Source: Phormidesmis sp. (GTDB lineage: Bacteria > Cyanobacteriota > Cyanobacteriia > Leptolyngbyales > Leptolyngbyaceae). Taken from it: 64,000 bases of DNA. The notes beneath the pieces are model-generated. The model worked only from the letters and a program-made list of their open reading frames with translations, searched no databases and was not told the origin of the DNA. The stretch lies in the NCBI GenBank assembly GCA_965248535.1, contig CBDFJR010000005.1, positions 832,001-896,000 on the forward strand. The letters run 5' to 3'. Below, piece after piece: positions 1-64,000 of the stretch. Both the position numbers and the translations under genes were made by a program. Within the stretch, counting starts at the first letter, position 1. Each line of letters starts with the position of its first letter.

Positions 1-568
1 AGGTGTGACCCGTGGCTCTCAAAAAGGCATCGTTGACATAGACGATCCGCAGGCTCAGTGGGTCGGGGGTCGGCTCTACCTGGGAGATCATCACTATTTC
101 ATTGGCATTCACCACGACTGATTCTAAAAGGCGCAGATATTCTTCTAGCCACTTGCGCTCTGTGATGTCTTTGACGGTGATCAGGGTGCCTGTGGGGTCT
201 CCTTGATTGGTGCAGAGCAGGGTCACGTTGACTTCTGCCCAAAATTTTCTGCCGTCTTTGCGTTTGAGTTGTCCTTCTTGCCAGCCATAGAAGTTTTGGC
301 GGTCTTGCTCAGGCTGCTCGGTGTGAAACTGGAGCCAGCCTTCGATCGCTGAGAAAAATTGGTGGGCAGGTTTGCCGACCATTTCTGCCACTGAGCAGCC
401 TACCAGCTTTGCCATGCGAGAGTTGACATGCAAAACGCAATCGTCTAGATCGGTGATGACGACCCCATCATTGAGATTTTCTACAACGGTGCGAAGCAGC
501 CAATCTGGTTCTTGAAGAGTGGTTAAAAGTGCGGTCACAGGTTGGGTGATGGAGTGATCAATCGCCAT
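1..568 (-). CDS. PAS-domain signalling protein, N-terminal part (runs off the window start)
   Basis: Manual translation from ATG at 568 (RBS GAGGAG upstream): MAIDHSITQP...VVENLNDGVVITDLDDCVLHVNSRMAKLVG...KRKDGRKFWAEVNVT...TVKDITERK, then the start of a second PAS repeat. Not in the ORF track because it is truncated. Confidence 0.85.
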   Translation of the reverse strand, partial: MAIDHSITQPVTALLTTLQEPDWLLRTVVENLNDGVVITDLDDCVLHVNSRMAKLVGCSVAEMVGKPAHQFFSAIEGWLQFHTEQPEQDRQNFYGWQEGQLKRKDGRKFWAEVNVTLLCTNQGDPTGTLITVKDITERKWLEEYLRLLESVVVNANEIVMISQVEPTPDPLSLRIVYVNDAFLRATGHT

Positions 569-806
569 GGTGAACTCCTCTGTGCTCTCTGCTCTGAGAC
601 GCGACTAAATTGAGAGCTTGACTTCTAAAATCTGGTTTATGCAAGGCTTTTAAGAGGGTTATCAATCAGAAAATAATCACAAGCGATCGCGGTCAGAGCC
701 TTCGCTTACAGGACTTGTAGACTCAGTTTGCCCAATTTTTTTAAGAAACTTGGACGTTAGGTAAAGTTTTTTGAGTGGACAAAGTTTTGAATCAGCCGTC
801 AATAAA

Positions 807-1670
807 TCACAGGGTTTTTAGAAACTGAGTGATCACGTCTGCCATCTCAGAGGCGTGATTTTGCGGCAGCGCGTGATCGGCGTTGGGCAGGATGGCGAGT
901 TGAGCACGGGCGATCGCGGTGGCATAGGTTTGACTGTGCCAGAGGGGAATTGTTTCGTCTCGATCGCCTGTCATGACCAAGGTCGGCACTCGCAGCCGAT
1001 GAATTTCAGTTTCTACGGTGTCGATCGCGTCTTCAGGTCGAATGCGATCGACGAGGAACGATCGAGCGGCGGGCTGGGCGTTTAGCTCGCGGCGGGCCCA
1101 GACGATCGTGTCTAATGCCTGGCTGTGGCCTGCTAATTTCACGAGAGGTTTCGCGATCGCGAGGGCCCAATCCACGATCGGGGTTTGCCATAATAAAGGA
1201 CGCAAATGGTCATAGCGCCCCGCAAAACTATCATCTCGAATGCCTGCCGGAGCCGCGAGCAGCAATCCTTTAACAGCATCGGGATACTGCAAGGCATAGG
1301 CCGCGGCGACCCAGCCCCCAAACGAGTGTCCTAAGACATAGCAGGGATCAAGCTGCAACGCTTTGACGACTTGCCGCACAAAGGCAACTTCTTTGGCAAC
1401 GTCATAGCGGATGTGGGGTTTGGCAGACGCTCCGAACCCCAGCAGATCTAAGCTAATGCAGTGAAACTGATCTTTTAGCCGCTCCATCAGGGGGAGCCAG
1501 TTAGTGCTGTTGCCCAAAAACCCGTGCAGCATTAATAGAGGGGTTCCTTGCCCGGCTTCTAGGTAGGCAGCCGATTGAGGCGTGCGATCGAGCGAGTCAA
1601 AGTCTAAATGGATTTGCAGCAAGCGCTGTTGATGAACAGGTGTTTCCACGGGGTGTTGGTCTAACTTCAC
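807..1670 (-). CDS. alpha/beta fold hydrolase
   Basis: LHGF oxyanion motif, DLLGFG, GHSFGG nucleophile elbow, C-terminal Asp and His. Confidence 0.9.
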   Translation of the reverse strand: MKLDQHPVETPVHQQRLLQIHLDFDSLDRTPQSAAYLEAGQGTPLLMLHGFLGNSTNWLPLMERLKDQFHCISLDLLGFGASAKPHIRYDVAKEVAFVRQVVKALQLDPCYVLGHSFGGWVAAAYALQYPDAVKGLLLAAPAGIRDDSFAGRYDHLRPLLWQTPIVDWALAIAKPLVKLAGHSQALDTIVWARRELNAQPAARSFLVDRIRPEDAIDTVETEIHRLRVPTLVMTGDRDETIPLWHSQTYATAIARAQLAILPNADHALPQNHASEMADVITQFLKTL

Positions 1671-1768
1671 TCAATCTTAACTTGACACCCTCACCGGATT
1701 TGAGACAGACGCGATAGCGTGGAGAAGGGGAGTTCTAAAGCCGTGGTTTCCCTGAGAGGTTTTTGATC

Positions 1769-2128
1769 ATGAAGATTCGATATAGTGCCGCGATCGTTGT
1801 CAGCTTATTGGGGATGGGTTGGCTGGGGTCTGCTGCTCAGGCAAACGGAGGGGGAGGGCTGACTTCCTCTCAGCTACAGCGATTTTCGCGGGATTTGGTG
1901 CCGTCGAGTTCGCAAGATTTTTTTAGACAAGGGCAAGAGCAGCGAGAGCAAGAGATTCAGCGGCTCGATCATCCAAGTCTCAATTCCACTGAGCGACTGC
2001 TGAAGGTTGAGCCGCAGATTCAAAGCCGGGACGATCGCGCTCAAACGGTCTGGCAGCAGCGCTCAACTCCCCAAAAAGCAGCCGATATCAAGCCTTCTAG
2101 CCGAGAAGGAAGAAGGGTGTCTCCGTAA
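1769..2128 (+). CDS. hypothetical secreted protein
   Basis: Signal-peptide-like N-terminus ending AQA; SQDFFRQGQEQREQEIQRL segment. Confidence 0.6.
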   Translation: MKIRYSAAIVVSLLGMGWLGSAAQANGGGGLTSSQLQRFSRDLVPSSSQDFFRQGQEQREQEIQRLDHPSLNSTERLLKVEPQIQSRDDRAQTVWQQRSTPQKAADIKPSSREGRRVSP

Positions 2129-2193
2129 GGTCACGCTACAACTAATAATTTCTGATGAATTTGTCCCAAATCATACCTAAGCACGGGTGTTGT

Positions 2194-2236
2194 GTAGTAT
2201 TTTATACTTATAGTGACGGTTCATCGTTGATAAAGT
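2194..2236 (+). promoter_or_regulatory. NtcA-type promoter (GTA-N8-TAC, 23 nt, TAAAGT)
   Basis: GTAgtattttaTAC at 2194-2207 and TAN3T box TAAAGT at 2231-2236, upstream of the Nif11-like gene. Confidence 0.55.
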
Positions 2237-2322
2237 GCCAGTAAAGCGCCCCCTGAAGTTTGAAAAAACTCATTGCACCCACTCAACAGCAAGTACTTAC
2301 GATTACTCAGGAGACTGTGAAG

Positions 2323-2607
2323 ATGTCTGTGGAAAGTGCAACTCGATTTTTGACAGCGGCGGCTCAAGATCAAATTATTCGTGAAAAATTTATGGCGGTG
2401 GCCTCGCCCGAAGAGTTTCTCAAAATCTCTGACCAGTTAGGCTATTGCTTTACGATCGCCGAGCTTGAACAGCTCATCCAAGACTGTAGCCAAGGCGTGA
2501 TGGTCAGACGATCGACCGGGGTTTGGAAGTGGCTGCGGAGCGTTAACTGGCTAGAGCGCTCGAGTCATGCTCTTCATCAAGGGCAGCAGGCGTTTGCCGG
2601 AGCATAA
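2323..2607 (+). CDS. Nif11-like leader peptide family protein
   Basis: MSVESATRFL..D..IREKF...ASPEEFLKISDQLGYCFTIAEL is the Nif11 pattern; RBS CAGGAG before ATG 2323. Confidence 0.8.
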   Translation: MSVESATRFLTAAAQDQIIREKFMAVASPEEFLKISDQLGYCFTIAELEQLIQDCSQGVMVRRSTGVWKWLRSVNWLERSSHALHQGQQAFAGA

Positions 2608-2700
2608 AACGGGGAAGCGATCGGCTGCTCAAACGTCGCGATCTTTGCAGTTTGTAAAGCGCGGCGTTTAGCTGATTGCCTGATTTGCGATGATTGAGGG

Positions 2701-4653
2701 ATGAAATTTTTCTCAACCTTCATCACCGCTATTGTTGCAGTTGTTCTCCTCCCTTCGCTTATGGTTTTTGCTCAAGGGGCCGCGATCGTGCCCAACGAAA
2801 ATTTAGTCGCTGACGGCATTCCTACCATTCCGGCGGTGCTGGCCGAAACGGTCGATCGCTATACGCAGTTCCGATCGGCAAGTTTGTCGAGTTGGCACCC
2901 AACTAAGCGAGAAATGCTGATTTCGACTCGTTTTGCAGACACGCCCCAGGTGCATCGGGTCAAGTTTCCTTTGGGCAGCCGCCAGCAGATGACCTTCTTT
3001 CCTGAACGGGTCAGCGGCGCAACTTACCAGCCGACTCAAGGAAGTTATTTTGTCTTTAGCAAAGACATTGGGGGCAACGAGTTTAGCCAAAATTATCGCT
3101 ATGACTTTGAGACGGGCGACGTGACGCTGTTGACCGACGGCAAATCAAAAAATAGTCGCGGGATCTGGTCTCATCGCGGCGATCGCGTCATCTACACCTC
3201 CACTCGGCGCACGGGGCAGGACACTGACTTCTACAGCATTGATCCCACCCATCCCCAGAGCGATCGCTTGCTGTCTACCGTCGAAGGCGGCGGCTGGGGC
3301 GGGTTGAGTTGGTCGCCCGACGATCGTCAACTGCTGATGCAGGAATATGTATCGGTTAACGAAAGCTATCTTTGGCTGATGGACACGCAATCGGGTCAAA
3401 AAACGCTGATCACGCCCAAAGGGGGAAAGGAAAAGATTGCTTACCAAAGCGGCGTGTTTAGCAAAGACGGCAAAGGTTTGTATGTGATCAGCGATCGTGA
3501 CTCTGAGTTTTCTCGGCTCTCTTATCTTGATCTAGCCACCTCTCAACCCACCTATCTAACCAGCCAAATTGCGTGGGATGTCGAGGATTTTGACCTGTCT
3601 GAAGATGGCAAACACCTTGCCTTTGTCACCAACGAAGCCGGAGCCAGCGTGCTTCATGTCTTAGACACGGCCACCCGCAAAGAGATTTTGCTGCCAAAAT
3701 TGCCTGTAGGACTGGTGTATGGCATCACCTGGCACCGCAATAATCAAGATTTAGGCTTTACGTTGATATCTGCCCGATCGACCGCCGATGTTTATTCTTT
3801 AAATCTGGTGACGAATAAACTCGATCGCTGGACAGAGAGCGAGACAGGAGGCTTGAATACTGCCCGGTTTGCAGAGCCTGAACTGGTGCGATGGAAGAGT
3901 TTTGACCAGCAATCAATTTCTGGATTTCTCTATCGTCCGCCTGCCAAATTTACGGGCAAACGTCCGGTGATGATCGACATTCACGGCGGGCCAGAAGGGC
4001 AATTTCGCCCCGTGTTTTTAGGACGCGCCAACTATTACTTAAACGAGTTGGGTATGGCGATGATCTTTCCCAACGTGCGCGGCTCTACCGGATATGGCAA
4101 AACGTTTCTGACGCTAGACAACGGAGTTTTGCGCGAAGATTCGGTCAAAGACATCGGCGCACTGCTAGATTGGATCGCGACTCAACCCGACCTTGACAAA
4201 GACCGAATTTTAGTCACGGGCGGCAGCTATGGCGGCTATATGTCGCTGGCGGTGGCCACTCACTATAGCGATCGCATCCGAGCCTCGATCGATATTGTCG
4301 GCATCTCTAACTTCGTCACGTTTCTTGAAAAAACCGAAGGCTATCGGCGAGATTTGCGCCGCGTGGAATATGGCGACGAACGCGACCCCAAAATGCGGGA
4401 GTTTTTGCTGAAAATTTCGCCCGTCAACAACGCCGATCGCATCCAAAAACCGCTGTTTGTGATTCACGGCAAAAACGATCCGCGAGTGCCGCTCAACGAA
4501 GCTGAGCAGATCGTCGCCACCGTGCGAAAAAACAAGGTTCCGGTTTGGTATCTCATGGCAAAAGACGAAGGACACGGATTTTCTAAGAAGAAAAACGTTG
4601 ACTTTCAGTTCTATGCCACAGTCACCTACGTCAAAGAAACCCTGCTGAAATGA
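2701..4653 (+). CDS. S9 family (prolyl oligopeptidase/acylaminoacyl) peptidase, secreted
   Basis: Signal peptide, beta-propeller repeats, IHGGPE, GGSYGG, DPRVP, EGHGF. Confidence 0.92.
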   Translation: MKFFSTFITAIVAVVLLPSLMVFAQGAAIVPNENLVADGIPTIPAVLAETVDRYTQFRSASLSSWHPTKREMLISTRFADTPQVHRVKFPLGSRQQMTFFPERVSGATYQPTQGSYFVFSKDIGGNEFSQNYRYDFETGDVTLLTDGKSKNSRGIWSHRGDRVIYTSTRRTGQDTDFYSIDPTHPQSDRLLSTVEGGGWGGLSWSPDDRQLLMQEYVSVNESYLWLMDTQSGQKTLITPKGGKEKIAYQSGVFSKDGKGLYVISDRDSEFSRLSYLDLATSQPTYLTSQIAWDVEDFDLSEDGKHLAFVTNEAGASVLHVLDTATRKEILLPKLPVGLVYGITWHRNNQDLGFTLISARSTADVYSLNLVTNKLDRWTESETGGLNTARFAEPELVRWKSFDQQSISGFLYRPPAKFTGKRPVMIDIHGGPEGQFRPVFLGRANYYLNELGMAMIFPNVRGSTGYGKTFLTLDNGVLREDSVKDIGALLDWIATQPDLDKDRILVTGGSYGGYMSLAVATHYSDRIRASIDIVGISNFVTFLEKTEGYRRDLRRVEYGDERDPKMREFLLKISPVNNADRIQKPLFVIHGKNDPRVPLNEAEQIVATVRKNKVPVWYLMAKDEGHGFSKKKNVDFQFYATVTYVKETLLK

Positions 4654-4943
4654 AGCACCTCAAATCTTGGCTTGAAGCCTGCAATCAGCCGCCAATTGAG
4701 TACGGGCAGAGTCTTGCCGTGTTCCTAGTCTTCGCAAATAGCCGACAATTTTAGATCCGCGATCGCAACTGCCTTAGATTTGAGCAAGATTGTCACCCGG
4801 CCGTCTCAGGCAATGTCATAATGAAATCTGCTTGGTTTCCATCCCGATCGCAGTCCTTGATTTTCATGGGCTAGACGGCGCACCGATGGAACCGTCACCA
4901 CATCAGAGCGTTCTGATTAACACTCAACCCCACGTAGGAAGTT

Positions 4944-5291
4944 ATGTCACAAGGACAGGGATTTGGCTTTGGTCTGGGCAAAATGAAGGAACTAAAAGAA
5001 GCCTTCCAAAAAGCTCAACAAGTTCAAGAAGGAGCAAAGCGCCTTCAAGAAGAACTCGAACAAATGCGAATTGAGGGCGAATCGAGCGGCGGGCTGGTTA
5101 AGGTTGTGCTGAGTGGCAACCAAGAGCCGATCGATGTCACCATCTCTGCCGATGCGATGAAAGAGTCGCCAGAGCTAGTGGCTGATCTCGTGTTAGCAGC
5201 CATGCAAGACGCTTACACTAAATCAACCGCCACCATGCGCGAGCAAATGGAAGAACTGACGGGTGGGCTAAATCTGCCGGGTCTAGGCTAG
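4944..5291 (+). CDS. ybaB: YbaB/EbfC nucleoid-associated protein
   Basis: [46 protein letters not shown] pattern. Confidence 0.9.
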
Positions 5292-5315
5292 ATCGCTGAC
5301 TTTAGGCTTTTTATT

Positions 5316-5359
5316 AACCGGGCTAACCGATTCATTTAAAATACGGTAGCCCGGTTTTT
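5316..5359 (+). terminator. intrinsic terminator-like hairpin after ybaB
   Basis: AACCGGGCTAACCG...CGGTAGCCCGGTT followed by TTT. Confidence 0.55.
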
Positions 5360-5372
5360 GCATTCAAAAAAG

Positions 5373-5870
5373 ATGACTTATCGATTACTCTTCGTTTGCT
5401 TGGGCAACATTTGTCGATCGCCCTCCGCCGAAAATATTATGAATCACCTCATTCACCAAGCTGGATTAGCGGACAAAATTCAGTGCGACTCGGCAGGCAC
5501 GTCAAGCTATCACATCGGCAGTCAGCCCGATCGCCGCATGACTCTAGCTGCTAACCTGCGAGGCGTTGAGTTAGTAGGTCAGGCCCGCCAGTTTACCAAG
5601 GCTGATTTTGAAGCATTTGACCTAATTTTAGCGATGGATCGCGACAACTATGAGGGAATTTGTGCCCTCGATCGGGCTGGTCGCGATCGTCACAAAGTCC
5701 GGTTGATGTGTGATTTTTGCACCCGCCACTCGCTCAAGCAGGTGCCTGATCCCTACTATGGCGGTGAAGAAGGCTTTAATCAGGTGATTGATCTGCTGTT
5801 TGATGCTTGTGAGGGGCTGCTGGATTGGGTCGTCAAAACAGAAGGACTGACTCGAATTCACAATCTTTGA
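5373..5870 (+). CDS. low molecular weight protein-tyrosine phosphatase
   Basis: VCLGNICRSP P-loop and DPYYG motif. Confidence 0.93.
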   Translation: MTYRLLFVCLGNICRSPSAENIMNHLIHQAGLADKIQCDSAGTSSYHIGSQPDRRMTLAANLRGVELVGQARQFTKADFEAFDLILAMDRDNYEGICALDRAGRDRHKVRLMCDFCTRHSLKQVPDPYYGGEEGFNQVIDLLFDACEGLLDWVVKTEGLTRIHNL

Positions 5871-5900
5871 AGTCAGTGTAATCTTTGAAGTCAGTGTAAT
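5862..5900. repeat. 18-bp tandem duplication spanning two convergent stop codons
   Basis: AATCTTTGAAGTCAGTGT x2 (5862-5879, 5880-5897). Confidence 0.85.
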
Positions 5901-6547
5901 AAATGGTGCTCCATCGCAAACCGAACTAGCTCGGCTCGATTGCTGGTGTCGGTTTTTCTGAGCAGGCTGCTGACGTGTTTTTCAACCGTGCGGGGACTGA
6001 GATGCAGCTTGTCACCAATTTGGCTATTAGAGAGTCCTTCGCTTAAAAAATACAGCACTTCTGTTTCACGATCGGTCAAGTCTACGATCACGGTTGGCGC
6101 ATAGATGATCCCCCTAGCAGCGGAGTCATTGCCCCCAACTGTCTGCACTCGCGATCGCCACTCAGACTCAATCATCTGCGATCGCTCTAGCAAATTGCGA
6201 ACCACTGCGCCTAGCTCAGATAACTCAAACGGCTTGGCCAGATAGACATCGCAGCCCAACTGATAGCCCAAAACTCGCTCTTTAGGGTCAGTGCGCCCAG
6301 TGAGAAACACCACGGGCAACAGGCGCAGTGAGGGTTGCCGCCGCACCTGTCTGACCAGTTCATAGCCATCCATCTGGGGCATCGTGATGTCGGTCACGAT
6401 CAGGTGAGGCTGATAGGTTTCGACCATCCCAAGGGCTTCTTTGCCATTCTCAGCGGCAATCACTGAGTAACCGGAGGCTTCGAGATAGTCGCCAATTGAA
6501 AGGCGTGTGCCGGAATCGTCGTCAGCAACCAAGATCGTCAGGGGCAT
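5891..6547 (-). CDS. NarL/LuxR-family response regulator
   Basis: Receiver (ADDD, DITMP, AKPF) plus LuxR HTH (LTDRETEVL..GLSNSQIG..LSPRTVEKHVS). Confidence 0.93.
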   Translation of the reverse strand: MPLTILVADDDSGTRLSIGDYLEASGYSVIAAENGKEALGMVETYQPHLIVTDITMPQMDGYELVRQVRRQPSLRLLPVVFLTGRTDPKERVLGYQLGCDVYLAKPFELSELGAVVRNLLERSQMIESEWRSRVQTVGGNDSAARGIIYAPTVIVDLTDRETEVLYFLSEGLSNSQIGDKLHLSPRTVEKHVSSLLRKTDTSNRAELVRFAMEHHLLH

Positions 6548-6678
6548 GGAACTACGTCAATTTGCGAACTTAATCACTAGGGTAGGTCAAGTTCACATCA
6601 AAGCGTCGCTCAGATTATCATTTCACAGCTAAAAATTAAGGCTTTCTGGGGGCGCTCTGGCAAGGTTGAGCCATCCGC

Positions 6679-6727
6679 TTGACAGGGGAGGTTAGTACGA
6701 GGATACTAAAAATAGTACTATTATACT
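6679..6727 (+). promoter_or_regulatory. sigma70-type promoter overlapped by two LexA-box-like operators
   Basis: TTGACA 6679-6684, 17 nt, GATACT 6702-6707; AGTACgaggATACT 6694-6707 and AGTACtattATACT 6714-6727. Confidence 0.5.
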
Positions 6728-6764
6728 ATATGATCCTTAAATTCGTCAGCCCCCAGGAGCCAAC

Positions 6765-7718
6765 ATGAGAGAACTGAAATCAGACGATCAGAGTCAACCC
6801 GATCGGGCCGAATCTGACCCTAACTCTTTCTCTTCTACCTTAAAAGCAACGGCGGCTGATCTCGATCGCGTCGAGGCACCGTCTTTAGTCGAGGCACCGC
6901 CCCCAAGCACTCTCGCCCGCAAGCGTCGCGCCACGACCCCAAAAACAGCCGCCAAAATCAAACAGCAGACTCCGCTCAAAGCAAAACAAACGCCATCGAC
7001 CCAAATTAAGTCAATTTGGGAGCCAACTCAGCCCTCGATCGTGGCGCAATTTCAGCACTTAGAGCAAGAGTTGCGACAGCTAAAAACTCAAGCCGATCAG
7101 ATCAATCAACAGTCCATTGAGATCAAATCTGAGATGCAGGCCCTGCGAACGATCGCCCACACTGCCCATCCCCCAACTGCGGCAACGCAGCCGCCCTCAG
7201 CCGCTAGTCAATCGGCCGAACTCAACATTCCACCATTTTTGCTCAATCGTCGCGCCGCTAACCCTGAGCCTGTTGCTGCCGCTTCGGAGGATAGACTAGG
7301 CAGGCAGGCTCCTGCTGACTCACCGATCGAGACTCCTGCCCCCCTCACCTCAGCCCAGTCTTTAGAAACTCCGCCCAGATTCTCAACGGCTCCGCGCCCC
7401 ACAACGGCAGTGACTCCCCGTCGCCGCACCCTCCGCTCTGGTTGGCGGCAACTCCGGCCTTGGCTGCAACTGCCGCAGACGAGAGGCGCGATCGCAGCCG
7501 ATGCCGTGATCTGGACAGCCGCCGCCGCCGGGCTTCGCATTGGGCTAACTCTGTTGACAAAAAGTTTGCCGTTTTTAAGTTTGCCGATCGTGCTCTTGCT
7601 GTTTGTCCCGGCTGTGTTAGCAGGTTATCTGTCCTTCTGCGTGCCTAAATCTAGCCCAGTTTTGATCTACCGCTTGCTGCTGCTGACGCTGGGGCTATTG
7701 CTCGGAGGAAAACTATGA
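6765..7718 (+). CDS. hypothetical protein (disordered/coiled-coil N-part, C-terminal membrane helices)
   Basis: RBS AGGAG; coiled coil around residues 95-130; hydrophobic C-terminus; ATGA overlap with the next gene. Confidence 0.7.
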   Translation: MRELKSDDQSQPDRAESDPNSFSSTLKATAADLDRVEAPSLVEAPPPSTLARKRRATTPKTAAKIKQQTPLKAKQTPSTQIKSIWEPTQPSIVAQFQHLEQELRQLKTQADQINQQSIEIKSEMQALRTIAHTAHPPTAATQPPSAASQSAELNIPPFLLNRRAANPEPVAAASEDRLGRQAPADSPIETPAPLTSAQSLETPPRFSTAPRPTTAVTPRRRTLRSGWRQLRPWLQLPQTRGAIAADAVIWTAAAAGLRIGLTLLTKSLPFLSLPIVLLLFVPAVLAGYLSFCVPKSSPVLIYRLLLLTLGLLLGGKL

Positions 7719-8098
7719 GGCTCTCTAGACCCTTTAACCCTAAGCACCTGCTGGCAGGAGCCGCCGCACTGCTGGCATTAGGGCTGTTTGTTGACCTGCG
7801 AAGCTTTCCATCGTGGGGCACAAAATCGGGTGCCGATCTCTGCCCATCAAGCGCATCTTCCCAGGGCAAACTGACCGAGCAACAGGTGGCTAAACTGTTG
7901 ACCGTGGCAGAAGGCGATCAAAAAACCAAAATTCGGGAAATTGCACGGGAGCCTGCTTGCAAATTGCCAAGTTTGCAGGTGCGAGCCGGATCGATCGCTG
8001 AACGAGAAGTCTATGGGCTAAAATTTGACCCACAAACGTGGATTGTGGTTCTCTATGAAGGTGATCAGTATGCAGGCTATAAATTCCGGCTGCGCTAG
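7715..8098 (+). CDS. hypothetical membrane-anchored protein
   Basis: N-terminal hydrophobic helix; C-terminal AEREVY.LKFDPQTWIVVLYEGDQYAGY motif. Confidence 0.75.
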   Translation: MRLSRPFNPKHLLAGAAALLALGLFVDLRSFPSWGTKSGADLCPSSASSQGKLTEQQVAKLLTVAEGDQKTKIREIAREPACKLPSLQVRAGSIAEREVYGLKFDPQTWIVVLYEGDQYAGYKFRLR

Positions 8099-8552
8099 GG
8101 CAAGACTGCTACTCTTCGGCACATCGCTGATTTGGACATCGCTTTTTTTAAGTAGCTGCGCGTCTCAACCCGCTGATCCACCCCCGATCGACCTCCAGCT
8201 ATTTCAAAAATGGCAACTGCAACCCGGAGATACGATCGCGGGCTACACCGTCTTGGGCGGGTTGGGAGATATCTCGATCGCGCTCAGGGGCAGTCCGGCC
8301 TATGCCCCTTTTGATGGTGAAGCGCAGATAGACAAGCGTGGCTGTGTTTTCTTTTCGACCGCAGAAATTCCGGCTTACAAATTTCGGTTTTGTGGGCTAA
8401 ACGCGCCCCACCTCGGACAACTGAGACAAGGCGAGACGATCGGCAAAGGTGACACGATGCAGTTTGCCGCGCTTCGCAAACAGCCAGACGGCACTTGGGC
8501 GATCGTAGAACCTGCCAAAGGCATTTTAGAACGGACGCTCAAACCCTCGTGA
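8070..8552 (+). CDS. hypothetical lipoprotein
   Basis: Lipobox LSSC; start uncertain (ORF open from 8025). Confidence 0.7.
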   Translation: MQAINSGCARARLLLFGTSLIWTSLFLSSCASQPADPPPIDLQLFQKWQLQPGDTIAGYTVLGGLGDISIALRGSPAYAPFDGEAQIDKRGCVFFSTAEIPAYKFRFCGLNAPHLGQLRQGETIGKGDTMQFAALRKQPDGTWAIVEPAKGILERTLKPS

Positions 8553-8563
8553 CCTGGGTAGAG

Positions 8564-9367
8564 TTAAAACTCGCGAATAGAGAAAATTAGCGACGCGATC
8601 GTCAGCACGAGAATGATGTAAATCAGCGCATACAGCCCGTTTCCCAGCAGCACTTCAGAGCTGGGAATTAGATGATAAGCTGCCTGATTTTTGAGATCTA
8701 GCCGAGCCAGATCGGGCAGCACGAAATAAAGCCCCTGCGTGACTGACTCGATCGCCGGATTTTTTGTCAACTTGCCCAGCGTCACCAGATCGCGACTAAG
8801 TTGACCCATGAGATAAACTGCAACCGTAAACAAGATCGCTAGCAGAGAGCTTGTAAACACCCCAAACCCAATGGCCACGGCTGTGATCAGCGATAGCTGC
8901 AAAAACAAAAAGCTCGAAGAAATCACGATATCGCGCCCTGAAAAAGGCACTTGATAGACCGACAGCACCCCCAGCGCGATCGCGGTCATCGCGACCACCA
9001 GCACCGCCAACACCGCCGATAGCCCCCAGTGTTTACCCACGATAAACTCGGTGCGGCTGACGGGTTTAGCAATCAAGACAAAAACGGTGCGTTTTTCGAT
9101 CTCTTTGTTGACCAACCCTGTGCCCACAAAGACGGCGATCAGCAAGCCTAGAACGCTCATGGCTGCCAAGCTCAGATCCAGCAAGATTTTTTTCTCAGTG
9201 GTGGCGGCGATTTCGGGCAACAGCCGCCCGGCCAGAATCAATGCCAACCCATAGAAGCCGATCAGATAGAGAATGCGATCGCGAATCACTTCTCTAAAAA
9301 CATTCATCGCGATCGTCACCACTCTACTCAGGGTGCCGCCCACGCTAACAACAGTCTGCTGATTCAT
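8564..9367 (-). CDS. fraE: FraE-like ABC-2 type permease
   Basis: NVFREVIRDRILY, KEIEKRT...KPVSR.EFI.GK motifs; third gene of the fraC-fraD operon. Confidence 0.8.
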   Translation of the reverse strand: MNQQTVVSVGGTLSRVVTIAMNVFREVIRDRILYLIGFYGLALILAGRLLPEIAATTEKKILLDLSLAAMSVLGLLIAVFVGTGLVNKEIEKRTVFVLIAKPVSRTEFIVGKHWGLSAVLAVLVVAMTAIALGVLSVYQVPFSGRDIVISSSFLFLQLSLITAVAIGFGVFTSSLLAILFTVAVYLMGQLSRDLVTLGKLTKNPAIESVTQGLYFVLPDLARLDLKNQAAYHLIPSSEVLLGNGLYALIYIILVLTIASLIFSIREF

Positions 9368-9375
9368 AAAAATCC

Positions 9376-10389
9376 TTAAATGGGCGTTTGGGGAGGAATC
9401 GGCTGCGGCTTGCTAGATGCCTGACATTTAACGGTGCCGATCGTGGGCGATCGCGGCACCGATTTTCCCGATGAGATCACCTCAAAATCAGCAGGCGGCC
9501 CGGCTTTGTGCCCTTGACTAATCTGACACGCCTTCGTGACGTAATAGCCTTCAGTCTTAGCGCTCGGCCCCTGCCAGATGGCTTGCAGTTCTAAAACATA
9601 TTGGGTGTCAGGCAGCACTCGCCCGCGTAGATCCCAGAGAGTGTTCTCAGTCCGACGGGTCATTTTTGCCTGCGCGTCGGCAGCTAGTTTTGAGATTTCT
9701 TGATTCAACTGTTCTGGCGAGAGCCAGCGTTCTACCTCTGCCCAAGGCTTACCTTCTAAGCGAGTTTTCAAGCTTTGCTCGGCGGCATCTAACAGGTTAA
9801 TGCCTTTGACATCAGGCTGCCTTTCGGGATATAGCTCGACCACAAAAGCGCTGCGCCTAAAATCGTCAGAGCGAATGGTGGGATAGGCGATCAGCCAATC
9901 TTGCAGCAAGAAATGCAGTTGAAACCAGCAGCTAATCACCAAATTGCTCAAGAGCATCAAAATGATATCTTGGCGATCGCCAGGCTTGGGAATGGCATAG
10001 GTCGGCGTTTTCTTCTTAGAGTCAGTTTTGATAAACCGAGGAACCGCCCACAGCAGCGCTGAAACCGGAGGCCAGCTAATAAAAGAAGCCGGGGTCGGGG
10101 TGCCGTTCCAACTGCCAAACAGCCAGAGACACACGATCGCGCCTACAATCCACGGCCCGGTAAACAGCCCGCCAAAGGTCAGCTTTTTCTTAACCGCGCC
10201 ATCGTAGGTAAACCACCAAACGCTGGTCACCAAAAACAGCCAGCCAAAGTTTGCAATGATGGGCTGAATGGGCGGATTGGTGATGCTGGCTACAATCACC
10301 GAAAACACGCTCAGGCAGATCAAAGTTTGCCAAGAGGCCCAGCCAGGAGCCTGCAAGCTCTTCCGAATTTGGTCAAAAAAAGTGATCAT
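9376..10389 (-). CDS. fraD: septal junction protein FraD (DUF5357)
   Basis: N-terminal TM bundle (SWQTLI..S, GPWIVGA, SCWFQ) plus periplasmic C-domain; lies between fraC and the permease. Confidence 0.8.
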   Translation of the reverse strand: MITFFDQIRKSLQAPGWASWQTLICLSVFSVIVASITNPPIQPIIANFGWLFLVTSVWWFTYDGAVKKKLTFGGLFTGPWIVGAIVCLWLFGSWNGTPTPASFISWPPVSALLWAVPRFIKTDSKKKTPTYAIPKPGDRQDIILMLLSNLVISCWFQLHFLLQDWLIAYPTIRSDDFRRSAFVVELYPERQPDVKGINLLDAAEQSLKTRLEGKPWAEVERWLSPEQLNQEISKLAADAQAKMTRRTENTLWDLRGRVLPDTQYVLELQAIWQGPSAKTEGYYVTKACQISQGHKAGPPADFEVISSGKSVPRSPTIGTVKCQASSKPQPIPPQTPI

Positions 10390-10431
10390 GATGCCGATGA
10401 AAAAGGTCTAGACGGTAAGCTATGAGAGGGT

Positions 10432-10965
10432 TTAGAGCATGGGGTCAAAAAGCAGGCGCAGCCCAATCAGCAGCGTGATAGCGCTAAAGCTAATGGCATT
10501 TGCCCACAAAACCGCTAGCGGACGGTTAGGCACATTGGCAAAAGCGGCTCGCTGCCCTCGCTTGCCTTGAAACTTGGCGACGGCTTTGGCTTCGGTTTCT
10601 GCATCTTTTTTCAGTCCGAGCAGCAGTTCTAGCCAGGTGATCGCTTCAAGTTTGACTAAAAAAGTGGCGATGAAGCTGACAAACGCCAGCCCGATCAGCA
10701 GCGGAGGGTTGGTGGTCAGATCAAAAAAGATATAGCTGATTAGCTGTGAGCGTAGCTCAGGTGACAGCAGTGGCTCGGTGACAAAAAAGAGCATCCAGCC
10801 AATCACGGTTGACAGGAGATTGGTTGTCGCCGCAAATTGAATGCTGATTTTGCGCTCAAGGCCCAAGCGGCTTCGCAGCACCATCGATTCTAGAGCGATC
10901 GCGGTCACCAAAAACAAAAGTTGAAACAGAACCGCTCGCAGAGGCAAGACATCAAAAAAGGGCAT
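10432..10965 (-). CDS. fraC: filament integrity protein FraC
   Basis: LPLRAVLFQLLFLVTAIALES...NLLSTVIGW...AVLWANAISFS. Confidence 0.82.
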   Translation of the reverse strand: MPFFDVLPLRAVLFQLLFLVTAIALESMVLRSRLGLERKISIQFAATTNLLSTVIGWMLFFVTEPLLSPELRSQLISYIFFDLTTNPPLLIGLAFVSFIATFLVKLEAITWLELLLGLKKDAETEAKAVAKFQGKRGQRAAFANVPNRPLAVLWANAISFSAITLLIGLRLLFDPML

Positions 10966-11118
10966 GGTCACCAGAAGAGTAGGACGATCGCTCTGAGCTT
11001 CGCAAAGCAAATCAGCACCGTGATCACAGACGATTTTACGTTCAGTCGGCTCATCTGCACAGAAAGTTTTGCGATTTGGGCGGTGGTAAGCAGGATAACC
11101 GACACTTTATAGCCCATA

Positions 11119-11466
11119 GTGAGAGAATTGCTGGTCAGGAAATCTTCAAAAGCAACTCTGTTAAAGATGCTGTCGTGGTTGCCTGGTATGTCAAGCCAGG
11201 TCAAGAGATTCCGGCGCATTCCGGCGCACTTCCATCCCGATGGGCAAGACACTTGGACAATTTTATCGGGAGCAGGCACTTATTTTCTAGACACCGCAGG
11301 CACTACCCAGGCGATCGCCGCCGGAGATGTGGTGATTGCCCCGATCGGCTGCGTGCACGGGGTGATAAATCAGGAGGATCAGCCGTTGGTGTTTATTTCG
11401 GTCGTATCTCCCGCCGAGGCAGGCTATCAAAGGGTTTCAGCAGACGATGCAATTGCCCTGCATTAG
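11119..11466 (+). pseudogene. cupin-domain gene broken by a 10-bp duplication
   Basis: One frame reads KDAVVVAWYVKPGQEIPAH, another continues IPAHFHPDGQDTWTILSG...HGV; ATTCCGGCGC is duplicated at 11208-11227. 5' boundary approximate. Confidence 0.75.
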
Positions 11467-11612
11467 ACGTTCTGCATCCATTCCGGGTCGCCTCATTTTG
11501 AATGCCCAACTTCACTACTAAACCCCTTTGAGCTTGTCGTCTCAATCGCCGTAGATGTCAAACAACAGGCAGAGGCGCGGTATACTCCGGTGGAGTTAAT
11601 TGCTGAGAAAAC

Positions 11613-12998
11613 ATGGTAGCGGTAGCAATCTTGGCGGCTGGACGAGGGACGCGCATGAAATCGGACTTGCCTAAAGTCCTGCACTGCTTAGGGAGTCGAT
11701 CGCTGGTTGAGCGCGTGTTAGATGGGACGGCTGACATCAACCCTGAGCGACGATTGGTGATTGTGGGCTATCGAGGCGAACTCATCAAAGAGGCGATGAC
11801 TAGCCAGGGCGATCGCTATGCTGGGGTGGAATTTGTTGAGCAGACCGAGCAGTTGGGCACTGGGCACGCCATTCAACAATTGCTGTCGCCCCTAAAAGGG
11901 TTTGAAGGCAGCTTGCTGGTCTTAAATGGCGACGTGCCGCTATTGCGACCGACAACGCTACGACGATTGCTAGAAACTCATCAAGAGCACAACAACGCCG
12001 CGACAATTTTAACGGCTCAAGTGCCAAACCCCAAGGGCTATGGACGAGTATTTTGTGATGGAAACAATATCCTTACTCAGATTGTAGAAGATCGCGATTG
12101 CAGCCCTGCTCAAACCCAAAATCGGCGCGTCAACGCTGGCATTTATTGCTTTCGCTGGCGAGATTTAGCGGCGGTGTTGCCCAACTTGACGAGCAATAAT
12201 GATCAGCAAGAATATTATCTGACCGATGCGGTCAACTATCTCAACCCGGTGATGACCGTAGACGTTGATGACTATCAAGAAATTTTGGGCATCAACGATC
12301 GTCAGCAGTTGGCCACCGCTTACGGAATTTTGCAAACCCGCATTAAAAACGATTGGATGGCACGAGGCGTGACGCTAATTGACCCAGACAGCATCACGAT
12401 CGAAGACACCGTTCACCTCGAAGCCGATGTGGTGATTGAGCCTCAGACGCATTTGCGAGGCGAAACCGTCATTCAAACCAAGAGCCGCATCGGCCCCGGC
12501 AGCCTGATCGAAAATAGCCAGATCGGGGAGAACGTCACGGTTCTGTTTTCGGTCGTGACAGATAGTGTGGTCAAGTCTGGCTCTCGCGTTGGCCCCTATG
12601 CCCATTTGCGGGGTCATGCCGAAGTGGGGGCAAACTGTCGGATTGGCAATTTTGTAGAGTTAAAAAATTCTGCGTTGGGCGATCGCACCAATGCCTCTCA
12701 CTTGTCTTATTTGGGGGATGCCACGATCGGGTCTCACGTCAACATCGGCGGCGGCACCATCACCGCTAACTATGATGGCGTGAAAAAGCACCGCACGACG
12801 ATCGGCGATCGTAGCAAAACTGGAGTTAATAATGCGCTCATTGCGCCCCTCACCATTGGCGAAGATGTAACAATCGCGGCAGGTTCAACCATCAGTGAAG
12901 ATGTGCCTAACGACTGTTTGGCGATCGCCCGATCGCGGCAGGTGATCAAGTTGGGGTGGCGCATGAAGTCGCGATCGTCAGAGAATTCCGATCAATAG
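11613..12998 (+). CDS. glmU: bifunctional UDP-GlcNAc pyrophosphorylase/acetyltransferase
   Basis: [18 protein letters not shown], hexapeptide repeats, [11 protein letters not shown]. Confidence 0.97.
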
Positions 12999-13142
12999 CA
13001 GTAAAGGAAGTCCGTGAGTTTCCCGGCTGGTTGAGATTTCTAGAACGTTCAAGCAGTTCCAGATGATGACATGGTTGTAGAGTGTGCAGTAGTCGGTAAT
13101 GCAACTCACATCGTTACCAATAAGTATCAAAAGTTACTTTCC
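12999..13142 (+). pseudogene. degenerate PIN-family toxin remnant
   Basis: Frameshifted fragments including AVPDDDMVVECAVVGNATHIVTN (from 13053), like the DPDD..LECA....A..IVT motif. Confidence 0.5.
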
Positions 13143-13195
13143 GTCGTACAACTTCACCGTTCTCAAAGCCGATCAAGAGGCCGAAAATAGCAGGA

Positions 13196-13795
13196 TTACG
13201 GCGAGGGTAATTTAATCGGAATATTGAGTTTGTTCGACAGAAATTTTGTGCATTCCAGCACATCAGCAGCGCGATCGAGTTGTTGGATAATCGGAAAAAT
13301 CATACTCAACACCGCCAAAAAATAGGCTTTAATTCTCTGAGGCTTACGGCGATAAACTACTTTGATTTCGGCTTGCAGATCTTCGAGATAGACGATCGCT
13401 AGCTCACGTCTGGCGCTTGGAAGTTGATCGACAGTCTCTTTAAGCTGATCTAGCGCCTTAAGAATCGCAGGCATGTCTTGGGCAAAACTCTGCTCAACGT
13501 CAGGGTTAGGATTGGTTTCAGCCGCCTCATTAGCCGAGTTGGACGCTGGCTCAGAGCCTGCTCGATCGAGGGCAGCTTTCCCATCTTCGGTCAGATAAGC
13601 TCGGACGATTTGGAACTCTTTCGTCTTATTGTCAAAAACTTTCGCCGCTTTGAGATAGCCATCTTCTGCCATCGTGTCGAGATAATATCGCAGCATTTGC
13701 ATCGACGTTCCGAGAGCTTGGGCGATGCTGTCTCCTGAGCTATGTCCAGCATCAATGATTTGCAGAATTTTAATTTGCTTCTCGTTTAAGGGCAT
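13196..13795 (-). CDS. hypothetical protein with N-terminal winged HTH
   Basis: LNEKQIKILQII..G.SSGDSIAQALG...LTEDGKAAL resembles a wHTH; helical C-domain. Confidence 0.65.
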   Translation of the reverse strand: MPLNEKQIKILQIIDAGHSSGDSIAQALGTSMQMLRYYLDTMAEDGYLKAAKVFDNKTKEFQIVRAYLTEDGKAALDRAGSEPASNSANEAAETNPNPDVEQSFAQDMPAILKALDQLKETVDQLPSARRELAIVYLEDLQAEIKVVYRRKPQRIKAYFLAVLSMIFPIIQQLDRAADVLECTKFLSNKLNIPIKLPSP

Positions 13796-13855
13796 GAATT
13801 TGTGGCGGCTACGATCGAGATGCTCATCTTAACTGAGTTTCGGTCAGCGGTTTGT

Positions 13856-14413
13856 CTAAGACCGCACTGACCCAGCGTTGCAGTCTCTCAACCAGGTCTG
13901 CACCGCTTGCCCAACGCTGCCTTGACTGCTGTCTCGCGGCGGCGTGGTCGGTTGTCCGGGAGGCGCTCCGGTGCGCGTAAACATCAGCGCCAATCGCCAA
14001 CCGCTTTTAGTTTTAGTCAAAAACAGCCAGTGAAACTGCTGAATCTCGATCGCGCTGCCTGCCGTGTTTTGTCGTTCTAGAGTCGTGATGAAAACTTGAC
14101 GCAAATCTGAGGCGTTTTGCGGAGAGGGAATCGTCGAAAAAGTACCAGAAGTCAGGGGCAAGGGCACAAATTCGGGTCTACCTGCGGTGATCACCGAGTT
14201 GAGCGCAGAAATCGCTGGGTAGCGCGATCGCGAGCGCACCATCACCCGATTGGCATAGCTGGGCAAATCTCGCAGCATCAGCACCGTCAACGGCTCCACC
14301 TCGGCTGGGCAGACGTGAATCGTTTTGGGTCTAGACAAGGCTGCCTGCGAAGCGATCGTGCCACTCCACCACCCCATCATCATCAGCCCGATCGCCAGAA
14401 GTTTTTTCACCAT
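13856..14413 (-). CDS. conserved cyanobacterial hypothetical exported protein
   Basis: Signal peptide; LRDLPSYANRV, GRPEF.PLP, QVFITTLERQ, WLRDC motifs. Confidence 0.75.
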   Translation of the reverse strand: MVKKLLAIGLMMMGWWSGTIASQAALSRPKTIHVCPAEVEPLTVLMLRDLPSYANRVMVRSRSRYPAISALNSVITAGRPEFVPLPLTSGTFSTIPSPQNASDLRQVFITTLERQNTAGSAIEIQQFHWLFLTKTKSGWRLALMFTRTGAPPGQPTTPPRDSSQGSVGQAVQTWLRDCNAGSVRS

Positions 14414-15124
14414 TTAGCTCAGTTCTTGACAGACCCGATCGAAGGCCGCAACTGGATCGATCGCCGCCGTAATCGGACGGCCAATCACCAGATAGTTAGC
14501 TCCCGCTTTTAAGGCTGCCGCAGGAGTCATGACCCGTTTTTGGTCTCCGGCTTCTGCCCAAGTAGGTCTCACCCCCGGACACACCAGCGTAAAATCAGCG
14601 CCGCAGCTTTGCCGCAGTTGAGCCACCTCGTGAGGCGAACAGACTGCACCCGCCAACCCGCTTGATTGGGCCAATAGCGCCATTTGCAGCGCATAGTCTG
14701 GCAACTCTAGGGGAACTTTCAACTCAAACGCCAAACTGCGGGAAGAAAGGCTCGTCAGCAGCGTGATCGCAATCAGCTTTGGAGCGGATAACTCGGCTTG
14801 CTCGGCGCTGGCTTGCATCGCAGATTGGGCAAGTTGCAGCCCCTCTTTGCCACAGGTGGCGTGAATCGTCAGCAAATCAACACCATAGCGGGCGGCGGCG
14901 GCACAAGCTCCGGCGATCGTGTTGGGAATATCGTGAAACTTGAGGTCTAAAAAAATCCGCTTCTGTCGCTCTTTGAGAATCTTCAAAATCGAGGGGCCGC
15001 TGCTGACAAATAATTCCAGCCCAACCTTCCAAAAGGTGACGCGTGGAAGTTTTTCGATCAAAGCGATCGCTGCTGCTTCCGAAGCAACGTCAAGCGGCAC
15101 AATAATGCAATCAGAAACGGGCAT
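14414..15124 (-). CDS. pyrF: orotidine-5'-phosphate decarboxylase
   Basis: [35 protein letters not shown]. Confidence 0.97.
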
Positions 15125-15128
15125 AGGT

Positions 15129-16361
15129 TTAGGCTACAAATCGCACAAATTTATTTTTGCCAAGCTGAAGAACCTTGCCGATCAAGTCATCAGGAGACTC
15201 AAAGGTGAGGTCAACTTCAGCCACTTTGTCACCGTCTAATCTAACTGCGCCGCCTTGAATTTGCCGACGGGCATCAGAGCTAGTCTTGCACAAACCACTG
15301 GCGCTAACTAGATAGAAAACCTTAGCGGGAAATTGAATCGACGCTAGTGAAAATTCTGGAACTACATCAGTTTCGGCAGTACCGCCTCGAACCAGTTCAC
15401 CAGCCGCTTTCTGGGATTCTAGCGCCGCTTCTCTACCGTGATATTGGCTAACGATTTCTAAGGCGAGAAGTTTTTGACGATCGCGCGCTCCTTCGGGCAA
15501 TTGATCCAACGATAGATCGGTTAGCAACTCAAAATACTGCTCGATCAGCGCATCAGGAGTTTTCTCTAGCTTTGAATACATACTCAGCGCATCTTCCGAC
15601 AAACCCACATAGTTGCCGAGCGACTTTGACATTTTTTGAACGCCATCCGTCCCGATCAGGATCGGCATCAACAGTCCAAACTGCGGAGTTTGCCCAAAAT
15701 GTCGCTGCAAATCTCGCCCAACTGCCAGGTTAAACTTCTGATCGGTGCCGCCTAGCTCCACATCAGACTGAACGGCGACCGAATCATAACCCTGCATTAA
15801 CGGGTAGAGAAACTCGTGTAGATAAATCGCCGACCCTTGCTTATAGCGCTCTGCAAACCCTTCTTTAGCCAACATCTGGCCAACCGTCATCGTCGCCAAT
15901 AGCTCTAGGGTTTTGGGCAGGTCAAGTTTTGATAACCACTCCGAGTTATAGCGAACTTCTAACCGTCCGGGGGTGTCAAAATCCAAAATAGGGCGCACCT
16001 GCTTAAGATAGGTCTCAGCGTTGGCGGCAACTTGCTCTTCGGTCAACTGCTTGCGAACTTCTGACTTGCCCGTCGGGTCACCAATGCGGGCAGTGAAATC
16101 ACCAATGATCACCACGGCCGTATGACCTGCATCCTGAAACGATCGCAGCTTTCTGAATAGAATGCTATGACCCAGATGAATGTCAGTGCCCGTGGGATCA
16201 ATGCCCAACTTGATTCGCAAGGGACGAGCAGCCTGGCTGCCAGAAACCCCTTCGCGCTGAGTCAACCGCCGCTCTAAATTTTCATCCGGGTTATCAGACT
16301 CAGGTTGATGGGGGAAAATTTCGTGAATGCCCCGATGCAGCCAGGGGAAGGAGTTAGACAT
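15129..16361 (-). CDS. tyrS: tyrosine--tRNA ligase
   Basis: [31 protein letters not shown]4 domain. Confidence 0.97.
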
Positions 16362-16656
16362 AGGAAGCGCGATCGACAAAAAACTAGATTAACTATCCGT
16401 CTCGCTACAGGTGCAGACCAGCTAAAATTCAGACTCTCATCAGTCAGCCTACTATAATTAGGGTCAGCTTCGACTCAGAAAACTCGCGTCTAGTCTCAAC
16501 TCTGCTCATAAACTTGGTTCACTTTGGCAAGTGTCCACTATCCTACTAAGGTCACTTTGGCAAAAATATAGCGAAAGCAGCGTTTACGTCCTTCAGCCTT
16601 TTCTAGAAATTAGTTCATAAGAAACCGTTTCACCTTTTATTTAAAGAGAGAGCGTC

Positions 16657-18573
16657 GTGTCGTCCAACACCCTTAGACAAGATCAACAGCAGAAGAAAGA
16701 CCCTGAATCTGCGCTTCAATTTGTGCAGACGGTTGGCAAGATCACAGGCGGCACCCTGCTGGGGCTGACTATGTTGAGCAGCGCGATCGTAGCAGGTGGG
16801 TTAGTCGGTCTCGCCATCAGCTTTCGCAATCTGCCCGATGTCAGGGTGCTGCGAACCTATACGCCCAGTGAAACGACGCATATTTATGACATTAAGGGCA
16901 AGCAGTTGGCCAGCATCCACGGCGAAGCCAATCGCGAAGTGGTGCCGCTTGACAAGATTTCACCCCACTTAAAACGAGCCGTAATCGCGATCGAAGACAG
17001 CTATTTTTATTCGCACCAGGGGGTCAACGCGGGCGCGATCGCACGAGCCTTTAGCCAAAACTTTAACCACGGGCGCACGGTCGAAGGGGGATCAACCCTG
17101 ACCATGCAGTTGGTCAAGAACCTGTTTCTCTCGCCCAAACGTGCCTTTAGCCGCAAAATCGCCGAAGCGGTGCTGGCTTTGCGAATCGAGCAGATCTTTA
17201 AAAAAGATCAGATCTTAGAACTCTATCTCAATCAGGTCTATTGGGGGCACAACACCTACGGTGTGCAGACCGCAGCCCAAACCTACTTTGCTAAATCTGC
17301 CTCAGAGTTAACTTTGGCAGAGTCGGCCATGATGGCAGGGTTGATTCAGTCTCCCGAATCTCTCAGCCCTTTGGTAGATCTCCCAGCCGCGACCCGCCGC
17401 CAGCACGATGTGCTGCACCGCATGGTGGAGTTGAAGTGGATCACGCCCCAAGAAGAAGCCACCGCCCGCAAACAACCCATCAAGCTCGGCAAGCGCACCT
17501 CTTTTCAGTCAAGTGAGATGCCTTATGTGACCGATGCCGTAGTGCAAGAGTTGACTAAGAAATTTGGGCGCGATGCCGTTCTCAAAGGCGGAATGCGAAT
17601 TCAAACCACGATCGACTCCAAGCTTCAGCGCATTGGCGAAGACACGGCCCGGCGCTGGATTCAGACCCTCAACTATCAAGGAGTCTATGCCGACCAGATG
17701 GCGATCGTGTCGGTCGATCCGCGCACTCACTTTATCAAAGCGATGGTGGGTGGCATTAACTATAAAAAGAGCCAATATAACCGGGCGATGCAGGCGCTGA
17801 GACAGCCAGGGTCTTCGTTTAAGCCGTTTGTCTATTACGCTGCTTTTGCATCGGGCAAATACACGCCTGATTCCACCGTCTACGATTCGCCTGTCAGCTA
17901 CCCCGACGGCTATGAGATGTATTCCCCTCGCAACTACGACGGCAGCTTTGCAGGCGCGATTACTATTCGCAAAGCGTTAGAAATTTCGCGCAACGTCCCG
18001 GCGGTGAAATTGGGACAAGAAGTGGGGTTGAACAAGGTCGTAGAAATCTGCCGCAGCATTGGCATTAAAAGCCCGATCGACCCCGTGATTTCTCTACCCT
18101 TAGGAGCCGTTGACCTAACCCCGTTAGAGATGGCAGGCGCTTATGCCACCTTTGCCAGCAACGGCTGGTATTCTGACCCGACGCTAATCGTGCAGGTGAC
18201 CGACAGCAGTGGCACTATGCTGCTTGACAACACACCTAAACCTCGTCTGGTGCTCGATTCGTGGTCGTCGGCTGCGCTTAACGACACGCTGCAAGGAGTT
18301 GTCTCGCGAGGCACTGCCACCGCCGCCCAGATTGGCCGTCCGGCTGCTGGCAAGACAGGCACCACATCGTCTGAGCGCGATATCTGGTTTGTGGGCTATG
18401 TGCCTCAGCTAGCGACTGCCGTTTGGGTGGGCAACGACGACTATAGACCCCTCGGCTATGGGGCCACAGGCGGCCACTTTGTCGCCCCGATCTGGCGCGA
18501 CTATATGCAGCAGGCCCTGCAAGGGGTGCCCGTTGAAAACTTTAAGCCCGCGTCAGACTTCGATCGCCCTTGA
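16657..18573 (+). CDS. class A penicillin-binding protein (transglycosylase/transpeptidase)
   Basis: IEDSYFYSHQG, GGSTLTMQLVKN, RKIAE, SSFK, SRN, KTGT. Confidence 0.95.
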   Translation: MSSNTLRQDQQQKKDPESALQFVQTVGKITGGTLLGLTMLSSAIVAGGLVGLAISFRNLPDVRVLRTYTPSETTHIYDIKGKQLASIHGEANREVVPLDKISPHLKRAVIAIEDSYFYSHQGVNAGAIARAFSQNFNHGRTVEGGSTLTMQLVKNLFLSPKRAFSRKIAEAVLALRIEQIFKKDQILELYLNQVYWGHNTYGVQTAAQTYFAKSASELTLAESAMMAGLIQSPESLSPLVDLPAATRRQHDVLHRMVELKWITPQEEATARKQPIKLGKRTSFQSSEMPYVTDAVVQELTKKFGRDAVLKGGMRIQTTIDSKLQRIGEDTARRWIQTLNYQGVYADQMAIVSVDPRTHFIKAMVGGINYKKSQYNRAMQALRQPGSSFKPFVYYAAFASGKYTPDSTVYDSPVSYPDGYEMYSPRNYDGSFAGAITIRKALEISRNVPAVKLGQEVGLNKVVEICRSIGIKSPIDPVISLPLGAVDLTPLEMAGAYATFASNGWYSDPTLIVQVTDSSGTMLLDNTPKPRLVLDSWSSAALNDTLQGVVSRGTATAAQIGRPAAGKTGTTSSERDIWFVGYVPQLATAVWVGNDDYRPLGYGATGGHFVAPIWRDYMQQALQGVPVENFKPASDFDRP

Positions 18574-18577
18574 TCCC

Positions 18578-18610
18578 AAGCCTCCGAGTTCTCCAAGAAC
18601 TCGGAGGTTT
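18578..18610. terminator. palindromic hairpin between convergent genes (bidirectional terminator/REP-like)
   Basis: CCTCCGAGTTCT-CCA-AGAACTCGGAGG perfect 12-bp stem. Confidence 0.6.
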
Positions 18611-18622
18611 GAACGAGGTTGC

Positions 18623-18937
18623 TCATTCGACTTCTCGTTTCATTCGTTCTAGCGTCAAGTTCATCTGGTCAAACATCTGTTGGGGCGTGATGCCAAACTG
18701 ACCTAGTTGAGTTTTAAGCTGCTCGACCGTCATTTGGGCTGAGAAGTCTTCTGATAGCTCAAACCGCTTCATGAAGACTTTGTAGCGATCCATCATCGCT
18801 TCCATTTGCTCGATGTACATTTTTTTGCCTTCGCGATCGAACTTGCCATAGCTACTTCCCAACTGGGTTAGCGATTGGTAGTCTTCAAACAGTCGCTTGG
18901 CTTCTTGTTGAACAATTTCAGAATCGAAAAATCCCAT
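18623..18937 (-). CDS. DUF1825 family protein
   Basis: MGFFDSEIVQQEAK.LFEDYQSL..LG..YGKFDREGKK is the conserved cyanobacterial pattern. Confidence 0.85.
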   Translation of the reverse strand: MGFFDSEIVQQEAKRLFEDYQSLTQLGSSYGKFDREGKKMYIEQMEAMMDRYKVFMKRFELSEDFSAQMTVEQLKTQLGQFGITPQQMFDQMNLTLERMKREVE

Positions 18938-19050
18938 CGCTCTCATTGCCTGAATATCTCAATTCGTTAAAAACTTGAATAGCCCGTAATGATCACTATT
19001 TTAAGTCAGCGACTTGATCGGGTTAAGTAGTGTTTCCACTACCGTCTCTT

Positions 19051-19980
19051 CTAGGGGCGACGAAAGATTCCAAACAAGCCGCCGCGCTTCTCTTCTTTGC
19101 CGAGGGGTCTAGAAGTCGGGGGCAGATGAGAAAGGGCAGCCCCGTCTAGCTTAAGCTTGGGGGCCAGGTTTGACGCTAGCGGATCTTTGGGGTTAAGCTC
19201 AAGCGCTCGCCGAACATGGGCTTTTGCCATTCCTAGCATTTTTTGGCGGAGATAGGAGTAGCCCAGCAGGGCATGATATTCTGCCCGATTTGGCTCCATT
19301 TTTACAGCGTCTTTCAACTCTGAGATCGCCTGTGCCCATTCTTCTCGCTTCACATATTCCTGCGATCGCTCATAGTGACGACGGGCATAATCAGGCTGCA
19401 CTACGTCAGCTTTGCTAAATAAGTCAACGGATGGGGTCGATGACATTTCAGATGCGACGGCCACCACACCCTGTCGCTTTTCTCGAAAAAACACATCGCC
19501 CATCTTTAGCTGTAGATAGACCAGATTTAGCTCGTTGATCTGCTGAGTAATGGTTTCAAAGTGCTCTAGCGGTTGATATTGCATCTCAGCTAGCTTTGCG
19601 ATCGCTTGTTCATAAAACACATCGGCTTCTTGCACCGGACGGCGCATCAACTCGCGTGCCGTTTCCCCTTGGGGCACCAGAGCCGAGTCGCGCACTAGTT
19701 TTCGCACTTTAAACCGCAGCATAGCGACCGCTTCGGTGCGTCCTTTTTCTTGTTTGACCTTTTGATAGGAGGGGTTGACCAACCGGGCAAACATTTGGGT
19801 CGCAAGCTCTGCGATCGTGGAGTCAGTTGACCCATAGCTGTCAGGATGCAAGAGCTTGGCAACCGATCGATAGCGCTTTAAGACTCGCCGATCATCGGCT
19901 GCGACAGAAACACCCAGCACAGCATAGGGGTCTGACAATTTGTTCAACCAGTCTGGCGAGAAGGAACTCTGGGTCATCAA
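19051..19980 (-). CDS. J-domain + TPR protein
   Basis: DPYAVLG..LHPD J-domain; C-terminal TPR repeats. Confidence 0.88.
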   Translation of the reverse strand: MMTQSSFSPDWLNKLSDPYAVLGVSVAADDRRVLKRYRSVAKLLHPDSYGSTDSTIAELATQMFARLVNPSYQKVKQEKGRTEAVAMLRFKVRKLVRDSALVPQGETARELMRRPVQEADVFYEQAIAKLAEMQYQPLEHFETITQQINELNLVYLQLKMGDVFFREKRQGVVAVASEMSSTPSVDLFSKADVVQPDYARRHYERSQEYVKREEWAQAISELKDAVKMEPNRAEYHALLGYSYLRQKMLGMAKAHVRRALELNPKDPLASNLAPKLKLDGAALSHLPPTSRPLGKEEKRGGLFGIFRRP

Positions 19981-20296
19981 TCGTCAGTCCTTAACCATCA
20001 AACAAATCTATTTCAAACGTTCTCGCATCACAGCTTGGGCTGACAACGTGCGATCGTGCTCCAGAGACTAAAAAACACCTGTATTCTTTATAGTGAAATA
20101 GACCTATTTACACAAGCGTAGACGAAAAGTTTTACCGACCTGCGGGCACGTCAGCGATCGGTGTAAATTAAAGGCATATAGAGGCAACAACCCTGATGAG
20201 AAGAACTTCTGGCAGATGTCTCCGCCAAGCCCATACTCCACTGTACTCAATATTGTGCGCTCTATGCCAGTCAAAACCGGAGAATTCACGCTTGAA

Positions 20297-20710
20297 ATGT
20301 TCCGTCAGCCGAGAAGTCGAAAAGTTGCTGCACTGCTAGCGCTGGCGGGCGTTGCACCGCTGCCGCTTTTTGGCGTGTCGCTGCACTTGGTCGGGCTGCA
20401 CAAATTCTATCTGGGGCAAAAATGGTGGGGGCTTTTGTATATTTTGTTTGCGACCACCCCGATCGCCGCGATCGCCGGAGTCATCGAAGCCGTTTGGTAT
20501 CTGATTCAAGACCCCAATGAGTTTGACCAAAATTTTAACGATGGGTCAGCAGAGTCAGCGACGATCAACACAGGTGCCCCTATCGTGGCTGAAAAAGTGG
20601 TAACGATCGCCGAAGCGATGCGCCATTTAGATGAACTGCGGCAAGATGGATTAATCACAGACTATGAGTTTGAGCAAAAGCGACGGCAATTGCTCGATCG
20701 CATTCACTAG
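20297..20710 (+). CDS. NINE/TM2 membrane protein with C-terminal SHOCT
   Basis: GLHKFYLGQ TM2 motif; L..LRQDGLITDYEFEQKRRQLL SHOCT. Start uncertain (ORF open from 20216). Confidence 0.82.
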   Translation: MFRQPRSRKVAALLALAGVAPLPLFGVSLHLVGLHKFYLGQKWWGLLYILFATTPIAAIAGVIEAVWYLIQDPNEFDQNFNDGSAESATINTGAPIVAEKVVTIAEAMRHLDELRQDGLITDYEFEQKRRQLLDRIH

Positions 20711-20721
20711 AGCGAGTTTGG

Positions 20722-21366
20722 ATGGCTTTTTTAAACTGGTTATCAGCCTTAAAAGGGCAGGGGCGATCGCTTAAATCACGCCTCCGCAACGATCCTTACT
20801 ACCGATTTGAGTCTTTAGACGAGATTCGGCTGGCGGTTTCTCTGGGCATCAAAATCGATGTGCAGCAAGCGTCTATAGACGACTGGCTGAGGCTGCCGGG
20901 GCTGTCAATTCATCAGGCCCGACTGCTGACCCAACTCTCTAACGCAGGCGTTCAGTTCTATTGTGTTGAAGATATCGCTGCCGCCTTGGGGCTTTCAATT
21001 CAGCGCCTCAAGCCTTTGGAATCGATCTTGCAATTTTGCTACTACCCCCCTGAGAGTCTCTATCTGATTCAGCGCGTCAACCCCAACACGGCTTCAATCG
21101 AGGCGTTAGGGCACATTCCGGGCATCAAGCCTGTTTTGGCTAGAACGATCGTTCAAAATCGCTTGACTGCGTAATGGAAAAGGTGGGGGATGAAAGCCAG
21201 GGCGATGGAGCGTAGCGGAATCGCCAATCTCTCGGAACTCTCCACAAAGCATCATGGTATGCTTGCATTGGTCGTTGACCCACCCACATGGCTGAAAACA
21301 AAAGGCAGCGGTTGGCTTTGCCTCAGCCAAATCACGACTCATTTGATGCACTATCTCAGCTTTTAA
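20722..21366 (+). pseudogene. ComEA-like helix-hairpin-helix DNA-binding gene, C-terminus interrupted
   Basis: HhH motifs (WLRLPGLS, HIPGIKP); ORF stops at 21174, but the expected tail QRLALP/SQITTHLMHYLSF* reappears at 21306-21366. Confidence 0.65.
21172..21305. mobile_element. putative short insertion (IS200/IS605-like end or MITE remnant)
   Basis: Separates two parts of the ComEA-like reading frame; contains GGTGGGGGATGAAAG and hairpin GGCGAT-N13-ATCGCC (21201-21225); no transposase. Confidence 0.4.
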
Positions 21367-21401
21367 TTGCTAGATTGGGTTTGGGAGATGAGCAATCAAC
21401 G

Positions 21402-22115
21402 CTACTCGCCGCGAATCTCATCTAGCTTCGATCGCACTGCCTGAATGTCTTGCCACATCAACCATTTAGGACTGCCCTGATCGCGTGACTGATTTCGCAG
21501 CAGATAAGCTGGGTGAAAGATCGGCATATATAACCGTCCGTCGCGCTCGATCCACTGACCGCGAACTTTGGTGATGCCTTGTTTAATGCCCACTAAATTT
21601 TTCATCGCCGTTGCCCCAGTCAGCAAAATAATCTTGGGGTCAACCAAGCGAATTTGTTCGAGTAGATAGCCCTTGCAGGCTTCGGCTTCGTCGGCTGAAG
21701 GAGTCCGGTTTTCAGGGGGGCGACACTTGACCACATTGCAGATGAAGATATCTTCTTCAACCGTTAGCTTCACCGATTCTAAAATCTTGTCTAAGAGTTG
21801 ACCCGATTTGCCCACAAACGGCAGCCCGGTTTCATCCTCGGTTTGTCCGGGGCCTTCGCCCACAATCATGATCGGGGCCTTTAGATTGCCTCGCCCCACG
21901 ACCGCATGAGTCCGATTTTCGCCTAAGGCGCAGCGCTGACACTGATTGCAGTGGTTGCCCATCTGCTCCATAGTCTGATAAGTGCCGATCGGAATCGGAA
22001 TCTTGGCACTCGTCGGAATCAAATTAGGATCAAAATCTTTGGCAATCTCTTTGGGGGCGACTGGCTCTAGGCTAGATCCCAAATCAAATAAACTAATCTG
22101 TTCTTCGTTAACCAT
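21402..22115 (-). CDS. uracil-DNA glycosylase, family 4
   Basis: CxxCxL 4Fe-4S ligands, GEGPG..ED..G.PFVG, NVVKCRPP.NR.P, HPAYLL. Confidence 0.93.
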   Translation of the reverse strand: MVNEEQISLFDLGSSLEPVAPKEIAKDFDPNLIPTSAKIPIPIGTYQTMEQMGNHCNQCQRCALGENRTHAVVGRGNLKAPIMIVGEGPGQTEDETGLPFVGKSGQLLDKILESVKLTVEEDIFICNVVKCRPPENRTPSADEAEACKGYLLEQIRLVDPKIILLTGATAMKNLVGIKQGITKVRGQWIERDGRLYMPIFHPAYLLRNQSRDQGSPKWLMWQDIQAVRSKLDEIRGE

Positions 22116-22276
22116 GAATTGACAGGCAGGACGTTCGCTTTATAGATTCTAGGTTGAAAGCATGGGGTTGAGGGCGATCGTGAGAAATAGTTTTGGGCCG
22201 AGTTACTAAACCCAAACCTCAAACGAAATGAACTTTGCCATCATAAAAGAAAGCCGCCGTCCAGCAGGAGGAAGTG

Positions 22277-22960
22277 ATGCCCCTTTCTCAGTTGTTTTCA
22301 GGATCGGGAAACGCGATCATTTTTGTCGATCGCCTCAATGCCGGAGCAAAACTAGCTCAAGCCGTGTTAGCCGAAGCGCAAACGCTGCCAGACTCTACAA
22401 AGTTTGTGGTGTATGCCCTGCCGCGGGGTGGGTTGCCTGTGGCAGCGCCTGTGGCTCGTGCGCTGGGTTGCCCGCTAGATGTGATTGTGGCCAAAAAAAT
22501 TACGCGCCCTGAAAATTCAGAACTGGCGATCGGAGCCGTGACTGCTGATGGGCAGGTGCTCTGGCTCAAACCTGCGTCTTCTGATCAAGAACCAGAGCGC
22601 CAAGACCTGCTGCTAATGGCTCAAAAAAAGGCGCAAGCGCAGTTGGCTCAATTTGGCGACCGTCCGGTCATTGACCCTGAAGGCGCGATCGCGCTCCTCG
22701 TCGATGATGGCATCGCCACCGGAATGACGATGGCGGTGGCGGTGAAAGCCCTGCAAACTCGCAACCCGCTAGAGATTTGGGTCTGTGCGCCCGTGGCTCC
22801 TCAAGAACTGGCAACTTCTCTCAATCTTGAGGGCGCAAACCGAACCATCATTCTCGCGACCCCTCACCCATTTTGGAGTGTGAGCCGATTTTATCAAGTG
22901 TTCACCCAGGTCGAAACGGACGAAGCACTTGCTTGTTTGCAAAATTTCTATAAAAATTAA
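22277..22960 (+). CDS. phosphoribosyltransferase family protein
   Basis: ALPRGG, ELAIGAV, LVDDGIATGMT PRPP-binding motif. Confidence 0.88.
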   Translation: MPLSQLFSGSGNAIIFVDRLNAGAKLAQAVLAEAQTLPDSTKFVVYALPRGGLPVAAPVARALGCPLDVIVAKKITRPENSELAIGAVTADGQVLWLKPASSDQEPERQDLLLMAQKKAQAQLAQFGDRPVIDPEGAIALLVDDGIATGMTMAVAVKALQTRNPLEIWVCAPVAPQELATSLNLEGANRTIILATPHPFWSVSRFYQVFTQVETDEALACLQNFYKN

Positions 22961-23053
22961 ATCTCCTGCCTGAGTCGATTTTGCTTCTCTATTGAAGGGG
23001 GAGAGATGTTTAGAATTCACGCAGGGGTCAATACCCTTAGGAGATAACAACTT

Positions 23054-23350
23054 GTGATCAGGTGGCAGCACGTTTGGAACACGCTGGCGACTTTAGGACG
23101 CTACAACCCGCCTCAGTTGGTTGAAACTCTGATGCTCACCCTATCAATGGTGTTGTTTGTCGTCTGGATGGTCAACCCAGAAACCCCTTATTTGCTGCTG
23201 GGGTTGATCTATACGATCGGGGCCTGTGCCTCTATTTTGGTCAGAGAATCCCTGATTCCATCGCCCCGGCCGCGACCGACCCAAATGGCGGCAACAGTGC
23301 TGCTCGTCGTCAGTTTATATGGCTGTGCTGACCTGATTTTCTCGCTCTAA
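23054..23350 (+). CDS. small hypothetical membrane protein
   Basis: Three hydrophobic segments; RBS AGGAG before GTG. Confidence 0.55.
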   Translation: MIRWQHVWNTLATLGRYNPPQLVETLMLTLSMVLFVVWMVNPETPYLLLGLIYTIGACASILVRESLIPSPRPRPTQMAATVLLVVSLYGCADLIFSL

Positions 23351-24508
23351 AATCTGCGAATAAGCCTCGATCATCTGTTGAGCGATCGTGTCCCAGCTAT
23401 AAAATTTTTGAGCGTGAATTTGAGCGTTGTGGCCTCGGCGCTGTTGCTCAAGGCGATCGCTCAGGGCTATTCTCAAAGTTGCCGTCAGTGACTCAACGGT
23501 GCAGGCGCTTACCCAACCCGCCTCAGACTGCTGAATGTCTTGCCAGATGTGCACCTGATCAGAAATCACGACGGGCGTGCGGGCTGCCATCGCTTCGGCC
23601 ACGGCAATGCCAAAATTTTCATAATAAGAAGGCAACACAAATAAATCAGCTTGCTGAAGCAGAGCAGCTTTATCACCGCCAGAGATAAAGCCAGTCAGGG
23701 TGCTGCGATCGCGCAAGGCTGACCCGTGAATCTGACCCCGAATCTTCGCTTCATAAGCGGGATCTTGAGGATTTGCACCTGCTAGCACAAAGTGAAAGTC
23801 TTGCCCTTCGTCTGCTAACCGCTCTAGAGCCGGAATCAGCAAATCTAGTCCCTTTTTAGGTTCGATGCGTGACAAAAAAAGCAGCAGAGGACGCGCCTTG
23901 GGCAGATTGTAGAGGTCGCGAAACGCCGCATCAGATGGTCTAGGGAGGGTTACGCCTAGGGGAATCACTAGATCGGGGGGTGAGGTGCCAAAGCGATCGG
24001 AGATTTTGGCTTCTTGATCGCTCGTGAAGTGAAGGGCAGCGGCTCCGGCTAGGTTGGGACGCTCTAACAGCGCCGCATAGAGCTTTTTAAGATGACGTTT
24101 TTTCTGCAAATCAGCCGGGTCGAGGGTGCCCAACGGCCGCAGGATATAGGGCAATTTTTGGTGTCTGGCCACGATCGCGGCAGCCGTGCTCACGGGTGAA
24201 AACAGCGCGTGAATATGCACCAAATCGTAGCGATGACTGTGGTGAGCCAACCATCGCAGCAGCTTGAGCGAAAACTTATAGCGACGAAACGGCGAACAGC
24301 GAAAGTAGTAAACTTCATAGCCATCTTGCTGGACGGGCACCTCTAACGGCACGTCTAAGGGCGCTTGCCCGGTGTCGCCATTTGAGTCGGTTGTGAGCAC
24401 CGTGACCTCAATGCCAGCCATGGACAGCGCCGACGATAGCCCCATCACCATTTGGCTAGGGCCGCCATAAATTAAGGCAATAGAAGGAACGACGTGCAAA
24501 ACTCGCAT
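23315..24508 (-). CDS. hpsP: GT4 glycosyltransferase, HpsP-like
   Basis: YGGPSQMV.GLS, LSRIEPKKGLD, ENFGIAVAEAM; third gene of the GT2-GT4-GT4 cluster. Confidence 0.8.
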   Translation of the reverse strand: MRVLHVVPSIALIYGGPSQMVMGLSSALSMAGIEVTVLTTDSNGDTGQAPLDVPLEVPVQQDGYEVYYFRCSPFRRYKFSLKLLRWLAHHSHRYDLVHIHALFSPVSTAAAIVARHQKLPYILRPLGTLDPADLQKKRHLKKLYAALLERPNLAGAAALHFTSDQEAKISDRFGTSPPDLVIPLGVTLPRPSDAAFRDLYNLPKARPLLLFLSRIEPKKGLDLLIPALERLADEGQDFHFVLAGANPQDPAYEAKIRGQIHGSALRDRSTLTGFISGGDKAALLQQADLFVLPSYYENFGIAVAEAMAARTPVVISDQVHIWQDIQQSEAGWVSACTVESLTATLRIALSDRLEQQRRGHNAQIHAQKFYSWDTIAQQMIEAYSQILERENQVSTAI

Positions 24509-24518
24509 AGGAAAGAAT

Positions 24519-25691
24519 TTAGATAGTGTGCAGGTCGCGATAGAAGCTCAGTAATTCTTTAGCAAGGGCGTGATTAGTGTAGTGGGCGATCGCTCGTTGA
24601 TAGCCACGCTGCCCCATGTCTCTCGCATAGTCTGGCTGGTCGATTAGCTGAGTCAGACGATCGCTCAACGCAGCTACATTTCCTTCTGGAAAGACTAGCC
24701 CTGCTTTGCCAATCACATTGGGAATCTCACCCGAATCAGAGCCAATCACAGGCACCTGACAGGCCATTGCCTCGATCAAGACATGCCCAAATTGCTCTTT
24801 CCAGCCAGATGAGGTGAGAGTTTTGAACTGGGGAGCCGTTTCGGAGGGCAACACCAACGCATTCATCACGTTGATATAGCGAAACACGTCAGCGTGAGGA
24901 ACGCTTTCGACCCAGATCAAGCGATCGCGCACTCCCGCTTGTTTGGCCTGCTCCAGCAGCGTTTCTTTCAACGCTCCCCGTCCTAATAAGAGCAGTTTCC
25001 AGGGACGATCGTTGAGATTGACCAAGGCTTTGATCAAGGTCAGCAACCCTTTTTCTTCGACAAATCGCCCCACAAATCCGACGACAAAATCAGCGGGCTG
25101 AAGCCCTAATTGGGCGCGAAGTTTTGGTTGAGACTGAGGTTGAAACAGCCGCTCATCGACTCCCAATTGGGGCATGACTCGCAGCGCTTTGTGATAGCCT
25201 CGCTGCCGCAAAACCTCGGCTCCGTCTTGGTTGCCCACGATCGCGCCATCGGTGTGACGCAGATTGTAGTTCTCTAGCTGCAAAACCGGAAATTTTAGCG
25301 TGTAGGGTAAATTCCACCAGGTAAAAAATAAGTTTTTTGCCTTCAGTCCAAGAAACTGATTCAACGTGATCATCTGAGCATAGGCCAGGGATTTAGCCCC
25401 TTGCTCAACTTGAATGATCTGTGGTCGAAACTCTCGCATCAAGGCGATCAGGTCAGAGCCAAACGTAAGCAGCCCCTGATTATTTTGGCTGAAATTAGAG
25501 ACAGGAACCACCCGAAAAGAGCCGTCTTGCCGAAAGCGAGTTTCCACGATTTCTTTCATGACTCCTCCTGGTTTCCAGCGTTGAGGAACCACGATCGTGA
25601 CTTCAATTCCCGGTTCTAAGTTGGCTAAAACGCGCAGTTTTTCGCAATTTAAATCGACGATATAAGAATGGCTAGCCACCAAGATTCTCAC
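24519..25691 (-). CDS. hpsO: GT4 glycosyltransferase, HpsO-like
   Basis: MRILVASHSYIVDLNCEKL; GWKEQFGHVLIEAM. Confidence 0.82.
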   Translation of the reverse strand: MRILVASHSYIVDLNCEKLRVLANLEPGIEVTIVVPQRWKPGGVMKEIVETRFRQDGSFRVVPVSNFSQNNQGLLTFGSDLIALMREFRPQIIQVEQGAKSLAYAQMITLNQFLGLKAKNLFFTWWNLPYTLKFPVLQLENYNLRHTDGAIVGNQDGAEVLRQRGYHKALRVMPQLGVDERLFQPQSQPKLRAQLGLQPADFVVGFVGRFVEEKGLLTLIKALVNLNDRPWKLLLLGRGALKETLLEQAKQAGVRDRLIWVESVPHADVFRYINVMNALVLPSETAPQFKTLTSSGWKEQFGHVLIEAMACQVPVIGSDSGEIPNVIGKAGLVFPEGNVAALSDRLTQLIDQPDYARDMGQRGYQRAIAHYTNHALAKELLSFYRDLHTI

Positions 25692-26668
25692 AAAGTCACC
25701 TCAGAAGATGCGTGGCTATCAACCTGATGGTTGGGCGATCGCAGCACCGTTTTCAGCGCCGCCAAAAATCCGAGACTATAGAAGCCAAACCGAGACACGA
25801 CTTTGATCGGTGAACCGCTTTTGTGGCAAGGCGGACGACCCAAAACGTGACAGTCAAACAGCCGCAGGAAAAACTGCGAAGCCTGCCAGACCGTGAGGTT
25901 TTTAAACCCCATCAAAAAATGATTGTGATAAAACGTGATTTGATAGTGGAGCGATCGGGTGCTGATGTCATGACAGCCCCCCGTTTCTTCGCCGAGATGG
26001 ATCAGATGTGCCGCTGGGTCATACCAAATCATCAAGCCCGTTTTGCGAAGGCGTAAGCAAAAGTCTGATTCTTCTCGCACGGCGCTGCCCCGAAACCGTT
26101 CGTCAAACCAAAGGCCGTGCTGCTCAAAAATCTCGCGCCGAAACGACATATTGCAGCCTCTGGCACTCAACACCTGCTGCGGCTTGACGGTGTGGACGAG
26201 ATTAATGTGATACCACGCGATCCCCGGATTCATCGCTTCGGGCGGCAAATCTTGGATCTCTAGACCCGACTCAAAATCGGCTAACTTCATGCGATCGAAG
26301 ACTCGCCCCGCCACGGCCCCAATCTCTGGTCTATCGAGATAGTTTTTAGCATGAGCCGTCAAAAACGTGGGTTCTAATTGCACATCGTCATCTAAAAACA
26401 GCAGAATCTCACCCAGCGATCGCCGAACTGCGTAGTTTCTCGCGCCCGGCAAACTAGCCCAACTGACCCAAAACAGCCGAATCTTGCCAGCAGCGGCCAA
26501 CTCATCTAAAAAGCTTTGAGTCTCTGGCTGATGCGCTCGCGTTTGATCAACCACCAACACTTCAAAATTAGGATAATCCTGGTTTAAAACACCCAGCAGC
26601 GTCTCTCGAAGCGGCTCTTCGCGCCCATAGGTGGGGATGATCACAGAAATCAGGGGGCAATTCATCAA
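25688..26668 (-). CDS. hpsN: GT2 glycosyltransferase, HpsN-like
   Basis: SVIIPTYGREEPL, FLDDD, GSAVREESDFC. Confidence 0.82.
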   Translation of the reverse strand: MMNCPLISVIIPTYGREEPLRETLLGVLNQDYPNFEVLVVDQTRAHQPETQSFLDELAAAGKIRLFWVSWASLPGARNYAVRRSLGEILLFLDDDVQLEPTFLTAHAKNYLDRPEIGAVAGRVFDRMKLADFESGLEIQDLPPEAMNPGIAWYHINLVHTVKPQQVLSARGCNMSFRREIFEQHGLWFDERFRGSAVREESDFCLRLRKTGLMIWYDPAAHLIHLGEETGGCHDISTRSLHYQITFYHNHFLMGFKNLTVWQASQFFLRLFDCHVLGRPPCHKSGSPIKVVSRFGFYSLGFLAALKTVLRSPNHQVDSHASSEVTL

Positions 26669-26769
26669 ACAATAGCCAGGAAGTATGATTTATCATTCCC
26701 CCCTGTAGGGGAACGGCACCGCTGTGCTCACCAGCTTTATTATGAGAGAAATCGCCCTCAAAAATCTGC

Positions 26770-27954
26770 ATGCACACCCGAATCAAAGAAATTGCAACGG
26801 CTCTGGCTCCTCGGTTGATTGAGATTCGTCGGCACCTCCACAGCCATCCCGAACTCAGTGGATATGAGCAGCAGACCGCTACTTATGTGGCCGGAGTGCT
26901 CTCTTCGTGTGGGCTGCATGTGCAAGAAGCGATCGGGAAAATCGGCGTTATTGGAGAACTCAAAGGACAGAATTCTGAGCCGTCAAATCATCGTCTGCTA
27001 GCCATCCGCACTGATATGGATGCCTTGCCCATTCAAGAGCGCACGGGCTTAGACTATGCCTCGCGCACCGCCGGAATCATGCACGCCTGTGGTCACGATG
27101 TCCACACTACCGTGGGTCTAGGCACTGCGATGGTGCTTTCCCAACTCGGTCAACTGCTGCCCGGAACGGTGCGCTTTCTCTTTCAACCTGCCGAAGAGAT
27201 CGCCCAAGGCGCAGAGTGGATGGTGCAAGATGGCGCAATGGATCAGGTCAGCGCCATTCTATCGGTGCATGTGTTTCCATCGATTCCGGCGGGCAAGATT
27301 GGCATTCGCTATGGGGCCCTCACCGCCGCAGCAGACGATTTAGAGATCACCATCTTGGGAGAATCAGGGCACGGAGCGCGACCCCACGAAGCCATAGACG
27401 CGATCTGGATAGCCTCGCAGGTGATTACCAGCTTGCAGCAGGCCATCAGCCGCACCCAAAATCCGCTGCGCCCTGTGGTGTTAACGATCGGCAAAATCAG
27501 CGGCGGACGGGCCCCCAATGTGATCGCTGATCAGGTGCAGTTGTTGGGCACAGTACGATCGCTGCATCCTGAAACTAGCGCCGCTCTGCCGGAGTGGGTT
27601 GAGCAGATCGTCTCCAGCGTCTGCGGCACCTATGGGGCAACCTATCACCTAGACTATCGGCGCGGCGTGCCCTCAGTGCAAAACGACATCACACTAACCC
27701 ATCTGCTTGAATCGGCGGCTCAAGAAGTGTGGGGCAACGACAGCATCCAAATCATTCAAGAGCCATCTCTCGGTGCCGAAGATTTTTCGGTCTATCTCAA
27801 ACACGCGCCGGGCAGCATGTTTCGGTTGGGCGTAGGCTTTGAAGATCAGCGCAATTATCCCCTCCATCACCCTCAGTTTGAGGTGAATGAATCGGCCATT
27901 CTCACAGGTGTAGCCACGATGGCCAATGCCGTCTGGAAATATTGGGAGCAATGA
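26770..27954 (+). CDS. M20D family amidohydrolase
   Basis: RRHLHSHPELS, RTDMDALP, MHACGHD, FQPAEE, GAEDF, HHP. Confidence 0.92.
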   Translation: MHTRIKEIATALAPRLIEIRRHLHSHPELSGYEQQTATYVAGVLSSCGLHVQEAIGKIGVIGELKGQNSEPSNHRLLAIRTDMDALPIQERTGLDYASRTAGIMHACGHDVHTTVGLGTAMVLSQLGQLLPGTVRFLFQPAEEIAQGAEWMVQDGAMDQVSAILSVHVFPSIPAGKIGIRYGALTAAADDLEITILGESGHGARPHEAIDAIWIASQVITSLQQAISRTQNPLRPVVLTIGKISGGRAPNVIADQVQLLGTVRSLHPETSAALPEWVEQIVSSVCGTYGATYHLDYRRGVPSVQNDITLTHLLESAAQEVWGNDSIQIIQEPSLGAEDFSVYLKHAPGSMFRLGVGFEDQRNYPLHHPQFEVNESAILTGVATMANAVWKYWEQ

Positions 27955-28239
27955 TTGGCTGTGGCAAACCCCGTCGGCTCTTTACTTCTGTGCCGAAAGG
28001 CATTGAACAAGTTGCAGAGGGCAACTCACGATCGGTAGGGACATTTTCTCAGTTCATTGCTCTAGACATCCATAGAACTCCTGGCAGCCTTTAGGATCTT
28101 CTGGTGCTGTGGAGTTGAACAAGGGACACTAATCATTCTGGCGCTTATTCCCCATCCATAACCGCTCTTTAGAGGGATTAGAAATCAGCGATCGCAGTGA
28201 CACATTAAAAGATAACGATCGTCAATATAAGGAGCAACT

Positions 28240-28494
28240 ATGGCAGCCTCAACCCCACTCAAAGGCCTAGAGCTAGTTGACTGTGCACGAGCCAACGCCA
28301 AACAAGGGATTGAGACCACCGCTCATCTCTGTGGCTATGGTCACGACCTCAACACCTTTCGCCACGAGCTTGAAAAAGCCTGCCAGCACATGGGCGTAGA
28401 GTTTCACGAGTTGAGCGACCTGATCAAAGACGAGTCACCCCTCTTGCAAATGGGAGGCGAAATCGTCGCGCCTGACACAGCTTCTGAGCTTTAA
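28240..28494 (+). CDS. conserved cyanobacterial hypothetical protein
   Basis: RBS AAGGAG; LVDCARANAKQG...CGYG...APDTASEL. Confidence 0.75.
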   Translation: MAASTPLKGLELVDCARANAKQGIETTAHLCGYGHDLNTFRHELEKACQHMGVEFHELSDLIKDESPLLQMGGEIVAPDTASEL

Positions 28495-28638
28495 ACGGCT
28501 TTAAACAACTGCAAATAATTATTCTCTGACTCGCTCTTTGGTTGCAAGGTTAAACTAGAGAAAATCGCTGTTCTGAGAAGCCATTCTCTCAAGAGCCGCG
28601 AGGTTGAGTCACCGCAGACAAAAGGCAAGCAATAGACT

Positions 28639-30546
28639 ATGAAAGGTTCTTGGAAAAAGGCATCGGCGCGACGAACTTCCCAAAAACAGACGGCTGCAAC
28701 CAAACTGGTCATGCTGGGTTGGGTGATTGCCCAGAGCATTCTGATCGGCACACCGACGATCGCGCAAACGACCCGCGATCCGCTGAGTTATAGTCAATTG
28801 CTCAAAAAAATTGATGCGGGTGAAGTCAAAAAAGTCGAAATTGACGAAGCGCAAAAAGTTGCCAGAGTCAAGCTAGAAGGGCAAAAGCCCAACGATCCGC
28901 TTGTAGAAGTGCCCTTGCTGGAGCGCAACCCCGAACTGATTGAGCGACTGAGAGCCAACAAGGTCAACTTTGACTCTCAGCCCACGGCTGACAACAGCGT
29001 TCTCATGGGGCTTGTAGCCAATCTGCTGCTGTTTATGCTGCTGATCGCTGGGCTGCTGCTGATTTTGCGCCGATCGACCAATTCTCCCGGTGGCCCTGGG
29101 CAGGCGATGAGTTTTGGCAAATCTCGCGCTCGGTTTCAAATGGAGGCCAAAACAGGGGTGATGTTTGATGATGTGGCAGGCATCGAAGAAGCCAAAGAAG
29201 AACTGCAAGAAGTCGTCACCTTTTTGAAAAAGCCGGAGCGCTTCACCGCCGTGGGGGCGCGGATTCCCAAGGGGGTTTTGCTCATTGGGCCACCGGGAAC
29301 GGGTAAGACGCTGCTGGCAAAAGCGATCGCGGGTGAAGCAGGTGTTCCCTTTTTCTCAATCTCTGGGTCTGAGTTTGTCGAAATGTTTGTTGGCGTGGGG
29401 GCCTCTCGCGTTCGTGACTTATTTAAGAAAGCCAAAGAAAACGCGCCCTGCATTATTTTTATTGATGAAATCGATGCCGTAGGTCGTCAGCGGGGCACCG
29501 GGATCGGGGGCGGCAACGACGAGCGGGAACAAACTCTCAATCAACTGCTGACCGAGATGGATGGCTTTGAAGGCAACACAGGCATCATCATCATCGCGGC
29601 AACTAACCGTCCTGATGTGCTCGATTCTGCGTTGCTGCGTCCGGGTCGCTTTGATCGCCAAGTCAACGTTGATCTACCCACCTACAAAGGTCGGCTGAGA
29701 ATTCTAGACGTTCACGCTCGCAACAAAAAACTCGCTCCAGAAGTCTCAATGGAGACGGTCGCCCGTCGCACGCCCGGCTTTTCGGGTGCCGAGTTAGCCA
29801 ATTTGCTCAACGAAGCGGCGATTTTGACCGCACGCCGCCGCAAAGACGAGATTACTTCTTTAGAAATCGACGACGCGATCGACCGTCTCACGATCGGGCT
29901 AACCCTGACACCGTTGCTCGACAGCAAGAAAAAACGCCTGATTGCCTATCACGAAGTTGGTCACGCGCTGCTGATGACGTTGCTTAAGAATTCTGACCCG
30001 CTTAACAAAGTCACGATTATTCCCCGATCGGGCGGCATTGGCGGGTTTGCCCAGCAGGCCTTTAACGAAGACATGATCGACAGCGGACTTTATACCCGAT
30101 CGTGGATGACCGATCGGATTACGATGTCGCTGGGCGGTCGAGCGGCTGAAGAAGAGATTTTTGGCGAAGCTGAGGTCACGGCGGGCGCAAGTGGCGATAT
30201 CAGAGCCGTCGCTGACATGGCGCGAGAAATGGTGACTCGCTATGGCATGTCTGAGCTAGGGCTAGTGGCCCTTGAAGGCTCGTCGTCTGGTGAAGTTTTT
30301 CTGGGTCGTGGGCTTTCGCCCCGGTCAGAATATTCTGAAGACGTGGCCAACCAAATTGATCAACAGGTGCGAGCGATCGCCATGCAGTGCTATGCCGAAG
30401 CTCGTCGTCTGATCCGAGACAATCGTCCTCTAGTTGATCGCTTAGTTGAGATGCTGCTAGAACAAGAAACGATCGAAGGCGACCAGTTCCGCAAGATCGT
30501 GGCGGACTATCGCGAAATGCCGCAGCCCGCAAATATCGCTAGTTAA
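28639..30546 (+). CDS. ftsH: ATP-dependent zinc metalloprotease FtsH
   Basis: [17 protein letters not shown], second region of homology, HEVGH. Confidence 0.97.
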
Positions 30547-30634
30547 TCGATCGTGAAAGGTGACCCATTCGGTGATAATAAACGTTTGATTTATTGACTG
30601 AGTGGGTTACTGTTCACGTTTTGAGGATCTATCT

Positions 30635-31594
30635 ATGACGAGCGATCGGATTCAGCCCAAACTGATTATTCACGGTGGGGCAGGTAGCTCTTTAAAGGGC
30701 AAAGGCGGAGCCGAAGCTGTTCGACAGTCACTCTATCAGGTGATTGAAGAAGTCTATCGCTTGCTGCAAGAAGGGGCAACGGCTCAGGCGGCTGTCGTGC
30801 GGGGCTGTCAGCTTTTAGAAGACGAGCCGCGCTTTAATGCGGGCACAGGCTCAGTGCTGCAATCAGACGGGCAGATTCGCATGAGTGCTGCGTTGATGAA
30901 TGGCGCAACTCAGCGGTTTAGCGGGGTGATCAACACGGCCCGTGTCAGACACCCGATCGATCTGGCGCTCTTTCTGCAAGATTTTGACGATCGCATTCTC
31001 TCAGATTATGGCTCGGCAGAACTGCTGCGAGAATTGCAGGTGCCGCTCTATGACCCCACCACCGATCTGCGCCTGCAAGAATGGATTCAGGAGCGGGCTG
31101 GAAATTTTGATAAAGCCATGGCAGGCGTAGTCGCAGAGCGCGAACTAGTGAGTGATAATGCAGGGCGCGGCACGATCGGAGTGGTGGCGCTAGACAGTCA
31201 GGGACACTTAGCGGCAGGCACTTCAACGGGGGGCAAAGGCTTTGAGCGAGTCGGGCGGGTAAGTGACTCGGCGATGCCTGCGGGAAATTACGCAACGGCC
31301 CACGCGGGCATTAGCTGCACTGGCATTGGAGAAGACATCATTGATGAGTGTCTCGCCGCCAAAATCGTGATCCGGGTGACGGATGGGCTGTCTCTAAAGG
31401 CGGCCTTTGAGCGATCGTTGACCGAGGCACACCAAAATAACCGCGATCTAGGGGCGATCGGGCTAGATGCCACAGGCGCGATCGCTTGGGGCAAAACCAG
31501 CGAAGTGCTGCTAGCGGCCTATCATACGGGCGAAACCATGGCAGACACCCTAGAGATGGCAGCAGGGATGCAGGTTTCTGCGGTCGCCGTCTGA
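30635..31594 (+). CDS. isoaspartyl peptidase / plant-type L-asparaginase
   Basis: IIHGGAG, FNAGTGS, nucleophile TIGVVA, TSTGG, GRVSDS, TGIGE. Confidence 0.92.
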   Translation: MTSDRIQPKLIIHGGAGSSLKGKGGAEAVRQSLYQVIEEVYRLLQEGATAQAAVVRGCQLLEDEPRFNAGTGSVLQSDGQIRMSAALMNGATQRFSGVINTARVRHPIDLALFLQDFDDRILSDYGSAELLRELQVPLYDPTTDLRLQEWIQERAGNFDKAMAGVVAERELVSDNAGRGTIGVVALDSQGHLAAGTSTGGKGFERVGRVSDSAMPAGNYATAHAGISCTGIGEDIIDECLAAKIVIRVTDGLSLKAAFERSLTEAHQNNRDLGAIGLDATGAIAWGKTSEVLLAAYHTGETMADTLEMAAGMQVSAVAV

Positions 31595-31987
31595 GTAACA
31601 TTGGTAACCTGCGTCACACGTTCTTGACGCAAACTTCCGGGGTTTTGGCGAGTCGTCTAAAGAGATTGAGGGGTATTTCCACGCAGATGAAAAAAGCCTA
31701 CACTGAGTGTAAAATATCCCAGCCATGCCCTAACTGAGGTAGATGCTTATGAACTGGGCAAGACCTATCGAGCGATCGGAAACTTAGAAAAGAGTCACAA
31801 AACCTTTCAACTAAGATCTGCTTAATTCTCTCTTCACGGGACGAACTGGAGTCGCTCACCAAAAGCATTGACAATCCTGCTCAAATGTCTTGGTGACAAT
31901 TGTTAAAGTACTATCCCTGCCGACATAGAGAGGCAGCGCAAACTACGAGTGGCTTGCGCTGCTGGTTAGCTTAGATGGAGAAATCGA

Positions 31988-34162
31988 CTATTTGATAAAC
32001 AGCATCTCCTGATATTTGGGCAAAGGCCACAGGTCATCGGCCACATCTCCCTCGATCGCATCCGCCTGTTCACGAACGTGATCCATCATTGGGCGGAGCG
32101 TTTTAGCACAGTACTGCATGTGCTCCTCGATCGTGGCAAACTCATGCTTGGCGATCGCACTGTCCAACTTGCTCACGGCATCCATCATCCGCTTCGTCAA
32201 ACCAGCGACCGTTTCGGCACTTTCCTGCTCAAACTCAATCCCGATTTGCTTCAGATTGGCAATGCTTGCAGAAAGCTCTGACAAGTAGCGGAACGCCGCA
32301 GGATAAATCACCGTTTTCGCTAGACTGATCACGAGCTTGGCTTCCATCTCAATTACCTGGATGTATTGCTCTGCATACACATCAAAGCGGCTTTCGAGTT
32401 CAGAAGCAGACAACACTCCCGTTTTTTCAAACAGTTCCTCAATATACTTCTCTTTCAAGACGGGCAACGCATCAGCGGTGGTGGGCAGGTTCAACAGCCC
32501 GCGTTCCTCGACCGCCATTTTGTGCCACGCTTCAGAGTAACCATTGCCCCCAAAGACAACGGCGCTATGTTCCTCCATAACTTCTTTTAGCACGGTGAAT
32601 GCCGCTGCCTCTAGCGCTGTCCCTTTGGCCAACTCTGCCTCTAGCTCGTCAGCGATCCAAGTGAGCGAATCGGTCAAAATCGTATTCATTGCCACCAGCG
32701 GCCCTGACACCGATTGGTTAGACCCCACCGCCCGAAACTCAAAACGGTTGCCCGTAAAGGCAAAGGGTGACGTGCGATTGCGATCGCCCGGATCTTTGGG
32801 AAACTCTGGCAGGGTCAAGACCCCTAAACTCATCACACCTGCGTGAGCAGAGCTTTTGACCTCTCCCTGCTTAATTTGGTCAAACACATCTTCAAGCTGG
32901 CTGCCCAGATAGACTGAAATGATCGCGGGGGGGGCTTCATTGGCACCGAGTCGATGGTCATTGCTTGCAGTCGCTACAACGGCGCGCAGCAAGGGGCCAT
33001 ATTTGTGAACTCCTCGAATCACCGCTCCGCAAAATAGCAAAAATTGCAGATTAGTGTGGGGGGTGTCACCGGGATCAAGCAGATTGCCCTGAGTCGCATT
33101 GCCCACCGACCAATTGACGTGCTTCCCAGACCCGTTAATGCCTGCAAAAGGCTTTTCGTGCAGCAGACAGATAAAGCCGTGTTTTTTGGCCGTGTTTCTG
33201 AGAATGGTCATCGTCATCTGCTGGTGGTCGCTGGCCACGTTCGCCGCTTCAAAAAATGGAGCTAGCTCAAATTGACCGGGGGCCACTTCGTTATGTCGGG
33301 TTTTTGCCGGAATGCCCAGTCGATACATCCGCTCTTCGACATCTTGCATGAAGACTTGAACCCGCTCTGGAATTGCGCCAAAGTAGTGATCGTCAAACTG
33401 CTGCCCTTTAGCGGCAGGTCGCCCAAACAACGTTCTGCCTGTCAACAAGATATCTGGGCGGCTGTGGGCAAAATGAGCATCTACTAAGAAATATTCTTGC
33501 TCTGCCCCACAGCTAGAGTTGACGGTTGCCACGTCTGAGTGCCCCAACAGTTTCAGCAATCGGGTTGCCGCTTTGCTCATCGCCGCATTGGAGCGAAGCA
33601 AGGGCGTTTTCTTGTCTAGGGCTTCCCCTGTCCACGAAATGAACACGGTGGGAATGCACAACGTCACCCCATTATCGGTTTCCATCACGTAGGCGGGGCT
33701 GGTGACATCCCAAGCGGTGTAGCCACGAGCTTCAAACGTAGAGCGAATGCCGCCATTAGGGAAAGATGAGCCATCGGGTTCGCCTTGCACTAGCACTTTG
33801 CCAGCAAACTCAGTGATGGCCGAGCCGTCGCTTTGCACTGAGATGAAGCCATCGTGCTTTTCAGCGGTGATGTTGGTCATCGGATAGAAAACGTGAGCGT
33901 AATAGAGTGCGCCTTTGGAAATCGCCCAGTCTTTCATGGCTGCGGCGACGATTCCGGCGACAGACACATCTAGCTTTCCGCCTGTCTGAAGGGTGCTCTT
34001 GATTGACTTAAACACGTCTTTGGGCAGACATGCCTGCATCTTGTTGAGGGTGAACACATCAGTTGCCCAGAGTTCTTCTAAGCGACTGGGCGTTTTGGGG
34101 GGAAGCTTTTCGCGATCGGTGACTTGGCAAATTGCCTGAAAGCGAAGTTCATTACCACTCAT
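31988..34162 (-). CDS. glnN: glutamine synthetase type III
   Basis: AEKHDGF, GEPDGSSFPNGGIRSTFEARGYT, HEKPFAGINGSGKH, HRLGANEAPP, DRNRTSPFAFTGNRFEFRA. Confidence 0.96.
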   Translation of the reverse strand: MSGNELRFQAICQVTDREKLPPKTPSRLEELWATDVFTLNKMQACLPKDVFKSIKSTLQTGGKLDVSVAGIVAAAMKDWAISKGALYYAHVFYPMTNITAEKHDGFISVQSDGSAITEFAGKVLVQGEPDGSSFPNGGIRSTFEARGYTAWDVTSPAYVMETDNGVTLCIPTVFISWTGEALDKKTPLLRSNAAMSKAATRLLKLLGHSDVATVNSSCGAEQEYFLVDAHFAHSRPDILLTGRTLFGRPAAKGQQFDDHYFGAIPERVQVFMQDVEERMYRLGIPAKTRHNEVAPGQFELAPFFEAANVASDHQQMTMTILRNTAKKHGFICLLHEKPFAGINGSGKHVNWSVGNATQGNLLDPGDTPHTNLQFLLFCGAVIRGVHKYGPLLRAVVATASNDHRLGANEAPPAIISVYLGSQLEDVFDQIKQGEVKSSAHAGVMSLGVLTLPEFPKDPGDRNRTSPFAFTGNRFEFRAVGSNQSVSGPLVAMNTILTDSLTWIADELEAELAKGTALEAAAFTVLKEVMEEHSAVVFGGNGYSEAWHKMAVEERGLLNLPTTADALPVLKEKYIEELFEKTGVLSASELESRFDVYAEQYIQVIEMEAKLVISLAKTVIYPAAFRYLSELSASIANLKQIGIEFEQESAETVAGLTKRMMDAVSKLDSAIAKHEFATIEEHMQYCAKTLRPMMDHVREQADAIEGDVADDLWPLPKYQEMLFIK

Positions 34163-34232
34163 AGTTGTCGTTCCTTTAGAAATAAAATCAAAAACAGGGG
34201 GATGACCAGAACGGTTTCTCGACCGCTTGCTA

Positions 34233-35186
34233 TCAGTAAACGTGGGGGACGAAGAACTGCTCGTTGCGCGGCGGCCTCACATAGTCATGAGCAGACTTTC
34301 GCGGCGGCAGTTCGAGTGGGTCTGGGGTCATATCCACATAGGGAATTTTGCTGATAAAGTGACTGATGCAGTTGAGGCGGGCGCGTTTTTTGTCGTCGGC
34401 TTCAACCGTAAACCAGGGTGCTTCAGGAATGTTGGTGCGAGCAAACATGGTGTCTTTGGCTTGGGAATATTCTACCCAGCGATCGCGAGACTCCAAATCC
34501 ATCGGGCTGAGTTTCCATCGGCGGGCGGGATCGATCGTGCGAGATTGAAACCGCCGCTCTTGCTCGTCATCACTCACTGAGAACCAATACTTCAGCAAAA
34601 TGATCCCAGACCTAACCAACATTCGCTCAAATTCGGGACAGGTTTGCAGGAATTCTAGATACTGTTCGTCGGTGCAAAACCCCATGACATGCTCGACTCC
34701 GGCGCGGTTATACCAACTGCGATCGAAGCAGACAATTTCGCCTGCTGCGGGCAGATGGGGCACATAGCGCTGGAAGTACCACTCGGTTTTTTCACGATCG
34801 CTGGGGGTTCCCAAAGCGACAACTCGACAGCCTCGCGGGTTGAGCGGCTCGGTGATGCGCTTAATCGTGCCACCCTTTCCTGCGGCATCGCGCCCTTCAA
34901 ACAAAATGACAATTCGGGTGCCTGTATGTTTTGCCCAGTACTGCACCTTCACCAGTTCTACTTGCAGTCGGGCGAGTTCTTTCTCGTATTCTTTGTTGGA
35001 GAACTTTGACTTGCTTTCCTGCTTAGAGGCGGGTAGGTAAGTCTCTTGCGATGGGCTATTGTCAGACTTGTGGCGCTTGTGATGCTTCTTCTTTTTTTTC
35101 TTTGCGGTCAAACTAGCTAATGATGGAGTGAGAAGCGCTGCAATGGGGTTTGCAGAATGCTCACCATTCATAGGGTCGGATTCCAC
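34233..35186 (-). CDS. ppk2: polyphosphate kinase 2
   Basis: FEGRDAAGKGG, WYFQRY, FDRSWYNR; probable GTG start at 35186 after GGAG (ATG alternative 35171). Confidence 0.93.
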   Translation of the reverse strand: MESDPMNGEHSANPIAALLTPSLASLTAKKKKKKHHKRHKSDNSPSQETYLPASKQESKSKFSNKEYEKELARLQVELVKVQYWAKHTGTRIVILFEGRDAAGKGGTIKRITEPLNPRGCRVVALGTPSDREKTEWYFQRYVPHLPAAGEIVCFDRSWYNRAGVEHVMGFCTDEQYLEFLQTCPEFERMLVRSGIILLKYWFSVSDDEQERRFQSRTIDPARRWKLSPMDLESRDRWVEYSQAKDTMFARTNIPEAPWFTVEADDKKRARLNCISHFISKIPYVDMTPDPLELPPRKSAHDYVRPPRNEQFFVPHVY

Positions 35187-35320
35187 AGTGATTCTCCAAT
35201 GACTGAAATGACTACGAGACAGATAACAACAAACCAATCATATTAGAGAAACATCAGCTTTAAGAAAACCCGCTGGGTAGTGACAAGAGGCTGATGGAAG
35301 GCAGTCTGTTGTTCCGACTC

Positions 35321-35362
35321 ATCTTAAGAATAGAGAATCAAGATATTTGTATCAGACAGTAC
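35321..35362 (-). promoter_or_regulatory. NtcA-activated promoter for ppk2-glnN
   Basis: GTAtcagacagTAC at 35349-35362 with TAAGAT on the minus strand (35321-35326) exactly 22 nt away. Confidence 0.7.
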
Positions 35363-35506
35363 AGTAGTCGATAAAAGCTAGAAAACTTGTCCAAAATGTC
35401 CTCAAGATAACTTAACAGAACTCTACTTAAAGTCGAATTGACACGTCTGTCAGCGCTATGTGGGATACCAGTTTCAGCAAAACTGTCTAGAACAGTGGAC
35501 AAAATT

Positions 35507-35549
35507 TGTATCTACAGATACAGCCCAATGAATTTTAGTCATTGAAGAT
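35507..35549 (+). promoter_or_regulatory. NtcA site/promoter for the APC permease-PII operon
   Basis: Near-perfect palindrome TGTATCtacaGATACA 35507-35522; GAAGAT 22 nt after TAC is an imperfect -10. Confidence 0.65.
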
Positions 35550-35584
35550 ATTGTCTAAAATATCGAGAGATGTAGCTGTTAGAC

Positions 35585-37156
35585 ATGACTCAATCAAACA
35601 GTGAACTGAAACCTACGCTTGGGCTAGTAGGGATTACGATCAATGCGATGGCGTTGATTGCACCAGGCGCTTTTTTATGGACAACTTACCAACTACAAGC
35701 TCCTCCCGATTCTGCCAAAAATATGTGGGCAGCGATCGCCCTCGCTACTTGCATTGCTCTGCTGACAGCCAGTTGCTATGCTACGCTCTCTAAGGCTTAC
35801 CCTGAGGCAGGTGCAGGCAGTTCTTACTACTACGCTGAGGCAGCAATCTTAGCAAAAGAAGAGCACAAGCATTTTCGGTTAGCTCGTTTGGCAAAGTTTG
35901 TCACGGGTTGGGCCGCGCACCTCTACTACTGGGTTTACCCCGGCATCATGATTGGCTTCATGGGAACGCTAATCGTTTACATTGGGCAATTGTTCAATCC
36001 TGATTTTGCCTCAGATTGGTTTAGTAAAACCTTGATTTGCTTTGTTTTTGCTGGGCTAGTCGGCAGCATTGCAATGATTGGTGTAACGGGATCGACGCTG
36101 GTTAACATTATTATTAACGTTGTTCAAATCACTTCGCTAGTGTTTCTAGGGCTGTTGATGATTTTGTATCGATTGGGTCATCCTAGCGTTGTCTATGAAC
36201 ATACAAATGCGATCAGCGTTGTGATTCCTCACGATTTGCTGGGGTTGATTTATCAGGCTACGATCGCCATTCTTCTGGTGGTTGGGTTTGAATCTGCAAC
36301 GGCGATGGCAGGAGAGGCAGTCAACCCTCAGCGCGACATTCCGCGAGGTGTGATTCTGTCGCTGTTCATTCAGGCTTGTATCTGCTACTTTTTTGAGTAT
36401 TTCTCAGCCAACTTCTTCATCGGTGATCAATATACAGCGATCGTAGACGGCAAGACCGTGACCGGATTTGCCGCAGCCTTCGCGTCGGGTGCGCCGATCG
36501 GGGATATTGCAAAGATTTTGGGCGACACCCTATTGTTTGGCAACGGCTTTCTATTGCAAATTGTGATCGCTAGCACTGTCGTGATGGCCCTGATTGGAAC
36601 GGCCCTCTCGGCCCTGTCAACCGGAGTGCGGATTAGTTATGCAATGGGCAGCGATCGCGAGTTGCCAGCCGTGTTTGGATTCTTGCATGGTCGCTACAAC
36701 ACTCCTCACATTGGGATCTACTTTCTAACCGGACTGTCGGCTTTGATCGGGGCTTATGCAGTGCAGAGTGTCGATAATGTCACGATTGTCACGCTGGTCT
36801 CTAACATTGGCACGTTTATGCTCTATGGCATTACTTGCGGGGTAACGTTGATTGCAACGCTCAAGCACTTGCTAGACGAAGAGCATAATCCGTTCACCAC
36901 GATCGTCATTCCCATCTTGGGCTTGGGGGCAAATCTATTTATGGTTTGCGGCATCTTTTACTACGGACTCACAGGAGCAGGGAGCGCTAAGACTAATTCG
37001 ATCACCGCGATCGGAGTTTCGGTCGCCTTTTTTGTCGCCGGATTTGCTTATTTAATTGGCGACAGTTTGCTCAAAGGCAAACCTCTGTTTTTGCCGACTG
37101 ATTTGAGCCATCCTTTGCGCGATCGTGCTGTTGCCTCTAAAGTGACTAAACCATAA
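35585..37156 (+). CDS. APC-superfamily amino acid/amine permease
   Basis: About 12 TM helices, LIAPGA in TM1, YPEAGAGSSY, VGFES..AMAGE..NPQRDIPR, RISYAMG.DRELP..FG.LH.RY.TP. Confidence 0.9.
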   Translation: MTQSNSELKPTLGLVGITINAMALIAPGAFLWTTYQLQAPPDSAKNMWAAIALATCIALLTASCYATLSKAYPEAGAGSSYYYAEAAILAKEEHKHFRLARLAKFVTGWAAHLYYWVYPGIMIGFMGTLIVYIGQLFNPDFASDWFSKTLICFVFAGLVGSIAMIGVTGSTLVNIIINVVQITSLVFLGLLMILYRLGHPSVVYEHTNAISVVIPHDLLGLIYQATIAILLVVGFESATAMAGEAVNPQRDIPRGVILSLFIQACICYFFEYFSANFFIGDQYTAIVDGKTVTGFAAAFASGAPIGDIAKILGDTLLFGNGFLLQIVIASTVVMALIGTALSALSTGVRISYAMGSDRELPAVFGFLHGRYNTPHIGIYFLTGLSALIGAYAVQSVDNVTIVTLVSNIGTFMLYGITCGVTLIATLKHLLDEEHNPFTTIVIPILGLGANLFMVCGIFYYGLTGAGSAKTNSITAIGVSVAFFVAGFAYLIGDSLLKGKPLFLPTDLSHPLRDRAVASKVTKP

Positions 37157-37215
37157 TTAGCGTTCAGCCCACTCTTGAAAGACTCTAGACTATCTACCCA
37201 TTGATACCAGTCATC

Positions 37216-37611
37216 ATGAATTTAATTCTTGCCATTATCCAGCCCAATAAACTGGATGCCGTGAAAGAAGCGTTGGTTCACCTTGGAATTCAGGGCATGA
37301 CCGTCACAGGCGCAAAGGGCTTTGGGCGGCAAAAAGGTCGCCCACTAGCGTTCCTCGGACTCATCAATATGGAAGGGAAGCCCTTCACCGTTGATTTTGT
37401 GCCCAAAGTTAGAATTGAAATGGTCGTAAACGATGACATTACCGATGCTGTCGTTGATACGATCGTCAAAGCTGCCCGAACAGACACCGTTGGGGATGGT
37501 AAGTTGTTCGTGATCCCGGTGAGCAGAGCAGTTCGCATTCGGACGGGCGAAGAAAACGAAGCCGCCTTGACGATCGAGGAACCCGCCACTGTTAACGAGA
37601 AATTTCCCTAG
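37216..37611 (+). CDS. PII-family signal protein paralog with non-canonical T-loop
   Basis: AII.P.KLD.VK.AL, GMTV, GFGRQKG, ARTD.VGDGKLFV.P, RIRTGE. Confidence 0.9.
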   Translation: MNLILAIIQPNKLDAVKEALVHLGIQGMTVTGAKGFGRQKGRPLAFLGLINMEGKPFTVDFVPKVRIEMVVNDDITDAVVDTIVKAARTDTVGDGKLFVIPVSRAVRIRTGEENEAALTIEEPATVNEKFP

Positions 37612-37617
37612 GAACGA

Positions 37618-37941
37618 ATGGTTCAATCCCTCTTCTTTTTTGTGCTGGCCGGGCTGTGTGAGATCGGCGGGGGCTACTTGTTTTGGCTATGGCTGCGGGA
37701 GGGAAAAAGCGCTTGGCTAGCCCTGATTGGGGTGATTGTGCTAGCCATTTATGGAGTTTTGCCTACGCTGCAACCTGCTAGCTTTAGCCGGGCTTATGCA
37801 GCCTATGGCGGTGTTTTTATCGTCTTGTCGCTGCTGTGGGGCTGGGCCGTCGAGCGAACTGCACCTGACAAATATGATTGGTTGGGGGCATGGCTGGCGC
37901 TTCTGGGCGTTTTAGTCATCATGTATGCCCCTCGACGGTAG
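37618..37941 (+). CDS. ynfA: YnfA (UPF0060) small membrane protein
   Basis: [33 protein letters not shown]. Confidence 0.9.
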
Positions 37942-38083
37942 CTATCGAACGGTCAAAATTAGCGTTATCAGAGTTTTTGGGTTTACTGCGATCGTGGGTC
38001 AGCTACTCCTTACCTGCGATCGTTTTTTTGTCAGAACTTGCTGACATTTTTTGTGCTGCTCCTTTTTTTGTCTAGCAAATAGG

Positions 38084-38104
38084 TAAAATAGTAGTGAAAG
38101 ATAC
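38084..38104 (+). promoter_or_regulatory. -10 box immediately followed by an NtcA-like site (repressor geometry)
   Basis: TAAAAT 38084-38089 then GTAgtgaaagaTAC 38091-38104. Confidence 0.4.
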
Positions 38105-38134
38105 AGAAAAATCCTGAGTTTTGAAAGTTGACCC

Positions 38135-38653
38135 ATGCTAAATACCGTTCTGACCCAGCGCCGACAGGTAATCAAGACGTTTTCTAGTCGTGAAGCGGCG
38201 GGACAAGCGTTCGACCACCTCGTTTTTTCAGGTTTGTCGATCGCGCAGATTTTCCTATTGGGTCATGGATTGGACAAAACCTATCCCTATCCCAATCTCC
38301 CTGCCAACCCGCATGGCACAATCACAGGCACCGCAACAGGACTCAAGAAAGGACTTTTGATGGGCAATCTTGCCGGGGGTGCAACCGGGTTGTTGTTGGG
38401 CCTTGGGCTGATCGCCCTGCCGGGGGTGGGTTCACTGCTGCTATCTTCTGCGATCGCCTTTGTCTTAATCAGCGGTGGGATTGGCACAGCAGCGGGTGGC
38501 TTGACAGGTGCATTAATTGGCTTAGGACTCACCTCAGATCAAGCCAAAGCCTACAGTCAGCAGGTTTCTAGCGGCAGTGTTTTGCTGATGGTAGAAGGCA
38601 CCCAGCAGAATATTGATCGGGCTAAACTTTTGCTCAACTCCTTTATTCAGTGA
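38135..38653 (+). CDS. general stress protein-like glycine-zipper membrane protein
   Basis: TF.SREAA.QA...L, GG.TGLLLGLG.IALPGVG, GALIGLG...AKAY...V..G.VLLMVEG. Confidence 0.75.
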   Translation: MLNTVLTQRRQVIKTFSSREAAGQAFDHLVFSGLSIAQIFLLGHGLDKTYPYPNLPANPHGTITGTATGLKKGLLMGNLAGGATGLLLGLGLIALPGVGSLLLSSAIAFVLISGGIGTAAGGLTGALIGLGLTSDQAKAYSQQVSSGSVLLMVEGTQQNIDRAKLLLNSFIQ

Positions 38654-38657
38654 CGGT

Positions 38658-39242
38658 TTAGACTCTACCCAAGCGATCGAAGGGATAAAATCGCAGCCAG
38701 GCGCGGCCGATAATGTTGGCTTTTGGCAAAAACCCCCAAACGTGAGAATCATTGCTGTTGTTGCGGTTATCGCCCATGACAAAAAACATATCTTCAGGAA
38801 TCACCACTGCATTCATCAAATAGTCCGGCGACTCTGCAATATAAGGTTCTTGAAGAGGCTGATTATCGACGAAAACCTGACTGTTTTTAACGGCGACCGT
38901 TTGCCCAGGTTGCCCAATGATCCGCTTGATGAATGCTTGATCTCTCTTATATCCTTGTTGCTGTAACTGAGGGGGTGGATCAAACACCACAATGTCACCT
39001 AATTTAGGCGCATGAAGATGATAGGAAATCTTTTCAACAACTAAGCGATCGCCAACTTGCAACGTCGGCACCATCGAATCTGAGGGAATAAAGCGGGGTT
39101 CTGCCACATAAGCCCGAACGAGAAGCGCCAAAACCAGCGCCACAGCGAGAATCTGAAGGTTTTCCCACAGCGCATTTGATTTTGATGGGGGTTGGGCAGC
39201 GATCGCAGCAGTCTTGGGTTCCGTTGTGGGGTCAGAGGTCAT
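38658..39242 (-). CDS. lepB: signal peptidase I
   Basis: PSDSMVPTL..GDR, FIKRIIG.PG, MGDNRNNSNDS. Confidence 0.95.
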   Translation of the reverse strand: MTSDPTTEPKTAAIAAQPPSKSNALWENLQILAVALVLALLVRAYVAEPRFIPSDSMVPTLQVGDRLVVEKISYHLHAPKLGDIVVFDPPPQLQQQGYKRDQAFIKRIIGQPGQTVAVKNSQVFVDNQPLQEPYIAESPDYLMNAVVIPEDMFFVMGDNRNNSNDSHVWGFLPKANIIGRAWLRFYPFDRLGRV

Positions 39243-39498
39243 GAGTTGAGGTTAAGCGAACGCTTCCTAGTCTATCAAGACCACCGGACAACTGCGACTA
39301 TCAACCGCGAGGAGGTAGGCAACTGGTTAGAATCATGAATATGCCAATTTCTCAGATATCCCCGTATCCGACAAAGAGCCAAGCTAGAGAAGAACTAGAT
39401 AACCTGAAAAGTTCAAAGCTTAAATCCTTCAGAAGTCGGGAACGCTAAATCTAACGATTGATGATCTAACGCCCACCTCTAAAATTAACGGAGGCCCT

Positions 39499-40287
39499 AT
39501 GCCACTGACGCTCAAAATTTTGACTCAAACCGTTTTCAAGAGAAAACCGATTCAGTCATCAGAACTGCCTGAAGACCTTAAGCAGCCTGTTCAAACTGGC
39601 AGAGAGTTTGAGCTTGACTCGTTCGACGTTGAACGCGATCATGCGAGATGCTTCTTGTCTAAAGACACCTTCAAAGACACCAATGTTTGGTATGTCTTCG
39701 GCAAACATGCAGAGATTAGAAGAGAGGGCGATCGTGTCTTTCCCAAATCCATTCCTGCCACCATCAAGCTCGATATTCCTTATAAATCTCAGCGAGATAA
39801 TGAGCTAAACCCCAATGGGGCCTGCAATGTGACCTCCCTCGCCATGTGCTTTGAGTTTCTGGGCATTCAACACAAAACTAGTGTGGGTCAGTTTGAAGAC
39901 GAACTCTATGATTATGCAGAAACCAATGGGTTAAGTCGTCACGATCCTCACGATCTTGCGGTGATTGTTGAACGCTATGGGGCACGCGACGATTTTAGAG
40001 CCGATGCCACGATCGCTCAAGTCAAAGAATGGCTGTCAGATGGCAAACCTGCGGTCATTCACGGATATTTTACTGATTTCGGTCATGTGGTCGTGCTCGC
40101 GGGCTTTGACGAAAACGGTTTCATCGTCAACGATCCCTATGGCGAATGGTATTCGTGGGGCTACGATCGCAACGCCCTTGGTTTAGAAGACAACAAAGGA
40201 AAATTCGTCCACTATTCCTACAGCATGATCACTCAACTGTGCATCCCAGATGGCAACTTCTGGGTCCACTTTATCTCTAAGGCGTGA
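39499..40287 (+). CDS. C39-like peptidase with N-terminal cyanobacterial accessory domain
   Basis: Y.SQRDN, CNVTSLAM, GHVVVLAG, VNDPYG (Cys-His-Asp). Confidence 0.85.
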   Translation: MPLTLKILTQTVFKRKPIQSSELPEDLKQPVQTGREFELDSFDVERDHARCFLSKDTFKDTNVWYVFGKHAEIRREGDRVFPKSIPATIKLDIPYKSQRDNELNPNGACNVTSLAMCFEFLGIQHKTSVGQFEDELYDYAETNGLSRHDPHDLAVIVERYGARDDFRADATIAQVKEWLSDGKPAVIHGYFTDFGHVVVLAGFDENGFIVNDPYGEWYSWGYDRNALGLEDNKGKFVHYSYSMITQLCIPDGNFWVHFISKA

Positions 40288-41146
40288 CAAATCTCATGCT
40301 TAAGTCTAGCCACGGCGATCGGGTAACTGGAGCACTGCTGGAAATGTAGTCCACTCCAGTTTCGGCGATCGCCCGAATCGTCTCGATTGTCACATTCCCC
40401 GAAGCTTCGATCTTAATCCGCTCATTGCTTTGCCGAATTCTCTGCACCGCAACATGCATCAAATCAAGCGGCATATTATCCAACATAATAATGTCTGCCT
40501 GATGCTGCAACGCTTCTTCAACCTGATCTAAACCTTCTGTCTCAACCTCGATTGATAAAGGATAAGGAATGTGAGATCGGACTTGCGCGATCGCTGCTCC
40601 AATTCCTCCCGCCGCCGCGATGTGATTGTCTTTGATCATGACGGCATCGTCCAACCCCATACGATGATTGACGGCTCCTCCCAATTGAGTCGCATACTTT
40701 TCCAACAGTCGCAACCCCGGTGTTGTCTTTCGAGTATCGACCAGCCGAGCCGGAAGATCTTCAATTTTCTCTACATATTGGCGGGTCATGGTTGCAATGC
40801 CGCTTAATCGCATCGCCAAGTTGAGGGCCACCCGTTCTCCAGTCAGCAAAGCGCCAAACGGGCCGGAGATTTCGGCGATCGGCTGACCTTTCTGACAAGT
40901 GTCTCCTTCTTCCACCAGAGCTTTAAAGCTAACGGTTTGATCTAATAGGTAGAAGACTCTGGCAGCGATCGACAATCCTGCAATAACCCCCCCTTCTTTA
41001 GCACTCCACACTGCGTGATTCTGTCGGGTGCTAGAAAACAGGCTTTGAGTCGTGCGATCCCCCCGTCCAATATCTTCTATGAGCCAGTCTTGGAGAGAGC
41101 GATCAAGAATAATGAAAGCTGGTAACACAGCAGTTGAAGCGTTCAT
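40277..41146 (-). CDS. nadC: nicotinate-nucleotide pyrophosphorylase (carboxylating)
   Basis: EDIGRGD, ERVALN, DTRKTTPGLR, NHRMGL, IKDNH, IMLDN. Confidence 0.96.
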   Translation of the reverse strand: MNASTAVLPAFIILDRSLQDWLIEDIGRGDRTTQSLFSSTRQNHAVWSAKEGGVIAGLSIAARVFYLLDQTVSFKALVEEGDTCQKGQPIAEISGPFGALLTGERVALNLAMRLSGIATMTRQYVEKIEDLPARLVDTRKTTPGLRLLEKYATQLGGAVNHRMGLDDAVMIKDNHIAAAGGIGAAIAQVRSHIPYPLSIEVETEGLDQVEEALQHQADIIMLDNMPLDLMHVAVQRIRQSNERIKIEASGNVTIETIRAIAETGVDYISSSAPVTRSPWLDLSMRFVTP

Positions 41147-41399
41147 GGCAGTCCCGATGCTAACGCAGCCCTCTCAATAACCTATAAATTGTCTCTTAGA
41201 TTGTGACTGCCTAGATATATTAAGAGCGCTCATAGCACCACAGCTAAAAGGAGATTCTTGGTTGATTGCAGAGATTACTTTGTGACGATCGATCCAGTAC
41301 AAGCCTACGAACGGCGTTGATTTTTGAAGGCTCAACGCTCTTCAAACCCTGACCAGGTAATTGTTTTAGCCTTTCTTACTTATTTCCCCAATTTTCCCC

Positions 41400-41428
41400 T
41401 TGACAAGTTCAGTTGGGGTTGTTATATT
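41400..41428 (+). promoter_or_regulatory. rRNA operon promoter
   Basis: TTGACA-17 nt-TATATT. Confidence 0.75.
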
Positions 41429-41664
41429 AGTCAAGCGGGTGAGAGGAACGGATGCGAAAGCGGAGGTTCTTCCCGCGTAGAACCAAGACAATTGCATAGT
41501 TTAGAAGTCATAATAGCACTTAAACCTCGTCAAAGCAAATTGATTTAGGGTAGCTACTTCGGTAGTGCTTTAAGGGTTAAAGAGTCGAAGAGGTTTGCTG
41601 GTCAGTTAATTCTGACTAGATAGAATCTTATTTCGTGAGCTGAAACAAGCTCCGTGTATTAAAC

Positions 41665-43157
<1,493 letters not shown>

Positions 43158-43310
43158 TAGGGAGACCTACCCGTTTCGACTTGAAGATTCAAAGTCCAGT
43201 CAATTTCGATTGCTTGGAAGATTGAGTCATTAGAGAAGAGACTGGTCATCCCAAGGTCGTTCGAGGATTAAGTGTTGACTTCTAAGCTATGTGAGATTGG
43301 TTCGGGTTAT

Positions 43311-43384
<74 letters not shown>

Positions 43385-43397
43385 CCTTTTGAAACGA

Positions 43398-43470
43398 GGG
43401 GGTTTAGCTCAGTTGGTAGAGCGCCTGCTTTGCAAGCAGGATGTCAACGGTTCGAGTCCGTTAACCTCCA
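43398..43470 (+). tRNA. tRNA-Ala(TGC)
   Basis: GGGGGTTTAGCTCAG...TTTGCAA...GGTTCGAGTCC...ACCTCCA. Confidence 0.97.
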
Positions 43471-43692
43471 CTGAAAGCTGAGAGCTTTCTCCTGTCGTAG
43501 TCCGAGCCAGATTCAATTTCAGCAACTCGTCTAAATAATTAGAGAGCCTGCTGGACTTGTTCCAGACAGAACCATGAAAACTGCATAGAAACTTGTCAGG
43601 TAGAAAGTAGTGAATAACTAGCGATGAGCTGAAAGGCGAGTTGTTGGTTGTTCCCACAAATATCACAGACACCAATGTTGATTGATTGAAGT

Positions 43693-46579
<2,887 letters not shown>

Positions 46580-46664
46580 CTCATCTTCAACACGATAGTG
46601 TCAAAAGCAAGTTTCTATGCAGCCTTCATGGCTCTATCCTCCGATAGGAGAAAGCCCCAAGCTT

Positions 46665-46782
46665 TCCTGGTGTTTCTAGCGTCGTGGACCCACCCTGACC
46701 CATCTCGAACTCAGGTGTGAAACGTGACAGCGGCGAAGATAGTTGGAGGGTAGCCTCCCGCAAAAATAGCTCATCGCCAGGG
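46665..46782 (+). rRNA. rrf: 5S rRNA
   Basis: TCCTGGTG...CCATCTCGAACTCAG...GTGAAACG...CGCCAGG. Confidence 0.96.
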
Positions 46783-46796
46783 CAATTGTTAGAATG

Positions 46797-46829
46797 AAGC
46801 CTCCTTTCTTAGCTGAAGGGAGGCTTTGT
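46797..46829 (+). terminator. rRNA operon terminator
   Basis: AAGCCTCCTTTC...GAAGGGAGGCTT stem followed by TGT. Confidence 0.7.
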
Positions 46830-46939
46830 GCTGGCTGATGCTCTCTTCTTACCCTGTGGGTAAATCTTGTAGACCCATTTCACTTAAGTTGTGGTCAGAT
46901 TGTGGTCAGAACATCTGATCTGCAATCTACAATCAAGGC

Positions 46940-49696
46940 ATGGAAATTCTTTCGGTCAGCCTCAAAAACTTTAAATCTCACAGCGATCGCCATTTCCCGT
47001 TTCAGCCGGGCACTAATGCCATCTGTGGTGAAAATGGTGCTGGGAAGACAAGCATTTTAGAAGCGATCGCGTGGGTGCTGTTTGATCACAAGGGCGACTA
47101 TAAAACTGACGATTTGATTCGCAACGGGGCAGCGAGTGCCCAAGTGCGGGTCGCCTTTATTTCCAGTCACGATCAGCGAACTTATGAGGTTCAGCGCTGC
47201 ACCCGATCGGGCTATACGCTTTTTGATCCTCAAATTGGTGAGAAGCTTGCCTATACTCGCATTCGGGAGGAAGTTTTGCCTTGGCTGAGACAGCATCTGG
47301 GCGTAGTAGCGGGGACCGATTTAGCCAAGTTATTTTCTAATACGATCGGTGTGCCTCAGGGCACGTTTACAGCCGACTTTTTGCAGACTTCTGAGAGACG
47401 CAAGCCAATTTTTGATGCGATTCTCAAAGTTGAGGAGTACCGTCAGGCAAACCAGCAAATGCTGACGTTAGAGAAATATGCGAAGTCTGAGTCAGAGAGT
47501 TTAGAACGCACGATCGAGCACTTTGATGAATCGCTTGGAGAATGGGCGATTATCACTGAAAAACAGCAAACGGTGAGTCAAGAAATTGCACAACTCAATG
47601 CTGAGTTAATGCAGTGGCAACAACGGTTTAACCAACTGCAAGCCGAGCAAGCTCAGCTCAGCACTCAAGCGGCTCACATGCAGCAGATCACGAGCGAGTT
47701 AGAGAAGTTAACGTCTCAGATTCAATCTAAAAAACTGGAGGTTGATCGACTCACCCTAGAGTTAGAACAAGCTGAACAATCCGTTGAGATTTGCACGATT
47801 CATCGCACGAGTTACCAGACTTTTTTGCAAACTGAGATAACGCTACAGGCGCTAGAAAAAGATCGTGAGATACAACAGTCTTTGATGCAGCAGCGTCAGG
47901 GATTGACAAAACAGGAAAGCGATCGCCAAACTAAACTCGCCGCGATTAATCAACAGTTAGAGCGGCGTTCACAGATAGAATCAGAAATTCAACGTCTCGA
48001 ACCCATTATTCAACGCCAAATAGGGTTGGAACAGCAGCAGCAAGCATTCAGTCAACAGATTCAAACTTGTCAAAGCTGGCGACAAACGATTAGTCGCGAT
48101 CAAAAACGCCTAACTCAACTCGAAATCCGTCGTAGACAGGTAGGACAGGAGATTGAGGCTTTGGAGGCGTTTGGTGCGATCGTGCAAAAAATTCCGCAAC
48201 TCGAAGAACAACAGCAGCGATATCAGCAACAACTTAGCCGCATTGATGCTGCGACACAGTTTGAAGCTGATTTACGGCAAATTGTCACTCAAGCTCAGAC
48301 TCGCGAAGGCATCTACACTCAGCACATTCAATCTGCGACAGCAACGCTTAAAGAGCTTCAGCAGGCGGCTCCGAAGTGGGCATCTCATTTGACTGATGTG
48401 CTAGCAACTCTTGGCAATGGAGCCAAGCTGCAAGGGCAACTGATGTCTGACCTGGAAAGCATTTTGGCAGATCTGTCTGAGCAGCTACTGGCTGATCGCT
48501 TAAAGCAACACCTTCAACAAGTTCAAACCCAACTCCAAACGGCCCGTCAACAGCAAGGTCAATTTCTCAGCCTCGACACTAAGCTAGATGCCGAAGAAAG
48601 TTTAGCCGCTGAGATTGAGGAAGTGCGATCGCAGATTCTCAAGAGTCAAACTCAACTCACCCACGAGCCAGACCTACAGCAGCAGTTGGTCCATCTCACT
48701 AGACAGCTTCAAGACTTGGATGACCCCCGTGGAAAGACGCGGCTGTTGCAGCAAGAGTTGCAGCAGCAGACCACTTTAGAACAGCAGCCCAAACTTCAGG
48801 GTGCTTTGTTAGAGACTCAGAACGCGATCGCCCAGGTCGATGCTCAACTCGCAGACTTTGCACATTTGGCTGAACAGATTCGTGAACAGCAAACTCTACG
48901 AGACCAACATCGCGCCACTTATCAGCTTTATCTTGAGCATCAGCAGTTGGCAAACAGCTATCGGGGTCGCAAACAGCAGTTAGAAGAGGCGATCGCCCAA
49001 CTGCACGGCCATCAGGAACGGAGCACAGACTTCGCAACTCAGCAGGAACAACTAGCAGAAACCTTCGATCCCGTGCGAGTGACGATCGTGCAAACCGCCT
49101 ATCAAGAAGCAAGAGACAAACAAACTCAACTCACCGCCCAACTGCCCGAAAAAGTCAAACGACTTGAAGACTATGACGGGCAAATATCAAAGCTACAAAT
49201 CATTCAAGAAAAGCGGGATCATGCCCAAACTGAGATAAAGCGCAAACAGAAAGTTGAGCGCTTTATTAAATTCGCACGCAGGGCCTACAAAGACGCGGGC
49301 CCCCGCATCACCGAGCGCTATGTGCAAACTATCTCCCGCGAGGCAGATAAGCTGTTTCGAGAATTGCTCAACCGTCCCAATGTAGCGCTAGAGTGGACGC
49401 GAGACTATGAGATTGTTGTGCAAGAAGGTGCCCATTCTCGTCGATTGATTAATCTCTCTGGTGGTGAGCAAATGTGTGCAGCGCTGGCAGTCCGTCTCGC
49501 GTTGCTCAAGGTGCTAGCAGACATCAATATTGCGTTCTTTGACGAGCCAACAACCAATATGGATAAAGCTAGACGAGAGAGTTTGGCAGAAGCGATCGCC
49601 AATATCAAAACGTTCCGTCAGCTATTTGTGATCAGCCACGATGACACCTTCGAGAAAGTTACTGAAAATGTCATCTTAGTCGAACGCGAAGCTTGA
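46940..49696 (+). CDS. sbcC: SbcC/Rad50-like SMC ATPase
   Basis: NFKSH, GENGAGKT, long coiled coil, LSGGEQ, FFDEPT, VISH. Confidence 0.85.
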   Translation: MEILSVSLKNFKSHSDRHFPFQPGTNAICGENGAGKTSILEAIAWVLFDHKGDYKTDDLIRNGAASAQVRVAFISSHDQRTYEVQRCTRSGYTLFDPQIGEKLAYTRIREEVLPWLRQHLGVVAGTDLAKLFSNTIGVPQGTFTADFLQTSERRKPIFDAILKVEEYRQANQQMLTLEKYAKSESESLERTIEHFDESLGEWAIITEKQQTVSQEIAQLNAELMQWQQRFNQLQAEQAQLSTQAAHMQQITSELEKLTSQIQSKKLEVDRLTLELEQAEQSVEICTIHRTSYQTFLQTEITLQALEKDREIQQSLMQQRQGLTKQESDRQTKLAAINQQLERRSQIESEIQRLEPIIQRQIGLEQQQQAFSQQIQTCQSWRQTISRDQKRLTQLEIRRRQVGQEIEALEAFGAIVQKIPQLEEQQQRYQQQLSRIDAATQFEADLRQIVTQAQTREGIYTQHIQSATATLKELQQAAPKWASHLTDVLATLGNGAKLQGQLMSDLESILADLSEQLLADRLKQHLQQVQTQLQTARQQQGQFLSLDTKLDAEESLAAEIEEVRSQILKSQTQLTHEPDLQQQLVHLTRQLQDLDDPRGKTRLLQQELQQQTTLEQQPKLQGALLETQNAIAQVDAQLADFAHLAEQIREQQTLRDQHRATYQLYLEHQQLANSYRGRKQQLEEAIAQLHGHQERSTDFATQQEQLAETFDPVRVTIVQTAYQEARDKQTQLTAQLPEKVKRLEDYDGQISKLQIIQEKRDHAQTEIKRKQKVERFIKFARRAYKDAGPRITERYVQTISREADKLFRELLNRPNVALEWTRDYEIVVQEGAHSRRLINLSGGEQMCAALAVRLALLKVLADINIAFFDEPTTNMDKARRESLAEAIANIKTFRQLFVISHDDTFEKVTENVILVEREA

Positions 49697-49713
49697 TAGA
49701 AATCAGGCTGAAT

Positions 49714-50289
49714 CTACTTCCAGGCTCGTTGCTGATAGGTTTGCTTGCAGACCTTAAGAACTCGTTCATCATTGGCACTCAATTTTGCCAAGGGCTGAAA
49801 CCCTTCTAGGTTAATCTGAGTGACCGCAGGATTTCCACGAGTTGCAACGGCCGCCCCTTTAGCTAGGGCGATCGCATAGGGGTTTTCTGATTTGTCGTAG
49901 CTATCGACCACGGTCAACGCCAGATGATCGGCTTGAAACGAGCCATAAGCGCAGTCAAAGGACGATCGAGGCATGTATAAAGCGCCGAGCACCCTGCCTT
50001 GACGCACTTCAAAAACAAAATAAGCCTGCCCAATATGATCAGGCTCCGCAGACTGTCCATAGAGATAGACCCCATCCGTCAAGCTAGAAGGTTTGGCAGC
50101 CGTGAGGACAGGTTTCTCTAGAGCGTCAACAAGCCGATTTTGAGGAGTAGCTTGAGCAGGGGATGCTGACTGAGCAGGTAACCCGATCGACATCAGCCCG
50201 GCCGTTAGCGACATGCCCGCCGCGAGCCGCGTCAGATTCTTTAGAGGCGCAATGGTCAAAAAAGGTAAAGAGAAAAATTGCGTCTTCAT
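49714..50289 (-). CDS. conserved cyanobacterial exported hypothetical protein
   Basis: Signal peptide; DGVYLYGQS..PD.IG..Y.VFEV..G...GA.YMPRSSFDC. Confidence 0.75.
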   Translation of the reverse strand: MKTQFFSLPFLTIAPLKNLTRLAAGMSLTAGLMSIGLPAQSASPAQATPQNRLVDALEKPVLTAAKPSSLTDGVYLYGQSAEPDHIGQAYFVFEVRQGRVLGALYMPRSSFDCAYGSFQADHLALTVVDSYDKSENPYAIALAKGAAVATRGNPAVTQINLEGFQPLAKLSANDERVLKVCKQTYQQRAWK

Positions 50290-50484
50290 CGGGGTGCCCT
50301 CACATCAAACGATACAAATTGGTGGAAAACGATCCTGAAATCAAGAGACAGCTAGCGAATGATTAAGAGAGAACCGTTGAGGAATTTGCTGACTCAAAAC
50401 GAGTAACTAACCTTCTCAGCGCTACGCCTTATCAAGAGATAAAATCCAGTCTAGAGGCGCTAATGCAAGACTCATTGCGACGTG

Positions 50485-50615
50485 AGGTTTTGACCTAGCG
50501 AACGTTACCTGGTTTCTATCAAACCACTCTGTCAGGTTTGCATCACTGCTCTTGGTGCCAGTCAGCTTACTGACCACTGTTGGGGGCTTCAACGTCAGTT
50601 TGATAAATTGCTGAA
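50485..50615 (-). ncRNA. 6S RNA (SsaA/SsrS)-like structured RNA
   Basis: Minus strand AACAGTGG...GGCACCAAGAGCAGTGATGCAAACC...AGGTAACG resembles my recollection of the cyanobacterial 6S core; internal hairpins present; ends approximate. Confidence 0.45.
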
Positions 50616-50780
50616 AGTCTTATCAATACTTAACAGTGTCTTTGTCTGAAGTGACATTTGCTCTTAGGCTACCATACAGAAAGTGCCAAGCAAATCACCC
50701 ATTTTGAATAGTAATAAGACGTTAATATTGGCTCACCGATGGCTCGATTCTAGAAAGACCGAGCGGGCTATTACGCAGAT

Positions 50781-50824
50781 TAAAAAAGAGGGGAAGAAGA
50801 ACGATCGCCCCTTTCCCCCTTCTT
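50781..50824 (-). terminator. intrinsic terminator downstream of the sigma factor gene
   Basis: Minus strand AAGAAGGGGGAAAG...CTTCCCCTCTTTTTT hairpin plus U-tract. Confidence 0.65.
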
Positions 50825-50866
50825 AAACAGGACTTGAATCCTGTGTCTCTTCACACGGGCGATCGC

Positions 50867-51850
50867 CTAACTAGCGATATACTCGCGCACGTTAGCCTTA
50901 CGGCGACGTAGATGATCCAACGCTTGCCGCTCTAACTGGCGCACCCGTTCACGGCTAAGATTAAGCCGTTCGCCCACTTTTGCCAGCGATAGCTCATAGC
51001 CGTCATCTAGCCCATAGCGCAGAGTCAAGACTTCTCGCTGCTGAGGCGTTAGCTCAGTCAATAGGGTGTTTAGGTCGTTTCGCAGAGACTCTTGAGTCAT
51101 ATAGTTCTCTGGAGACGGGCCATCGTCTTCGAGCAAGTCTTGTAACTCGGTGTCTTGATTGTCACCGACCCGCAAATCAAGCGAGACAGGCTGACGAGAC
51201 AAAATCAGAAACTCACGAATCTGCTCTGGCTCAAGCTCAAGCTCTTGGGCAATCTCAACGGCAGACGGGCTGCGACCGAGCTTTTGAGATAGCTCACGCT
51301 GAACTCGCTTGATCTTATTCAGCTTCTCAGTGATGTGAATCGGCAAGCGAATCGTGCGGGCTTGTTGGGCGATCGCCCGCGTGATCGCCTGACGAATCCA
51401 CCAGTAAGCGTAGGTCGAGAACTTGTAGCCGCGAGTTGGGTCAAACTTCTCAACGCCGCGCTCTAGCCCCAGTGAGCCTTCTTGAATCAGATCTAAAAAC
51501 TCAAGGTTGCGCTTTTGATATTTTTTGGCGATCGACACCACCAACCGCAAGTTCGCCTCGATCATCTTCTGCTTGGCCCGGCGACCGCGATGCAAAATGC
51601 TAGTCAACTCGGTTTCGCTGATCTGAACGTGATCGGCAAACTCTTGGGAGGTTGGCTCGTGATCTAGCTTCTTAGCAAGAGCGTCCTTTTTCTCTTGCAA
51701 CGTCATCATCTGCTGCACTTGCTTGCCTAAAACAATCTCTTGTTCATGGGTCAGCATGGGCACGCGACCAATTTCGTGCAAGTAAGTCCGCACCATATCT
51801 GCCGAGAAGGGGGACTTAGTAGTCTTTTCTTTAGAGTTGGCAGTAGCCAT
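50867..51850 (-). CDS. sigB: group 2 RNA polymerase sigma factor (SigB-like)
   Basis: [52 protein letters not shown]; no region 1.1. Paralog name less certain than family. Confidence 0.85.
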
Positions 51851-52690
51851 GGTTGCAGTGAACTCCGTGAATAAAAATCTGTGGGGACGTAGAAATTTGA
51901 AAGAGGCACTGGCTTCCCTCTGAAGGTCAGCCAGGGTATAAAAAACTTATCTCTCGGTATGTGGATGCCGAAGCCTTGAGAGAGCGAATGAAGAACGGCA
52001 CTCAATCAATGGGAAATCAATGAGAACTGGGAATGGGGAAGTAGCAGGTCAGCGATCGAACCGAAGAGCATAGGGACTGCTGTCACCGATCTAGGGAAGG
52101 CGGCTTATCTTGAAGTCAGTCCGAGTTCGATTTCTATATATTATGACAAATAATGTCTGAAGTAAAGGGAAAATAGTCCTCCAATTGGATGGTTTTTGGG
52201 AGATTTAGGTCATGAGATTTTCAAGATCGGCTTCACGTCAAGGAAGGGTGAAATTGAACTGAGAGTAAACCAGGCTCTAGGGTCAGGGTCAAACCGTTAC
52301 TTCACTTATAATCTCTCATTAACTATAGATTTGATAGTGTAATAGATGGAGGATAACCGAACCTGGTCAAGTGGTGAAGTGAGACAACCTGAACAAATTA
52401 TGAAAAAATCATGAAATGACATTAAAAGCTTGTCTGTCATGAGTTGCACTGATTTTATTAGGGCACGAAAGGTATTAGGGCTGATTTGAATGGGTTCTCC
52501 TATGCAAATCGCCTTAGTGAGAATACAAGAAAGATATGACGGGGGTGTGTCGCTCAGTTAGAGAATGAATTACTACAGTCCTTTTGGGACAAATAAGGCT
52601 GAAAATCAATGAATGGTTGGGCAACGCAGACGCGGCTGAGTTGGTGATTGAATAGAACCTAAGAGTTAAGATCAGGACTGATCGGCGATC

Positions 52691-54422
52691 TTAAAACCCT
52701 AAATCAGCCTTTGCTACTTCTGCTGCTTTAAAGACCTGCTCGTTGGGCAATTCTTCCCAGGGAATGTCGCCGATTTCGGTGTAGAACGCTTCATCATAGG
52801 GGCGCGTGCGGATCACGACGGGCATTGGGACAGCATGGCCGAGGATGAGAGCTTGTTGCTTAGAGTCGAGTTTTGAGAGCACCGATCGTAGACTCTGAGC
52901 GCCTGACACCCCGGTAAAAATCGCGTCGATGTCTTTCTCATCATTCAATAGAGCGGTGATGCGAGTCCCGATTTGAGACATGACTTCGTTATCGATGCCA
53001 GACGGACGTTGGTCTACTACGAGCAGCGTGACGAAAGTATTTTCGCATCTCACGGGCGATCGTGCCAAAAATCGTCTGTCCAACGGTGGCAGGGTCGAGA
53101 AAGCGGTGGGCTTCTTCGATCGTGATCACGAGTTGACGAGGACGATCGCTGACATTTTTAGTCTGCAAAAACTTCTCAGCTTTGCGAACATAAGCCTGGT
53201 GAATGCGCCGCGCAATGATGTTGGTTGCCAACATATAAGACAGCAAATTTGACTGCGAGCCAAATTCTACGACGACGTGTTTGCCAGTTTCTAAGCACTC
53301 TAAAACTTGATCGACGTAGTTGTGAGGGCAACTGTTCCGAATGTATTTCAGATCATCAAGTCGATTTAGCTTGCGTTGCAGAGCCATGATCGATGATTTG
53401 CTGCCCATCTTGGTTTCACAAAATTCTTGAATCTCGCCGTTGCTCATGGTCATGAGGCGATTGATCCAGGCTTTGCCAAACTCGTTGCGAAGAATGACCG
53501 CGTTTTCAAGGCTGGCTTCTGAGAGATTAAGCTCTCCGCGCACCAGCATTAGATCCTCGACTTCAAGCTGGTCATAGCCGATGTAGAGTTCTTGAGCGTC
53601 GCGCACGCCTCTGCGCTTGGTCGAGTCGGGGTCGAGAGTGAAGATTTGCACCTGTCCGGGAAAGAGTTGCCGCAGCCCTTTAACGGTGCTGAAGTGTTTG
53701 CCTTCGCGGGTGGCCTCCCAGCCATATTCAGAGTGCATATCAAAGATCAAATTGACGGCTGCTTGTTTGCGAATGATGCCCGACAGCAGCAATCGTGTCA
53801 GAAACGATTTCCCGGTGCCTGACTTGCCGAATACGCCGTTACTGCGTTCGACAAAGCGATCGAGGTCGATGCAAATCGGCACTTCCATATCGATCGGTTG
53901 TCCGATCGCAAAGTTGCGTCGCGTGGGATCATCCTCCCAGCCGAAGACAGCCCGAAAGTCACGATCGCTGGCATCAAACACCTGACTAAAGTGACTGGGA
54001 ATGGTTTTAACGGGCAGCAACTCAATATTGGCGCTGCTGTTTGGCTCGTAAGATGCGGCGGCGGTTTTGGATTTGGATTTCTTTTTTGAAAGGTTGTTGG
54101 CGGCTTGGGCCTCGCTCATCGCCGCTTCGGGCGTAAACATCAGCATGGGCGTGAGGGCGATCGTGCCATAGGTGCCGCTGCCTGCGAGCACTTCTTGCAT
54201 GAAGGTGTTGCTCGGATCAGGAGGATTGGCCACGATGCGGGGGCTGCTGGTGCCGAGAGACACGTCGGTGAGCATACAGAAAAAGCGCGATCGCACACCT
54301 TGGACGACTAAAAATTTGCCGACGCGCATCTCTTCAACTGAGACATCGGGGTGCAGGCGCACTTCTAACCCTTGGCTTAATGAACCTTGGGTTACGGAAC
54401 CTAACGGTTTTTCTGGATTCAT
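52691..54422 (-). pseudogene. herA: HerA-like (DUF87) ATPase with a single +1 frameshift
   Basis: GKSGTGKS, IEEAHRF; expected AREMRKYFVTLLVVDQRPS is split between ORFs 52989-54422 and 52691-53083 by an extra T (AAA at 53034-53036 on +). May be a sequencing error. Confidence 0.8.
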
Positions 54423-54485
54423 GACGAGCCTCGATCGACCTTCTGGTTTATCGTACCGCGATTTTAGAAGGTCAATACAAGCGTT

Positions 54486-55172
54486 CTATATTTTGAGAAT
54501 GTAAACGATCGCGAAACAAAAGGGAATCAACTCTCCTCTTTGATTTTTGCTTTTGAAAAGTCGCACCATTTCGTCTTCTGTTAGGTCTTCAATCATGAGA
54601 ATGGCGGTGTCGATCGCAGCTTTTCGGAGGTTTTCGAGTTTTTTATTTTTAGTGCCGAGATTGAGTATTGCAATGGTTGCTGAAGCATCTCCCGAGTGGT
54701 CAAAATCCTCTTTTGCCCAGATTGCTCCACTAGAAGCGTCATATCTGAAGAATGCCTCACAGTCAAACTGTAGGGGTGAGATTGGAAGTGGGCGATCGCC
54801 TCGTTTAATTCCGCAGCGATCTGAACAAGAAAGTAGATTCTCAAATCTTTCTTCTGCCCATTCTTTCTGATATTTTTCTTTGCGCCACTGTTCAGAAATA
54901 CCACAAGAAGCTAGAAGATATTGGTAGTTGATTGTCTCTGATGGATCGGTGAAAGAACTCTGAGACGGAAGATGTTCGATATGGCTATTTTCTAACCTGA
55001 CCTCTACTCCGCAATAGCAGCAAATGTAACCTTGATCAGCCAACAGCGCGTTATGTAAATCTGTTCTCTCTGAACCTCTTAAGTCACTATAACTAGCTGA
55101 CCAGTTTTCGTCGCCTAATGCTTTCCATGCTGTAAGGCTAGACGGTTCTTGACCCTTTTGAATATACTTCAT
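54486..55172 (-). CDS. HNH endonuclease, TIGR02646/PtuB-like
   Basis: MKYIQKGQEP, DQGYICCYC, HIEH, LLASC, C..K.G, TI.ILNL. Confidence 0.85.
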   Translation of the reverse strand: MKYIQKGQEPSSLTAWKALGDENWSASYSDLRGSERTDLHNALLADQGYICCYCGVEVRLENSHIEHLPSQSSFTDPSETINYQYLLASCGISEQWRKEKYQKEWAEERFENLLSCSDRCGIKRGDRPLPISPLQFDCEAFFRYDASSGAIWAKEDFDHSGDASATIAILNLGTKNKKLENLRKAAIDTAILMIEDLTEDEMVRLFKSKNQRGELIPFCFAIVYILKI

Positions 55173-56491
55173 CGACCAATGACTTCATGACGACGGATTA
55201 AAATTTCAGCTTTGACAAATTCTGATTCATCATCGCCGATTTTCTCTGCCATTTCTTTTTTGAGTGCTCTTGCTGCTTCAAGATCGCCGTCTTCAATCAA
55301 TCGAAAAAGTTTTCTTAGCTGTTCTTTAATTTCGATCGATCGACTATCTGCTTCCATTTCATCTTCCAGAATTTCGGCGCTATCTCTTCCGTAGGTTTGT
55401 AGAGATTCAGCAATGATTCCATCAGAAGTTGACTTGAGCCGATAAACTTTACCTTTGACTTCTCCTAAAACTTGAGGCGAATGAGTGGTAACGATAAATT
55501 GACAGTTTGGAAAGGTTCGGGTGAGGGCAGGAACGATATCACGCTGCCACTTTGGATGAAGATGTAACTCGATTTCATCAATCAGGACAACGCCTTCGCC
55601 TTGAAGAGGATCAGGTAGACCGGGGTTAGCGATCGCCAGTCTTCGCGCCAAATCTCCCACCATCGCTAATAGACATTTCTCACCGTCTGAAAGCTGATTG
55701 ATAATCAGTTCTTGACCCTGTTTTTGAACGGTCATGCGGAGGGGCGATCGCCGCACTCGCAGATTTGAAAACCCAGGAAGAAACTCAGTAATTGCTTTTC
55801 GGATCGCTTCTAACTTACGATCAAGATAGACAAAATCATCTCGTCTTTCTTCATTTTCTAGATCTTCTAAAACCCTGAACCATTTAAAGAACTGCTGAAA
55901 TGTAACCTCTTTCTCTCCTAAAGCTTGATTGTAGGCACGTAGCTGGAAGATGGAGTTAAAGCGGTCTAAATCTGCTTGAAAGAAGAATTCATCTGAAGGT
56001 TCCAAATCAACGTTAAGAGTTGTTCTATTCACAGAATAGTGAACCACTAAAGGTATGTTACCTTCCGGACTGTCTTGCCATTTAGTTATTAACTCTTTAG
56101 TAGTTCGTTTCAAACCTTCATCATAAATGTATTCAGCTTGAACGTGCATCATTTTTCTAATTGACCAACTTATATTTTCAGAGTTGAAGTCAATAAGAAT
56201 ATTTAAATCTGCTTGACCTCGGTTATTGTTAATGTCTTGATCGCTTAATGAAGAGTAAAGAGGAGATTGTTGTTTTCTTGCATTAAATATACGAGAGATA
56301 GAATCAGAATCGTCATAGTTATCTCCTAGAACTAGCGAAGCAAAGAGGGAAAATAAAATACCAAGGCAATCCAGGAGCGTAGATTTACCAGCGCCATTGT
56401 TGCCGATCAGCACAGTGATATTTGAATCGAAATCTAGCGTCAGATTATCGATGCCCCGAAATGATTGCACTATCAGACGTTTAACTTTCAT
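55169..56491 (-). CDS. ABC-type AAA ATPase, PtuA-like
   Basis: GNNGAGKST, LSDGEK, VLIDEIELHLHP, TTHSP; ATGA overlap with the HNH gene. Confidence 0.88.
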   Translation of the reverse strand: MKVKRLIVQSFRGIDNLTLDFDSNITVLIGNNGAGKSTLLDCLGILFSLFASLVLGDNYDDSDSISRIFNARKQQSPLYSSLSDQDINNNRGQADLNILIDFNSENISWSIRKMMHVQAEYIYDEGLKRTTKELITKWQDSPEGNIPLVVHYSVNRTTLNVDLEPSDEFFFQADLDRFNSIFQLRAYNQALGEKEVTFQQFFKWFRVLEDLENEERRDDFVYLDRKLEAIRKAITEFLPGFSNLRVRRSPLRMTVQKQGQELIINQLSDGEKCLLAMVGDLARRLAIANPGLPDPLQGEGVVLIDEIELHLHPKWQRDIVPALTRTFPNCQFIVTTHSPQVLGEVKGKVYRLKSTSDGIIAESLQTYGRDSAEILEDEMEADSRSIEIKEQLRKLFRLIEDGDLEAARALKKEMAEKIGDDESEFVKAEILIRRHEVIGR

Positions 56492-56503
56492 GCTTCTCCA
56501 TCA

Positions 56504-56530
56504 GTGGGACAGGCAAGACACCCATCCCAC
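56504..56530. repeat. short imperfect palindrome (REP-like) at the ATPase/GST junction
   Basis: GTGGGA-caggcaagacaccca-TCCCAC. Confidence 0.4.
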
Positions 56531-56541
56531 AGAATAACGGA

Positions 56542-57336
56542 TTAATCGATGTCGATCGAGGTCGGTGAAGAACCCGACGCAGCCGACGCAAACGGCGAAG
56601 ACTTACGGAAGTCAGCATAGAGCTTGTCGCGCCAGTTAAAGAATGGTGCAAACGTGCCAATATCTGCGATGCCAGAAACGCCCTGACCTTTGAGCGACTC
56701 AGGAATGTTCAAATAGGGGCCCGTGGGGAATTTGACATACATCGTCAACCCCGCCACAGCAAAATCTGCCAGCGTGGGTGTGTCTCCTAGCAGATAAGGT
56801 TGCTCCATCAAAATGAAACAGAGGGCGGTTAAGTCACGCTTGAGGGCTGCTTGGGCATCTTTGACAGCTTCGGGGCCCATGCCCACGCCCATGCCCAAAA
56901 AGCCAAATAGCTCGTGAGGAATGGCACCCACCAGATTTTTAAACACATCGGGAACTGAGTTGGGCAACAATGCCGTTCTAAAGGCTTGATTAGAGCCGAT
57001 CGTGCCAATTAACCCTTTGCGCGCATTCAGCCCGATCGATTCATCTGCCCATTGTTCCATCAATAAACACAGACCTTTTTGCTTGGGATCAGACGGAATG
57101 AGCGGCTTATCGGGATATTTCTTGTCTAGATATTCAGCGATCGCGGTTGAGTCTGCAATGATCTCGCTGCCATCTTTGAGGACAGGCACCTGTCGTTGCC
57201 CAGAGAGTTGATAAAGCTCAATTTGTCCAACGCCGGGAGTCACCTCAATCTTGCGATAGTCTAAGCCCTTATAGTCTAAAATCAGACGAATTTTCTCAGC
57301 ATAGTGAGACATCTCAAATTGATATAGCTCCAGCAT
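56542..57336 (-). CDS. glutathione S-transferase family protein
   Basis: LELYQFE.SHY.EK, QVPVL.DG, DSTAIAEYL, TLADFA. Confidence 0.92.
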   Translation of the reverse strand: MLELYQFEMSHYAEKIRLILDYKGLDYRKIEVTPGVGQIELYQLSGQRQVPVLKDGSEIIADSTAIAEYLDKKYPDKPLIPSDPKQKGLCLLMEQWADESIGLNARKGLIGTIGSNQAFRTALLPNSVPDVFKNLVGAIPHELFGFLGMGVGMGPEAVKDAQAALKRDLTALCFILMEQPYLLGDTPTLADFAVAGLTMYVKFPTGPYLNIPESLKGQGVSGIADIGTFAPFFNWRDKLYADFRKSSPFASAASGSSPTSIDID

Positions 57337-57605
57337 AGTCAGCCTCCAGTTTAGGGTTAAGAAAGTCGCGCCGATTTGTATCTGATCAACGCTTCTAGAG
57401 CAATCTCAGTATGGTTGCAAAAATCATACTCTATCGTTAAAAAGCCCATTGCGTATCTAGCGTGGGAGCGAATTTCAAAATTTACACGTTTTTTAAGGAA
57501 GCGGTTATCGGGCGGCGTTTTAGCGCTCTCGATCAGGTTAATAAGTCCGATTCTAACTACTATAGAGTTCAAACTGCTCACACTCCACCCAACCTGCTCA
57601 ACTGT

Positions 57606-58250
57606 ATGTGGCAATCGCTGATTTCTTATACCTTGGGGACATTAATCGCCCTGTTTCCGATCGCGAACCCGATCGGGGCCGTGCCGATTTTTTATAGCTT
57701 TACGGCCGATGACACGCCCCGCTATCGCCTCAAACAAGCTCGTAAAACAGCATTCAATGTGGTTGGAGTGCTGGTGACATTTTTGCTGGTAGGCAAACTG
57801 GTGCTCGGCTTTTTTGGAATTTCGCTAGGCGTGCTGCGAATTGCGGGTGGGCTGATTGTCGGGCACACCGCTTGGGAAATGGTCACAGCACGGCGGCGGC
57901 TGACAACTGACGAACACCAAGCAGCCGTTGATCAAGAAGATATCTCGTTTACGCCGATGGCGGTGCCGATGATTGGCGGGCCGGGCGCGATCGGGGTCGT
58001 GATCGGTCAAGCAACTCAGGCAACCGCCTGGATCGATTATCTAGGCTGTGTGCTGGGAATTGGGTTGCTAGGTGGATTGATCTACCTGTTTCTGAGATTG
58101 GGTGAACCTTTGATTGAGAAGATGGGGAAGACAGGCATGGGAGCGCTGAATCGAATTTTGGGCTTTTTGATTTTGGCGATCGCCGTTCAACTCGTCGCCA
58201 ATGGTCTATTGGAATTGATCAAAACAGCCGCGCCTCATTTGTTGAGATAA
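57606..58250 (+). CDS. MarC family membrane protein
   Basis: LFPIANPIGAVPIF, LRIAGG, FTPMAVPMIGGPGAI, RILGF...AIAVQ. Confidence 0.9.
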   Translation: MWQSLISYTLGTLIALFPIANPIGAVPIFYSFTADDTPRYRLKQARKTAFNVVGVLVTFLLVGKLVLGFFGISLGVLRIAGGLIVGHTAWEMVTARRRLTTDEHQAAVDQEDISFTPMAVPMIGGPGAIGVVIGQATQATAWIDYLGCVLGIGLLGGLIYLFLRLGEPLIEKMGKTGMGALNRILGFLILAIAVQLVANGLLELIKTAAPHLLR

Positions 58251-58989
58251 CGTTAGAAGGTGCAACCTTTGACACCAACCGCAGCAAATTGTTGCCGAGC
58301 ACTAAACTCTCTTCGGCAGGAGATAACCCCAACAAACGAATCTTGTGGAGTTCAAGCGCCGGATGTAACCACGGGCCATCGGTGCCGAACAATACCTTAT
58401 GTGCGCCGCCTCTGCGGACTGCTTTGAGCAAATAATCAAACCGACGCACCCCAGAGCTATCGGTATAAACATTAGGCAGCCGGGCAATTTGATCAACGAC
58501 TCGAATGTGGGCTGACCAGTCATCTGCAAAGCTGCCCAAGTGGGGAACAATAAAGTTCACATCGGGATACTGAGGAGCCAGCAGATCAATGATTTCAGGT
58601 TTGCCAACCGGATCGTAGAGGACGGGTAGCCGGAACCTTTGAGCGACCTCGCAAACTTCGCGAGTGACTGGTGCATCGAGTCGATGGGCTTTGATGCCGC
58701 AAAACTTCCATTCAGTCACAGCTTGTTGAACGATCGCATGAATATGTCCCCGATCGCGCTGGGCATGAACAAATGCAAATCCCCAAAATCGCCCTGGATA
58801 CCTGGCAACAATGCGAGCAGTGTTAGCATTTGCTTCTGCATAGTTGCTGTGAAATGGAGAAAAGATCACCGTTTTGTGAATGCCTGCGTCCTGTGCTCGT
58901 TTCAGATAGGTCTCGATCGGGGCATCTGTGTTCCACGGCCCCGTTAACAAGTCGCCTTTTCCGGCATGACAATGACAATCGATAATCAT
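58219..58989 (-). CDS. amidohydrolase family (TIM-barrel metallohydrolase)
   Basis: IDCHCH, GIK.H, PHLG, NVYTD.S, KVLFGTDGP. Confidence 0.88.
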   Translation of the reverse strand: MIIDCHCHAGKGDLLTGPWNTDAPIETYLKRAQDAGIHKTVIFSPFHSNYAEANANTARIVARYPGRFWGFAFVHAQRDRGHIHAIVQQAVTEWKFCGIKAHRLDAPVTREVCEVAQRFRLPVLYDPVGKPEIIDLLAPQYPDVNFIVPHLGSFADDWSAHIRVVDQIARLPNVYTDSSGVRRFDYLLKAVRRGGAHKVLFGTDGPWLHPALELHKIRLLGLSPAEESLVLGNNLLRLVSKVAPSNVISTNEARLF

Positions 58990-60380
58990 GATCCATACTC
59001 CGCAAAGAATCGAATCACGGTTTCAATACCCCGGAAGACGTTAGATAAACTAATTTTCTCGTTGGGTGCGTGGATATCGTCATCGGGCAAGCCAAACCCT
59101 AGCAGCACGATCGGGACGCGCAACCGCCGATAGAGTTGTTCGACCAGAGGAATCGATCCGCCGCTCCGGGTGAACACGGGTAGAACACCCCAAGTTTGTT
59201 CAACAGCGCGAACCGCCGCCCGCATTACAGGACTGTCTTTAGGCAACAAAACTGGACGCGATCCGCTGGTTATTTTCAGCCGACTGTGAATGGCAGGATG
59301 ACTCAAAGTGTTCAGATAACGTTCCAACAGTTGAGCAATTTCTGTGGGTTCTTGATCAGGAACCAATCGCAAACTAAATCGAGCCATTCCTCGACTCGGA
59401 ATCACCGATTTTGCACCCGCTCCTGTGTAGCCGCCTGTCAGTCCGTTAATAGTCAGTGCGGGGCGAATTGTCATCCGCTCAACTAGGTTATAGCCAGGTT
59501 CACCCCAGCCCATCGGCACGTCAAGGTCAGCCAAGATTTGTTGGTTGCGTTTGCAGGCGCAGCGTAGTTGTTGCCGTTCTGTTGGGTGGAGATTTCTGAC
59601 TCGGTGATAAAAGCCAGGAATCGCCACTTTTCCGGTACGATCGTGCAATCCCGCTACCATTTCGCTCAACGCTTGTAATGGATTCAACACAGCGCCGCCA
59701 TAACGCCCCGAATGCAGATCATGTTTGGGGCCGCGCACTTCTAGCTCACCGTTGAGATTGCCCCGTAACCCATAGACAATCGAAGGTCTGCCGCGCCCTA
59801 GCATCTCGGTGTCTGAGACTAAGACAGCATTGGCTTGCAGTCGGTTGGCTTCGCGATCGAGAAACGCCGACAGATTGGGACTGCTAATTTCTTCTTCCCC
59901 TTCTAACCAAATTTTGAGATTTAACGGCAATCGTCCGGTGGTTCTCAAATAGCTTTCGATCGCTTTTAGGTGAACAAAGAACTGTCCTTTGTCGTCGCTG
60001 GCTCCTCTTGCAAATAAGTTGTCTCCAACAATAGTGGCTTTAAAAGGTGGAGTGCGCCATTCCTTTATAGGATCAACAGGCTGTACATCATAATGTCCAT
60101 ACAGCAATAACGTTGGCTTTGCCTCTGCCATTAACCAATCTGCATAGACACTGGGTGCGCCACCATTTACGCCAGCAATCACTTGCACATGATGTAATCC
60201 GATCTCCGATAGGTGTCGCGCTAACCAATGAGCACAGGCTTTAATATCTTTTCGGTGTTGCGGCAGAGCCGAAATAGTAGGAAAAGCGATCAGGTCAGAC
60301 AACTGGGAGAGCCAGCGCGATCGCTGCTCTGATTGCTGACTATAGCGGATCGGGTTGACCGTAATCGGTGAAGTCATCAT
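58986..60380 (-). CDS. M20 family dipeptidase
   Basis: YGHYDVQP, ARGASDDKGQ, EGEEE.SS, DLHSG, GGSIP, HAPNE. Confidence 0.92.
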   Translation of the reverse strand: MMTSPITVNPIRYSQQSEQRSRWLSQLSDLIAFPTISALPQHRKDIKACAHWLARHLSEIGLHHVQVIAGVNGGAPSVYADWLMAEAKPTLLLYGHYDVQPVDPIKEWRTPPFKATIVGDNLFARGASDDKGQFFVHLKAIESYLRTTGRLPLNLKIWLEGEEEISSPNLSAFLDREANRLQANAVLVSDTEMLGRGRPSIVYGLRGNLNGELEVRGPKHDLHSGRYGGAVLNPLQALSEMVAGLHDRTGKVAIPGFYHRVRNLHPTERQQLRCACKRNQQILADLDVPMGWGEPGYNLVERMTIRPALTINGLTGGYTGAGAKSVIPSRGMARFSLRLVPDQEPTEIAQLLERYLNTLSHPAIHSRLKITSGSRPVLLPKDSPVMRAAVRAVEQTWGVLPVFTRSGGSIPLVEQLYRRLRVPIVLLGFGLPDDDIHAPNEKISLSNVFRGIETVIRFFAEYGS

Positions 60381-60381
60381 C

Positions 60382-61527
60382 TCAGGTCAGCAAACTTAAG
60401 GGAACAATGGTATCGCCTACCATCCAATAATCGGCAGCACCAGAAGATTTGAGTTCCACCATTGCAGCGTGAACACAGTTGGTTCCACGCGGAGTGTCAT
60501 CTGGGAATTTTTTATAGCCAAAGCCAACCGGATGCCATTCATATCGATCCATAAACCATAAATGCACCTGTCCCGATGCCCGATCGACTTCAAAATCAAG
60601 ACGGTCGATCGCGCCAAACGCAAATTCAAAATCTTTGACTGCATAATCGCCCCGGCTACCCTGGTGAAGCTTCGTAAACCCCGTGCGATGTTTTTTGATC
60701 AATGCTTTTAACTTGCTGCGAACCTTTGCATCTCGGCGAATCACCGCTTCTAGATCCACGGTCAGCGTCTTTCCGCCCCCTGTTAGATAATGGTCGAAAT
60801 GCTTTTTTGCCAGAGGCAGACCTGCGAGGACAGTTGCACCCGCAATTTGAGCAACTCGTGCAGGTTCAAAGAGCGCACAAGCACACTGCGAAGCGACTGC
60901 GGGCGGAAGACTGGTAATCTTTTTAGGATCTAAAAGCATCTGTTTGGCAGTGTCGCCACACTTTTTCCGGGAGTCTCGCTGAACTTCACTCCAGCGGCCC
61001 GTCGGCAAGTGATTGTGGTTCACTCCAGGAGTAAATTTTGTAACAAATGTTGTACCAGGTGGGCGCGTTTTGGGAGCTACTGGAGCAGGCTTTTTTCCAG
61101 AACGGCGGCGGTCAGCCAGAAAATTTGCAGCATCGCGAACCTGACCCGTAGCCTGTAGATCTCCCACGGGTTTGGGTAACACTCCCGTCATCACAACCGT
61201 CTTGGCATAATTGAGCCGAAGCCAATTGACCATTCCTGCATAGGAAGCAGCACGGCTCCATAGCTCGTTTAACTTAGCTGACCCTAAACTATCTAAGGCC
61301 CGCAGCAGTTCAGCCATGTTCAGCCCATTCAGGTTAAGAAAGGCACCTCTCCAATCTCCTGCGCTAACTGCATTCTCGAAGGCTCGGCGAACAGAACTAG
61401 GAACCGATTCATACTCCAGTTCAAAGGCTGCCTCATCTTCTGTTTGCCACTGAGAATAGGCATTGTTAGAACCAGATTGCTCTGAAATGAGCGGTGCCTC
61501 AAACAACCACTGACCTGTTTTGTTCAT
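60382..61527 (-). CDS. hypothetical WLFEAP-leader protein with toxin-like C-terminal domain
   Basis: Leader MNKTGQWLFEAP; RBS AGGAG; C-domain HYLTGGG...FGAID...DRYEWH. Confidence 0.75.
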   Translation of the reverse strand: MNKTGQWLFEAPLISEQSGSNNAYSQWQTEDEAAFELEYESVPSSVRRAFENAVSAGDWRGAFLNLNGLNMAELLRALDSLGSAKLNELWSRAASYAGMVNWLRLNYAKTVVMTGVLPKPVGDLQATGQVRDAANFLADRRRSGKKPAPVAPKTRPPGTTFVTKFTPGVNHNHLPTGRWSEVQRDSRKKCGDTAKQMLLDPKKITSLPPAVASQCACALFEPARVAQIAGATVLAGLPLAKKHFDHYLTGGGKTLTVDLEAVIRRDAKVRSKLKALIKKHRTGFTKLHQGSRGDYAVKDFEFAFGAIDRLDFEVDRASGQVHLWFMDRYEWHPVGFGYKKFPDDTPRGTNCVHAAMVELKSSGAADYWMVGDTIVPLSLLT

Positions 61528-61580
61528 GATTTAACTCCTGATTGCTTTGGGTAACTCCAAAAGAATCGCAATGTTGTCCC

Positions 61581-62567
61581 TTAGCGATTCTGCAAAAATG
61601 AAGCAGCCCTGATGCGCGGCTGCCAATATCGAATCGGAACTTCGTTGTGAGACCCCGTTGCCGATCGGGTCACAAATACGTTGAGAAGCTTTTGGCGTTT
61701 TGCTTTGGCTTGCAGACTAACCGCCTGAGCTTTGGTGCTGCACGACGGTCTTTTGGGAGGCGGACAATCGATATTGATGTAATAAATGTAGAGGTTACTG
61801 GAGGGGTTTGTGGCGGCCCACCTTGCCCATCCGCTATCGTCGCCGCCATTGTAGGTGCAGTCAAATCCCCAACACTCCCGAATATTAGCGGCATACTTTT
61901 CCTTTGATAAAGCAATCTGCCGCATCGGTAGCCCACCGCCTGAATGACAGGCCAGAATAATCTTACCCACCCTCGGCGTTTGTCGCCCTTGGTGGGGCCC
62001 ATAAGCGCTGAGAGATGCGAGTATCTGATCGAGGTAAGCATCGAACCCGCCCGGTTGAACAAGCGTTCCGGCTTGCGATCGCGACCCCAAGGTCGGCGCA
62101 ACTAAAATGACATTTTTCCCACTGGCATTCAATTCTTCCCGCAGCCCAAAGAAGGGGTAAGCGGTGCGATTCCAGTACTGATTAATCGTCAAGTTAGAGG
62201 GGAAATAGCCCCGACCTGGCGCTTTTCCTCGAATCACGTTGTCTCTGTGATGACCCTGTAGATAGAGAATTAAATCCACGCTGTCGGTCGCTGAATAATT
62301 CTCAGGAATAAAAATTCCCGTCATGGGTCTGGGGCAGACGGGCGGAGCCTTCGGGCTGCTGGTCGTACAGCCGAGGTTGATGTCAACATAGAGGGTCGAG
62401 TTGAGCGGCGTTGATTCGGTGCTGATCAGGGTGGGAAGGGCGGGCAAGAGTGGGGGAGCTTCAAACAGCCATTCCTGTTCAGCCTCAAGGGTTCCATAAG
62501 GGTTGCTGTTGTGAATCGCTTCTGACGAGAACGGTGCCTCAAATAGCCAGGGGTGAAGAGTCTTCAT
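61581..62567 (-). CDS. WLFEAP-leader protein with alpha/beta-hydrolase-like domain
   Basis: Two WLFEAP copies; ILYLQGH, ILVAP, LACHSGGG, GFDCTY, C-terminal HNEVP. Confidence 0.75.
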   Translation of the reverse strand: MKTLHPWLFEAPFSSEAIHNSNPYGTLEAEQEWLFEAPPLLPALPTLISTESTPLNSTLYVDINLGCTTSSPKAPPVCPRPMTGIFIPENYSATDSVDLILYLQGHHRDNVIRGKAPGRGYFPSNLTINQYWNRTAYPFFGLREELNASGKNVILVAPTLGSRSQAGTLVQPGGFDAYLDQILASLSAYGPHQGRQTPRVGKIILACHSGGGLPMRQIALSKEKYAANIRECWGFDCTYNGGDDSGWARWAATNPSSNLYIYYINIDCPPPKRPSCSTKAQAVSLQAKAKRQKLLNVFVTRSATGSHNEVPIRYWQPRIRAASFLQNR

Positions 62568-62576
62568 AGTTTTGCG

Positions 62577-63737
62577 CTAGGTCGGTGGATTATATTCCCA
62601 GTGCCAAGGTTCACGATCGTAGGGATAAAACCCAAAGGAGGCGGCATTTTGCACCAGCCATTGATAGGCAGAGGTTGCCCGCATCTTCTTCACGTTTTTA
62701 GAGCTAATGCCAAACCCTAGCCAGAGATCGATCGCTCGACCCGTCTGGTGCACACTTTTGCCGGGAGGTGCCACCCACTTGCGGGCTTCCGCTTCAGAGC
62801 CATAGCGCTTCAGCGCCGCGTCCCAAAGTTGCTTCTGATGGGCGACGCTGCGAAACCCTGAGACCAGTTCTAGAGTCGGGGCCGCTAATCCAGCGCTACG
62901 GGCTGCCTCCACTAGCAAAAGATAGGACTGAGCCGCCTGATCCAGCAGCAGAACTTTTTTGCCTCTGTAGCCCCGGACTTTGACGAGTCTCGATTCAGGA
63001 GGAATGGTAATCACCTTGACTCGACCACCGCCCGTTTCAGTCGTTTCTCTATTGCTGGAGTCGGATTGCTCAGACAACACCCCAACTTGGCGCAAATGGC
63101 GATCGATTTGGCGGCGATTTGCAACGGGCACTCGCTCCCACGCGGCTAAAAATTGATGCTGCCGCCCATCTTTGAGATAGCGAAGATAGCCAGTAGGGGT
63201 GATATGCCAGAGCCGGATGCCGCGGGCAGCATCCAGTTCTGTGCCGCCTGCCGCCCGCACTTCTGCAAAGAGTTCTGCATATTTTTGAATGGGGCGGGCA
63301 ATTTCTTCATGGGGAGTGCTGTCCCAAGGAGAGGCGGTTGAGGCCACCCCGCGCAGCGATCGCCAAGCTGCCCGATTAAACTGAAAGACTCCCCAAGCGC
63401 TGATAAACGGCTTTCCCTGCCGTTGGGCACTCGGTAAAGCATTGAAGATATTTGCCGGACGACCGAACATTGCCCCACTTTCAGTCTGGGCTAGATGTTT
63501 AACCGTCGTGACAAAGATTTCGCCTTGACCGTGCGATCGGGCCAGTCGATCAATAGGGAGTAATGCCGCATTGCTGCGACTGGTCAGCCGAGCATTGTTG
63601 GGTAATCCTGGCGGACGGCGTGATTTCCATTTCGGCCCATACTCTTTTCCAGGAACAACGGGATATGGACTGTTGTTTTTTTCAACAGGGGGCGAGACAA
63701 CGGGTGCTTCAAAGAGCCACTGGCTTTGCGTCTTCAT
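62577..63737 (-). CDS. WLFEAP-leader protein with lysozyme-like and M15B (VanY-like) peptidase domains
   Basis: AQTESG and AWGVFQF; SGFRS...Q, APPGKSVHQTGRAIDL, EPWHWEY. Confidence 0.85.
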   Translation of the reverse strand: MKTQSQWLFEAPVVSPPVEKNNSPYPVVPGKEYGPKWKSRRPPGLPNNARLTSRSNAALLPIDRLARSHGQGEIFVTTVKHLAQTESGAMFGRPANIFNALPSAQRQGKPFISAWGVFQFNRAAWRSLRGVASTASPWDSTPHEEIARPIQKYAELFAEVRAAGGTELDAARGIRLWHITPTGYLRYLKDGRQHQFLAAWERVPVANRRQIDRHLRQVGVLSEQSDSSNRETTETGGGRVKVITIPPESRLVKVRGYRGKKVLLLDQAAQSYLLLVEAARSAGLAAPTLELVSGFRSVAHQKQLWDAALKRYGSEAEARKWVAPPGKSVHQTGRAIDLWLGFGISSKNVKKMRATSAYQWLVQNAASFGFYPYDREPWHWEYNPPT

Positions 63738-63799
63738 CGTTCAAACTCTCTCGTTGAAAGGGTGAGCCGTTTGCATTAAGCGGTGGATCAATCATTTAG

Positions 63800-64000
63800 T
63801 TACCCCACAACTCGCGGTGCAGGCATTAAGCCATTCGATCGGGCAAACACGGGATCTCGTCGAGCACCACTGGGCGGCGGGCCGGGCTGATAGACGTTCC
63901 GGGGTGGCGGAGTTGGGCGGCTGATCCGCATTCCTTCTTCACTAGAGAGCCATTCTTCAGAATATTCAGCAATGCGGTAGAGTAACGCCTCAAAATCTGT
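63800..64000 (-). CDS. C-terminal end of a further operon gene (runs off the window)
   Basis: Open frame TDFEALLYRIAEYSEEWLSSEEGMRISRPTPPPRNVYQPGPPPSGARRDPVFARSNGLMPAPRVVG*, stop at 63800-63802. Confidence 0.55.
   Translation of the reverse strand, partial: TDFEALLYRIAEYSEEWLSSEEGMRISRPTPPPRNVYQPGPPPSGARRDPVFARSNGLMPAPRVVG

Follow-up and report, generated by a model that had tools for sequence, protein, structure and literature searches.

A conserved four-gene core followed by a variable slot of FEAP-led, probably peptidoglycan-directed payloads in Phormidesmis sp.

Tagged effectors and cargos in described systems

MIX, FIX and RIX are markers of T6SS effectors, and encapsulins recognise their cargos by a short terminal peptide that is common to unrelated proteins encoded beside a conserved structural gene. 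Insects and frogs make cationic lytic peptides as precursors with an acidic pro-piece, and non-enveloped viruses release lytic peptides from their capsids. Among the effectors of eCIS, DUF4157 (PF13699) has been described as the N-terminal partner of toxins (PMC8213781). Polymorphic toxin systems, as far as the cited text describes them, combine a constant N-terminal trafficking part with a variable C-terminal payload and are patchily spread; the trafficking domains listed there are VgrG, PAAR, DUF4150, HCP, LXG, DUF4157, MafB, Wxg100_esat6, Phage_min_cap2, SpvB, PrsW-protease, DUF4280 and TANFOR (10.1101/2021.10.19.465003).

We analyzed a stretch of 64,000 nucleotides (hereafter the window) of the 5.0 Mb genome of Phormidesmis sp. 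(G000, with coordinates outside the window given on contigs C2 and C5), at the end of which lies an operon comparable to these systems. Like the eCIS effectors, within what the cited description covers, it combines a constant N-terminal module with variable toxin domains at the operon 3' end, has an HExxH motif in the system and GerE/BTAD regulators close by. Also, the C-terminal domain of one of its proteins (cargo 3) is directly common to both: 41 of the 120 best homologues of this domain join it to a DUF4157-type HExxH region. Unlike in eCIS, the tag is about 12 residues long and not a domain, and the operon has no recognised sheath, tube or baseplate. Moreover, the shared domain is opposite in net charge: at ≥50% identity, and ignoring relatedness, it is +7 with the tag (n = 4) versus −4.5 with DUF4157 (n = 16). 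PF13699 had no match in the window cargos, the core proteins or 39 other cargos, and the HExxH protein of the operon (c1) aligned to DUF4157 with an hhalign probability of 3%, the alignment spanning only the 12 HExxH columns.

The constant N-terminus joined to variable C-terminal domains that characterizes polymorphic toxin systems was found in 86 tagged proteins forming 27 homology groups (64 proteins at 95% identity), and the spread of the operon is likewise patchy. In contrast to those systems, the leader is outside the list of trafficking domains given in that text, the window has no adjacent immunity genes and four unnamed core genes accompany the cargos. No description of the operon was found in the literature searched, which was the main text of mostly open-access papers.

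The leader and its cargos

The first-pass annotation had drawn attention to three consecutive minus-strand genes with related N-termini, and their ORFs indeed start with a common leader, with Trp at residue 7, Ser at residue 15 and differing codons. Cargo 1 (62577..63737, 386 aa) comprises the leader (residues 1-12, 63702..63737), an unnamed domain (residues 33-221) to which a protein of locus L052, itself with a different acidic leader, is 68% identical across 190 aa, and an M15B/VanY-type peptidoglycan peptidase domain (residues 265-384; PF02557, E 3.4e-23). Cargo 2 (61581..62567, 328 aa; leader at residues 1-12, 62532..62567) gave neither a Pfam match nor a significant PDB match; a conserved A-x-H-S-G-x-G motif, Asp and late His in an alignment of 7 homologues make it a probable alpha/beta hydrolase. 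It also bears the second, internal WLFEAP that had been reported (residues 33-38, 62454..62471). Cargo 3 (60382..61527, 381 aa; leader at residues 1-12, 61492..61527) continues with a helical module and an unnamed C-terminal domain (residues 150-381) whose fusion partners in other proteins are DUF4157, OmpA or PG-binding domains, and PDB profile and sequence searches with it found nothing significant. Beyond their leaders the three cargos have no BLAST match to one another, in agreement with the view that their domains are unrelated. The reported span also takes in genes without the leader: a conserved operon tail, which consists of an M20 dipeptidase (58986..60380, minus strand, 464 aa; NF006053 above cut-off; 11/37 loci) and an Amidohydrolase_2 protein (58219..58989, minus strand, 256 aa; PF04909, E 2.8e-15; 15/37 loci), lacks it, as do all 26 homologous tail genes.

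By scanning the genome in six frames (5,028,601 bases), we found exactly four copies of WLFEAP, all within the three cargo genes. A Met-anchored leader profile built from 36 leaders of other genomes scored 4 of 26,121 sites high, namely the three cargos (37.7, 28.4 and 26.4) and the upstream core gene c0 (21.1), the next score being 6.1. Across loci, the leader is present in 40 of the 53 ORFs in the cargo slot, in 0/104 c1-c3 genes and in 1/282 other ORFs, that one being a cargo. A metagenome scan with the leader only recovered core or tail genes in 13/17 loci, the remaining four being contigs shorter than 2.6 kb. Of 401 genomes of the cyanobacterial phylum, two have the exact leader pattern, and these two also carry c3. 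Since the motif stands on 27 homology groups in other genomes, it is not confined to this locus. Nor is the leader a strand of one shared folded domain, because its 40 residues are too short and too variable for that.

All six Leu and all four Pro codons are in use in the leaders, with Glu split 20:18, so selection acts on the protein, as had been proposed. Ser15, previously taken as part of the leader, is found in only 10 of 40. The core protein c0 itself starts with MFEAP, and therefore the cargo leader is a copy of a core-protein N-terminus; remnants of the acidic repeats of c0 often trail the FEAP motif in cargos. Phe is residue 9 in 39/40 cargos versus a variable spacing in c0, which shows common descent. 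More distant subtypes retain c0-c3 and have acidic leaders but no FEAP, thus the motif is not universal.

The cargos share further properties. First, 17 of 39 scanned cargos have peptidoglycan hydrolase or binding domains (M23, GH25, SLT, Amidase_2, CHAP, M74, OmpA, PG_binding_1), one of them also with a phospholipase D match, in support of the earlier proposal of a shared tag on modular, envelope-directed payloads. Second, their bodies are strongly cationic, with a median net charge of +13, 78/86 at or above +5 and none negative; for comparison, 2009 ORFs of the genome have a median of −3, with 17% at or above +5. Third, a simple hydropathy and motif test found a hydrophobic h-region or twin-Arg motif in 0/86, consistent with the reported absence of Sec and Tat signals. 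The acidic stretch that had been described after the leader holds for only part of them: residues 13-50 have a net charge at or below −3 in 42/86, about half have no such stretch and cargo 1 has +5 there.

The core genes c0 to c3

Core machinery had been expected beyond position 64000. Four conserved genes without a family name are indeed located just past the window, on the same minus strand as the cargos: c0 (C5:899906-901105, 399 aa), c1 (C5:898506-899855, 449 aa), c2 (C5:897009-898433, 474 aa) and c3 (C5:895800-896957, 385 aa), the last core gene, whose 3' end occupies 63800..64000 of the window. A LuxR-type gene is divergent from them (C5:901904-902326). The order c0-c1-c2-c3 is kept in 28/28 loci holding all four, and the slot after c3 is polymorphic, with up to six tagged genes per locus; 8/29 c3-bearing loci have no leader-bearing cargo, some of these being cut contigs. 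Hence, judged from gene order and domain content, behind a fixed core comes a variable slot of FEAP-led, strongly cationic, signal-less and predicted peptidoglycan-directed payloads. The core does not have the expected nature, as the upstream part of the operon includes no recognisable sheath, tube, capsid or exporter gene, and no ATPase or channel was recognised among the core proteins. These have no clear transmembrane segment either (best 19-residue hydropathy 1.4-1.6), and c0-c3 show no detectable homology to one another (hhalign probability <1%).

After its MFEAP start, c0 has acidic repeats (net −36), a junction EGEY/FFKK and a predicted cationic amphipathic helix. Such a junction, in which an acidic leader is followed by 30 residues of mostly +7 to +9 and high hydrophobic moment, was found in only part of 62 c0 proteins examined. 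By analogy with the lytic-peptide precursors, the acidic region would directly precede a Phe-led cationic amphipathic helix; unlike in those, this helix would lie inside a bacterial protein of 300-400 aa encoded together with a probable peptidase.

The latter is c1, a basic protein with the motifs H228-E229-x-x-H232 and E272-x-x-A-D276, in which H228, E229, H232, E272 and D276 are invariant in 36/36 and in 14/14 divergent sequences. It thereby carries the signature of gluzincins, HExxH with a putative downstream Glu ligand; PF04228 gave a weak match in 1 of 14 aligned c1 proteins (E 0.25).

The c2 (pLDDT 76.8, pTM 0.55) and c3 (pLDDT 80.3, pTM 0.73) models are all-helical. The c2 model consists of helical bundles and matched generic four-helix bundles only (best Z 13.5 over 121 residues, rmsd 3.7). 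For the c3 fold, Foldseek retrieved nothing from PDB or BFVD at E 0.001, and the best Z among 48,161 chains was 5.7, so that one core protein stands without a structural match in these searches. For c3, 3064 homologues were found among 8000 candidates. ESM Atlas returned no usable match for c2 or c3, and PDB profile or sequence searches with c1, c2 and c3 found nothing significant. The operon may thus be likened to encapsulins in its short terminal tag on unrelated cargos beside conserved genes, but differs from them in that c2 and c3 are nearly all helical in the predicted models and match no capsid family in Pfam or PHROGs.

Possible functions of the operon

We lean, if only slightly, towards reading the operon as a polymorphic antibacterial effector system of an undescribed kind, in which a tag would direct packaging and proteolysis would do the unmasking, and whose export, partner and target we infer. 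A core protein would recognise the FEAP motif as an address, so that cargos and c0 are handled jointly. Within a cytoplasmic assembly built on c2 and c3, the cationic cargos and the amphipathic c0 helix would be packed and masked by the leaders together with the polyanionic repeats of c0. The basic peptidase c1 would trim away the acidic pro-regions, in c0 probably close to EGE[YF]/FFKK, and so unmask the helix, whose membrane activity, like the cleavage site, is read from the sequence pattern. The assembly would exit the cell, most simply via lysis of the producer; c0 would then open the target envelope to wall-degrading cargos, and the dipeptidase and amidohydrolase would recycle released peptides. 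The earlier idea of a common address for secretion or particle loading fits these data as regards a shared tag at the protein level, and secretion or loading of the tagged cargos may follow, but loading into an eCIS of the genome is not required.

A wider proposal, which we regard as tentative and rather doubtful, is that c0-c1-c2-c3 forms a new toxin-carrying particle unrelated to phage tails and HK97 shells. In it, a polyanionic scaffold would condense cationic effectors selected through a 12-residue N-terminal tag and a co-packaged peptidase would arm a membrane-breaching helix. It would be one branch of a multi-phylum superfamily with the c3 fold, whose other branches would be tagged differently, by plain acidic leaders or possibly by MY[LF]xE[AV]P, and would use other proteases (S8). 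The MY[LF]xE[AV]P pattern was found in 0/97 fetched loci.

Four conserved, unnamed families in several phyla thus come with a varying assortment of enzymes, wall-degrading and other, that bear a very short tag, and this points to a mode of packaging or delivery of antibacterial proteins that is so far undescribed. If packaging or delivery is true, bacteria would have here a weapon distinct from the secretion and injection systems known to date. The tag also brings to light many effector domains without a name (Pfam has no match for 20 of 39 cargos), and tests are easy since named cultured cyanobacteria carry the operon.

The dominance of signal-less peptidoglycan enzymes and the putatively masked helix of c0 could also serve self-lysis or wall remodelling. 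The tagged hydrolases would be masked pro-enzymes activated by c1, and a holin-like c0 would admit them to the producer's own wall, leading to cell death, filament breakage or defence. Linked regulators fit this, as do the short gaps behind the window cargos (9, 53 and 1 nt), which leave no space for immunity genes (in other loci, ORFs of at least 80-100 aa were considered). However, an arms race would better account for the 27 cargo groups, for up to six tagged genes in a locus and for the exchange with eCIS-type effectors, and the PADLOC anti-phage defence models (2023 library) had no match at E 0.01 for 10 proteins, so that we consider self-lysis unlikely.

Considerably less probable is a RiPP-like modification, in which the HYSNP/EWE repeats of c0 would be core peptides, FEAP the leader for recognition and c1 a modifying enzyme, like alpha-ketoglutarate-dependent HExxH enzymes, rather than a protease, with cargos tagged for modification. 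The operon does place a short hydrophobic N-terminal motif and Tyr/Trp/His-rich repeat units beside an HExxH enzyme. Yet c1 has the gluzincin-like downstream motif and no NCBIfam match at E up to 1 (none at 0.1 for three divergent c1), and the repeats vary freely in sequence and number, down to HEWE in actinobacteria, and are absent from many cargos. No RiPP-type transporter or radical SAM partner was recognised among the conserved operon neighbours.

A shade less probable again, we think, is loading of the cargos in trans into one of two eCIS particles of the same genome. Its two sheath/tube loci (C2:520 kb and C5:2.23-2.25 Mb), the tube gene in both exact-leader genomes among the 401 and in 21/36 related c1-bearing genomes, and the cargo 3 domain shared with DUF4157 proteins would agree with it. 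Against this, the loci lie away from the operon at C5:0.89 Mb and have no leader nearby, the leader derives from c0, and a tube match is missing in 7/9 c3-bearing genomes, one of them a single-contig genome. It is also absent in 15/36 c1-bearing genomes, many of them incomplete assemblies, including six with tagged cargos (L012, L013, L020, L028, L038 and L039; several incomplete).

Finally, that the leader is a functionless duplication relic or a recombination junction supplying a translation start is very improbable: the position of F9 does show common descent, but F9, E10 and P12 are 90-100% conserved while synonymous positions are saturated, and an AGGA-like element is the sole feature common to the DNA upstream of the leader genes.

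The c3 gene is patchily spread, in 9/401, 5/301 and 3/251 genomes of three phyla. Neither viral contigs nor phage records contained a c3 relative, which leaves a prophage origin unsupported. In scans for promoters and terminators, shuffles yielded more sites than the actual sequence, and the GC content of the region is near the genome value.

The WLFEAP leader and the core operon

By scanning the 5.03 Mb Phormidesmis sp. genome in six frames, we found WLFEAP four times, always within the three minus-strand cargo genes starting at 63737, 62567 and 61527 (cargos 1, 2 and 3). The starts of these genes, as well as a second, internal WLFEAP in the middle one, match the first-pass annotation, which had proposed a shared address tag on unrelated payloads. 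When a Met-anchored profile derived from 36 leaders found in other genomes was run over this genome, four of the 26,121 sites scored stood far clear, namely the three cargos and the upstream gene c0 (37.7, 28.4, 26.4 and 21.1; next 6.1). The WLFEAP leader is a genuine feature.

The core genes proposed to lie beyond position 64000 are indeed there, on the same strand as the cargos. Relative to the window (G000:C5:832001-896000), c3 (385 aa, minus strand) lies partly inside, and c2 (474 aa), c1 (449 aa) and c0 (399 aa) lie upstream of the window genes on the minus strand, with a divergent LuxR-type gene beyond c0. None of c0-c3 had a significant match in Pfam, NCBIfam, PHROG or PADLOC (the c0 repeats gave a weak PHROG match, with no stretch passing), their database names are “hypothetical”, and a clear transmembrane segment is absent from all of the core proteins. 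Among c1 proteins, which are basic (median +13), the HExxH and E-x-x-A-D motifs are invariant, a pattern characteristic of gluzincin peptidases. Predicted structures are all-helical for c3 (pLDDT 80, pTM 0.73) and helical bundles for c2 (pLDDT 77, pTM 0.55).

Searching species-representative genomes with c1 returned 36 loci from cyanobacteria, Melainabacteria/Vampirovibrio, Ktedonobacteraceae, Thermomicrobiales, Acidobacteria, Eremiobacteraeota and actinobacteria; a Paraburkholderia plasmid carries c1 at 47% identity, adjoining a c0-like gene. The order c0-c1-c2-c3 is kept in all 28 loci that have the four genes, out of 37 loci including that of Phormidesmis sp., and an M20 dipeptidase or amidohydrolase (the tail genes) is present in 18 of 29 c3 loci. 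Despite many c3 homologues (3064 among 8000 scored candidates, 764 clusters at 50% identity), c3 was carried by only 9/401, 5/301 (weakest E 8e-4) and 3/251 sampled genomes of three phyla. In many loci (L005:11328-11933, L011:5963-6898 and others), c1 and c2 are separated by a variable helical gene of 140-320 aa, which is missing in Phormidesmis sp.

Leaders in the variable slot and their link to c0

Between c3 and the dipeptidase lies a variable slot. Of its 53 plus-strand ORFs with 100 aa or more, 40 show the motif no more than ten residues away from a Met. The same test gave 0/104 for c1-c3, 0/26 for tail genes and 1/282 for other ORFs, that one also being a cargo. Phe is residue 9 in 39 of the 40 leaders, while Ser15, thought at first to be a common residue, is kept in only 10. 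Since every synonymous codon for Leu (six) and Pro (four) occurs in the leaders and Glu codons split 20:18, the constraint acts on the protein and not on DNA or RNA, as had been suggested. The reverse search from the leader DNA pattern alone found 17 metagenome loci and led back to core or tail genes in 13 and to c3 in 11 (two loci on one contig); the other four lie on contigs below 2.6 kb. Exact matches to a similar pattern came from 2 of 401 genomes, each also with c3; with one mismatch, four matches occurred in three genomes without c3, at the level of the reversed-pattern control (9 matches).

The c0 N-terminus has the same motif as the cargos and then continues with HYSNPY..EFEDEWE repeats, of which the NSPY/SNPY/NNAY and EWE stretches of the cargos are remnants. 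Of the 35 c0 genes adjoining c1, 29 start with the motif and three more have it internally; 1 of 16 other c0 paralogues starts with it, and under a stricter pattern it is found in 25 of all 51 c0.

Past the leader, the 86 tagged proteins (64 at 95% identity) fall into 27 homology groups, and in a set of 39 cargos from other genomes, domains that hydrolyse or bind peptidoglycan occur in 17 and other domains in 2, with no match for the remaining 20, in line with the modular, envelope-directed payloads of the first-pass annotation. The C-terminal part of cargo 1 is a VanY/M15B peptidase, and over 190 aa the middle domain of this cargo shares 68% identity with a related-operon protein that has a different acidic leader; cargo 2 has an HSGGG motif that may be alpha/beta-hydrolase-like. 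For the C-terminal domain of cargo 3 we found 151 homologues; in the best 120, a DUF4157-type HExxH region occurs in 41, and the protein begins with MY[LF]xE[AV] in 21 and with WLFEAP in 4. This payload domain thus moves between different tags, as expected of an address. In the literature, DUF4157 is an N-terminal partner of eCIS toxins (PMC8213781) and one of the trafficking domains of polymorphic toxins (10.1101/2021.10.19.465003). In the 21 homologues (among proteins P0279-P0315), the MY[LF]xE[AV] start directly precedes the domain and is possibly a sister tag of another system. Genes similar in sequence to Uma2-type endonucleases are repeatedly inserted in or beside the slot, on either strand (related loci L016, L017, L024, L028, L049 and L068).

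Charge layout, proposed mechanism and alternatives

Cargo bodies, defined as the portion past residue 60, have a median net charge of +13, at least +5 in 78 of 86 and negative in none; in 2009 genome ORFs of comparable length the median is -3 and 17% reach +5. Among sequences with at least 50% identity, and with relatedness ignored, the cargo 3 domain carries +7 behind WLFEAP (n=4), +8 behind MYLxE (n=21) and -4.5 behind DUF4157 (n=16). The layout of c0 mirrors that of the cargos: its leader has a charge of -36 and gives way abruptly at EGEY|FFKK to a 30-residue stretch of +9 whose hydrophobic moment is 0.81. This junction is alike in most pattern-matched c0, the remainder of the 62 examined having no pattern match.

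Gene order, tag, cargo type and charge are directly observed, whereas the binding partner, cleavage, assembly, release and target are putative. In the mechanism that we consider most likely, at slightly better than even odds, the tag would direct cationic effectors to co-assemble with polyanionic c0 on c2/c3; c1 would remove the acidic pro-regions by cleavage, producer lysis would allow release, and the c0 helix would breach the envelope of the target. Against this mechanism count the lack of any recognised channel or ATPase, the 8 of 29 c3 loci without cargo, and the fact that roughly half of the cargos lack the acidic stretch. Self-lysis is the next candidate, although an unlikely one, and RiPP-like modification is improbable.

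Loading of the cargos into eCIS particles, which the first-pass annotation had raised, is slightly less probable still. Tube gene matches are commoner among c1 genomes (21/36 vs 51/401 overall), but this rate resembles the 28/46 of one large cyanobacterial family. Moreover, the two eCIS-like loci of this genome (G000:C2:517800-548000 and G000:C5:2229700-2259500, carrying sheath and several tube genes) are distant from the operon and have no leader in their vicinity, and no tube match was found in 7 of the 9 c3 genomes or in 15 of the 36 c1 genomes, six of these with tagged cargos. Dependence on eCIS is therefore not supported, a negative weakened by incomplete assemblies. A simple test found no hydrophobic signal or twin-Arg motif in any of the 86 tagged proteins. 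A functionless relic is the least credible reading.

In the main texts of the papers searched, mostly open-access ones, there was no description of this operon system. With its function putative, it would work in a way similar to polymorphic toxin systems, yet it has an unnamed core, and the tests for both eCIS and Sec/Tat export came out negative.

Related operons and neighbouring genes

Related operons of cyanobacteria, acidobacteria and actinobacteria keep c0-c3 with plain acidic leaders lacking FEAP, and FEAP is therefore the tag of one subtype. A distant c3 relative (~30% identity) belongs to another conserved operon, together with an S8 peptidase and acidic-repeat proteins, one ending in an EndoU nuclease; its loci (L055:1-14422 and L056:7655-19999) also encode a Ser/Thr-rich hairpin-like protein and a protein with a masked amphipathic segment. 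A third subtype (L053:2369-10180 and L054:9636-17423) lacks a cargo slot and consists of two c0-like genes, c3, a divergent form of c1 and a gene for a 660-aa protein; L053 also has a collagen-repeat protein. Other distant c3 relatives (P0217, P0239, P0240, P0246 and P0247) are fused to PKD, Big_2 or helix-hairpin-helix domains, and c3-like genes also stand alone, singly (L093, L094 and L097). On a Bradyrhizobium plasmid (L099:4405-14127), a distant c1 relative (26%) lies amid phospholipase D, patatin, S8 and two CHAT-domain genes, which may form a separate conflict or cell-death module.

Elsewhere in the window, a small HNH-like gene comes after an AAA ATPase-like one (54486-56491, motifs judged by eye), and together they resemble an ATPase-nuclease defence pair. 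A HerA-like ATPase gene (52691-54422) is apparently split into two frames overlapping near 52989-53083, by a frameshift or a sequence error.
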